From: Octopus vulgaris
Lineage: Eukaryota
Assembly: GCA_951406725.2 (NCBI GenBank)
Contig: OX597825.1
Location: 34,658,001-34,722,000 of the forward strand
Length of the DNA: 64,000 nt
Direction of reading: 5' to 3'
Below, in pieces: positions 1 through 64,000 of this stretch. The translations under genes were made by a program, and so were the position numbers. Below the pieces are notes generated by a model that was not told the origin of the DNA, made no database searches, and saw only the letters and a program-made list of their open reading frames with translations. Numbering within the stretch: the stretch's first letter is position 1; each line of letters opens with the position of its first letter.

Positions 1-899
1 TGTTGTTTAGCTTTAAGTTAGCCTTTGTCGTATCTGCAGTCAGAAGTTACAGTAATTAAGAAGCCCTCTCCAGAATCACGTGGTTACCGGTTCGAACCTA
101 CTGTGAGGTATTTTGGGCAAGTACGAGTGGAATTTGTAGAGGGGAACTAAGCAAATGCCCTCATCCTACCTAGCTTGATGGTTCGATACTGAAAAAAGGG
201 TGGAGGCTGTATTCCTGCTAGTTACCATCCGTATTTTATTCACGCATACTCTTTGTAAGAATATTGATCAGGGGTTTGTTTTTTATTTTATATTGTTTAA
301 GTTTTTTTTTGTTTCCCTTTTTATGATGTTTAGTATGAGCTTTTAGAGAAATTTGGCTACTTTTACTGGCTGATCAAGTGACCATATAGAGGTGCTCAGT
401 TGGTTCGTAGGGTCAAGGTAAAAGCCAGTATAACCTTTGAACTTCGACAGTTCAGTCAATAAGTTTAAATTTACTTGTTGACAGACCTTAAGTATGGACA
501 CGTAAAAAAAAAATAAAAGTTTTTTTTATTTCGTGAAATTTACAGCCCCCCAAAATAATACTTTGATATTCAATACATGCCTATTTTAATATTTTCGTTT
601 GAAAATTAAGGATCTATCCAACATATTTACCGCTGCTTTCACCTAGCTTATCATGAATATAGAGTAACTTTCCCTCGATAAAATACGTGCTACTACTATT
701 GTATAGCTCTTATACAAGTAATTCCGATTAATCTGTCACAGGGGATTGTTATGCTCCTTCAATTTTTAGTACCCCAATGTTCACAGAAATCTTATGCTTT
801 GTAAAAGTTATCCCGTGATAAAACTATACACACTGAATGTATAATATAAGAATGCCCATTAATTTTTTTTTATTTTTGCATGTTGATTGCAAAAAGGTC

Positions 900-1500
900 G
901 TGCGCGCACGCACACAGCTTAGAGGGAACGGTTATTTTAAGTATCCATAGCAACATAAATTGTATTATTTTTGCACCCCCTTCACTTCACCACATGCTCA
1001 ATGCATGGTTCTAGAAATACCATTTCGTTCCTGTAACAGTGATTGATATTATTGATTATGAACTTGAAATTCGTAGGAATGATTTCGAAGAACAGAACGA
1101 AAGTATTTAATGATGAACATCTTACAGAACGGGTGCATTCAGTGGAAAAAAAAAAGAAAAGAAAAGCACTTCACTTTCGATGTATCTATTCTATTCTCTT
1201 CTTCTCTTCTTCTTCTCTCTCCCTCCACACACACACCTTTCATTTTGGTAAATAGAAATCGGTTTTTCCTTGGATATTTCTCTTCAAAGAAATTCACCTT
1301 TACCATCTTTTGCCCTCAAACGTTACAACTCAGTATCTATTATCGACACACGGACATACCTTATTTTAAGAAATTCCTTTGATTATTTCTACCATAGTAG
1401 TCAACCATTTCATTCATATTTTATTTGTTGATAACTCGATTACTTTGGTACTTCACTGCGTTTGTTTTGTCTTGTGTGCGTGCATGCGTGTTGAAAATGT
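900..1500 (+). promoter_or_regulatory. Candidate promoter/first non-coding exon of the CARD gene (donor TTG|GTAAAT at 1247/1248)
   Basis: CpG is visibly more frequent in 1-1500 than in the introns that follow. A CT-rich leader-like tract (1190-1240) ends in a plausible splice donor. The link to the gene is inferred. Confidence 0.3.
901..933. mobile_element. hAT-like MITE terminal sequence
   Basis: gcgcacgcacacagcttagagggaac is the reverse complement of a hAT-type end (..gttccctctaagctgtgtgcgtgcgc). The partner end was not located. Confidence 0.3.
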
Positions 1501-1769
1501 AATATATGCTAGTAAGACCAACTTAACATGTGTTTGTTACATTTTTTACTGTAAAATGATTTATTTTCAAATTTGAAACCATTATCATATCAAATCTGAA
1601 ATTTGCAAAATTTGAAATTTGAAACCTTTATTTCTAGTTTTCATTTAAAGTTATTACACTCTTCTGCTAGACTTTTTTGCTTTCTTTCTCTAAATAAGAG
1701 GCAAATATAATTTCATTGAGAATTTCATTTTGTGTCCATCTTGTAGTACATTTCCACCTACCTCCATCT

Positions 1770-2065
1770 AATCATCGTCTTCATCCTCTTCCTCCATGCA
1801 GAGTATAGAGGCCAGTAAGATATCTCCATTAGTCTCAGTATTTGGCAGTGGGTTGCAGTTGTGGCAAAGTGTCATTGCTTACCAGAACTTCAGTTCAGGG
1901 ATCTTCACCATGTCGTTTTTGGTCTGCTACTCTTGCTTCTCTTTTTTAGATTGTCCATCAGACGGCTTACCATTTCGTCTCTCAATCTAGGTTTTGGTAG
2001 GTTATTTACTAGTTTGCCTGTTTCCACAAAAAAGCTTTGTGAGTCTTTCTTGCCATCTCACCTGA
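1770..2065 (-). mobile_element. Degenerate RTE-type LINE 3' end
   Basis: Minus strand shows remnants of an RT C-terminal RPKTTW-like motif followed by a (gat)n-like tail. Confidence 0.4.
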
Positions 2066-2240
2066 AAGATGTCTGGAGACATCTGTCTTGTTAGGATTTA
2101 ATACAAAAATCTGTTCCTAAGGATACAAAAAATTCTTCAATAAAGTTCTTTAGCTAAATCCAGATATGAACAACTTCACCAAAAGAAGAATTCTAACATT
2201 CTTCTAACTCACACACCATTGTGTGTGTTGTGTGGTAATG

Positions 2241-2272
<32 letters not shown>

Positions 2273-2797
2273 CTTGGCTATAGTAAAAGGCATTTGTCCA
2301 ACATACCAAATAGTGAGATTGAGCTCAGAACTTTGTGGTTGAAAAGCAAACTTCTTACCACATTGATGTGCCTACATCCATATATATATATAAAAATACA
2401 TGCATATGTTTGTGTGTAAGCAAGGTGTGTGTGTGTCTATATATATATGTGTACACACACTTACTAGTAACTGAGATTGCTATAGGAGTGGATAAAGACA
2501 AGTAGTATGAAATTCTAGGCTTTTGATTCACTCATATAGCAATTTCAGCAATTAAGAGATATACACTGGTAGCTGCTTATAATAATCTCAGGTAATATTA
2601 TCAAAATTAGTAGGTCCTAAATACATTCAGGATATTGTTATGTTCTCTATTTAATATCATCAACTGCTTATTGTTATCTAAAAGGTTCTATTCCAAAATG
2701 ATCACAATATGCAGTGATCACTGCATGCGTGCCCCCCCCCCCACACACACACACAGAAAAAGAGGGAAATAGACAGTAACTAGGTTGTTAAGATCAC

Positions 2798-3127
2798 ATC
2801 ATCATCATCATCATCATCATCGTTTAACGTCCGCTTTCCATGCTAGCATGGGTTGGACGGTTCAACTGGGGTCTGGCAAGCCCGAAGGCTGCACCAGGCC
2901 AGTCAGATCTGGCAGTGTTTCTACAGCTGGATGCCCTTCCTAACGCCAACCACTCCGAGAGTGTAGTGGGTGATTTTATGTGCCACCGACACAGGTGCCA
3001 GACGAGGCTGGCAGACGGTCATGCTCGGATGGTGTTTTTTATGTGCCACCTACACAGGTGCCAGACGAGGCTGGCAGACGGCCAAGCTCGGATGGTGTTT
3101 TTTATGTGCCACCGACACAGGTGCCAG
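2798..3127 (-). mobile_element. Young SINE fragment with RTE-type (gat)n tail and internal 63-bp tandem repeat
   Basis: (cat)n followed by cgtttaacgtccgctttccatgctagcatgggttggacgg, a tail that recurs many times in the window. CpG-rich. Confidence 0.7.
2974..3127. repeat. 63-bp tandem repeat, ~2.4 copies
   Basis: atgtgccacc recurs at 2978, 3041 and 3104. Confidence 0.9.
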
Positions 3128-3455
3128 GTAGATTCTGATATATCTGCATGTATCACCAATAAAAGGATGAACAAAGAGATTCAAAGGAAATGAGGTATAA
3201 CAGTGTGTGTGCAAGAGTATAGATATTAGTTTTTCTGAGTTGTCACTTGCTCAGGAAGCAGGGGATAGCTGTTACTATATATAGTGTAATAAAGTAAGAT
3301 GTAACTTGACAAGAATGATAAGAATTATAATAGATTATTGATAAACAATATGGTACTTACTTTCTAAATGCATGAGATATGTTGTTTTTAACCAAACTTT
3401 TTCTGACTATTAACCTTATGCTTAGACATGAAAAATATTTTTATTTTCAATATCA

Positions 3456-3795
3456 GGCACAAGTATGGCAGTGTGGTTAAGAAGTTTGCTTCACAACTAT
3501 ATGGTCTTGGGTTCAGTCCTGCTGTCTTCTATTATAACCCCAAATCCCAGACCAACCAAAACTTTATGGGTGAATTTTGATAAATGGAAAACTGAAAGCA
3601 GCTGTCGTGTGTGTGTGTGCATGTATGTTTATGCTTTCATCACGTGATTGTTGTAAATGAACATAATTCATTTCCAATATTTTGCAAAAAATATCTGACA
3701 ATAAAGAAATATTACCTTACAAGGAAGGGCATCTACCTCAATAAATTCCATCTGAGCTATGCAAGCATTTCCCAGTGGATATTAAAACAGTGGTG
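3456..3795 (+). mobile_element. tRNA-derived CORE-type (octopus OR-like) SINE
   Basis: A-box tggcagtgtgg, B-box ggttcagtcc, shared body ggaaactgaaag. Other copies near 13624, 19945, 22470, 32230, 62250, 63782 (+) and 4046, 11095, 31545, 39461, 46440, 61920 (-). Confidence 0.7.
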
Positions 3796-4800
3796 AAGGT
3801 GATGACGAATATATCTTGGAGATTGGATTCAAACATTATTGTTTATCCTAGGCAAGGATAACTCTTTTTTAACTGTGGGCCTTATTAGATATTGCTCATC
3901 ATAACTTGAGCCTCACCACTAAAAGGATAATTTAACAAGCACTGCATATATAGTACAGAGTATACATCATGCAAGAATTAGAGTAAGACATTTATAAAAT
4001 ATTGAAGAGAAAGCATGAGTAAATGAGACAAATAAAGAAATTACCTTTTGCTTGTTTCAGTCATTGGACTGCAGCCATGCTGGGGTATTACCTTGAAAGG
4101 TTTTAGTTGAACATATTGGCTTCAGTACTTATTTTATAAGTCTGGTACATGTTCTATCAGTCACTTTTGCTGAACTGCTAAGTTATGGGGGTTGTAAACT
4201 AATCAGTACTGGATGTCTAGTAATGGGTGGAGGGACAAATGCAGGTACAAAGATACATACTTACTTGTATATATGTGTACTACAAGGTGGGATTCTACAT
4301 GGTTTCCATCATACAAATTCACTCACAAGGCATTGATAGACCCAGGTCTGTAGCAGAAGATACTTACCAATGTGATGTGCAATGACTCTGAACCTAAATC
4401 CATGTGATTGCAAAGCAACCTTCTTATGACATTATGTATGCCATAACAGAAAAAAATATATATATGGGGCTGCATGCAGTACTCCAGATTATCCATGCCT
4501 GGTTTAACTCCAACTCAATTCTAGTTGAGCAGAATTATAGTCAAAGGCATTCCAACTTGAACATGTTGTGTAATAAGACATGAAACTTTTTTCTACATCC
4601 TTTTCATTGATGATTGTTTTACGATTTCACAGTAGATGTTATAGGGAAGCTAAAAGTAAGTGAATGTAGTAAAACAAAAACAAAAAGTAAATTAATAAAA
4701 GCAGTGAGTGCATCATCATCATCAACATCATTATCATCATCATTTAATGTCCAGTTTTTCATGCTTATATGTTTCAAGTAAGGAAATACTTCCCCATGGC

Positions 4801-4985
4801 AAGGCAGTGAGCTGGCAGAATTGTTAAGCATGCCAAGCAAAATGCTTAGTGGCATTTCATCTGTCTTTATCTTCTGAGTTCAAATTCCACTGAGGTCAAC
4901 TGTGCTTTCATCCTTCCAGTGTTGATATAATCAACTTATCTTCTTACACAAATTTGCTGGCCTTGTGCCAAAATTTGAAACTAAT
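4801..4985 (+). mobile_element. tRNA-derived SINE with Meta/MESC-like central domain
   Basis: ggc..gagctggcagaa head, B-box gagttcaaattcc, core tttcatcctt..gtcgataaa. More than 15 copies in the window. Confidence 0.7.
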
Positions 4986-5528
4986 ATTTTCCAATGGTTT
5001 GATATGTTTTTCCTAAAAGAATGGAAATGAACACCACCACTTGCATGACTTTGATATTTGTGTGATATCAAGACAACAGTATACATATTTATAATAATCT
5101 TGTATGATAATAAACTAGCTTAAGCAATAAGTGTTTTTTAAGAAAGAAAAATGTAATTGTTGTTTTTTTAACTGAAAGTATTATGGTATGCTGTTTTTAC
5201 CTAATTCACAAATCTGGCAAAAATGAGTTGTACCTGTAGTTCAAAGGGCCGGCCTTGTCACATTCTGTCTCACATTGAATCTCCCCAAGAACTACGTTAA
5301 GAGTACCCGTGTCTGTGGAGTGCTAAGCCACTTGCATGTTAATTTCATGAGCAGACTATTCTGTTGATCAGATCAACTGGAACCCTCATAGTTGTAACCG
5401 ACAGTGTGCTAGTACAAGACATCTGCTTAGTAATTGAACCGAAGAGTCACATGTTAGTGTCATTCAACAGAAACATCCTTAGGAGGATGTGGATGCTGCT
5501 CTCATCACTGCATCTATGAATATCTGAT

Positions 5529-5728
5529 TTAACCCTTTAGCATTTAAACCAGCTGTCTTGAACCAAATATTCCACCTGTTTTATGTTCAAAATGGCCAGA
5601 TCTGGCTTCTTGCACATTCTAAAAATAATCACATCATCGAAGCTACAAAATGATACATGATTAATGCAAAACAATATGAATAAATAAGCATTACATTTCA
5701 TTGAGTAATCAGAATGCTAAATGGTTAA
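5529..5728. mobile_element. piggyBac-type MITE
   Basis: TTAA-CCCTTTAGCATT ... AATGCTAAATGG-TTAA terminal inverted repeats. Related copy at 17841-18049. Confidence 0.7.
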
Positions 5729-7535
5729 GCTGTAACTAAGGAGAGTGGTGTACATTTACACAGATGATATCATCATTGTTGGGTCATTTACATTGAGTGT
5801 ATGAAAAAGATGTACAGACGTTCAAACAGATAATATGGGAGCCAAGATTCTGTAGGACAAATCAGTGAGCTCTCTTACAACTCTGGAATTAGAGGAGCAA
5901 ATCAGTGATTGCTATTGTCTAGCCCTAGGTTAAGCATTATCAAGCAGATTGTTGTTCAAAAGCATTTCAGTTGTGGTACTCTATTCTCTTATTCAGCACA
6001 GGGCAGCCAAAACCACATAATCCAATGTGCCCTTCTTTTTTTAAAACAGGGTGTAATCTGAGAGAGATTTAGTTATTGTTTCTAGCAGATTAGTTGACCA
6101 TGTTGGGATCCCACTCATTAAATTGTAAATCAATAGTCACTGATATTTACTATTGCACTGATAGCCTAGATATCTGGATAAGTGTGTGGTTTAGTTTAGA
6201 CCTCCAAAATAGATACTGGAATGAGACAGTGACCAAAATGATGAATTTAACCCAGAAATAAGTCAAGAACAAGTTCTCATTTACTTTTCATATTGCATAT
6301 TTAATGGAGCATTAGTTTTTTTTACTAATTAAAACTTTGGTTTTGCTATGTTGGCATTGAGTCCTTTGAACTTTTGATTATCCTTGCATGCCTGAAATGA
6401 ATATTTCCTGCAATTCAGGGCTAAAATCTCCACAGACTTTTAGTCTTGAGTTCTTGTATTACTGACCCAAGAACAATAGCTAAATAGCAAAAGGCTGAGG
6501 ATAACATGATGGTCAACACCTGCTTGTAGACTAAATTTTTTACATCTACACCTACTTTTCTCCATGCTCACCTGACTGCACAGCAAAAGGCTTTATCAAA
6601 GTTCTTCTTTAGATCAGTGAATGTAAAGTATAACGGTCTCTTGATAGCTAAGTTCTTCTTTAGTTGTTTTCTGCAGTTCTCAGATCAAGGTTTGTCCTGA
6701 CAGCATACTTATGTAGTCCATTTCATGTTTATCAAATTTTCTGGTCGAACCTTTCTCACCAGACTAGACTGGTGGTAGTTCTGGTTTGGTCTCCTATGAC
6801 CCAACTATTCAGAACATCGTACTGGATTACATTTTACCAATGGCATTCACTAGTGACTTGACAAAGTGAGTAGAAGTACATTTTATGAAAACACTTATTT
6901 GTAGAATACAGAAAAAAAATAAGTTGAAGGACAACTTTGTCATTTTCCAGAAGCTCTTTCCATTGATAATAATAATGTCTGAAAGCTTATTTGTTTTAAT
7001 TACCATTACAGTTAGAATAATTTCTTTTTGTTCACATATAAAATACTAAAAGTTGGTTTGAGTGTTGACTCCACTTTTAGTTTATTTACTTTTTGACATT
7101 TATTATTTATACTGTAGATATTTATTGACCATATTTATAAGTTCAAGGCTACATCTAATATAGCTTTGCATTTTTGTAAGGTATTTGCTTTGCCCCTTAT
7201 CAGTCTGAATCATATAGCCCTCAGATTCAAAAGCATTTCAGTTGTTATCATTTATTCTAAAGTTTAATGTATCCCAGACTATATTATTCAATGTGTTTTC
7301 CATCTTTAAGGTGTTATTGTGAAATGTGAAGGAAATTTGGTTACTATTTCTAGCAAATTGAGCACCCACGTAGGGAGTTCCCACCTCATTGGCTCTAATA
7401 TATGTTAATTATTTCAAAGTAGTATGTAATTCAAGACCAGAACTATTCATATAACATAGTTTTTTCATGTATATTTTTAATTGTATTATTGATTATATAA
7501 TTGCCTTGTTTTTTCTTTGTTGTTCTGTTGACCAG

Positions 7536-7851
7536 GTCACTCATGTATTTTCGAGAAATTCTATGTGATAACAAATAGGTCAGTTATGAATAAATAGTTG
7601 GACTGGTTACACTCCTTGATAATGACATAACATAACTTTCAATATAAGACCTCACGTAGACTGCTGAAAGTTTTCTTTTCAAATTATCATCATCATCATC
7701 ATCATCACCATTATTCTTATTATTTGCTTGTGCTGCTGTTTTGAATATCAGAGGTGTGTTTGATTGAATGTGTTTACACAGGGAGTTATTGTACTCTACA
7801 TATACACAAGGACATTACGAAAACTGAGTGAGAGGCTGAAAATTTATGTAG
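7536..7851 (+). other. Candidate 5'UTR exon (acceptor at 7535 or 7781; donor TAG|GTGAGT)
   Basis: Pyrimidine tract plus CAG at 7501-7535 and a consensus donor at 7851/7852. No coding frame. Confidence 0.35.
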
Positions 7852-7973
7852 GTGAGTCAAAACATTTAATGTTCCCTCCACTGAGGGCTCTTTTTAATTT
7901 ACTAAACAATTAGTGTCCTATTAGTTCACTAATGAAATGTAAGTAGAGTGTAAGCAATATTGTTCACACCTAA

Positions 7974-8150
7974 GGTGGCGAGCTGACAGAAATGTTAGCA
8001 TGCTGGGTGAAGTGCTTAGAGGTATTTTGTTTGTCTTCAAGTTCTGAGTTCAAATTCTGCTGAGGTCAACTTTGCCTTTCATCCTTTTGGGGGTCGATAA
8101 ATTAAGTACCAGTTGTGTACTGGGGTCGATCTAATCAACTGGCCCCCTTC
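7974..8150 (+). mobile_element. Meta-like tRNA SINE with target-site duplication
   Basis: Flanked by aatattgttcacacct / aatattgctcacacct. Confidence 0.8.
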
Positions 8151-8559
8151 TCAAAAATATTGCTCACACCTGCTACAACACTTATATATGGTACTAACAC
8201 CACAGAAGTTACTTCTGTTGGCATAGGTGATACAACAAAAGGATTTCATGAATTCCATTTTCAATTGATTGAGGTTGTACAAATGGATAACCTTCCTTAT
8301 GTAAACTGGATGAATGTATCATAGTAGACACATTAGATAAGTCATTTCATAGAGTCAAAGCCCTTCCTAACTCCTAATCAGTTTTATTTTGGAGTAGCTG
8401 CCCTCCTAGACTTGTATTGCAAGGAATCCTATCTCTCCTCTACAATTTGCTTTTGAAATTTTTCTTCATATAACAAATGGGATTATTTGAAGTGACCAGC
8501 CTCCTAGGTGTGTTGTTTTCATTACATCTCAGAAGCCATTGTGGGTGCTTATCAGTGGG

Positions 8560-8950
8560 TGGAGTAACCTGAAGTAATGGTTTTTTAGATCACACTCACA
8601 ATGAGAGTGAGATTATTAGAAAAATATCTGGTAACAGAAAAATGAATGGTAAGTGGTTACATTAAGACACTACATACCGATTATGGGCAGAAGTATGCAT
8701 GAGATAGAACAGTTGATTAGAGAGAGAAAGAGAGAGAGAGAGAAACCTGAAAAAGGCAAATAATGATAGATGGGTTTTTCAAACATTTTAAGAAGTTGGA
8801 TGAAAGAGCAGTGACTGTGACATCTGTAGGCCACACTTCTTTGATTAAAGTTGGTGTCCATTTTGAACATCAGTTGTCAATGTCTGTAGGAAGTTGGGTC
8901 TAGGGATGGCTTAAGGTGTCTGGTTTGGATTTTACCAATAGAAGGAACTG
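8560..8950 (-). mobile_element. Degenerate LINE (CR1/L2/Jockey-like) 3' remnant
   Basis: Weak RT C-terminal-like translation (IYHYLP..CSISC). A similar remnant lies on + at ~10200-10520. Confidence 0.3.
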
Positions 8951-11900
8951 TTAAAAGTACCCAAGTAATAGGCAGTGATGTTTAACTGAGCTTCATGTTA
9001 GTCCTACCAATCTGAAATAAAATGATACAGATAAATAAGGATAAATAAACAAGTTTACAACCATATAAAATGTAATATATATTGATTTCAAATTTTGGCA
9101 CAAAACCAGCATTTTCGGCAGAGTGGCTAAGTTGATTAATTTGATGACATCCCAAAAGGATGAAAGACAAATTCGACCTTAGCAGAATTTGAATTCGTTA
9201 TGTAAAGACGAGCAAAATGCTTAGCATTTTGCCCAGCATACTAACAATTCTGCCAGCTTGCCGCCTTGTTAAAGAAATTCAATAGAAATTTTATCAGATC
9301 AGATAAAGAATAAAGAAATAGTCAGGGAACGAGATATAGGTATGTTGTTATAAGAGAGACTGTTTCTAGTGTTCAGTCCTACTCCTGACACAAGTCAAAG
9401 CCAAACTATTTGAAAATGGGATCACAATCTTTTCATAAATGATGCTAAAGTAATAGAACTGTTTTTATTTAGCTCCAATTCAGTTATAATCAAAGGTATG
9501 TAGGCTGTGCCCATTCCATCTGTTCAGACATTTTATCTAGACATACATTATCTAATGTATTTTATCTTTCTTATAACATTGCTTGAAAGAAATTTGGTAG
9601 CTTTTTCTAGTAGGTTGAATGATCATGTAGAGGGGCATGCATTAATATTAAGGTGGTATTGTAAAGACAATTTTCCTAATAGTTCAAATATACTCTTATA
9701 CATACATCATGTATGCTAACATTTAGATACAAGTGTAGCATATATAATCTTATGTAAGCCATACATATCTTTAAACATGAAAAACAAGTATATGTCAATA
9801 TAAGAAAAGAAAAATAGTGAGTAGAAAGTGTGTGTAGTAGATCACCTACTACTACTGTCACTACTACTACTACTACACACATACTGAGAAGCAGTTACAA
9901 ACAGTTGCTACCACAATGATAGAAAACAAAGTGAAAAGTATGAAAAGCTACCACCTCCACAAATGACAAAACAACAATACTAATAAGTAGATAATTTTTA
10001 AAGTTCAACAATGAAATTAAACACTCAGAGGATGACCTTCTTCTTCAAGACCAGAAAATACTTCAGCACCGTCAGCAATTACTAATCCCTTCCTAAGTTC
10101 AAATGAGACACAGACCCACATTGAAATACTTAGAATGCTGCTGCTACTACTACATACACAGAAATACACATACAAAAAAATAATTAAAAAACGCATCACT
10201 CCAGTGATTGGTATGAAGTTACTTTTCTATGACACATTCCAACTTCTGATCCACAAACAGCCTGTGTCTCCTCACCTGGCCATGTCTACTGCAACTACAA
10301 TGACCCCTGTTCCTTGGAGCAGACAAGTCTTATTTCACCTCTATTCTGACACTCCCAACTCTTTTGTCTCATCTCTTTTCATCAGTCATATTATGCTCTT
10401 TCCTAATTGATATGGTAGTCCTTCATCTTTGGAATGTCAACATTCTGGATTTCCCTCCATGCCCGTAGTTTTACTGAAGTAATAAACTTGTACTATCCAA
10501 AAGAAACATTAACAATTTTCAAAGAGCCTACAAAAAACCATGAGCTCAGCCCATTCTGCCAGACCAAAACAAGAAACACACACACACTCTCTCTCCCCCC
10601 TCCTTCCCTCTCTCTCTATTATACAAAAGTTTCATGTTGAACAATAGACTTATATATATATAGAGATTTGATGCTTGCATGGGTTGGATGGCTTGACAGA
10701 ATCCAATGGGTCCAAGAACTGCATTGAGCTCCTGTGTCTGATTTGGCATGGTTTTTACAGCTGGAAGCCCTTCCTGATGCCAACCAATTTACAGTGTGTG
10801 GGGTGCATACATACGTGTGTGTGTGTGTATTGCGCAACACCACTTGACAATTGGTGTTGGTTTGTTTACATTCCCATAACTTAGCAGTTTAGCAACAACA
10901 ACCAATAGAGTAAGTACCACATTTAAAAAAATATATACTTACATTGATTTGGTTGATTAAACCATTCAAGTATGGTTGTAGCCTTATGAATAAACTCCAC
11001 TAAAGTACTCAAAGGACTAGGCTGTTCCATTAATCAGGTTAGCATATTAGGCTTACCATGTAATCTTATCCATTAGTTATTGTTTTGTATCATTTACTCA
11101 TTTCAGTCATTAGACTGTGGCCATGCTGGGGCACTGCCTTGAAGGTTTAGCCAAACAAATCAACTCCAATACTTTTTTGTTTCTAACCCTAGTACTTATT
11201 TTATCAGTCTCTTTTGCTGACCCACTAAGTTACAGGGACAACAAGCTTCTCTCAGCTTCCATCTACTAAATCCACTCACAGGGTTTTAATTGGCCTAGGA
11301 CTATAGTACAATACACATACCCAAGGTGTCAGGCAATGGACTGAACCCAGAACCATGTGGTTTGGAGGAAAACTTTTTACTACACAGCCATGCTTGATGA
11401 AGCTTTTCTATGCATTTATTTGTATGATATATTTTTTATTTCATCCCCTGAAGAATGTCTACAGAATATATTAATATTGGTTTCAAATTTTGGCACAAGA
11501 CCAGCAATTTCAGGGGAGGGGTAAGTCGGTTACATTGTCTCCAGTGTGTGGAAAAGGAATACAGACAATTACATTGATCCACAATACATGACTGGTACTT
11601 TATTTAGTCAATCCTGGAAGGATGAAAAGTGAACGACCCTGAAAGGATGAAAGGCAAAGTCAATCCTGGTGGCATTTGAACTCAGAACATAAAGTTGGGA
11701 GAAATGCTGCTTAGCATTTTTTCTTGTCCCATAACAATTCTGCCAGCTCACCACCTGACAATATAATCAATATTAGAAACTGTCTTTCATTTAACTTTTC
11801 CATTACAGTCCTGCAACACACTCAGATGGTGACTACATGATCATTCAACGTGCTAAAAATAGCAGCTAAATCTTGCTCAAATCACATCCTGTTATCTTAA

Positions 11901-12159
11901 AGGAAAATGGAAATCTAAATTTAATCCAAAAAAGAAAGCATAGCATAGGTTTGTGGGATTAGAATTAGCCCAGGGCTAAACAACATTCCCAACATCCAAA
12001 TATATTTTGTACTTTTGGCTCCATCTCAAATATCTTCCCCTTGTTTTAATAAATATTAAAATAATACAAATACATTTATTTCTAAGTAATTTTCAAAATA
12101 TTCATTTCCATTTTCAGTGATGTTTATGTTAAGGTATTTGCCTGTTCATCTATTTATGT

Positions 12160-12466
12160 TACTATTGTATTGTTTGTTCCTTCTCAAGCCATGCCTGGTT
12201 CATAAGGGCCGGTTTCCTGGTTTCCTTCGTGTATAGGTTCCCCACCTGGATGGGACACCAGTCCGTCACAGGTGAGATACAAGAGGAAAGAGTGAGAGAA
12301 AGTTGTGGTGAAAGAGTCAGCAGAAGTTTGCCATTACCTTCTGCTGGAGCCACGTGAAGCTTAGGTGTTTCGCTCATAAACACACACATCGCCCTGTCTG
12401 AGATTTGAACCTGTGATCCCTTCATCGCGAGTCCGCTGCTCTAATCACTAGGCCATGTGCCTCCAC
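12160..12466 (-). mobile_element. tRNA-headed SINE (third family) with (aca)n-type tail
   Basis: Minus strand starts gtggaggcacatggcctagtgattagagc (A-box) ... ggttcaaatctc (B-box). CpG retained. Confidence 0.7.
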
Positions 12467-15189
12467 TACTATTATATAGTTATGGGCAATTACTGTTGAA
12501 ATCAATTTCACTTTTCAAACTTCCAGGGTTGACTAAATAAAGTACCAGTCATTTATTGAGGGTCAGTGTAATTATCTGTATTCCTTTTCCACAATGTGTA
12601 GTGCTTATGTCTATGTTAGAAATTAATATTTGGTTTCACAAAGAGAGCCACTACTCATAACCTTTGTAAGTATCCTAAACTCGTATGGTTGATGTTTATC
12701 TCCATCTTTTGTAGGTTGATGTCATCTGTAAGGAAACATTAAATATCATTTACTCTATATCTGGTTACAATTACTGAAGTTAATCTTGTGAACAATTTTT
12801 ATTTGTAGTAGTTTTTTTTTATTTTTTCATTATCTTTTCCCCAGTAGTCTTATTTTTATTGTGTACTTTCATTGTTCAACTACAGTTCTGTGTACCTTGG
12901 CTGTGTGTACTGTTTTGCTTTGTATTTAAACTATAATATTGTGTATTGTAATACATAATATGTGGGTAGTACTTAGTAACACTACTTTCTTTATTTAACA
13001 TATATTTTGTGAGTTTCAGGTTTGCTTATATACTTGTTGTGCATCTTTATTTTTAGTCATTCCTAAAACACCTTTTATTATAAGAATTGTCTCTGTTTTC
13101 AATCTCTATATTCTGGTTATCTTTATTTCCAGATCTTTATATCTAGATAGTTTCTCCAGTACAGTTAAAAATACATTATCATTCGTTGGGACAAATACTT
13201 CAATTATGAGATACTTCATTATCCAGCCCATTATCCTTGATCCTCTGTTATTTGTGAATTAACCAATTCCATAGTCTGGTTGCTTCGTCATTCTCCAACC
13301 TTTTCTGGTGTATATTTATATCTCCTCTTTTCTGTTGCTATTTCACAATGCTTACATAATTTCCAGAGTGTAAAACAACCATTTCTGTAGAGACTGGGTG
13401 GCCAATGACAAAGTGGTTAATTGTTTCTTCTCTGTTTCCACTTATTCACCAATAACTTAATCAATTCTGCTTCTTTACAATGCTTTTGTTGTTCCTGCTG
13501 GGATGTGTTTAATTGTGTTGCAATCATGACTTCTCCAGTCTCAGATCTGCTTCTCCCACAACATGCACATGCATTCACACGTACAAACACACACACACAC
13601 ACATTTTTGTATTTCATTCTTGTAGGTGCAAGCACGAGTGTGCAGTTAATTAAGAAGTTTGCATCCCAACCATATGGATTGGGGTTCAATCCCACTGCAT
13701 TGTACCTTGGTCAAGTGTCTTCTACTATAGTCATAGGCCAGCCAAAGTCTTGTATTTGGATTTGATTTAGAAACTAAAAGAAGCCCATTGTGTGTGTGTG
13801 TTACCGTATCCTTGCCTTACCATTGCATGTTAGTTGTGATCAAGTGTCACCATCATATAAGCACTGTCATTCATTTCCAATCTTCTATGAAAACATCTGG
13901 TCATAGAGAAATATTACGTTATATGAGGGTTGATGATAGGAAGGGCATCTAGCCATAGAAAATTTGCTTCAACAAATTTGCCTGACCCATGCAAGCATGG
14001 AAAAGTGGACATTAAAACAACAATGATAATGATCTTCATCATCACCCTTATGTGCATGTGTGTACACTCTACATGTTTTGTAAAGCTTTTGTATGACAGG
14101 TTTTGTGTTTGCATGTATGGGTCTATATGGCCAATATAGAAAGGTTTATTCTTTTAGGTCCTTATTTAAGTACACTGCATTCTACTGCAATGAAATCCCT
14201 CTGTTACTCAAAGTTGGTTGCTGTTATTTAGCTATTGGTCATCCCTTATTGCAGGCCTTTGATCAAAGGTCTTTAGTCATAACCATCCCATCTTTTTAAG
14301 AGTATGTGTCTTTTCTTTATTTAAGAGTGTGGTGTGATTTGAGGGGGTTATTTCTATCAGGTCAATTAATGATAGAGACTTTTTTGTTAGATCCTGTAAC
14401 TCTTTGCTGAAGTAGGTCTGTGTTTATAACCACATATTCTCATATAATTTGAATATATGCCCATCTTTCTTTCACTGACTAATAAAAGTAAAGCTCGCTT
14501 TGATTTATCCACAGTGAAATATGTGTCAAAGTAACAGTGAAACTTGATGCTTATAACTGTTACACAACCATCCCTTACATTAAATTCTGTCAGCTCATTA
14601 CTTCAATACTAATTATTTCATCTACTAAAGTTTTTTAGCATTAGAGAGCTCCAAAAGCTTTACATTACCTCTATGGTTTGTACCAGCATACTTCACTATT
14701 TATGACCATAGCCATTAAAGTCACTTTCAATAATTTTAATCCTCCAGCATTAATTACACCATCTAATATACCTGGTGAGTCATCAGAGTAGCTCACGAAC
14801 TTTGTTTTATCAATCCTACTTTGGCACATCTGTTGCAGGTTCTCTGGCAATCCTGCTATATATTTTGTGTACCTATTGCTTTCACCAAGTACTCAGTATG
14901 AAATTCCTATCTACTCCTTCTTTATACATTAAACAAAGTCAAGGGCTAAATGCTACTAGGATTTTGTATCCTCTGTACTAACTAGATGTACTAACTTTTG
15001 GACACTGAAACATTCTTCCAAGTTTGGAGCATTTTGCAGCTTTCAACAGATTCCACTATGAAACTACCTCAAAAGTACATAGAAGTTCTGAACGACATTT
15101 AGTCCTGGATCTTGACTTTTTTCTTCATGCAATGTAATTAATAGAAGTAAGATATTAAAGGCATCAACTGTTGAGTGCAGGGGAAGTGA

Positions 15190-15345
15190 TTACACTTGTA
15201 GGGGCACCTCTGATGGGAATGGATGAAACCTGTTGGGTACAACAGAGAGTGGAAATAACACATGGAAAAGGAAACTCAAAGAGTGTGAGAGAAGTGGTGA
15301 AGTCAGATATTAAGATGTTAAGAGAAATGGAGAATATGATGCTGC
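15190..15345 (+). mobile_element. RTE LINE 3' remnant
   Basis: Translation GMDETCWV..REVVKSDIKML resembles an RTE C-terminus. A similar remnant lies at 23800-24020. Confidence 0.4.
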
Positions 15346-16080
15346 TGATAATGATGATAATGATGGTGATATAGATGATGGCAGTGGTTATGGTAATAGT
15401 AATGACATATATAAATCTTTCTATACATTCTTTGTCTGGGTCTCTGCTATAGAACTGTTTGAACATATGTTATCACAAGTACAGGATACAAGCTACTAAG
15501 GGAGTCTTTAAGTGGTCACTCAATTTGCTAGAAATAGCAGATTTTTCTCTACCATCTTAAAAATGGAGGGGCACATTGGATAGTATAGTCATGAATACTG
15601 TCACGGCTGGAATGTCTTAATCATGGGCCTACTTAATCAGGGCTGACCTGGGACTGAACAAGAACAAGAGTAGAGTGATTAATATGACATGTGAGTCAGT
15701 GAACAAGAACCATGAGTTAATTTTTAATAATGATAAAAATAAAGATGATGTTACAGGAAGTCTGTTCAACCACGTAGCATCAGTGAATTAAAGTAGGTGT
15801 TATTTTAACAAACTTAATGACCCTTTCCAACATTTGGTCATCCTCTTGTTGACTTCTGATCATGTCTCAGTTTAAACTAATCTTTAGTATAATGGCCTGC
15901 TTTCTTAGAGAGCGTGTGAATTACAAATAGAGGTGATAAAAAAAACACACACACACACACACAAAACAAAACTAATGACTTGACCAATTGTTTAGAAACA
16001 ATATTTCTGAATTACTTCAGTGAAGTGTTTTTATTTATATAAGCAATGGTTATATTTGTGTCATATTTCTTTTATTGCAG

Positions 16081-16187
16081 GTTCTGCACCAATGTTCTTT
16101 GAAAAGACAGAATCAACAAAATTCCACAATCAACAGTGAATAAACTGAGCGTGGTTTTGTTGGGGGTCACTGATATTTCCTTTCAAG
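16081..16187 (+). other. Probable 5'UTR exon of the CARD gene
   Basis: tttcttttattgcag| acceptor and caag|gtaatt donor, 107 nt, non-repetitive. Contains uORF 16092-16139. Confidence 0.55.
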
Positions 16188-17840
16188 GTAATTTGAAAAA
16201 TAATATTTGAAATTTTGTTGTGTGAATAAATGTACTCATATATTTCCAGTCATCTGTTAAATAGTGTCACTCCATTCAATCCAACTAAAGATAAAACATA
16301 TATCCACCCACCAAAGTAATAGCAAAATATTGATTGCAAACTCCATGTAGAGCTTCCAATTGTTTCCAGGTAATCTCAAGGAAACGTATGAGACTCTTAC
16401 ACTGGACTAAGTTCCACTTATCCATTTCCCTGGGGCTACTATCAAAATCATCAATCTTATAAAAGCAGATTGTATGAAAAACCCTCTTGTTTAACCATTG
16501 AGCCTAATATCATAATAGAAGGCTAAATAAATGCTTATTAAATATATTGTTTTTTTCACTCCATATACATATCTATGGATATTTGTCTGCTGTAACTTCT
16601 ACATTTTGAACGCTACAGAATGTGTGCCCAGAATAGATTGGTGCAAGAACTGTGGACTAGCCACAAATGTTTAACCAATTTATTTCTGGCTCATAAGCTT
16701 GCTTTAGCAGAACTGATAAGGGCTGCTCTGATAACAGTAACAGCCTAAGCCATTAGACATTTAATACTAATCCATGTTAGGAAACATTTGTATTGCAAGT
16801 ATTGTCATGTGATTAAGACATTCACTTCACAATCCTATGGTTCCTAGTTCAATCTTATTATGCTGCACCTTGGGCTAGTGTTTTCAATCATAAGCCTCAT
16901 ATTGATACAGACTTTGTGAGTACAATTAGATAGAGAGAAACCGTGAAAGCCTGTCAGATGGCTTGTTCTTGATCCTATAATTAATTCTACTCCTGACCTT
17001 TAGATGCCTTTAGTAGAGTCCACTTTGTTGCAAGCATTTGGACCACATTTCCATTCTGAGAAGAATCATGAGTTGTTTTATTTTATTTATTTATTTCTAA
17101 CTCCTACCATTTTAGAGGTCCTCCTCTAGCTTATGGATATTTGCCCTTCTTCTGCTAACTAAGCCATACATTTCTTTATCATTTTCACATTTTGTAGCCT
17201 TGCTACAATCTAGTTGGCTGATTCATGCCAACATGTTCAATAAACACACTCTTCAGTGATTACAGCATTTTTATGTCAGGATCATAGTTGTAGTTGTGAA
17301 GTTTACATCTATTGATCTGTCTCTGCAGACTATTGTCTGTTTTTATATTCCTCTAGCAAATGTGTAGCTATGGCTCAATTTATTTAGTTTTCATATCAAT
17401 TCCTGGGTTTTTATTATGTAAAAGCTACCTTTAATAAACTTGTCTCATATCTTGGCAGTAATTTTTTTCTCATCTGTTTAATTCAGTATTAAATACAATG
17501 AAGCAGGCGAGTTAAAGCCTGAATTAATACTACAGAACCTAGATTGAAACAGATATTTAAACCTATTTGATTGCTAGAGAAATGAGGGTGAAACAGGTGA
17601 AGTAAGTGCTGAATGATTGTGAAAGAAAAACCAGAGTGAAATGTATGTTATGTGAACTGGGTGAATGCTATAGAAAATCTCAATATTCATAAAGAGATTC
17701 TCCAATCTATATTTATGTGAGACTTGATACATATTGAGTGAAGAAATTCAGTAATGAGTGTCTCATTTCTTGTAACTCTGATGAATTAATGATCTAACAT
17801 ATTTTCCAATATGTAAGGCATGATCTAAAGAAATGTTTTC

Positions 17841-18049
17841 CTAACTCTTCAGCATTTAAACTGGCCATATCCAGCCCAGATATTCTGTTTTAAGTTCAAA
17901 CTGGCCTGAACTGGCCTCTCATGCCAACCCTAAAATTACAGTCTCATCATCAAAACCTCAAGGCTACAAAGACAGGTATGATAAAATCAAAATAATGTGA
18001 GTAAATAAGCATTACATTTGACAGAGTAATCTGAATACTAAAGAGTTAA
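17841..18049. mobile_element. piggyBac-type MITE (degenerate copy of 5529 family)
   Basis: Shared internal sequence aaataagcattacatt..gagtaatc and decayed TIRs. Confidence 0.65.
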
Positions 18050-19164
18050 AGATCAAACATTCTTATAATATAAAAATATCCATCATTTAAAAAATTCTTT
18101 TAAAATATTACATGTTGTAAATTGAAGAGTATTGCAGTTTGATTGAAACATTGGAATATGTAGAAAGTGTGTTATCAAAGAAAGCAATACAAATAGAACA
18201 TTAAATATCGAAAATTACAATGACAAAGATACTGAAATGTTAATTTAGAAATATTTAATTAGTCCTGATATTTTGGATTAAAAACCCTTTTACAAAAGCT
18301 TTCAAGAATATGTCACTGATTAGTAGTTAATAAGATTATGATGTTTGGGGCAGTTAACCTCTTCTTCAGAGATTAGATATTTTTCAATATTTACATCTAT
18401 TTTATGTTTTGGTCTGTTTCTTTAATGTCTGATTGTCTTCAGATGTCTTATTCTTGCATATGTATCTAGTACCATTCTAGATGTAGACTAGGAATCTTTA
18501 TTTCTAAACTAATTACTAAATATTTTGAAACTAATTTGGTAATACAGAATTGTAGCTTGAGTCCAGTCAGGTTCTATCATATTCTCTATTACTGGTTTTA
18601 GTCATTAGACTGTGGTCATGCTGGGTTACTACTGCAATAGTTGCAGCTGATTACTTCGAACCTGGTACCTATCAACCTTGAAATAATGAAAGGTGAAGGG
18701 ACATGGATGAGATTTAAACTCAGAATATAAAGATAAGTAACCAAATACCATAATATATTTTGTTAGGTCTTCTACCAATTCTGCCAGTTGATTAGCAGAA
18801 TCATTAGAACATTGGGCAAATCATTAGAGCATTGCCTAAGAGTATTTAGTTATGGCACGTTACATTCTGAGTTCAAACTCTGCTGAAGTCAACTTTCTCA
18901 ATCATCATTCTGAGCTTCACAAAATAAATTACCAGTAAAGTATTATCTTGATTTATATTCCTATATGACACCTAAGTTTTAATAGATTTACAATAGAAAA
19001 AATATAGTGTTAATGTATGTATTGAACATTTTTCCATTTCTGAAGATGAGATTAATAGTCAGAAGAATTCTATTAGTTATTCTGATATACAAGTCAAATT
19101 ATTCAAACCAAACTTTACAGCTAAAAATGGTAGGTCAACTTATACACCAAGATGACTGTGGAGG

Positions 19165-19389
19165 CAAGCTGGCAGAAACGTTAGCACGCTGGGCGAAATG
19201 CTTAGCAGTATTTCGTCTGTCTTTACGTTCTGAGTTCAAATTCTGCCAAGGTCAACTTTGCCTTTCATCCTTTCGGGGTCGATAAATTAAGTACCAGTTA
19301 CACACTGGGGTCGATATAATCGACTTAATTCCTTTGTCTGTCCTTGTTTGTCCTCTTTGTGTTTAACCCTTTGTGGGTAGTAAAGAAAT
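19165..19389 (+). mobile_element. Young Meta-like SINE with 16-bp target-site duplication
   Basis: aagatgactgtggagg at 19149-19164 and 19390-19405. Confidence 0.9.
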
Positions 19390-19599
19390 AAGATGACTGT
19401 GGAGGACCAAAAATTCCATGACAAAGGCAACAGGATTTGGGAAAATAATGATGACATTTGAATATTTATATGACACACTATGTTGATTTGTATGCCAGAC
19501 AATTCAGTAATCTTATTTGCATGTTTTCTTTTTCTTTGCTTTTTGTTTTTGTTGTTTTTTTTTCTTTTCTTCTTTCTAAAATGTAGGTGATGAAAGGCT

Positions 19600-19888
19600 A
19601 TGGTGGCTGAAAAGCTCAGTAATCGTGAAGATCTTATTGAAAACCTTGACTCTGAACCAGTGTTTGATTACCTGCTCCAGCATGGTGTCATCAGTAAAGA
19701 AACCTACAATGATATTAACGAAGAAGAAGATATGCCTCTGCGGAACCAAGCTCTGCTGCAGCACTTGGAGGGTCTTCACAGTAGCAATGCGATGGCCCTC
19801 TTTATTAATGCTCTACGACAATCGGGGCAGCTTGACTTAGCAAGCTCTCTTGACTACACCAAAAGAATTAAACCCGTCCATGGTACAG
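19600..19888 (+). CDS. Coding exon 1 of CARD + TRADD-N-like protein (CARD domain)
   Basis: Acceptor tgtag| at 19586, in-frame TGA at 19591 before ATG 19600 (GCTATGG context). NREDLIENLDSEPVFDYLLQHGVIS..RNQALLQHL..FINALRQSGQLDLASSL fits a CARD helix pattern. Donor ACAG|GTAAAA, phase 1. Confidence 0.9.
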
Positions 19889-20094
19889 GTAAAAGGAATA
19901 CTTTTTTACATTTATATATTTTTCTATGAATATCTATATAAATATATGTGTGGCAAGATCTTCCATTCCTAACTACATGGTTCCTGGTTCAGTCCCAACG
20001 TGTAGCACTTTGAGCAAGTGTCTTCTACTATAGTACCAGACTGACCAAAATGTTATGAGTGGATTCAGTAGATAGAAACTGAAAGAAACCACAT

Positions 20095-20133
<39 letters not shown>

Positions 20134-20811
20134 TCCTTGCTTTCACATTCCTTGATTGTTGTAAATGAGCATCACTGTTATGCAAGCAGTGTCCTTCATC
20201 TCTAATCTGTGGAAACCAGTTTGTTCATGGGGAAATATTACCATGCTTTTGGAAACAGGTAAGGGTTGGCAGCAAGAAGGGTATCCAGACCATAGAAAAT
20301 CTGGCAAAATAGATTCAGTCCAATCCATGCAGGCATGAAAAAGTAGACTTTAAAATGATGATGATGAATACTTCTGTCAGGAATGCAATCAACAAATTGT
20401 ATCAAAAATGGAAAAACTAATGCCAGACATTATTTGGTTTGCTTGGAATATCATGATGTGTCTTGTCAAATTCCCTGACATTATGTTACAGATATTGAAT
20501 TTATTAATATTAGATATTATAAGACCTGTGGCATCTGGTAGTTGTTGTGTGTGTGAGAGAGTGAGAGCTCAACCTATTGCTCGGGTATCGATATATGCAT
20601 ATGAACTATTTTTATACATTGTATAATTTCAGTCTGATCGCAGTGCATCATTAGTATGTCATAAACATACATACATATATAAATGCATTCATATATATGT
20701 GCCCCAGCATGGCCACAGCTTGTGAGCTGAAACTAGATAAAATAAAATAAAAAATAATATATACATATATATATATGCATACATGTGTGTGAGCGTGTAT
20801 ATATATATATA

Positions 20812-21761
20812 CAAAATGAGAAAATGGAGAAACATACTTAAATCAATCATCAACCATCAGATAATACCCAATCAGTACTTTATTACACCATTACATAACA
20901 GCAATGACATTATACATAATATATTGCAAATATAACTAGACATGGAAATAGAAATATAAAATACAATTACATCATATCTGACAGCTGTTTCGGCCATGAA
21001 GACAAGTATGTCTCATTTAACCTATTAGCCATATAAAGCAGGTATAAATGAGACATTAACAAGGATGTCTCATGGCCTCTTCAGAGAATTTAATATAAGT
21101 GTGAAAAAAATTTACATATAAATATAAAAATATAGAATATAAAAATGTGTGCATAGACACTCATAATTCTACACATATATATATACACATTAATACAATA
21201 TAAACAAAATATATCAGTATACATTAACAAACACAGTTATTTTCCATATTGGACTCATAGTTCCATAACCAACATCAAGGAAATACATGTACACTCACAT
21301 TTAAATTTAAAGCAGACATATATATATAAAACAGTCCAGTTCATTAAAATGTATAACCATACAAAAAGTCAATAAAATTAATATTAATATTAATAATAAT
21401 AATAATAATAATAATTAATAATAATAACAACCATGATTGTACCATGTAAAGCAAGCGGACATCTACATATCAATAAGTCTAATTCATCTGTCCGCTTGAT
21501 ATTGATTTTCCTAGATAGATTCGATTGGCTTATAGTTTTAAATTTGAATCACAATGGAAATTTTACGGTTAGTTAGTCAAGAAATGCACATACGCACACG
21601 CACATCCACAGATCCAGCGCACATACATACATAATTATATGTATACACACACACATACACCCATACACATACATAGCCACATACACAGCCAAATCATAAA
21701 TAAATAAATAAATAATATAAGAGGTATAATCGTAACTATACACATGGAAAAACAGAGAAAC

Positions 21762-21763
<2 letters not shown>
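20812..21763 (-). mobile_element. Penelope-like element fragment between (TA)n tracts, carrying a hammerhead ribozyme
   Basis: AT-rich insert bounded by (TA)n at ~20797 and ~21763, containing a hammerhead with a palindromic minimal stem III typical of PLEs. Confidence 0.55.
20977..21087 (-). ncRNA. Type I hammerhead ribozyme, canonical core
   Basis: Minus strand: UCU-CUGAAGA-GGCCAUGA..long stem II..UCAUGGCC-GAAAC-AGCU-GUC/AGA. Confidence 0.85.
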
Positions 21764-21815
<52 letters not shown>

Positions 21816-22739
21816 CTTCTATTATAGCCTCAGGCTGACCAAAGTCTTGTGAATAGATTTGGTAGATGGAAACTGAAAGAAGCCTGTCGTATATATATAT
21901 ATGTTTGTGTGTCTGTGTTTTACTACCATCACTTGACAACTGATGTTGGTGTGTTTACGTCCTCATAACCTAGAGGTTCGGCAAAAGAGACCAATAGAAT
22001 AAGTACTAGGCTTACAAAGAATAAGTCCTGGGGTCAATTTGTTCAACTAAAGGTGGTGCTCCAGCATGGCTGCAGTCAAATGACTGAAAAAAGTAAAAGA
22101 ATATATAAATATGCATACATACTTGTATACACAAATGTGCATGCACACACATACGCGCGCACACACACACACACACACACATGTACATGTTTGGCAGATG
22201 TTAGCTTTAGGTGACTTGATGATAGAAGTTTTTTGACAAGGAGTTAAGATTGCGTGTGTGTGAACATCATGGCTTAGCTGGTTGCTGTTGATCGTGATGA
22301 TGATGGTATTTGATGTTTGTTGACTGGTTATGCCAGTGATGGCAGTGCTAGACATACATCACCATCAGCAGCCGATGTGCTGTGATGGGTTGGGAGTGGG
22401 GAGGACAAAATGTAGTATCATCTGATATGTTTCCCTTGAATGCTCGGTAGCAACTGTTGAATGACCCCTTCATTGTGTGGTTAAGAAGTTTGCTTTCCAC
22501 CCACATGGTTCCAGGTTCAGTCCCACATTGTGGCAACTAGGGCAAGTGTCTTCTCCTATAGCCTTAGGCTGATGAAAGCCTTGTGAGTGGATTTAGATGG
22601 AAACTGAAAGAAGCCCATTATGTATGTGTGTGTGTGTGTGTGTGTATATGTGTCTGTATATATATATATAAAGCATTGAGTTCACGTTTCAGGCAGGTTA
22701 ACAATTCATCTGTCTGAAGCCATTGTCCTATTTTCAATA

Positions 22740-22997
22740 TCAAAAAGCTTTAGTGACTTTATCTTCAGCTTCAGAACAAAGGGAATCTAATAACCGTCCA
22801 TTACCTCATTTGAAAACAGACTCTCCATTTACACAAACTTGTACTGCATTCCAGTCAGGGATTTCCCTCAGCTCCACAGTATGGCCACTCTTTCTTAGAA
22901 CATTTGGCAAGCCTTCCAAACATTTGGTTTGATAATTAACTGTCCAGCAAGATTCATATGAGCTATAATGAATGAAAACATACGCATTCTTAGGCAT
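22740..22997 (-). pseudogene. C10orf53: Processed pseudogene of UPF0728 / C10orf53 homolog
   Basis: MPKNAYVFIHYSSYESC..LEGLPNVLRKSGHTVELREIPDWNAVQVCVNGESVFK*GNGRLLDSLCSEAEDKVTKAF* aligns end to end with C10orf53 as recalled (MPKNAVV..EDWNVVELMVN..GDGKLDPLC). Intronless, with an in-frame TGA at 22806-22808 and ~8 codons missing. Confidence 0.85.
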
Positions 22998-24083
22998 TAC
23001 TATCAATAAAAATCAAAGATTTCTATGGTATTTTCAATTCATGGAACAGCTTCATTCACAATTTAATGTATGTATCATCATTTAATGTCTGTTTTTCTAT
23101 GCTGGCTTGGGTTAGATAGTTTAACTGGGACTAGTAAACCAGAGAGCTGTGTCAGGCTCCAGTTGTCTGTTTTGACTTGGTTTCTATGGCAGGATGTCCT
23201 TCCTAATGCCAACCACTTTACAGAACACTCTACAAAAGTGTCTTTTCTTTGTCATTGGCCTGGGTGCCCTTCTGTGTGTTGCCAGCACTGACCACAACCA
23301 TGATTTCACTTAGCATGATGTATCTTCTCAAGCACATATTTACATGTGTGTGTGGTGGGGTGTTTCCTCGTACTAACATCTCATGGCTCTTCCTTGTACT
23401 AACATCTCAATGTCATTCATTTCTAATATCCTGTAAAAAAAAACATGACTGGCCATGGGAAAATATCACCTTGTTCAGAAAGAGATACAGGTTGGCAACA
23501 AGAAGAGCATCCAGCTGTAGAAAATCCGCCCCAATATACTTTGTCCAACACATGCAAAGCATGGCAAAGTAGGCATTACAACAACAACGACAAGGACAGA
23601 AGTTTGAGTCAAAGTAATAAGATTTAAAAAGTGGTCAAGCTGACATTTCTAATTAGTCAAAAGATACCAAAAAAATTTTTCATGTTGCCATGCTAAAGAA
23701 AATTCTAATTGGCAAAAGGGCCAAGATTTTTGGTTAATGAATCATGAGTTTGGAGTTTGAATCTGTTCTAGACTTCCTATTGTGTGTTTTTGTGTGTGCG
23801 TTTGAAATCTGTAATGATGTGCAAGAGAGAATTTTGTGCTGGTATGAACACGTGACATGTATAACGAAAGACAGTTGGATTAAGAAGTGTTAAGCAATTC
23901 AAGAGGAAGGCAATGGAAGAAGTGGTGAAGTTTGATCTCAGGATAAAGTCTCACAAAGATGACAAGGGGACCACAGCGAGTGCTAGGGTGCTGTGGTGTA
24001 GCAGATCCATCCAACCCAATATGTTCCATTATAATAAAAGCAATTTTACATTAATCTGATGAGTTACTTTTGTAGAGTGCAAA

Positions 24084-24224
24084 TTTAGTATTCTTAAACA
24101 AGAATGCTCTTCACAGCAACTTCAAAATTTCAGCTAGCTAAACCATTGACTGCAGTCTGACAATGGCTTAGCTGGCCAAAACTTCAAAGTTACTGTCAAC
24201 AATATTCTTATATGAGAATAATAA
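24084..24224. mobile_element. Palindromic mini-element made of two head-to-head hammerhead copies (copy 1)
   Basis: Arms are inverted about gactgcagtc. Right arm reads CAGU-CUGACaA-UGGCUUAGCUGGCC-aAAAC-UUCaAA-GUU-ACUG. Confidence 0.65.
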
Positions 24225-24272
24225 ATAAATATACATACATAGGTAGGTACGTACGTATGTACCTACCTACCT

Positions 24273-24307
<35 letters not shown>

Positions 24308-25708
24308 AACAAACAAACAAACAAACAAACAAAAGGTATATATGTTGGGTTGAGACAGCATATTGAATCCTAGACTGGGAAACATAAAGAAGTATAGGTC
24401 TGTATTATAAACACCAGTGTAGTGGTGCTTAGTACCAGGTCATTAATACTAGGTCAATCAGAACTGAGGTACATCTGAGTTGTGAGAATTTAAGAGAAAG
24501 CAGAGTAAAAGTCAGAATACAACAATAAATATCAAGATGATTGCTATTCAAAAGTTATTGTAACCAGAGTTGGTCAGCTGGTTGTTTGGGAACAAACAAA
24601 AAGAATAAATTCCCAAACAACCAGCTGATATCAATGTAGATTTGTTAGTGACCTGAATTTGTAAGTGAACAGCTTTTTGGTGGATGAATACAAGCTGGGC
24701 AAAGTGGAAATGGCTTAAGTGAAAGCCGGTGTTGATAGTGCCAGAGTAACACTCACTGAGGATATAGCTCCTCTAACAACACTATGTATCTCTGTGACAC
24801 AGAGCCCCAAGCTATAGAACATCTGTCGAGATTATTCTAATGTAAGAAACTTGTTATTCTGCTGACTATGTAATGTGAATTGAAGATGCAGAGAATGTGT
24901 TCAGCTTTGGATGAATAAAATGTAGCTGTATGTAAGATAGAATTTGAGGTTTTGTAGACAAAAGCATTACTACTCTTACTGTTGAAAATCTAGTCTGGTA
25001 CTATATACATATCCATATCACAATAGAAATGTTGTGTTTATATAAATATTGGTTTCAAATTTTGGCACAGAGCCAGCAGTTTGAAAGGGGTTGGGGTAAT
25101 TCAATTACATCAACCCCAGTACTCTATTAGTACTTATTTTATTGACCATGAAAGGCAAAGTCAACCTTGGTGGAATTTGCATTCAAAATGTTAGGATGGA
25201 TGAAATACTGCTAAGCATTTTGCCCAATATGCTAACAATTCTTCCAGCTCACTATTATATGTGTAGATATTTAAAAAGAAAAAAAAACTACATTGCATTT
25301 GTTTCAATTAATTTTGAAAATAATAAAGAATTTGGTAAAATATCTAAGCTGGTAATTGGAATATAAATTGATAAGGAATTTTAATTTAGATGACTTTATA
25401 TAGAAAGTTTGTATCATAGGAACAGGGGCAGTCTTGAGTAGATTGGAATCAAAAGGATTATCTAAGATTACATTATTTAATATACTCTTTCTTTTCTCAA
25501 GATGATAAGGTGAGATTTGAGAGTGATTTAGCTGCTATTTCTTGTAGATCGAGCAACCGCCAAAACTTCTTCCAATTGAGAAATTGACCACAGGCACTGA
25601 CTGGTCATATCATTGGCAACAATTGTTGAGCACCTAGAAAATCTTGTTAGAATATTTTCTCTGAATTGTTGTATCAAACTGTTTTTCATTTTCTTTTGTA
25701 ATTTTCAG

Positions 25709-25735
25709 GTTATTTGCAAAGAGACCGATATAAAG
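25709..25735 (+). CDS. Coding microexon 2 (27 nt, phase 1-1; GYLQRDRYK)
   Basis: tttttcattttcttttgtaattttcag| acceptor, aaag|gtaagc donor. Keeps the frame between exons 1 and 3. Confidence 0.75.
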
Positions 25736-25919
25736 GTAAGCCACTAACTTCAAAGCACTCTTCTTCTTTATCCCACTTCAAAGCATTCTTCTTCATCTTC
25801 TTTATCCTACTTCAACTAACTCATGGCATGTTTCACATAATCCAGGATTTCTTTCCCTCCAATATCCTGCTATTAGTATTTTACAGATTTTCATTGATTA
25901 ATTGATTACACAGAAAGAG

Positions 25920-25963
<44 letters not shown>

Positions 25964-26274
25964 TTTAAGATTAAAACTTGCCATGCTGCTACTCAGCAGA
26001 TGTCTCTATTTCTGTGCTCTGTCAGTAGACTAGCATCGTGGTCATATGAATTTCTTTCAGATTTTTAGTATTAGTATTGTAAATACCTAATGCCTTACTC
26101 CAAAGGCTATGTTTCATCCTTAGAATCAATTGTATTTCATCTCTGGTCAGCTACTGACTCTCTGTTAAAGTTCATGTGCACTTCACACAACTCACTCTAC
26201 CACCTGAAGAAAATGCAGTATACATTGGACAATGTAGTCTCTGCTGATGAAGGTGTAACATATTGAAATCTGTG

Positions 26275-26325
<51 letters not shown>

Positions 26326-26454
26326 ATATATGTATATAAGTATATTCAGTATATGGTTTAACTTATAAAACAAAGATCAACAAATTCAATCATATTTTTC
26401 ATAATTGGAGAAGATTAGATGTTGATATGGATTGAAATTATTTTTATTCATGTA

Positions 26455-26532
26455 GCTATACTATCATTTCTTACAGAAAGACAATAAATTCATTTTAAGA
26501 ATCTGGGTTGTCAAAAAGTATTCGTCAGTAGC
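26455..26532 (-). ncRNA. Hammerhead ribozyme motif (left arm; CUGACGA and GAAA intact, stems II/III decayed)
   Basis: GCUA-CUGACGA-AUAC..GUAA-GAAAU-GAUA-GUA-UAGC. Confidence 0.65.
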
Positions 26533-26651
26533 AAAAATTAAAGAAAGGAAAAAAAGCTAAAAAGATGTTAGAATTACATAGTAATAGCTATGTAATTCCA
26601 ACGTCTTTTTAGCTTTGTTTTCTTTTTCTTTTTTTCCTTTCTTTAATTTTT

Positions 26652-26729
26652 GCTACTGACAAATACCTTTTGACAACCCAGATTCTTAAAATGAATTTAT
26701 TGTCCTTCTGTATGAAACGATCGTATAGT
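26652..26729 (+). ncRNA. Hammerhead ribozyme motif (right arm; G8>A)
   Basis: GCUA-CUGACaA-AUAC..GUAU-GAAAC-GAUC-GUA-UAGU. Confidence 0.7.
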
Positions 26730-27021
26730 TACATGAATAAAAATTAAAATAATTTCAATCCATATCAGCATCTAATCTTCTCCAATTACGAAAAATATGA
26801 TTGAATTTGTTGAACTTTGTTTTGTAAGTTAACTCATATACTGAATATACTTATATGAAATTTCATATCTATGCTAATTTACACCAGGAAATTAAAAGTA
26901 AGGTATGAAGAAACATTAGAAATCTCTTGGAAACTACTCCAATTAAAGGACAAATTCACATTCAACCCTTTTAAAATATATACATACATACATGCATGCA
27001 TGCATTCATACATACATGCAT

Positions 27022-27060
<39 letters not shown>

Positions 27061-27062
27061 TT

Positions 27063-27109
<47 letters not shown>

Positions 27110-28747
27110 ATACCTGTTAGAAACAGTAGTTAAAACACCAACTAAACCAGCAAAAAACCCTGCGAAATACAACAGAAAACAAACATAAGTGAGCAAACAG
27201 TTAAAGAATTCGAAAAATACTTCTGTAGATAATGTTACTCTGATATTCGTGTACCTATGTTTCGGGATATATATATATTCACACACACACACATATATAT
27301 CTACCAATGTAATTATTGCATTTAAACACTAAGCCACAATATGTTTTGAGAATGACCATACATGTATGTGCATACACGCATGCAAACATGTGCACACACA
27401 CACACACACACACACCTTTGTCATTAGCAATAATGCAATTTGCTTGTAAAAAAATTGTACAACACTGCTAGGAGTTAAATTGTTCAACATTTCCATTTGT
27501 CAGGTAGCTATTTAGAATAGCCATGAAATATAAGAAGAAATTTTGAAGAAAATTCTTAAAGATTCTGATTCTTAAATGTTAGAAATATAAAAATTAAAGA
27601 AGGGAGAGGGAGATAAATAATAAAAAGAATAAAAGTAAAGGTTGAGTGCACAATCCAAAATTCTGTCCTTCGTTACACTAGCAAAATATGATCTCATGTC
27701 TGTCAAGAGAAATGCTCTTATATTTTGCTACACAAGTTCACATTTATATTAACAATGCAGACTTTGACACAAATACAAGGCTGTGAAAACCAAAAAACAA
27801 AGATAATTATCTTAATTAATTGATAATAATTAGAGATTATTATTTAGATTAAGATATCAGATTTGCCCTACTGAACTGAATTGTGTTTCATGACAATTTC
27901 AATTAAACAAATTCTAGTTGCTTAAATTATTCCCTGTCTACAAACAATATTTACTCATTTTAAAACATAAATAGTCCTAACTTTCTTGCCAGAAAGTTAG
28001 AAAGTTGCGTCTAAATTTATCAAGAGAAGAGAAATTTTTTATTTGAATCATTTTTATTATATATCTAAACTATAATCTTTAACACTTTCACTGCAAAATT
28101 AAATTTCATAGTCATTCCCATAATGATGTTAGTTATCCACCAAAAAATAACTGACTTTTACGGCATGAATTTATCACTGTCTTTATCTGCTTTGGCTGAC
28201 TACTAACATAAAAATGAACAATGCTTGTAAGCAAAAAATCAGCTCAAAATGATATATCCATTGCATGCTGGCTGGTGTCAGTTGTTCTTCTGACTTATTT
28301 GATGAAGGTGATTATTTCAAGGCTGTACAGTGCATTTTCCATGGCCTTCATTGCTCATTTTATTGTTGACATTATTAATCTATATGATGTCCTTGGTTCT
28401 TGTTTATCAAATTTCTTAATTGTAAATAAAATACCCCAGTGTAGAATCTTAACAGAGACCTTTCATGCACACACACACACACTAAATGACATGGGCATGG
28501 AACACTTACATTCAGAACTCTTCAGTTCCTTGACAGTGATTTATTCAATATTCACTGTTTGTCAGCTATGGCAAGTTTAATACATGTTTAATGCATGTTT
28601 AGTATATTTAATAAATTTACTTCCATATTTCCAGTAATATTGTGCTCTACTTTTGTTGTTACATGTGGTTTATCTACACACACACATCATCATCATCTCA
28701 TCACCATCATCGTTTAACATCCATCTTCCATGCATGCATGAGTAGGA

Positions 28748-28784
<37 letters not shown>

Positions 28785-28794
<10 letters not shown>

Positions 28795-29081
28795 TAGAGG
28801 ACTGACCACTAAAAGTGGACAGCCTATATGCTAAACATAGACGTCAAATCGCCATTACCACGAAGAATCTGTTCTCAGAGATTTGCTGAGATTTTTCTTG
28901 AGAACAGATTCTTCGTGGTAATGGCGATTTGACGTCTATGTTTAGCATATAGGCTGTCCACTTTTAGTGGTCAGTCCTCTAAATTTTATATGTAACACAA
29001 TTTTTAATCTTCGGATTTTTTAAAATATGCTAAGCCACTGGTTTTAATTGATTAATATCAATTTCTACCCTTATTTAATTT
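28785..29081. mobile_element. Fold-back element: perfect 93-bp inverted arms plus 90-bp tail, flanked by (TA)n
   Basis: 28785-28877 is the exact reverse complement of 28899-28991. Confidence 0.9.
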
Positions 29082-29102
29082 TATATATATATATATATAT
29101 AT

Positions 29103-29635
29103 GCCACAGAACCTCCCAAAACTAGACACCAATATCCAAGTGTTGTCTAAGACTAATTAGGTTACCTATGAAGAAAACTAATCAATACCAAAGTAAGTGA
29201 TCCCCACAGACTATGAATCCACGAATGCTTTCCTCTTGGCAAGAATGAAGGACAATCCTAGAATAAGATAATAAAATTCACAATTGAGCACAATGTATGT
29301 GCATTCCTCTCATCAGCTTCCCAAATGGATATCACTATGGTTTCAACACATTGGCAGTATCATTCAATCCAGCAGTGTCCGCAGCATTAAAATTATAAAT
29401 GCTCCCCGAGTATCCAATAACCTTTTACTACAAGTAAGAACATAAGAGTAAACAAATAATAATTTATAGCTACAAAATAGTATTATAGCAAAGAGCTAAT
29501 TTCTGAAAGGACATTCAGACAATATAACAGACATAGACAACTGGATACTTTGCTTCCCAATCAACATCACATCTTGAATATCATACCACACCCAAAAAGG
29601 AGCCTGATAACAATTAGTGGGACAATTTATCTCCT
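29103..29635 (+). mobile_element. Possible Penelope-like RT remnant
   Basis: gatataaaattcacaattgagcac reads DIKFTIEH, like the PLE RT IKFTxE motif. Bounded by (TA)n and otherwise heavily decayed. Confidence 0.3.
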
Positions 29636-31282
29636 ATATATATATATTCACATGCATACTCAAACCAAACAGTTGTTTGTTTTGAATGAGTAGAGAACAA
29701 AAGGTGACAATGTAGAATGGAGAAGACACTTTAGTCTTGCAGTGGCCAATACAACCTCTCTAATACTAGTGCCAAGATAAAATGCCCTGAGTACACTCTG
29801 TAAAGTGGCTGGCATTAATAAGGGTAACCTACCATGGAAATCATGCCAAAATGGAACATATGAACATGATGTCTTCCAACAAACTCATCTAGAAGAGCAG
29901 TAACTCCAAATAACTGATTTGGATCATTTTGTGTTCACTTGCCACCACTCCATTTTTTCCCACTCAACAAGTATTCATTTTATCTGCTCCAGAAGGATTA
30001 AAGGCAAAGTTGATTTGATGGGATTTAAACTCAAAACATAAAGGAATATAATTCAATACTGAAGACATTTTGTCCAGCACATCACCGCTTCTGATGTCTT
30101 CTATCCAATATCCCGTTAGTATAAAACATTACTGTTCCTACTCGCTGATTCTCTACAAATCTGTGGAATCAATGTTCACATAACTTACATGCTCTGACTT
30201 ATTTAATCACATTCTTCTGTTAAAGGAATTAATGACTCACAGAATATGTACTTGTAGAGTATGTAAATAGTTGTGACAGGGTAATCTGTTGAAAATTATC
30301 TACTAATAAATCTGCGCTGATTCTCCTGATATCATGACAATGAAACCCATTGTTCAATGTCATGTATGGTAACTAGTATTGGGTAACACCATTGATTTAT
30401 ATAGAAACAGCCCAAGCCAATGAGCCACCACATGATCATTCAACTTGCTAGAAACAGCAGCTCAAACTCCCTCAAATCATCTTTAAAATGAAATGGACCC
30501 ACTGAATGACAGTTGAAATGGACTTCAATAATTGATTAATAGAAAGTGAAAGTTTCTTCAGTGGAATACTTCTATTTGTTAATGCTTTCATTATTGAATA
30601 TTTCCATACATTATTGTAGTTCAATAAACCTACGCTTTTTTTTTTTAAATCATGCCTTCGTATTTCAAACTAACAAATATTAATGAACAAAAATATTGAG
30701 TAACAGAGTTATTATCCGTTTTTTCTTTCATTTTTTTGGTGTTTTTATCAACTTCTAAGTCATCAAAAATAGCTTTTACTTTACCTCCTCTGATTCTAAG
30801 GTCCCACTCATAGTTTGAAATACATTTCCTGAAATACAAAATGAGTTGTTGTGACTGGAATACCTTTGATTATGTATTTGTTAATTCAGAGCTCATCTGG
30901 GGCTAAACAAGAACAAAAAATCACCCTGTTTTATAAGAAATGGCTGTTGCAACACTGCAAACACTTGTTCATATCTAGGAATGGCTCTTCAAACTGAGGA
31001 AATAGATACTAACAGATTCTGTAGAGTTGCTTCTCATATAATGTTCTTAATTGGACTGGTGATCACAGCTGAAATACTTTTATTTATATGTCTACTGGAT
31101 CTGGGCTGACCTTAAGCTAAAGTTTAATTACTACAAAAATAGTAGTGGTCCTCAAAGATACTTCTTCAAAAGTACTTTATCACAGCTTCTAAGTGATAAA
31201 CAGTCTATAATTTATTTCTTTTCAATACTTCATGAAATCCAGTGACAAAGAATACTCACTGCTAAAGAATTTCATAACACTC

Positions 31283-31511
31283 TTAACCCTTTCGTTACCA
31301 ACCCGGCTGAAACCAGCTCTGGCTCTGTAGTACAAATGTTTTGTTTTCATAAGTTTTAAATTAAAATTTTCCACCAAACATTAGTCACAAGTTATGTTCC
31401 TAACACTAGCTTAATGATAACTAAATTATTTTACTAAATTCTTTGTTATATTTAAAATAATTGAAAGAAACTCAGAGCATCTCAAAATAAATACAGCAAC
31501 GAAAGGGTTAA
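31283..31511. mobile_element. piggyBac-type MITE
   Basis: TTAA-CCCTTTCGTT ... AACGAAAGGG-TTAA. A decayed inverted copy lies near 25270-25460. Confidence 0.85.
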
Positions 31512-31682
31512 TTTCTCTTTCCAGTAAATCTGAAGTTTCATTCTTTTATTCTTTTACTTGTTTCAGTCATTTGACTGCAGCCATACTGGAGCACTGCCTT
31601 GAAGGATTTTAGTCAAACAAATTGATCCCATTATTTGTTGAACCACTAACTTACAGGAACGCAAACACATTATCACAGACAG

Positions 31683-31751
<69 letters not shown>

Positions 31752-32051
31752 ACAGGCTTCTCTCAGGCTCCAACTACCAAATCCACTTACAAGGCTTTTG
31801 TCAACTCGAGGTTATAGTAGAAGACACTTGCCCAAAGTGTCATGCAGTGGGACTGAACCCGGAGCCATGTGGTTGGGAAGCAAGTTTCTGACCGCACAAC
31901 CACACATGTACCCTTGTATTGCTGACTAATATATATTTATTGTATAACATATATACAATATGTGTGTGTGTGTATATAACATATATAAAATACATGCGTG
32001 CATATGTGTAACATATACACACACATATATGTATGTATATATGTGTATATT

Positions 32052-32105
<54 letters not shown>

Positions 32106-32915
32106 GACTCAGCAAACCAAATGAGACCATACCCCGTGGCCTATGCCAGTGGTGTAACCAGCCCACTTATTCATACCTTTCCTTCATTGGACACTAAACT
32201 CTGCTTGCAAAGACCTGTTGAGGCAAGTGAGGTGTAGGAGTGGCTGTGTGGTAAGAAGCTTGCCTACCAACCACATGCATGACACCTTGCACAAGTGTCT
32301 TCTGCTAAAGCCTCAGGCTAACCAAAGCCTTTTAAGTGGATTTGGTAGATGGAAACTGAAAGAAGCCTGTTGTGTGTATATATTTATATATATGTGTGTG
32401 TGTGTTTGTCCCCCCACCATCGCTTGTCAGTCGATGCTGGTGTGTAATATACACTAGATTATGTTGTGTATATTACATAATTGGATTAAGATTAAACCAA
32501 GGTGTTTATAAATTAAATAAATAAATTGATAAATATAGATTAAGTTATCGAAATTTAATTTATTTTATGTATTTTACGTATTTTAGTTTTGAATTATTGA
32601 GATTTTAGAAATTTTCCAGTAAATGGTATATTACATCTAGTTTATTTCTTATTTTCACAGCTAAAATACATTTTTCTATCTATTTATCCTATAGTTATTA
32701 TTTATGTCATGTTTTCACATGATAAATTTCTTAGCAACACTAGGTTCTAAGTATAACGTTTAAAATTTCAGTTAGCTGGAATTCTTCAATAAGATACGTT
32801 ATAATTTTATTTTTCATTAATATCGTTATATTTTATTCGCTTATTTATAGTTAAGATACATATATTTCTATATGTGTTTATTATGTTAAGATACATACAT
32901 TTATTTTATTGTTTA

Positions 32916-33013
32916 GACCTGAAGAGTGGCTATATTTTTAAATCGAATTAATTTTAATAGTATCAATCTTATTATTATTGATTTAAAGATATAGTCACAA
33001 AATGCGTGTAGTC
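32916..33013 (+). ncRNA. Hammerhead ribozyme motif (G12>A) within AT-rich PLE-like insert ~32447-33148
   Basis: GAC-CUGAAGA-GUGGCUAUAUUUUUAAAUCGA..UUGAUUUAAAGAUAUAGUCAC-aAAAu-GCGU-GUA-GUC. Confidence 0.7.
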
Positions 33014-33144
33014 GTTTTAATGTTTATTTAATTTAGTGATTTTTTAAATAATATTTATTATTGTATATTTAAATTTTTCTATATGATATAGATAAAGTCT
33101 TTCACTATTGAATTACTTAATAGAGGTTATTTCTTTTAATTATA

Positions 33145-33200
<56 letters not shown>

Positions 33201-35002
33201 TACATATATACATATATATATACATATACACACATACACACTCAGAACTAGGTGTATTGTTTCAAGTGAGCAAATGATATAAACAGCATACATATCATGT
33301 GTGACTAACAGATAAAAGAACAATGCATTATGTTATTATGTTCATCTGTTACTTATGCACTTAAGGTATGTCACAGCTGCAGTTATATTTTCTTAGTTGG
33401 TTATACATCAATGAAATTTAAAGATATTAGCAAAGAAAAAGAAATAAGTGTTTGTCCACTGTTGAATGATGCACAAAGCAACCCTTAAAATTTAGAAATG
33501 AAAATAACAGTGCTAAATTCTCTAATAGTGAGCTGAAGGCATCATTGTTATCAGGAGATCAGAACTGTGAAATATTTTCTAGGGAGAGACATGTAAATGT
33601 TCCCAGTTGTTTTTATTAAGCAAGTCATAAATTGTTGAGTGGCATTTATTAAAACCAAGAACCAAACTAAAAAAATATACATATATGAAAATTAGATGAA
33701 TTTCCAATGTTTTTTCTAATATTTTTGGTTAAGTGTTAAAGAGCTATAGTTACTGCAATTATGTTGAAAAATAATGGGTTTATTCCATATTACCATTATA
33801 TAAAAAATAATTAAGTTGATTGGTGTTTTTGCTAAACAGCCAAGTTTTAGTTGTCAGGTTTAGTTGTAATTCATTGCTTGTAAGTTTTGTTAATAAAAGA
33901 GATCAATTTTTCCAAACTGTATAAAATAATATTGATAAACAACAATGTAAAATCTGTATTTTTTTTTTATTGATTATCATTGTTTATTGAATATTAAACG
34001 AAGATGCAACATCTGGCTTAGTATGTAACCTGTTAGTGTCACTAAGTTAGTGTGACCGAAATTAAATTGAAACTTATAATAATAACACGTTGACCTGAGT
34101 GAATAGTGAACAGAAATGAAGTCACACGGGGGAAAAAGTCACAATTTTGGATAGAGGGAAAATGTTTCATTTCATTTATACATCATAAATAATAGTTAAT
34201 ATAAATAAACAAGTATTATCTTAAATCACTTACTCACTGGTTATACATAACCTGTACACAGATTATATTTTCACATACAAGTGAAAAAAATATTTCAGAT
34301 ATTGATTGAAATATTTTATCTAATGTCATTTATTGAACGTTTTCTGTGACTTTTTCCTTTTTTGCTCATTTAATATGCTAAAACTAAATTGTCACTAAGT
34401 TTTCAGTTCAGAATACTAGAATTTAATATCTTTTTTTAGAAATTATGCAATTATATGAAGTTATAAGAAACAAACATTAAACATTTGACTGTGTAATTAT
34501 ATTTCATGGTCATTCCTTTAATGATATTAATTATCCACCAAAAAATAGAATTGATATTTTCTGTTTCTGCAATGCTTATTTCGGTGGATATGAAAGTTGT
34601 ATCTACAGCTCTCATATCCACCACTAAAAGTATTTGATTCTTGCTCTGTAAAGAGATATTTCATGAAATAGGAAAAAATTAAGAAAATCTGAAAAATTGA
34701 GGAGTAAAACCACTTTCCATAGTTGACAGTAATAGAATTTCGAGCAGATAGGTCTACATTCTGTGTTCAAAGGAATAATGTACTGAGATGTCAACACAAA
34801 CTAAAATGATTGAATATAATGTGATATACACAGCTAGAAGAGCAAAAGAAGCTCTTTATAACATAGGAGAAAGCCAGAAAAATACCTGAGTGCATTAAAT
34901 GTTGAACATTTGAAGCATTACTAACAATTTGTCTAGGTTTTTTATTTATCTACTTATTTTTTTCTTTTTGATGATGAGATGAGAGATCTTACCCTTCCAA
35001 TG

Positions 35003-35046
<44 letters not shown>

Positions 35047-35756
35047 GACGTACTTCAGTAACAGAAAGACCTTTTTGCAGCAATGTGTCAGCAGCCTAAG
35101 TTCAAATAGATATATCTTTTTTCACTGTGTGTACAATGTATCTAAACTATGGACATGACAATCCATTTACAGTCCAAATGTTCTAGATTAATGAGTCTCT
35201 AGAGCTAGATGCATTAACCATTAGTGAAGAGGATTTGAACCTTGAATTGTAAATTAAAGAATTACTTGTCGAATAGAAACAAGTGAAGATCGCAAGCTTT
35301 GAAGAAGAACAAAACACTGCTCATGGCAGCACCAACTCTCATTCAGTTTAGGCAATCACTTAAATTTGAAGGGACTAGGGATATTGTAGGTGCTGTTGTT
35401 TAGTCTGAAGTTAGACCTGATCTACAATCAAATGCATCCCAGCCATAACATCCTATCTTTCATTTCTGATAGAGCTAAATTTAGGGACAATATCTTTATA
35501 CATCCATTCTTGTATTCTGTAAATATGTGTAGCCGTTAACCATCAGTCATGACTGAGTATGACTTTGTGACATGAACCATGTTTTCACTAATTGTTTTGG
35601 TAATTTGATAGTTGTGAACAGACATAGCCACTCTCTTGGGCATCTCCCTCTTGACCCAGCAGCACATCTCAGACATGACAACTGGAGAGAGAGAGAGAGA
35701 AAGAATGCTGTACTAGCATCTGGCTAGTATTCATTTACAGGAGAGTAGACTGTTAG

Positions 35757-36050
35757 TGGAGGCATGTGGCCTTGTGGTTAGTGTCGCACTCACAATCATA
35801 AGATCGTAGTTTCAAATCCTGGATTGGGCAATGTGACGTGTGCTTGAGTAGAGAACTTCATCACACATTGCTCTGCAGTCACTTCAACATATGATGTGTG
35901 GCATACCAAGCACTTGTACAGGCAATGCCAAGTTGATGGAGGGAGTGCTCTAATGTACAGTACAAACATTTGACCACTGTGAAAATCATCTGTACAGATT
36001 GTTCAGCAAGAAGCTGCTGAACCCTCATCTGTCATCTACAGCAGGTAAGT
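35757..36050 (+). mobile_element. tRNA-headed SINE
   Basis: A-box tggccttgtgg, B-box gtttcaaatcc. A related copy lies at 51432-51770. Confidence 0.6.
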
Positions 36051-36788
36051 CCAGAAGACTGGAGCAAACTAAAATGAAGTACCTTCCTCAAGAACGCAAC
36101 AGGTTGCCTGGTCAAAGAATTGAACCCACAAACTTATGATCATAAGCTGAACACCCTAACACACTAGGCTAGCACATTCATCCTGTACTAATAAAGGTGA
36201 CCTATTATTAATATATATGACCTTTATTACAAGACTTATCTATGACTGTATTGCAGTCCTGTATATTATCACCACTATTGCAGTGTAATATACATGGCTT
36301 CTATTACTGTACTAATATGTTATATATGACCACTTTTGCAATGTAATATACGTGATCTCTATTACAGTACTAATATACAGTATGGGAGTACTAAAATATA
36401 TAGTCACTATTGCAGTCTAATATATAACTATTTTGACAGCACTAATGTATATGGGATTTGTATTTCATACTTATTCAGTTCTAATAGATTGTTTTTATTT
36501 TCAACTATCTAATTTAATATCAACATTAGGTTGGATGTACCTACTGTGCAATATTACACAATTCATTTTTGATAGTTCAACATCTTTTCTGTGAGGTCAT
36601 CAGTTGTGAAATCTATCCACAAAATTACCCATTTATAAATGTTGTGTGTGTGTATTGTGAAAATAAAATAACTTTTATGTGTTGGAAATCATTTTTATGT
36701 CCTTGTTTTAAATGTAATTATGCTTTTCAAGATATTAATTAATTAGTTTTAAAATTTGTAATATTTATCTTTGTTTTTTCAATTTCAG

Positions 36789-37897
36789 GTCAAGTGGCTA
36801 TACGCATCCAGGTGGAGGCTGTTAAGGCACTTGTTCCAAAAATGGAACTCTTGGATAGAGTGAGTGTTGAAGACCTTAGTAGCAGCACAGGAACACACAG
36901 TGTCGAAATCAGCTTCTCTCCAAGTCGACGACGTCACTGTTCTTATGAAAATATGACATTATTAGAGTCACCTGAGGAGGGAGCAAATATTCAACCACAT
37001 CTCATCAAAGAGTATGCTTACAGCCATGAAGATGATGATGATATCATCAAACCAAAGAGATGCTGGTGCATCTGCTTCCCAAGCCTATTCCGTCGTAAAA
37101 AAGACCCCAAACAAAAGAAGCATAATGTTACAAATCGTCGAGATCGGACACAACAAGTTACTCCTCCAGACATTTCACGATATACCAATGTAGTGACCAG
37201 CTCTCCATCGTCTCGCATTAAGTGGCATGAGGAAAGGGCATCGCTAAATGGCAAATATTATCTGAACAGAAAGTCTAGCAAAAGTCACAGAAATGAGAAT
37301 CCTAATATTACTGATATTGTTCATTACAAAAATTCCTTGAATGAAAGTCATTATTCCTCTCCTGAGTCTTTAAAAAGTCGACACTCTGGTAATTCCGTTT
37401 TGATTCAAGGCTACAGGAGAGATTCGAATAGTATTGCCTCAAGCAAAAACAGTATGTTTCCTGGGCCTTCCCCTGCTAAACAAGGTATGTTCATGTCACT
37501 GGAGCAAGGGAGATCAATATCTAGGAAAGTTGAATTGACAGAAGAATGGCGTGGTGATGGAGAGGTTTTGGATGAGAAAGCTCACAAGTTTTATGTCCTT
37601 TTTGATAGTGCTGGAAATTCACACTATACAAACCTAATAAAATATTTCGAACAAGATCGAGGAACACTTGTTATGAGTGCGCTTCGAAGAGACACGTTAG
37701 TTGTTATGAATATTTGTATGACAAAAGATCAATTACAACAATTGCAGTCAGATTATTCAACTGGCAAGCTAACCCGTGATATTGAGCAACGGTTGGTCAA
37801 CATGCAGGTCTTAAATGCTGTTGATGCCAAAGAGTTGCGTCTTTCCACTATTATAGATGATAGTGAATTCAGCCAAGCTGAAGAAGAGCTTGGTTGA
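36789..37897 (+). CDS. Coding exon 3 (terminal) of CARD + TRADD-N-like protein
   Basis: ttgttttttcaatttcag| acceptor in the phase matching exons 1 and 2, 1.1-kb open frame. The C-terminus LVVMNICMTKDQLQQLQSDYSTGKLTRDIEQRLV..ELRLSTIIDDSEF matches the TRADD-N-like pattern. Confidence 0.9.
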
Positions 37898-38737
37898 AAT
37901 GCTGACCAATGAAAACTGGATAGTAATTCCACTGAGTGACTATGTTTTGGTGCTCTTCGACATTAAATTATTGAAACATTTTTGTATCTTATATCTGCTA
38001 ACATATTTCGGAACAAAACACATCATTATATTTATAAAATCTTCAACTTAAAATTTATAAGTTAGTGAAGTTTTATGTTTTTCGTTTTTTTTTTTGTTTT
38101 TGTTTTTGTTTGAACATATTTAATGTCAAGCATTACAAAAGGCTTTGTTAGTTCTACTTATTATATTTTTAGGTTAGAATGGGTTTTTAATACGCAAATA
38201 CTGTGCTACCAAAAGCTTATTTTAAATTATTCAATTTATATCTTGAAAAAAAAAAGGGGGAAAAAACTTTCTTTTAACTGAGCAAATTTATGAATTAGTA
38301 AGCCTGTAAAATACCAACTATTCCATTATTTTAGAGAAACTTTTCTTGGCTTACTTAGCAAGATAGTTTTACATCTTTTATTTTGAAAATTTTTACAGGA
38401 AAGGAAATGCCCACTTTTGACTTAAGCTCACAAAAGTTATCTACCTTTAAGTAAAGAAATAACAGCACAATAACAAACGAAATAATTTACACTTAATGCC
38501 AAATTGTTTTTGTTATTATTATTTTTATTATTTTGTGAAAGATGTTTGGGTATGAGAAACTTTATTTCTATTTATTTTTCTGGAACATAAAAATGCCACT
38601 CTCCTAATTCGCAAATAATATTGTCTGACAGTTCTGGCCTCGTAGATATCAATCATTATATTCGCAAAAAACCCACTCATATTTTGTTACAGCAAATATT
38701 TAATGATAACAATTAAAAATATATATTTCTCCCAACG

Positions 38738-38762
38738 AATAAAAATAAAATAAAATAAATAA
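38738..38762 (+). promoter_or_regulatory. Candidate polyadenylation signal cluster
   Basis: Overlapping AATAAA motifs ~840 nt after the stop codon. Confidence 0.3.
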
Positions 38763-39203
38763 GTTATATCGTCTTTTATCTCTTATAGAGGCAAAATAAT
38801 TAACTTCCTCCAGAAAGTAATTACTACAAAGCTCTTTAAAATACACATTAAGAGAGAAAAAATCCCAACCACATTTTGGAAATAGATTAGAAGTATATAA
38901 AAATTACATATTTTATGAATGACAAACAGTAATTATTTACTATCATTTTATAATCGATTGTTTTAGTTTGCACACTAATTGGTAATTATTTTGACTAAAA
39001 TTAGTTTAATTACAACTCTGTTTGTGTAAAACCATATAAAGCTAAATATATGTGATTAGCCATGCAATTAATTGACTAGAATCCTCGTCCGGGAGTATTT
39101 AAAAAAAACATGTTAAGAAAAAGGGAGACAACAGCAATAATTTTTCAACACCATAAACATGCACATTGGAGAAGATCTGATCTTGAAAGCTAACTTGTGA
39201 AAA

Positions 39204-39238
39204 CAGACATGTTTTGGTCTTGTTAGACCACCTCAGTG
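39204..39238 (-). ncRNA. Degenerate minimal hammerhead
   Basis: CA-CUGAGGu-GGUCU-AACA-AGACC-aAAAC-AU-GUC-UG. Two core changes, stems intact. Confidence 0.5.
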
Positions 39239-40102
39239 AAGTATATTCTACTTAGATGGCTAGACTAAGCCTGATCAATTTATATAAATATAGAGATAGA
39301 ATGTAGTGATACTGATAACAAATATTAACAATATGACTGAGATGTAAGTAGATTGGGACTATTTATTATGTTAAATATATGGTACAGATTTTTATATATA
39401 AATGCACACGTATATGTAATACAATGAACTGAAAATTACATTCCCCTTGTTTCTATATCTTTTATCTTTTACCTGTTTCAGTCATTGGACTAGCCATGCT
39501 GGGCCACCACCTTGAAGGGTTTTGACGAATCTATCGCAGTACCATTTTTAAAGTTTGGTACTTATTCTGTTGGTCTTATTTGCCAAATTGCTAAGTTAGT
39601 GGGAAGTAAATAAACCAATACCAGTTGTCATATGGAGGTGGGACAAAAACAAAGATATGCACTACTACACAATTTCTGTTTAACAAATTCACTCACAAGG
39701 CATTAGCTTGAGGCTATTGCAGAAGACACTTGCCCTTGGTGCCATGCAGTTGGACTGAACCCAAAACCACATGGTTGCAAAGTAAGCTATTGCTTACTCT
39801 TAATATTGCTATTTAAGTAGAATCCACTCCAATCTGCAATTCCTATATTATCAAAAAAATTGATCAACTAGTTTTATTAGATTTATCTTCTGTGATTTTA
39901 AACATACACAGAGGAAGCTTTTGTCAACTAAATACTTGTATATTCTCAGCTAACCATAGCTGCTTCAGCTCATTATGTTGCGTATTTATATTTAGTATAC
40001 AGGACACTCCCTGGGTGGTTTTTCCCTCAACTACACTGTTTATATTGTTAATCAACATCATTACATTCCTTGCAATTATATATATATATATATATATATA
40101 TA

Positions 40103-40538
40103 TTTTTTAAAGTAACAAACTGAGGAAAAGAAATCCTTCAAAAGGATATGTTAAACATCCAATTCACTGGTACTTCAGTTGGATACCATATTAATATTGG
40201 TATAATTCAATAATAAGGATAAATTAAATATAGAGATATTCTATTGACATTCAATAATTTATTTATATTACAATATTATATTAAATACTATGAATATAAT
40301 ACATAACATAGTATTTCGTCTTTCTGAACCAAATTAACCCTGAAGGGATTTATATATAATTGAACTGTGATTAAGTACACCAGAAAAAAATATATATAAG
40401 TCGAAACAATTTGTTGGACTTCTATGGTTTTTATAATTATTTATATAATATTATGTATTATATTCATAGTATTTAATGTAATATTGTAATATAAATAAAT
40501 TATTGAATGTCAATAGAATATCTCTATATTTAATTTAT
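40103..40538. mobile_element. Fold-back PLE-like element with 88-bp inverted arms enclosing a hammerhead, between (TA)n tracts
   Basis: Arms 40219-40306 / 40451-40538 are nearly perfect. Confidence 0.8.
40338..40417 (+). ncRNA. Hammerhead ribozyme motif (A9>G)
   Basis: CC-CUGAAGg-GAUUUAUAUAUA..UAUAUAUAAGUC-GAAAC-AAUUU-GUU-GG. Confidence 0.65.
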
Positions 40539-41549
40539 ATATATATTTAAAAACTTACTGTTGATAAAAGTTGGGTGTGCATTGCATAAGTTACATAATA
40601 AATGAAAAAATGCATTGTAAATAAACAACAACATGAAGAAAACATATACATGTACTGAGTGTACAACCGGATGGGAGACAGACACAGAGAATCCCTAATT
40701 TTTCATCAGTTATCAGCCAAAATGGTAATACTCAGTTTCGCACCATTACATATATATATATATATAAATAAATCAATCTAAGTCTTGTTAACTGAGTAGA
40801 ATTCGCTTTGCTGTTGAGATCTCATAGACCTAATCACATCTGTTACTTTCACTCATTGTCTTTAAAGACCAGATTCACTCCAATCTACATTGTCTGAATT
40901 CTCCAAAAATTTTGTTCAACTAGTCTTCTTTTAGTTAATTTTTCAACTTACTTATTGTTTTTAGATTAGAGAGGTCATAGGGAGTTTCTGTCTGTTAATT
41001 GTTTGAATAATTTCAGTTGATGGCAGTTTTCAACGTAGTTTGTTGCACATGGAGTCTGACTGTATTTGATACAAATGTGTGTGTGTACATAAATGTGCAT
41101 CTATCTGTTTTTATTCATGTGTATGTATGTATGTATATATGTATTTGTATATATATATATATATAGGTATGATGTATGTATGTATCTTTTCTCACTTTAA
41201 AAAGCTTCAGGCACAAGCATTGATTTATTTTTAACATTTCTATTATGTGTTATGTACTGCAACTGGTTTTAACTTAGGAAGGCAAAACACAGACTAGAAA
41301 CTTCTATAATGGAATGAAGGCATGTACCAGCGTAGGTGGTAAACTCTCTGAATACCTGCTGCAAGAGCCACTCATCATTGCCACATCAGGCCCCAAGCAA
41401 AATTGAAAAGCCACAACCATGTCATACATGTTTACAGAGAATAACCAAGCAAAGGCATTACTTGAAATCAAATTTTAACCATCATATACATGAGTTTGTA
41501 TATATATATGAAAATATATGCATATAAATATATATATATATATATATAT

Positions 41550-41647
41550 AGGTAATATTTATCCCACTTAAATGTGGATGTTCTGTTGGAGGAACAAACT
41601 ATTGTTTTATAGAACATCCACATTTAAGGTGGGGATAAATATTACCT
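41550..41647. repeat. Short fold-back (~35-bp arms) abutting (TA)n
   Basis: aggtaatatttatcccacttaaatgtggatgttct / agaacatccacatttaaggtggggataaatattacct. Confidence 0.8.
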
Positions 41648-41721
41648 CTTGATACTAGTACTGCCTCTGTCACTATGTGTGTGTAGGTTTATATGTATAT
41701 TTTTAAATGTGAGTGTGTGTG

Positions 41722-41752
<31 letters not shown>

Positions 41753-43604
41753 CCAAAATAGGTGTCTCAACAGATCTCACTCCTTACAACAGATATATAG
41801 TGTAAGATTTCTGGAATGCAGCTGTCTTCCATTCTGATTAAAACCAACTCTACAATGCTGAGGTTTCATGAAGGTTTGCAAGTCTATATATTTTACTTAG
41901 GGAGAACACTTTGTGTTTAACAGTTTATCTTATGATCTTCTGTCATAAATTCTTCTGTTGCTAGACTCACATCTCACATTCCAAACAAAAGAATATGGAA
42001 AAGATATTTTTCTCAGTGCATGTGCACTTTTTATGCTCACTAAAGACACCAATTACATTTAAAACAATAGAGAAATTTCTAAGTGATTTTAGTTATTTTT
42101 ACATAAATAAAACATGATGACACAGTATCTCCAATAGAGATAAAACCTTGACTGTAGCAATTATTTGAGTATCATTGAAATAATAGGAGTCATCAGAAAG
42201 GATTGCAAGTTCTTATGAAGCATTTGACAAGTTACTTAAAACTGTTACTAACCTAATTGTCTGCTTCTAAAAATGTTCACTAAAACATGTAGTCTTCAGT
42301 TGTGTGTGTGTGAGTGAATATTGAATTGATTGAAGGATGATTTTTTTTTCTTTCTATATTTGCAATGAAATTTTATAATCTATTATTTAAATGTATTTTG
42401 TGTGCATCTTCTTTTAAGCAAGGCAAGCCAAGAAGCAGTTGTAAAATATAATGGTCTATACCATCTGCTTATATGGAAAGTTTGTGGAGTTATGCCTTCT
42501 TACACACTGTATGATTTGATAATTGAAATTTTAACACTAGATTTTGATTTGACTAGCCAATTTGAAGATGTTAATTTATTTTTAAAAAAGATACAGGTAC
42601 ATGTTTGAATATGAAGATCTTGACAATAATCAGTGGATTTTCAATGTTATGGGGTTCCTATTACATTCAAGTACAAATTGTCCCCGAAGGGGCAAACAAT
42701 CCCTAACAATCATTATAGCAAGAATCTTCCTTCTAGTTCATAGTTCATACTCTACCTTAGTAATTATCTTAATGTTTTCTTCAGCTATCGTGTGTGTGTA
42801 TGTATTTATATATACACACACAGAAACATATATACAGAGTGGACCAAAAGTCATGCATCAAAATTGAAATTCATTTACTATATATTGCACTTAATAATGT
42901 AATATAAATTAAATGTCAAATGTTTTGGTGTATGACTTCACAATCTCCATTTTCTTTTTCTTCTTTTATATGAATATAAACTGTTTTTATTCATATACCT
43001 ATTATTTTAAGGAAATTAATTCCCCCAAAATACTAAGTTTTGAACCCGTATTTCGTTGGATGAAACCATCCCTTCATGAGGTTAGCATAACCTCTAATCA
43101 AATTATATATATATGCATGTTTTTAGAGTGAAAGAGGGGAGGAGGGAGTGGTTCTAGTAACATTTTTTGATGCCTTGTGGTTCAATGTTCATTTTCCAAT
43201 GAGTTTGGAAATGTTCAGTTGCCTTATTAGAACTGGTCTCATAACTTTAGAACTTACTTGAAAGCTATCACTAAATGGTCTGATTATTCTCGTAGTGTTT
43301 GCTCAGAAATTAAATTTTGAGGAATAGAATTTGTTACTTGGAAGTCCATTGTAAAAGAGGAGCTGAAATATCATGCCACTGATTCTCTAACAAGGAATAC
43401 TCTAACAGAAACAAAATTGGCTCAAATAGTAACATTCCATAAATGACTTCCATCTCACCATCAAACACCTTCATGTCATGTTTATTTGCAGGTGCTTATT
43501 TAAATTTTTAGACTTTTATAGTTTTGAGAAATTCTTTATAGCCTGCCATTTCTTTTTCATAATTTTCTTGGTTACAAGAAGACAGCTTATTAAAAGTAGA
43601 TATT

Positions 43605-44080
43605 TAATAATAATTATAATCATAATAATAATAATAATGATGATGAAATTATTGCATACAGTACTCAGGTGCACCACAACTTGTCAAAGGTGCATATAAA
43701 GCATATGCAGTAATGTACAAATGTCTGGAAAGTGAACATGCTTGCATATGTATGGAGAGGAGAAAATCAGGTGTAGTGTTGGCAAATCTCAGGAAGCATA
43801 GAAGTTTTGAAGGATGCAGTGCTCCGACAACTAACAACTGATGCTGGCAGTTTGTTCCATACTTCAGCAACTCTTAACGTGAAAAAGTGTTTCTGAAAGT
43901 CATGGGAGCTGTGCTGTTTTCTGACTTTGTAAACATGTCCACGGGTGTTAGACAGGTGGAATTTGAAAAGGTGCTCAGAGTTATTGTTTGTAAGATGGTT
44001 AATAATTTTATGGGTGTCTGCCAAGTCAGCTGCCAGATGTCGGAGTTTCAATGTATCCGTGCCCAGGGAAGTAAGGCATT
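43605..44080 (-). mobile_element. CR1-type LINE 3' end (5'-truncated)
   Basis: ORF LRHLAADL..TRGHVYKV..HFFTLRVAEVWNKLPASVV..FK is the CR1-clade RT C-terminus, followed by an (att)n tail. Confidence 0.85.
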
Positions 44081-46729
44081 CAGAGAATATTTAGTCAGTA
44101 ATATATATATAATATATATAAACTATGTAATTCTAACAGAACTCAAACTTGAAAGTCATTCTTGTCAAATATCTATAGTTGACAAACTCAGAAATGTCCT
44201 TTAGCAGTTAGTAACTTGCATCATGTAACTGAAGCTATAGGTTATTTGTACCAATAATTTCAGTCAACAGAAGGATATTTGGTGTTTCAGAATGTCTTCA
44301 GATTATAGCCAAGTGCCTCACCAAAGATAGATGCGATGATTTTCTTGTGTGACAAGCTTACAACTCTCTCTGAGATGGTTGGAAATATCAGCTGTAACTT
44401 TATATGCGTGGGTCTTTTGCATATCTTTTAGTTTCTGCTGTTTCACTCTCATATAATTAATTATGTACTAACACTAGGATGTATCAATAGAATCTCATCT
44501 GATTGTTAGACTGAGTAAAATAATTTGTTCAAATTCACAACAAAAAGACAAAGGAAGAAGCTCTTTTTGAGTTAGGGCTTCTCAAAACATAGTCTTTTAT
44601 CACCTTTCCATGAAGTATAGTTGCTGTCCAATCACTTCTCTGAAACCTGACTAATTTGTCTCTGAATAGAATAGCATGTATTAATCTCTGCTTTTGAAGG
44701 CTTCTTTCAATAATAATGAATTCATCACAATAAGCAAATAATAATAATAATAATAATAATATGGATATATTTATGAATACAATATAATGAGGATATATTC
44801 ACAATTTCAACACAGCAAAGGTATATTCTACAGCAGTGATTAAATGCAAAATTTTTATTTTATTTTATTTATTTTTGTTTTTATAACAGAGACGAAAATG
44901 ACTGTCTCTTCTCTCTTAGCAACCAAGACAAACTAAACAGTGGGAGAGGGGAGTCATATTTTGGTATCACTATTTTGTCAGACAAGCTTTTCATACAAAA
45001 CTGTAACCTTACATCTTCCCTAATAAGGAAAGAAGGTGAAAGCAAAGAGAAAAGGGTGGAAATTGAATTCATAGGGGTGGATAGTTTTTGCAGAGTTAAA
45101 TGATGCCTACTTTATATGTTTACTTGTGTGTATGTCTATACGTATGTGATTGTGTGTGTGTGTAATGTATGTATATAAATATTGTGTATGAATTCATATG
45201 TATATATAGATGCTTATGTGATAATAGAAATGTATGTGAATATGTAGATAGTCATATACATAATGAATGTATTTATTCATATGTACATATATATGCGTAT
45301 GTGTCTATATGTGTTAATTGGCTGACACCTCTCAACTGCATTTTATTCTTCACATTCTGATATTAAAAAAAAATATTTTTATACTATGAAGTCTGACTGC
45401 ACTTAAAGAAAACCTGAACAGATGTTATTACTAAGAATCTAACAAAGGAATTCAAAGACCAAGTCTTCAATGACAAAACAGTACTGATAACATATGTATC
45501 TACGAGTGAGTGTGTGTCTGTGTCCCCATTTTTATCATTATTATCATTGTTTTCTCTGCTGATTATAAGTAGGATGACTCTACATTTATGACTTATATCA
45601 TTCCTCTTTATCCTGTGACATCCTATTAATGAGTCGCATCTTGATATTTAGATGTAGCTCTTCTCCCATGGTCTCTTTATATCCCTGTATGTTCCACTGT
45701 TAGTGTATGGCCCCTTATTTTACTCAAACAGCTATTATCTATTTGTATCATACTTTTACACCAGCTCAGTCATCTCCCTTGATGTTTTAATGCCTGCCCA
45801 CTTTCTCTCTCTCTCTCTCGGAACTACCTTTTAGGCAGAAAGTTAAAATTATACACCCAAGGAGTCATACCTGGCTCATTTTTCCTCAACCTCTACTGGG
45901 CTTCACGTTTTCAATATCTGTCCCTCATCCACCATAAAGTGAAACATATAGCTTCGCACTTCTTATACATGGTTCATATAATCTGCTTTTGTATGGTGAA
46001 CAAGTCTCTGCACTCCTTTCACCTCTTTATTACTCTAGCTATATGTTCACTTCATGTATTTCTTGCCCTTATTTGATCACTGAGGTAATACAAAAAGAAA
46101 ACTATCAACAATGTCAAGCAATCCATCTGAGTCAAATTTATAGACATCATTTCATGTAAGCAGTTACCGATTACCTTCTCCTGCTCATTTAATCATCAAC
46201 ATCCTCGTCTTGACATCTACTTTTCCATACTGGCATAAGTCAGATGGAATTTGTTGAGGCTGATTTTGCTATGGCCAGATGCCTTTCACTTATTTACAGG
46301 GAAAGTAATAGTTCCTCATGACCCAGTATGTTTTCATGGAAGATTGGAAATGGACACCACTCGCATAACAGTGAAGCTTGTTTACAACTATCGTGATATC
46401 AAGTCAAGGTGACAGTAATATACACCTGCATACATATTTCAGTTTCTATCTACCAAATACACTCACAAGGTTTAGTTGGCCTGGGGCTCTGGTTGAAGTC
46501 AGTTCTCCAAGGTGCCATGTAGTGGGAGTGAACCTGAAACCATGTGGTTAGAAAGCAAAGTTTTTACCATGCAGCCACACCTGCATCTACACCCATGCCT
46601 GTGCCTACACTATATAGCTAAAAACTTGGATCTCACTCACTCTAACAGAGATTCCTCTGCTCCTTTTCAATACATATTGTTTGCACTAAATACTCAACAT
46701 TGAGTCTCCTACCCTCTACTTACTTACTT

Positions 46730-47290
46730 GTCAGCTTTATCTCATATCCAAGAATTTAGTTTCTTCTTTGCTGAAAACTATGGTGATGGTGTTGATGACT
46801 CTGTAAACCATTTCTTGCATTGAAGAGTCAATGACATTGACTGCATGGGTGTAGGGTGTGGTTGATTTTGTTGAGCCTTTCTCTCCTATCATTTGATTTC
46901 TTCCAAGCCTGAAACTGTACCAAATGGGGTGTCCTATCATGTCCCTGCTACATCTACCCAGACCTCTCTTGGATTTTGAGTTCCTGTTCAAAACCAGTAT
47001 TTTATAGTCTTTGTACTGTTGATTTTTATGATGAGTTCAGTATTATATTGCTTCATTGCTTCACCTGCCTTTATAAATTCTTCACTAACATTCTTCCTCT
47101 CTTCACAAGGTATACATTTCCTCCAGATTTCTCTGGTACCAATATATTTCAGGTTTTGACAGGTACAGAGTCAGTTTCAGTGTATGCAGACTTTGTGTAG
47201 GAGATGCCATGTCTCTATTTGACTCTGCTTCCATTTACCTTATTTTGGCAACGAAGCTTTAATACTGCATGTCCATTTACTATTCTTGTT
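46730..47290 (-). mobile_element. Possible Penelope GIY-YIG endonuclease remnant
   Basis: Frameshifted CIPC..., GHPIW... motifs resembling the PLE endonuclease C-terminus. Confidence 0.35.
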
Positions 47291-50200
47291 AATCTATACC
47301 TCAGTGAAGGTGACAAGCTTATAGAATTGTTAGCACACGAGGTGAAAAGCTTAGTGGCATTTTGTCTGTCTTTATGTTCTGAGTTTAAATTCTGCCAAAG
47401 TCAGCTTCGACTTTCATCCTTTCAGGCTTGAGAAAATAAGTACCAGATGAGTCCTGAGGTTGATGTAATCAACTTAACCCCTCCCCTGAAATTACTGGCC
47501 TTGTGCCAAAATTTGAAATCAATATATATTTCAATGTTAGAGTTGTGATATGTCTGTGTGGAACTCAAAATTAACCTGTGGCAGTAAAAGCAGAAACAGT
47601 TCAGTTTATGCACACATTTGATGGTTCACTCACCATTGCTATGCTGGAGATAACCTAATATGTACAATAATCCATTATATTTTTAATTAATTAGATGCAC
47701 ATTCTAATTATTGCACATGTGTTTACATAACTAATTGAAGAGGATTACTTAAACATTTGTGGAATAATTAGTTTGTGTAAAATAATTCTACCCAAAAAGC
47801 AGAAGCTACAGGTATAAATGTGAGATAATATGGGAACATTAGGCTGATTAATCTCTTTTATGATCATATTTTTAATGTACTCCAAATGATTTTGAAATAA
47901 AAAACCAAACATCTTTAAAAAGCAAGGCCAGATTTAGTTCAATAACTAACTTTGCCATTTTTATGACATAAAAATTAAAAGGCAAAATTATATTTTAAAT
48001 ACAAACATTTATAATCAGGCAGTTTCATATGAAACCAGAGGTGGTCTCTTGTAGGTTTGCATCAGAAATGTAACTGATATGTCCAGAAGTATTTTCGCTA
48101 AAGAGCACTAAAATCCTTGATGAAGAACAGTATGTCAAAACTACTCTGACATATACGCATAAGCATAGATAGACTTTAAGCATTTCTCCATTCACATGAC
48201 ATATCCATTCCAGCACAACTGCTCTTGTTTCTTTGCATGTAGGAGCTAATGTCTTTAATGATGACCAGTTTGTAGTTTGTCTTGTGTGCTCTCAATTTTT
48301 CTATTACTGCCTTTAATATTGAAACTCCATATCTTATATACTATGTATCATCATACTCTTTACACATGTTTTGGATGATCTACTCTTTACAAAGGGTAAG
48401 GAAGGAGTATCCTTAGATGTTAACAGAGGTAAGAAATCTTAACTTCTATTTTAGTCAAGCTATTATATTTTCACAACAAACTCTAATAACTTAGATATTT
48501 TAACTAGATAACAAACTATAGCTACCTAAGTAACTAAGAGTGAGCCTCTATATGTTCTGTCTACCTGCTAGAGATACCAGTCAAATTTTCCTTAAATCAC
48601 TCACTATCAGTTTAGTAAAGGCAGGATGTATTGGATAATGACTAAAAATATTAGACAAACTGGTAACAGCTAAACATCTTTGATCATAGGCATGATCAAA
48701 AAGGATTGATCTGGGACTAAACAATAACAACAATTTCAAAGGAAATTGTTTAGTTGTCTATGAACTTGTTGTATAACCCCAGGTTGTCCCAGATCAAACA
48801 GAGCTACAATCAAAATTACTTTTATAATGATCATCCATCCTATCTAGTAAAATGTAGTTTCAGAGTGTGTTGGTTGCTATTTCTAACAGGTCATAATACC
48901 ATAAAGCAACTCCATTGATTTGTTGTTCATATTTTTTATTTCATGATTGCTTTGATAAGAAAAATTGTTGCTTTCAAGTTAAAATTTAATGATGAGCATA
49001 GCAAAGTCTAAAGTTCTGATTAGTAACAGAAAATACCAAAACCACTAACATTTTGATGTCTTTATTCATTAAGCTTTTTCTTAGTTTATCATTTGACCAT
49101 CTGCCATTGTATCTGTCTTTTCTAACCTAATAAGATCTAGTACAAGGCTAATACCATGATGAACCTAACCTGTAAACAAAAAAACCTATTTCAAAGTATT
49201 TCACTGTGTTAAATTCTAGCAGTGAAGGTTTACTAGGTACATATGAACATGCAATATATGTGTGTGTGTGTGTATAAATTAGAGAAGAGCCACCATGTAG
49301 CAATTCAACAATGATATAATTAAATCACACACACATATATATATAAGGCGAGTTTTAAGGTTGATGAAATAAGTACCAGTTGAATATTGGGTTTGTTGTA
49401 ATTGATATATCCCCTCCCCACAAAATACTGGCCTTGTGCCAAAATATATATATACACACAAACACCACCACACATACATACTATTTAATTGAAATTTTCA
49501 ATGAAGAGGTAGTAAAAATAATTTGGATATTGAGATAAGCAACAAAGGGATTTTCTTGTATGATTATTGTTGTGTAAAGGAGGAGAATAGTGGATTGTGA
49601 GAGCTGGGGAAATGCCTAGGCAGTATTTAGTTATGTCCCTTTATATCCTGAAGTCAAAAAATCACTTTACTTTTCATCCGTCTGTGATGGAGGTTGGATG
49701 ATAAGATAAAGTGGTAGTAAAGTACTAGGTTCAATTTGTCACCTACTACCCTTTCTTACAAAAATGTTTGGCCTTGCACCAGTTGATATAAATCAATATT
49801 ATAAGATAAATAGTATGAATGGGAGATTTATTTGTGTTTATTAAGAGATAAATAGCAATAGCTTAGATTTAGTTGTCGCTTATATTTTTATTTCACTAAT
49901 ATATTTTTAATTGATGGAGATGGGTTGACAGAAAATAGAACAGCCATGAACAAAATGTTCTTTGATATTTAATTATATCTATCTACGTTTCGAGTTCACA
50001 TTCTACCAGGATCAACTTTGCCTTCTATTCTTCTGAGGTCAATAAAATACCAGTCAAGCACTGGAGTCAATATAACCTACTGAGACCTTGTGGTGCCTAT
50101 GCTAGAAATCAATATTATATTTGTAATAAAGAATTTTGATTTTAATTTTCACTATATAATTAAACTCTGCAGATTAATTGTGTTTTCATTTATTTTCATT

Positions 50201-52392
50201 ATAAATTAGGAATTATCAATTCTGAAATTTTTTTCCGACTGAAAAGCAATGATTTTACTTTAATGATTTACAGATGATGTTAAAGCAAAGAAATGTACAA
50301 TGAAATGACTCATTTGTCTTGCACACTTAACCATGGCTTTGAAAGTAAATGATTTTGAATTTATAACTGCTCATTCATTAAATTATTTTTATATAGTTCT
50401 TTGGTGTGTAAATGACATTTGCGAAATTTATTCAATACTAAAACATGTATTTAATCATACTAATGAAAATATATTCTACTTAAATGTGATAGAGTGCATT
50501 AAAATATTTTATATGATGTTAACTATCTCTGTAAAAATTATTCAAAGTTAGTACTGCATCAAATATTCTACACTAAATCATTTCCCTACAAAACCAAATG
50601 ATTGCAAACTTTAGTCCTCCACTTACTGCTCCTTCTATTATTATTTTAACAGCCTCTAAGGTGGTAAGCTGGCTGAATCATTAATTCATTAGGCAAAATG
50701 CTTAGTAGCATTTCGTCCTTCTTTACATTCTGAGTTCAAATTCCACCAAGATCAACTTTGCCTTTCAACTTTTCAGGGTCAATAAAGTAAGTACCAGTTG
50801 AGCACTGGGGTCGATATAATCAACTTATCCCCTCCCCTGAACTTGCTGGCCTCTGATCATTTGAACTAGAATAAATAGAAAAACTGAGTGCCACTCAACA
50901 CATTTATCTGTCCTTCTCTTATCATTCAGTGTATCTCACTTGAGTCTCTTCTTTCAGTTCCTGTATGCTATACACACTTTTCCCCCAATCTTTCCTCTTC
51001 AAAACTGTACAAATTGTTTCTCTCTCTGCATATTCACAGCACAAAAATTTCGGCAGAATCTCATCCCCACTGACCCTACTGTTCTGCAAAAGCCCAGAAA
51101 AGGCTACAGTCTCTGTCTTGCCTCCTTAAATAATTATATTTTAATCAGTTTTATCATGTTCTACTCTATGATTGATTCTTGATTTCTCATACATTTTAAT
51201 ATCAAAAGTATGATTTTCAGAGCCTCTTGAAACTGTGATCTATGATGGAAGTTCTGACAATGCTACAAAGAACAAAGAATGTAGTTTTAGAGAGGAAGCA
51301 AAGATTCTATTTTGTTATTTCTTCGTCTTGTTTCTTGCCCACTTTACTTAGTTGTAAGTTTTTCTTTCAGTGTGTATGTGTTTATATTCAATAATATATA
51401 TATATATATATGTAAAGGTATATATGTACATGTGAAGATGCATGCTTCAGTGGTCAGAGCATCAAGCTTACAATCGTGAGGTTGTAAGTTTGATTCCCGG
51501 ATTGGGCTGCATGTTATGTTCTTGAGCAACACACTTTATTTCACGTTGCTACAGTTCACTCAGCTGTAGAAATGAGTTGCAACGTCACAGATGCGAAGCT
51601 TTATCAGCCTTTGCCTTTCCCTTGGATAACACTGGTGGCATGGAGAGGGGAGACTGGTATGCATGGCAATTGCTGGTCTTCCATAAACAACCTTGTCTGG
51701 ACTTGTGCCTTGGAGGGTAACTTTCTAGGTGCAATCCCATGGTCATTCATGACCGAAGGGGGTCACCCATATATGTACATACACTCGTATAAGTATATAT
51801 ATATATATATATATATTCATATATATAATATCATCATAGCTTACGGTGATGAGAAATAGAAGGTTGGGATTTTAAGCTTCATTCTATAGAAATATTCAGC
51901 TTAACTGCAAGTGATGGCTGGGGTGTGCATTAAGTAAGCTAGGAACCTATTAATGTACACTTTCCCTCCCCACCTCCACATTTGTATATGTCCTAATATT
52001 TGTGTATGTAATACACACACACATACTACTTCAAACATAAATCAATACAAGTAATATAAAAGCTTCTAGTTTATTTTCATTGCTCTGATAAAAATATAAT
52101 TTTTATTGTTACATTTCACTTTTACAATCATAAGCCATAACTTGCTTGTTTAAGTCAGAAGCCTTAAACACCATTCCGATGGATCTAGACTTTTCTAATT
52201 TTGTGGGGATTTTTTTTTCTAAAATTTGCAACTTCTTTTGTCTGGTAGAGCTTGCAAGGATGATGGGTGTAGGCCCAACTCCTCTGTCTAACTTATATTC
52301 ATGTAGCGATGTGTAGGATATATGTATTTTTTATTATTTTAGTAGAGGGTTGCAATGCTGACTTAGGAGCTGAGAATGTCATGCATGCTACA

Positions 52393-52435
52393 TACCAAAT
52401 TGACTTCAAATTCGAGATTTGAAGTCAGTTTGGTA
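52393..52435. repeat. 19-bp hairpin
   Basis: taccaaattgacttcaaat-tcgag-atttgaagtcagtttggta, with one wobble. Confidence 0.8.
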
Positions 52436-53054
52436 ACTGCCATTCATGAAAATTACACACCTTAATTCATTTGATAACTTTCTGCTGACTAAAAATAATA
52501 TAAAATATATATTATGTATTAAGTTCTGTTCATTCTGTTTGTTCTACCAATCCTAACACATATGCAATACATACATGCATAAATGTACATACATTCATAC
52601 ATACATACATGCGCACACACACACAGATATATAGTTAATAATTAGCAGAAGCTACAGAGTGACTCAAGGGCTGAGCATTTTGTTCTTTGGCACTTACCAA
52701 ATGCATAAAACTTTTGGCCCCTAAATCACTGTAAATTCTGCTTATTAATAATGAAAAGAAATATGTACTCATATTTTTGTGTTCTATTTTCTTGCTTGCA
52801 TCACCAAACCATTATATGTATGTATGTACGTATGCATATATATACATACATACATATATATATACACATACATATAATCATCAAATCAAATGCTAAATAT
52901 AATGGCTTTTGGAATGCAACAACATTTTGTAAACAAACTTCGGGAGCATCAAATGTATTTCATATTTTACAGACAAGAAAGTAATATTTTGAATGCAGTA
53001 TAGTCGTGAAAACAACAGAAAGATTAGGTTTTTTACCCTTATAAGATGGAAAAT

Positions 53055-53147
53055 GTTGTCAGCAGACAGCAGTGTAACTTAATGGTAGAGTACTCAGCTG
53101 GTATCTGATGGGTATGGGTTCGTTTCCTGTGACTGTCTGCTGACAAC
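53055..53147 (+). other. tRNA-like sequence enclosed by a 15-bp perfect inverted repeat
   Basis: D arm actt-aatggta-gagt, anticodon arm tcag-ctggtat-ctga, T arm atggg-ttcgttt-cctgt. Flanks gttgtcagcagacag / ctgtctgctgacaac. Confidence 0.6.
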
Positions 53148-55252
53148 TTTTTCTGTCACAACAGCTTGTATACTTGCATTTACCCTCTTGTCTTTAAACC
53201 TCACTAATTTCTTTGCCACATTAACCTATTGCAATTAATGTGATTGTCACATACATACAATCAGTACATTGATGTATTCCAACATTTGCTTATTTTCTTA
53301 GTTTCTTTTTCTGCTTTTTTTTTTCATGGAATTTTCAACAAATGTCAGCTTAAAGATGTTCATGCTAACTATAAACTGCACTAATCTTGGAGGGACTGTG
53401 AAGACCATGAGTATAAACCATTCTTCCTGACTAAGCCATTAAAATTTTTGAATATTTCTTTTCCATATCTAAACACATTGTCCTACCTCACAGGGTTCTT
53501 TTTCTTTTACTGTATCTCCCAGCATACAAATGGACATAATTTATAGTGTAATCATTCAAACAGTGTCACTATGTTTCCAAATGTTGCTGTGTTTCACATG
53601 GAGTCTTTGATACTTCAAAGTTCTATAAGTCGACCTACCTTAATTTTAACAGCAAAGTTTGGCCTGGAAAAATTTGACTTATATGCCACAAAACACAGTA
53701 AACATTGGTTTATGAAGAAATTCTGGACACCATCTTTTACTCATTGTCTTCATGAAGTCATTTCCTTCTAATCTCACAACATCCACACCATGAATTTATA
53801 CTGATCTTGTCTCATTTACTGTCCACACTGATTTCTTGTAACTTGTTTTATCTTTACTGTTAATTCTGTTATGGGTTTCTGCATTTTGTGTCAGTAAAGA
53901 AATCGCTTTTGTATTTCAACCAAATATTTTGAATATTTTCATTGTTAAACCCATTATCATTATTCATGCATTTAAAGCAATGTTCTGGCAGAATCATTAG
54001 AATCTGGGAGCAAATGCTTAGTGGCATTTTGTCTGTCTTTATGTTCTGAGTTCTAATTCCACCAAGGTTGACTTTGCCTTTCATCCCTTTGGAGTCGATA
54101 AAATAAGTACCAGTTGAACACTGAGGTCAATGTAATTGACTTACCCACTCCTTGAATTTGCTGGGCCTTGTACCAAGAAACCATTATTATTCATACACAT
54201 TTGGCTACATTTTCTGACGTGTTGTAGTGCACCAAAACACTGTATACAATAAGTTCGTCATTATTATTATTTTTTTTTTTAAGTATTTTTCTGTTATTGG
54301 TCCTATATTATGTTTGTGTGTGTGTTTCTCTGCTTTTAACATCCAAGAGTGTTGTTATTTTTATTATTCCTTTCATCGTTTTGAGGTTGATAAAATGAGT
54401 CCCAGTTGAGCACTGGAGTCAACGTTATTGACTAGCTCCCATCCATCAAAATTTCAGGCCTTGTGCCTTTAGAAGAAAGGATTATTATTATTAGGAAGGG
54501 AGGCAAAATGACTGAATCTATTGAGCCACCATTAGTACATAGACGACTATCAGTGTTTTGTTACATAGTTATATCCCTTTACATTCTGAGTTTTAATTAT
54601 ACTGAGGGGAAATTTACTTTATATCATTCACAGGATCAATAAAATATACTATCAACAACAACTACAGTTGTTATAATCAATGATACTTTAACCCCAACAA
54701 ATTGCCCCAATGTCGGAAATTATTATTATTATTTCCCTTAGGAAAACCTAAGGGAAATAACTTTCAATTCATTTTTTTTTTTTAATGTTTTCCCCACCGA
54801 AAGCTGTAGAGTACCAGAGTGTGATTTGAAAGAGAGATTTGGTTGCTATTTCTAATAGGCTGAAGAAATGCATAGCGGTTTCCCTGTTGCTGTTGTTTTG
54901 GATCAACATTTTATTAAACTGATCGGTGGTCAGTGGTGTTCCAGTCATGACAACTCTTTTTTTGTTTTTGTTTTCTTGATTACATTTATCCAACATGTCC
55001 TTTTTAAGATGGTATGATGGTTTTGAGAGAGATTTGACTGTTATTATTAGTGTATTAAACGACCATGTAAAGGCTTCCTTGTTGACATGTGTTTGGCTGG
55101 GTTAAGTGTGTGCATGAAAATATATGCTTCTTCTCTATGCACAAATGTATGTATGTATGTGTTTTAAATAACAATTTAACTACAAAAATAATAATTGCAA
55201 AATATACAATAAATAAATAAAACAAGAGTTGAAAATACATATTTAATATAAC

Positions 55253-55380
55253 TTATTCTTATACAAGAACGTTGACAGCAAATTCGAAGTTTCAGCCAGT
55301 TAAACCATCATCAAATTGATAATGGCTTAACTGACCAAAACTTCAAAGGCCTTGTCAACAACATTTTTGAATAAGAATAA
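55253..55380. mobile_element. Palindromic double-hammerhead mini-element (copy 2)
   Basis: Homologous to 24084-24224. The left arm on minus reads uUGAUGA-UGGUUUAACUGGCU-GAAAC-UUCGAA. Confidence 0.6.
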
Positions 55381-56255
55381 TAAATTTACACTCTACAAAA
55401 ATATAGAGTAACCCATAATAGTATTTATTTTCTTATTCTAGCTAAAATAATTGAATGCATAAAGCCTTCAGCTTAATGAATTAACCATATAAATTATGAA
55501 ATATGAAAGAACAATCAATTACAATTATAACCTATATCATCCCACTAACACTGTTGCTCTAGTTTAACCCCAGATCAGCTCTGTTCAAGTAGACTAACAA
55601 TCAAAAGCATTCCAGCTATAACCAGCCCCATTTTTTACTCTCAGGTAATGCATCCAGGACCACACAATCTAATGTATCCCTTTTGTTAATGAGACAAGAG
55701 AGTGAAGTTTGGGGCATATTTGCCTGTTATTTCCGGTACATTGAGTAATTACATGAATGTTCCCTCAGCTCAGTAGAGGTACCTTCCACTTGTTAAGTAT
55801 TCCCAATATGTTAATCAACAACACTTCAATGGATACAATCTTCAGTATTTTTGGGGGTGGGTGGGGGTGCCCCTAGTTATTAAGGAATAGCTTGCTTAAT
55901 AAACAGATTGTCTAAGACATAAAACATACTCTGTCCCACTAGTTAACTTATACATTCTCTACAAACACTTTATGTCTATTGATAGTTACCTGTATTTCAT
56001 CAATGACCCCAAGCTGAATAATATTCTTCATGAGGTAACTAAAGAATGAGAAATGTTTAACTACTATTTTCGAGGCATTTTCCCTTCACTATTCTTATTT
56101 CTAACTTTCATCCACACATCTGTCAAGACACCTCTCCCTTTTTCTCTCTCTCTCTCAATAAATCATTTTCCAACAGGTGCTGTGGTGGCACTTATGTCAT
56201 GTGATATATTCAAATCTTTCACAAACAGCCACAAGAATCAATTGCATAAATGCTT

Positions 56256-56295
<40 letters not shown>

Positions 56296-56319
56296 GTACA
56301 TATATTTATATGTACATAC

Positions 56320-56362
<43 letters not shown>

Positions 56363-56401
56363 TTTGAATAATCTGTCACAAGAAAATTCATCTTTCTATT
56401 T

Positions 56402-56453
<52 letters not shown>

Positions 56454-57281
56454 TCATACATATATGCACACACTCATACATATATGCACACACACACATT
56501 TAGGATTAAAAGTTGGAAAAAAGTACTCTGTACCATGCTAGAGATTAATGATATTTTATTTTGGTCAAGTCAGCCTCTTATTAATATGAGTTTCATCTGT
56601 AGATACACAGGATCTTCAGGTATTTAACAATAAATTTAACAATAAAGTATATTATTTCCTAACAAATCAAATGTCCTGAATTTTCAAAACTGGCTTACAA
56701 AACTTTCGGTATAAAAACTAATCAATGTTATTCAGTGATTTATTAACACAGTCTTGGGAATCAAAGAATGAATTTGAGTGTGTTAAGATTGTTCCAAGAA
56801 ATATGTTTGTGTGTTAAAGAAATACATTTAACGATATTAAGAACAATTAAAGAAATCAGTTGCATAAATTGACGTTATTGAAAAACATACTTTTAAATAT
56901 CTTTCTTCTTCAATTTTTAATACATCAGATGAAGAGGAAGAGCTGTACCTGTGCTATTAAGAGTTGCTTAGACTGCTGAAAGATGGAAGGCAGATACGTT
57001 CAAAATGGAGGTCTGGTTCAAATGTTTGCAACAGTATATTTAGTCTACTATAGACTGTAAGGTGGTGGTGTTAAACTGAGTGACAGATAAAATCTAACCT
57101 CAACTTAAGGATATTCAAAGCAATACTTTTGAGACAATTATAATTATTTTAAGAAATCTATTTTACTAAATTAACATTATGCAAAGAAATACTTTTCAGT
57201 AAATTAAGATTATTCAAAGAAATGCATTTTGAGTAAATTAAAATTATTCAATCATTTGAATAAGTTGTTTCACAAAATTCC

Positions 57282-57328
<47 letters not shown>

Positions 57329-57940
57329 GTATGTATAATATGTATAAGTATTGTGTCAGCATTAACTCAGCCATGATGGCTAAGAGGAACCAAAGAATTT
57401 CAGAACAAATATATATATACATATATATATATATATATTAAATGTAACTCACATTTATTTTACCTGTATCTATTCCAATTTTCAGATAACATTAACTTCT
57501 TATAATTTTCATTTTGACTCATTTATGGTGACTATTTTTACTTTCTTCTTTTATTCTGAAAAATAGACATAAAAATTATATCTACTGCTGCTTTTTTTTT
57601 TTTGTATATCCTCGCCATCAAATCTACCTGAAATGTCGGATTTTTCTCTCATGACACACTAATCACTATCCATTTTTGTTTGTTTGTTTCTTTGTTTTAT
57701 CAATTTTGTATTGTTTACTGGCTTTGTTTTGATTTGTTGTTTTCCAGACATATGGCATTATTTCATGTATTTCACATTATACTGAAGAGTTTTCAAGGCT
57801 TTGACTTTCACTTTTGCTCGTTTTCATTTATTCATGAAAGGAGTTGTTGAATAGAGTGATTTATGATTAAAAATTCTCACATTCAGAAATGGCAGTGAAT
57901 AATGGAACTAAGTAAACATTTATCCTTCCCACCCATCAAC

Positions 57941-57994
<54 letters not shown>

Positions 57995-59151
57995 GATATA
58001 GATAGACAGACAGACAGATATATTTGTATATTTGTTACTTGAAACTGTTGATTTATTCTATCACTACTCATCACTGTCATAAGTGCAATTCTTTGTGTAG
58101 CAAAATATGAAGTATCATACATAATAAGAAACTCTGAGTAACATCAATGTGAATCAACAGCTCAAAATGAATAAACAAACTCTACTATATGTATTGCATA
58201 CTTTTACTATCTTCATGTGTGTATGAGTGTGTGTATATATATTTTGTTCCCTTTAGTAATTAAGCTTGGCAGCACCCTTTCTCTTTGTGGATCTCCCTTT
58301 CCTTTCCTTTTACTGTTCACTTTTCTACCTTATTGTGTTTTATTCTGTGTACAGTGTATGTACTTTTGGATTTTCTCTCCTTTTCTTGGCTGCTTTCTGT
58401 CCATTTTTTAACCTCTACCAGTGAGTTGTAGTCATTGGTATTAACTCATAGTTAATCTGTAGCAAGTGATTAAGCCTCTTCATCTTAATGGATGCAAAGG
58501 GACCCAGTGCCTAAGGTGGCTCTTCAGGCCAAGAGCAGTATAGAAGATTTGGGGAGGCATTTATCTTAGGAGATGGTTGGTGGGAGACAAGGAAATATGA
58601 GCCACTCTTTGCGTTTTTGACCTCTGACCTCTGCCTCTTGACATCTGTTAATTTCCATCTGGTTCATTCTCTTGATGATGACATGCTACCACTTTGTGTG
58701 ATCCTTGGTGATTGTCTCTCAGGTCTTTGGGTCAATGGAGCAGCAGAGGAGAGTGACCTTAAGCTGATCTCAGAAACGAATGAGTTATAGTGCATTGTCT
58801 ACCATAAGCTCATTATCATTAAGGTAGTGAGATGGTAGAATTGTTAGTACAGCTTTTCCACTGTCTTTATACTGTGGGTTCAAATTCCACTGAGGTAGAC
58901 TTCTCCTTTTATCCCTTTGGGATTGATTAAATAAGACCCAGTTAAGTACTGAGGATGACATAAGCAAAAAGACCTTTTCCCCAAGATTTCAGGTTTCGTA
59001 CCTATGATAGAAAGAATTATTATTTATTGATATAGGTTAACCAAGCTTGTTCACTTGACATTTTAGATATCATGAGAATTTTAGTTCAAATTTTTGATTT
59101 GGATTATCTAATCATTTCTCTTCTGTTTTCTGTTCCTTTCTTGAATTCAAG

Positions 59152-59260
59152 ATACACACACACACACACATATATACTCACAGATATACATATGCATATC
59201 TCTCTCTCTCTCTCTCTCTCAATATTAATATATATATATATATACACACATATATATAAG

Positions 59261-59350
<90 letters not shown>
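59152..59350. repeat. Compound (CA)/(CT)/(TA)n microsatellite (one of many)
   Basis: Directly visible. Similar tracts at 21763, 26278, 31688, 56238 and 57286. Confidence 0.95.
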
Positions 59351-59353
<3 letters not shown>

Positions 59354-59744
59354 TTTACTTGCCTCCTGTGTAATTATTTTGTTTGTAATGCTGTGACAAT
59401 ATGTTTTTAGCGAGCGAAGTCTGTGATGTGATTTCAATTCTGAATTGAAGCCGTTTTGCTTCACTTACATTAATAATCTTCTCTGAAGAGGCATGATGAT
59501 TACAACCTCTCATTCTCCCTCCCCATACATACTTATAATCATTAAAAAAAATCTCAGGCTTCATATCTTTGTATAAAAGTAAAAAGAAAAATCAAAAAAT
59601 ATTCTTGTTGTCATAGATGTTACACAAATTAAAAATAAAAAAAAAATAACAAGCACAAATGCTTCAATTTTTCTATTTCTCCAACCGAGTAAACCTGATG
59701 TTTCATGCCTGTTCAAAATGTTTTATCATTATTGTTGTTATTAT

Positions 59745-60393
59745 TAAGATGGGCAAGCCAGCAGAACTGCTTGCATGCCAGACAAAAATGCTTCATTTCT
59801 TACATTCTGAGACCAAATTCCACCGAGGTCAACTTTACCTTTCATCCTTTCAGGTATGATAAAATACATACCAGTTGAGCCCTGGGGGTTGATGCAATCA
59901 ATTCGACCCTTTAAACTTGAAAATTTCAAACTTTGTACCTATAGTAGAAATGATTATTATTGATATTTTTATTAGGGTAGCAAGGCTCATTGAACTGTAA
60001 GAGCATTGAGAAAATGCTTTGCATTATTTATTCCAGCACTTTACATTTTGAGTTTAAATCCTGTTGGTCAACTTTGCCTTTTATCTTTTTAAGGTCAAGT
60101 ACTGGGATTGAGGGTACTGACTAACCCCATCCCCCTCAGGATTGCTGACTTGAGCCTAAATTTGAAGCATTATTGTTATTATTATTAAGGTGGAGAGCTG
60201 GCAGAATTGTTAGCATGCCAGGGAAAATCCTTAGCCTGTCTTTATGTTCTGAGTTCAAATTCTACCAAGGTTGACTTCGCCGTTCATCCTTTTGAGGTCG
60301 ATAAATTAAGTACCAGTGAAACACTGGGGTCAATGTAATCAAGTAGTACCCCTACCCCAAAAATTTCAGGCCGTGTGCCTTTAGTAGAAAGGA

Positions 60394-60425
<32 letters not shown>

Positions 60426-61195
60426 TTCAGTATCATCTTATTGTTAATTTTGCAAAAGGCTGAGGTTGGTAGAAACAGAATACCAGGCAAAATGACATAT
60501 TGTATCAGGTTACATTTCTTTATATACTGTAAGTTCAAATCTCACCTGGGATGATGTTTGTCTTTCATCCTCTCAGGGTTTGATAAAATAAAGTACCAGT
60601 CAAGTACTGAGATGCAGTTGATCTAAGCAGCAATAGTCCTCCCTCCTCCACAGAATTGTCTGTCACCTTGTGTCTGTGTTAATCTTCATCATCATCTTCA
60701 TAATAATAACCATCATCATCATCATCCTTATTGTCATTACTTAATGGGAGGAGGGCAGCAGATTGACAGACTCACTAGAACATTAGGCAGGATACTGAGA
60801 GGTATTCGGTTATGTCTCTTTATATTCTGACTTCAAATCACACAGTATTGATAATGTAAGGTGCCTACATGGGTACTTGTGTAGATTTAAACGACTTTGC
60901 TCTCATCCTGACACTAAACTTTGTGAATGTGAAAAATTACTATTATTATCATTATTATTATTATTATTATTATTAAGGCGGCGAGCTGGCAGAACTGTTA
61001 GCATGCCAGGCAAAATGTTTAGCAGCATTTCGTTTGTCCTTACGTTCTGAGTTCAAATTCCATCGAGGTCGACTTTGCCTTTCATCCCTTTCGGGTCGAT
61101 AAATTAAGTACCAGTTAAACACTGGGGTCGATGTAATCGACACATCTCCTCCCCAACAAAATGGCTGCCCTTGTGGCAAAATTTTAAACCATTAT
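59745..61195 (+). mobile_element. Head-to-tail cluster of ~6 Meta-like SINEs separated by (att)n tails
   Basis: Copies start near 59751, 59976, 60189, 60458, 60754 and 60976, with differing decay. Confidence 0.75.
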
Positions 61196-62819
61196 TATGA
61201 TTAATATATGATTACTATTGATTTTTTGTTGCTATGAAATATTGTTAGGCATACATTTAAATGCTCACACATATATTTATATATTGCACAAGTAAATTGT
61301 GTGTGCATAACAAACGAAAATTTAGGGAAAAAAAATTAAAAAACAGAACTGGCATCGGTGTTGAACAATTCAATGTGTGCAATGCTTGTTTTCAATGAAA
61401 ACACAATTGATGGAATTTATGATTTTTGGGGCTTTGCTTTATAACAGATCTTTTCATATTGATTTGGAAAATAAATTTTAAAAATAATCAAAAGACAAAT
61501 ATATTTTCGACTTTTCTTTCTTGAATTTCATTTCAGGAGGTTTTTTTATTGTTTCTTTTTTGTTTCTTTAATTTCATTTTTGATGTATTTGATGTCATTT
61601 TTTCCTTTGTGAAATTAATGATACTTAAGCTAAAACAACATTACCAATTTCATCATCATCATTTTAATGTCCATTTTTCCATGCTTGCATGGGTCAGATA
61701 GTTTATCAAGATAGATTTTGTAAGGATAGATGTCCTTCCTGTTGCCAACCCCCACCTGTTACTAAGCAAAGTAATATTTCCTCATGGCCAGACATATTTT
61801 TGAAAAATATTGGAAATGAATGACACTGCTAAGATGATAGTGACAATAATTTACTACTATCGCACGATGTGAAGATAAGAAGACACAAACATATACACAT
61901 TCACATACATACATATACATGATAGGCTTCTCTCAGTTTCTGTCAGTCAAAACCATTCATAAGGCCATGATCAGTCAAGGGCTATAGTAGAAACCACTAA
62001 CCACATAGTGGGACTGAACCTGAAATCATGTGACTTAGAAGCAAACTTCTTAACCATACAGCCATGTCTATACTTAAAACATGTTCTTGAAATTTTGAAC
62101 AATATACGTATATGTGGCCGCAGGCTAAAACATTTTTAAGGATTTAAGGATATGTGTGTACACATAAGTATGTATATATGTACTAGCTTTGATAGAACAT
62201 ATGCTAAATATTGAATTGATATAGAGAAGATTATAAGTATTTCTGCATAAGGCGCAGGAGTGGCTGTGTGGTAAGTAGCTTGCTTACCAACGATAAGGTT
62301 CTGGGTTCAGTCCCACTTTGTGGCACCCTGGGAAGTGTCTTCTACTATAGCCTAGGGCCGACCAAAGCCTTGTGAATGGATTTGGTAGATAGAAACTGAA
62401 AGAAGCCCGTTGTAGTATATGTATATATATATGTGTGTGTTTGTCCCCCCCAACATGGTTTGACAACCGATGCTGGTGTGTTTACATCCCCGTAAAAAGA
62501 ATAAGTCCTAGGGTTGATTTGCTCGACTAAAGGCAGTGCTCTAGCATGCCCACAGTCAAATAACTGAAACAAGTAAGTAAAGAATGTAAGGATAATATAA
62601 ATTTGTAAATTATTCTACATTTCTTAGTAAGATGTAAGCTTTTATAGAGATCGATAAAATAAGTACCAGACTCCAAACTGGAGCAAGGCAGACAAATTGA
62701 CTACAGAGGTATTAAACTGAAAAGCCAAGTAGCAGAGACATGTTTAGCAAATCTAATAAGAGATAACAAACTTAATTAACATGTATTTGAGTCTGTATTA
62801 AGATGTGGGATCTCCAGTT

Positions 62820-63265
62820 CCCTCTTTTTCATGAGGCAATCACAAGAGAAAATTTTTAGGTTGAATAAGCCATTATACCTAGCATTAGCTGATTTGGAGA
62901 AGGCTTTGACAGATTTCTGCCTCTGATAGTCTGAAAGTCACTTAGAAAACTGGGGTTAGCGGAATGGTTTGTGAAAGCCATATGCTGGGATACTACCAGC
63001 AAATGAGAGTTAGCAACGAAATCTTTGAGGAATTTAAAGTACGAATGTGTCCATCAAGATTCAGTTCTCTTCCCACGTCTGATTATCAAAGTTCTCCAAG
63101 CTATGACAGGAGAGGTAAAGCCTACCTCTTCCAAGAGTTCCTATATGTTCACAGCCTAGAACACACAGCAAGACCGTCCAAAGAATTAGAACAAATGTTC
63201 CAAATATGCAAGTAGGATCTAGAATAGAGCTCTAAAGGTTAATTTTGTAAAGACGAATGTCATAT
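62820..63265 (+). mobile_element. RTE-clade reverse transcriptase remnant
   Basis: Frameshifted NKPLYLALADLEKA(FDR), SLRKLGLAEWFVKAI and VHQDSVL motifs. Confidence 0.75.
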
Positions 63266-63548
63266 TAACAGCACCATCATTGTTTTAACGTCCACTTTTC
63301 CATGCTTCTATGGGAAAGACAGAATTTGTTGAGGTGGATTTTCTACAGCCAGATACCCTTCCTATCATCATCAACTCTCACCTGTTTCTTAGCAAGATAT
63401 TTTCCCATGACCAGACATGTTTTCATGGAAGATTGGAAAGGAATGACACTACTTACATGACAGTGATACTCACTTCCAACTGTCATCTAAAGACAAGGCA
63501 AAGAGAATACGTGCAGGCATTGCTGTGTAGTAAAAAGTTTGCTTTTAA

Positions 63549-63781
63549 GGCAGCGAGCTGACAGAAACGTTAGCATGCCGGGCAAAATGCTTAGTGGTAT
63601 TTCATGTGCCATTACGCTCTGAGTTCAAATTCCGCCAAGGTCAACTTTGCCTTTCATCCTTTCGGGGTTGATAAAGTAAGTACCAGTTACACACTGGGGT
63701 CGATGTAATTGACTTAATCCCTTTTGTCTGTCCTTGTTTGTCCCCTCTATGTTTAGCCCCTTGTGGGCAATAAAGAAATAA
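63549..63781 (+). mobile_element. Meta-like SINE nested in the head of a CORE-type SINE
   Basis: The host head starts ~63512 and resumes at 63782, with aagtttgctt duplicated on both sides. Confidence 0.8.
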
Positions 63782-64000
63782 GAAGTTTGCTTCTCAATCA
63801 CATGGCTCCAGGTTCAGTCCCACTGCATGGCACTGCACCTTGAGCAGGTGTCTTTTACTATAGTCTTGGGTTGACCAAAGCCTTGTGAATGAATTTGGTA
63901 GATGGAAACTGAAAGAAGCTCATTATGTGTATATGTGTGTGTCTTTATGTCTGTGTTTATCCCCCAACACCACTTGACAACTGGTGTTGATGTGTTTACG

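Follow-up and report, generated by a model that had tools for sequence, protein, structure and literature searches.

The window analyzed here, a 64,000-nt stretch of Octopus vulgaris DNA, contains two fold-back sequences, at 24084-24224 and 55253-55380, whose arms carry hammerhead-like boxes. Reading the sequence alone, an earlier note had taken them for copies of a palindromic element of about 135 bp in which the palindrome itself was amplified and ribozymes lay in both polarities. We asked what these palindromes are, and whether they were copied as units or formed separately. Our analysis indicates that both are very probably dead and very short stumps of an old Penelope-like retrotransposon (PLE) with Hydra-clade motifs, whose joins likely arose anew at each insertion.

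The two window sequences are homologous hairpins, as had been supposed: blastn aligned them at 77.5% identity over 138 nt (E 1e-25), and all four arms can be aligned to one another. The ..RAGAATAA ends read earlier also exist, at the ends of the short arms. The symmetry does not survive inspection, as the real unit is longer and asymmetric, with a tail of about 85 nt on one arm. Copy 1 reaches left to 24020 and copy 2 reaches right to at least 55422, and the two are oppositely oriented, with the element sense on the minus strand in copy 1 and on the plus strand in copy 2. Their centers are unlike, spanning 24 nt in copy 1 and 21 nt in copy 2. Contigs under three other organism labels revealed no empty site at copy 1; one 561-nt piece corresponds to 23498-24058 with 5 differences and enters the end of the copy 1 tail by about 38 nt, and no piece crosses the palindrome. 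Family positions are counted from the A in the CAGT with which the hammerhead begins (+1).

Features of the two window copies (window coordinates; family positions carry a sign)
Feature	Position	Strand	Basis or remark
Copy 1, entire insertion of about 208 bp (tailed long arm and inverted short arm)	24020..24227	-	nhmmer against family reference: 24153-24020 minus = family -2..+143; 24146-24227 plus = about -2..+74
Copy 1, one-sided tail, family about +75..+143, final ~15 nt missing	24020..24083	-	outside the element of the sequence-only reading
Copy 1, palindromic stretch of long arm; its hammerhead relic lacks 4 nt in first core box	24084..24153	-	
Copy 1, inversion center, loop-free 2-bp GC overlap at family -2/-1	24152..24153	.	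sequence
Copy 1, short (inverted) arm, family about -2..+73	24152..24227	+	
Copy 1, short-arm hammerhead relic with G8A, G12A, C17U	24153-24195	+	
Compound microsatellite adjoining copy 1 short arm (target-type sequence)	24228..24333	.	sequence
Copy 2, whole insertion, tail weakly traceable to about 55450	55252..55422	+	nhmmer: 55318-55422 plus = +6..+110; 55318-55252 minus = about -1..+69
Copy 2, short (inverted) arm; lacks C3 and the 5' strand of stem I, with mutations in stem III and at the cleavage site	55252..55314	-	
Copy 2, center, 21 nt between +14 anchors	55305..55325	.	L001 vs L019
Copy 2, long arm and tail start; first core box mostly gone, G12A, U16.1G	55316..55422	+	

Genome copy number, which the sequence-only reading had proposed to check, proved to be that of a dispersed family. 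Searching with copy 2 returned 615 candidates on many chromosomes, 40 of which were scored; 30 loci were retrieved from this search, 27 of them distinct, including both window copies. Because the family is dispersed and has many copies, the palindrome is a repeat and not a chance structure. Blind sampling of 60 stretches (600 kb) detected a single clear copy; weak matches comprised two opposite-strand pairs and one solitary hit, and a reversed control contained none. The sample suggests a family of roughly 5,000-14,000 copies, with a very wide interval of about 120-41,000.

Throughout the family, the short arm stops near +70 and the long arm runs to +158, beyond which lie simple repeats. The tail is contiguous in 22 of 27 palindrome-selected loci, sits behind an insertion of another element in 2 and is absent in 3. 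Selecting on the tail gave 51 copies (two queries, leaving out two query hits, one segmental duplicate and six repeats), 29 inverted and 22 non-inverted. Flanks consist of simple repeats in 27 and 30 of 34 copies, compared to 17% of random windows. The family is old and inactive, since all of its own ORF pieces encountered are broken and its arms differ from the majority sequence by 8.7% at non-CpG sites. No intact or full-length family copy was found.

This sequence is the 3' end of an element encoding RT and an endonuclease. A search with only the 3' part returned 2,714 candidates, including non-inverted copies with common upstream sequence. Three more searches extended this sequence upstream, passing a TATA box and a 3' UTR of about 750 nt before reaching a decayed endonuclease and then RT motifs. 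Read in several decayed copies, the endonuclease has a CxCX5C linker, YIG, and CxxC and CxH around a conserved E and N, with no CCHH. The RT pieces carry FDI..YY and YRxDG and match a better-preserved related ORF at E 2e-23 to 2e-28 (tblastn). One locus, L169, holds RT, endonuclease region, UTR and hammerhead in a single stretch, and another, L136, joins endonuclease, UTR, hammerhead and tail. By tblastn and motifs, RT is followed by a C-terminal GIY-YIG-type endonuclease on L169/L144, L149 and L136, and the same loci hold the 3' UTR.

Pfam gave zero matches for three RT/endonuclease pieces of the family itself and, for the relative L161, an RVT_1 match at E 5e-4, below the cut-off. When longer proteins were searched for homologs of the endonuclease piece, there were 72 candidates, none at E<=0.001, which is weak evidence. 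L162, a less decayed relative from the same genome, groups with RT/GIY-YIG clusters in Atlas (0.93-0.98). The RWK and DKT motifs are clear only in L161; copies of the family itself are too decayed, with a GKT-like remnant in L149. Hydra-clade PLEs are defined by these endonuclease motifs and by (TA)n targeting in the accessible text of PMC8557442, and our putative assignment to this clade rests on motifs and tblastn. Other features of the clade are also present, namely a pLTR hammerhead downstream of the ORF, (TA)n or simple-repeat targets, an inverted 5'-truncated copy and a one-sided tail. Separately, L161-L166 are better-preserved Hydra-type ORFs of other families, some with long asparagine-rich inserts between RT and endonuclease that resemble those in Adineta PLEs (PMC3846280, accessible text).

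We reconstructed the hammerhead from 55 distinct copies that span the region from the TATA box to the ribozyme, whose layout is type I. The majority sequence has stem I CAGT/ACTG, an extra U after A9, G10.1-C11.1, GGC/GCC, GAAA, a palindromic stem III and the cleavage triplet GUC, with C at position 17 in 46/55 copies. Position 4 is C in 37/55 copies and T in 16, and position 5 is G in 33/55 and A in 18, the same CpG-decay pattern as at other CpG sites. The master therefore probably had CCGACGA as its first core box, and the CUGA reading would largely reflect decay. The consensus first drawn from the four window arms consequently stands in part. Its hammerhead-like boxes, the extra U after A9 and GAAA, accompanied by UH and by stems I-III in type I order, are features of the family, whereas its GUU is GUC in the family and its CUGANGA likely a decayed CCGACGA, with C rather than U4 in most copies and a matching G5A decay.

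Very few of these ribozymes have survived. None of the four window arms retains an intact hammerhead core, stem I and core are kept in 2/82 arms (a count that may be slightly too low, as local alignment may trim ends), and both hammerheads are complete in 0/41 palindromes. Rfam identified no hammerhead in the window at E<=10 and none in the non-palindromic copy L059, and a CTGA-based hammerhead descriptor had no match in the window or near six related ORFs. In blind-sampled DNA the same descriptor picked out two type I hammerheads of canonical form that belong to other families (L184:7708 and L222:17). The base pairs of the hammerhead have a predicted probability of about 0.28 when the majority sequence is folded as a direct copy; in a model palindrome, which adopts a rod fold, this probability is 0. 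Additionally, the parent pLTR contains a native inverted repeat, -12 to -2 against +8 to +18 with 9/11 matches (L087 and L112, for example), which would compete with the hammerhead fold in read-through RNA and would be absent from RNA starting at +1. The hammerheads thus look like passengers of the palindrome: stem I is lost at most joins, and the transcript of a palindrome would be expected to fold as a rod.

Centers and arms across the family bear on whether a palindromic unit was amplified. Centers range from 5 to 54 nt in 51 measurable palindromes; 15 of these have a 17-nt center and 11 have one of 24-25 nt. In the 17-nt class the arms overlap on TCxGA, and the middle base, relative to the tail, comes from the long arm in 8 copies and from the short arm in 7. 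This split argues against one master, which would fix the base; two masters would mimic it. Among 41 copies, long and short arms do not differ in majority base at any column, and the two arms of one copy are as alike (identity 0.848) as arms of different copies (0.843). Rare variants are shared slightly more within a copy than between copies (0.56 vs 0.39, permutation p 0.03), an excess that fits a common template, fold-back or later conversion equally. Because the centers vary, the middle base divides 8:7 and fixed arm differences are lacking, the palindromes likely form anew at each insertion and are not copied as a unit. We hold PLE identity and formation anew, taken together, with high confidence.

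The alternative of a palindromic mini-element amplified as a unit, either MITE-like or as a viroid-like RNA of two polarities, is very unlikely. It would explain the near-constant end of the short arm, the strong clustering of the centers in two modal classes and the thousands of candidate copies; indeed, the centers are far more clustered than in a second family described below, and a few amplified palindromic masters could also produce such clustering. Against it stand the one-sided tail, the variable centers, the 22/51 copies that are not inverted, the lack of arm-specific differences, the usual loss of stem I with abolition of the hammerhead fold in the palindrome, and direct continuity with a PLE ORF. 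The target-site duplications (TSDs) that had been suggested as a check show no excess, the longest shared flank word being 6.3 nt against 6.1 nt in mismatched flank pairs for 34 copies, in which microsatellite flanks and age hide TSDs. We rejected a MITE for want of symmetric termini and uniform structure, and a viroid-like RNA because stem I is mostly lost and the palindrome folds as a rod. A retrozyme was also rejected: the 110-230 nt upstream of tail-selected loci are inversion, flank or UTR, with no short tandem monomer, and the intact hammerheads that it requires are confined to the 2/82 complete arms.

Several proposals of the sequence-only reading can be judged on this basis. Amplification of the palindrome itself and a function for ribozymes of two polarities find no support, while the description of the element as MITE-looking yet ribozyme-derived was right, in that it is no true MITE and is the ribozyme-bearing end of a PLE. 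As for a shared inversion center, the centers vary, yet the junctions are not random and cluster at the hammerhead start. We consider a second alternative highly improbable, in which the palindromes are assembly errors or arose from longer, inverted PLE copies that had already inserted and then recombined with each other or lost the sequence between them. Longer inverted structures do occur in the family (L065, L074, L096 and L102). The arms of the palindromes, however, are about 15% diverged and equally decayed, so they are neither assembly duplicates nor recent, and we rejected an assembly artifact on these grounds. Furthermore, the centers fall on self-complementary words inside a stretch of about 12 nt, which is also where direct copies end.

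The 3' ends of 30 upstream-selected copies fall at +56 to +77 in 14, at +140 to +158 in 11 (including one query and three segmental duplicates) and elsewhere in 5. A pooled histogram of 161 hits agrees with two preferred 3' ends, near +70 and +158, but is biased by the tail queries. At the other side, the 5' reach lies between -12 and +10 in 31/51 tail-selected copies, including 10 of 22 direct ones; reaches to -12 are mostly inflated by the native inverted repeat, and one tail query required sequence from +27. The 5' ends and junctions cluster at -2 to +10, at the hammerhead start and about 30 nt below a conserved TATA box. This box, TATATAAA at -33 to -26, is kept in 46-53 of 55 copies per position, with a chance of about 0.006 for a 7-nt slot. 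The junction cluster is therefore probably placed where the RNA 5' end would be. Some arms pass well upstream of +1, to -16, -19, -22 and -37, so some templates were read-through and not promoter-started.

Two side observations concern the end of the short arm. Solo tails starting at +64/+65, right at this end, make up 4/29 non-query tail-only matches (L235, L240, L242 and L256). In addition, a different hammerhead-type repeat is inserted twice at the same AT-rich spot near +73 (L021:1635-1940 and L027:1646-1790), which is the short-arm end. One of these insertions is palindromic and one is direct, and there is an apparent 12-bp duplication. The possibility that this sequence is an alternative family extension common to L021 and L027 was rejected; the sequence comes from another PLE family, inserted at this one AT-rich position in both loci.

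We lean towards a twin-priming mechanism for these ends and joins, judging from the sequence pattern. The element protein would nick both strands of an AT-rich target, and two cDNAs would be primed, one per internal start site, on RNA mostly begun at the TATA/Inr promoter of the pLTR. The cDNA 3' ends would then anneal on short self-complementary words (TCxGA, CxG, GC, GGCC or stem III) and be filled in, leaving a loop-less palindrome with the 85-nt tail on one side. Annealing of two strands would account better than a hairpin for centers in which at most one base is unpaired and the middle base can come from either arm. Work on an Anolis PLE in vitro describes two internal RT starts that bound the tail and cleavage of both target strands (PMC11167929, accessible text), and the Penelope of D. 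virilis is described with a TATA-less internal promoter (PMC2377424, accessible text).

A hairpin loop needs 3 nt or more. This bears on the main competitor, which shares the PLE origin and makes the mirror arm by fold-back self-priming, the cDNA turning back or an antisense template priming itself, so that the junction cluster at the hammerhead start would mark a stall of RT or the native hairpin there, not the start of transcription. We think this unlikely, though far from negligible. The native inverted repeat at -12 to -2 and +8 to +18 could stall RT or prime the fold-back, and it blurs the -12 to +10 boundary; some arms run past the putative start, and the slight excess of variants common to the arms of one copy points the same way, as does the self-priming reading proposed for Adineta PLEs (PMC3846280, accessible text). 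The modal centers, however, with 0-1 unpaired nt, are too tight for a hairpin loop, there is no visible class of centers that keeps the native 8-nt loop, and the middle base comes from either arm (8:7). Direct copies without a mirror arm stop at the same place (10/22), and the +70 site where the short arm ends also serves long direct copies, as a second priming site predicts.

Taking twin priming one step further, we tentatively propose that the commonest insertion may be a full copy of an RNA of about 160 nt, transcribed from a TATA/Inr promoter on the first strand of the hammerhead, with two cDNAs, started 85 nt apart, joined by annealing of their 3' ends across a central mismatch. The CCGA-core hammerhead of the master could then have been still cutting or a purely structural signal. 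If this is true, the fossil copies map the promoter and both RT start sites and provide genomic evidence for twin priming over self-priming. Testable predictions for twin priming from pLTR-initiated RNA follow from four features of these copies: centers that lack a loop, a middle base supplied by one arm or the other, a shared 5' stop some 30 nt downstream of the TATA box, and the use of two 3' ends.

The window contains further palindromes. The one at 28782-29085 belongs to a much younger family, 95-97% identical and with 3,038 candidates, whose short arm and tail are arranged in the same way; its 96-nt arms are 99% complementary, its one-sided tail is about 90 nt and (TA)n lies on both sides. 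Junctions in this family are scattered. Longer copies (L286) have a type I hammerhead with a long stem II upstream, absent from the window copy, so the layout needs no ribozyme at its center. Two other palindromes, at 26334-26856 (arms 93-94% complementary, adjoining (TA)n) and 40206-40551 (91%), are possibly inverted stumps of other PLE families. Elsewhere, 53068-53138 gives a tRNA-like Rfam match above the gathering score, and 19116-19335 belongs to a dispersed SINE-like repeat family present at about 14 other places.

Dead PLE stumps such as these matter for repeat annotation, where they can pass for MITEs, pre-miRNA hairpins or ribozymes of two polarities. Our literature search, with Repbase, Dfam, subscription papers and most supplements outside its scope, found no description of the octopus family or of PLE twin priming. 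The head-to-head layout of PLEs is already published (Arkhipova 2013; Craig 2021; Frangieh 2024), and the octopus element is a new family of a known kind, set apart from Hydra-1_Obim by its hammerhead. To this the present analysis adds a tail that measures about 85 nt, the spacing from the TATA box, a middle base that can come from either arm, and a core that was probably CCGA.

The closest likeness is to the EN+ PLEs, as far as the accessible text of PMC3846280 and PMC8557442 goes. An inverted 5'-truncated copy with a one-sided tail is known for these elements, and the pLTR of those in Adineta vaga has TATA and Inr, head-to-head palindromic junctions and a one-sided tail (PMC3846280). Like the octopus family, EN+ PLEs have inverted head-to-head pLTRs, a junction palindrome, a tail on one arm, a TATA followed by an Inr-like word and solo pLTR units without an ORF. 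The octopus family differs in its tail, about 85 nt rather than 30-40 nt, in its spacing of about 30 nt from TATA to the Inr-like word, in having the ORF-less stump as its majority form, and in showing no TSD because its targets are simple repeats. How PLEs make inverted junctions is described as unresolved in both sources.

Hydra-clade PLEs, including Hydra-1_Obim and Penelope-13_HM, share the CxCX5C linker, CxxC, CxH, the lack of CCHH and (TA)n targets with the octopus family, and Penelope-13_HM also carries an inverted truncated copy (PMC8557442). As here, the type I hammerhead of several members has an additional base after A9 together with a stem III of the ACTT..AAGT type. Hydra-1_Obim, itself from an octopus, has a different hammerhead and is therefore another family, and the Hydra-clade cores listed in the accessible text all start with CTGA, in contrast to the probable CCGA of our family. 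Minimal hammerheads of PLEs resemble ours in the unpaired base between 9 and 10.1, G10.1-C11.1, the short stem I, the palindromic stem III and the occurrence of neighboring pairs on opposite strands; such pairs lie 100-700 bp apart there, whereas the octopus pairs abut, and the accessible text of that source makes no mention of a U4C core (PMC4209133).

Poseidon of Anolis (PAc) offers a parallel for the proposed mechanism. Its two tail-defining RT starts, the cutting and extension of both strands and its AT-rich targets match our reading of the octopus family, and its hammerhead is dispensable for insertion (PMC11167929). PAc belongs to a different clade, the octopus start sites would be about 85 nt apart, and the accessible text of the PAc paper does not treat the formation of inverted junctions. 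Finally, non-LTR retrozymes are, like the octopus stumps, non-coding, hammerhead-bearing and derived from PLEs (bioRxiv 10.64898/2026.07.22.740005, accessible text). They are head-to-tail tandem monomers, whereas the octopus stumps are single head-to-head structures with broken ribozymes.
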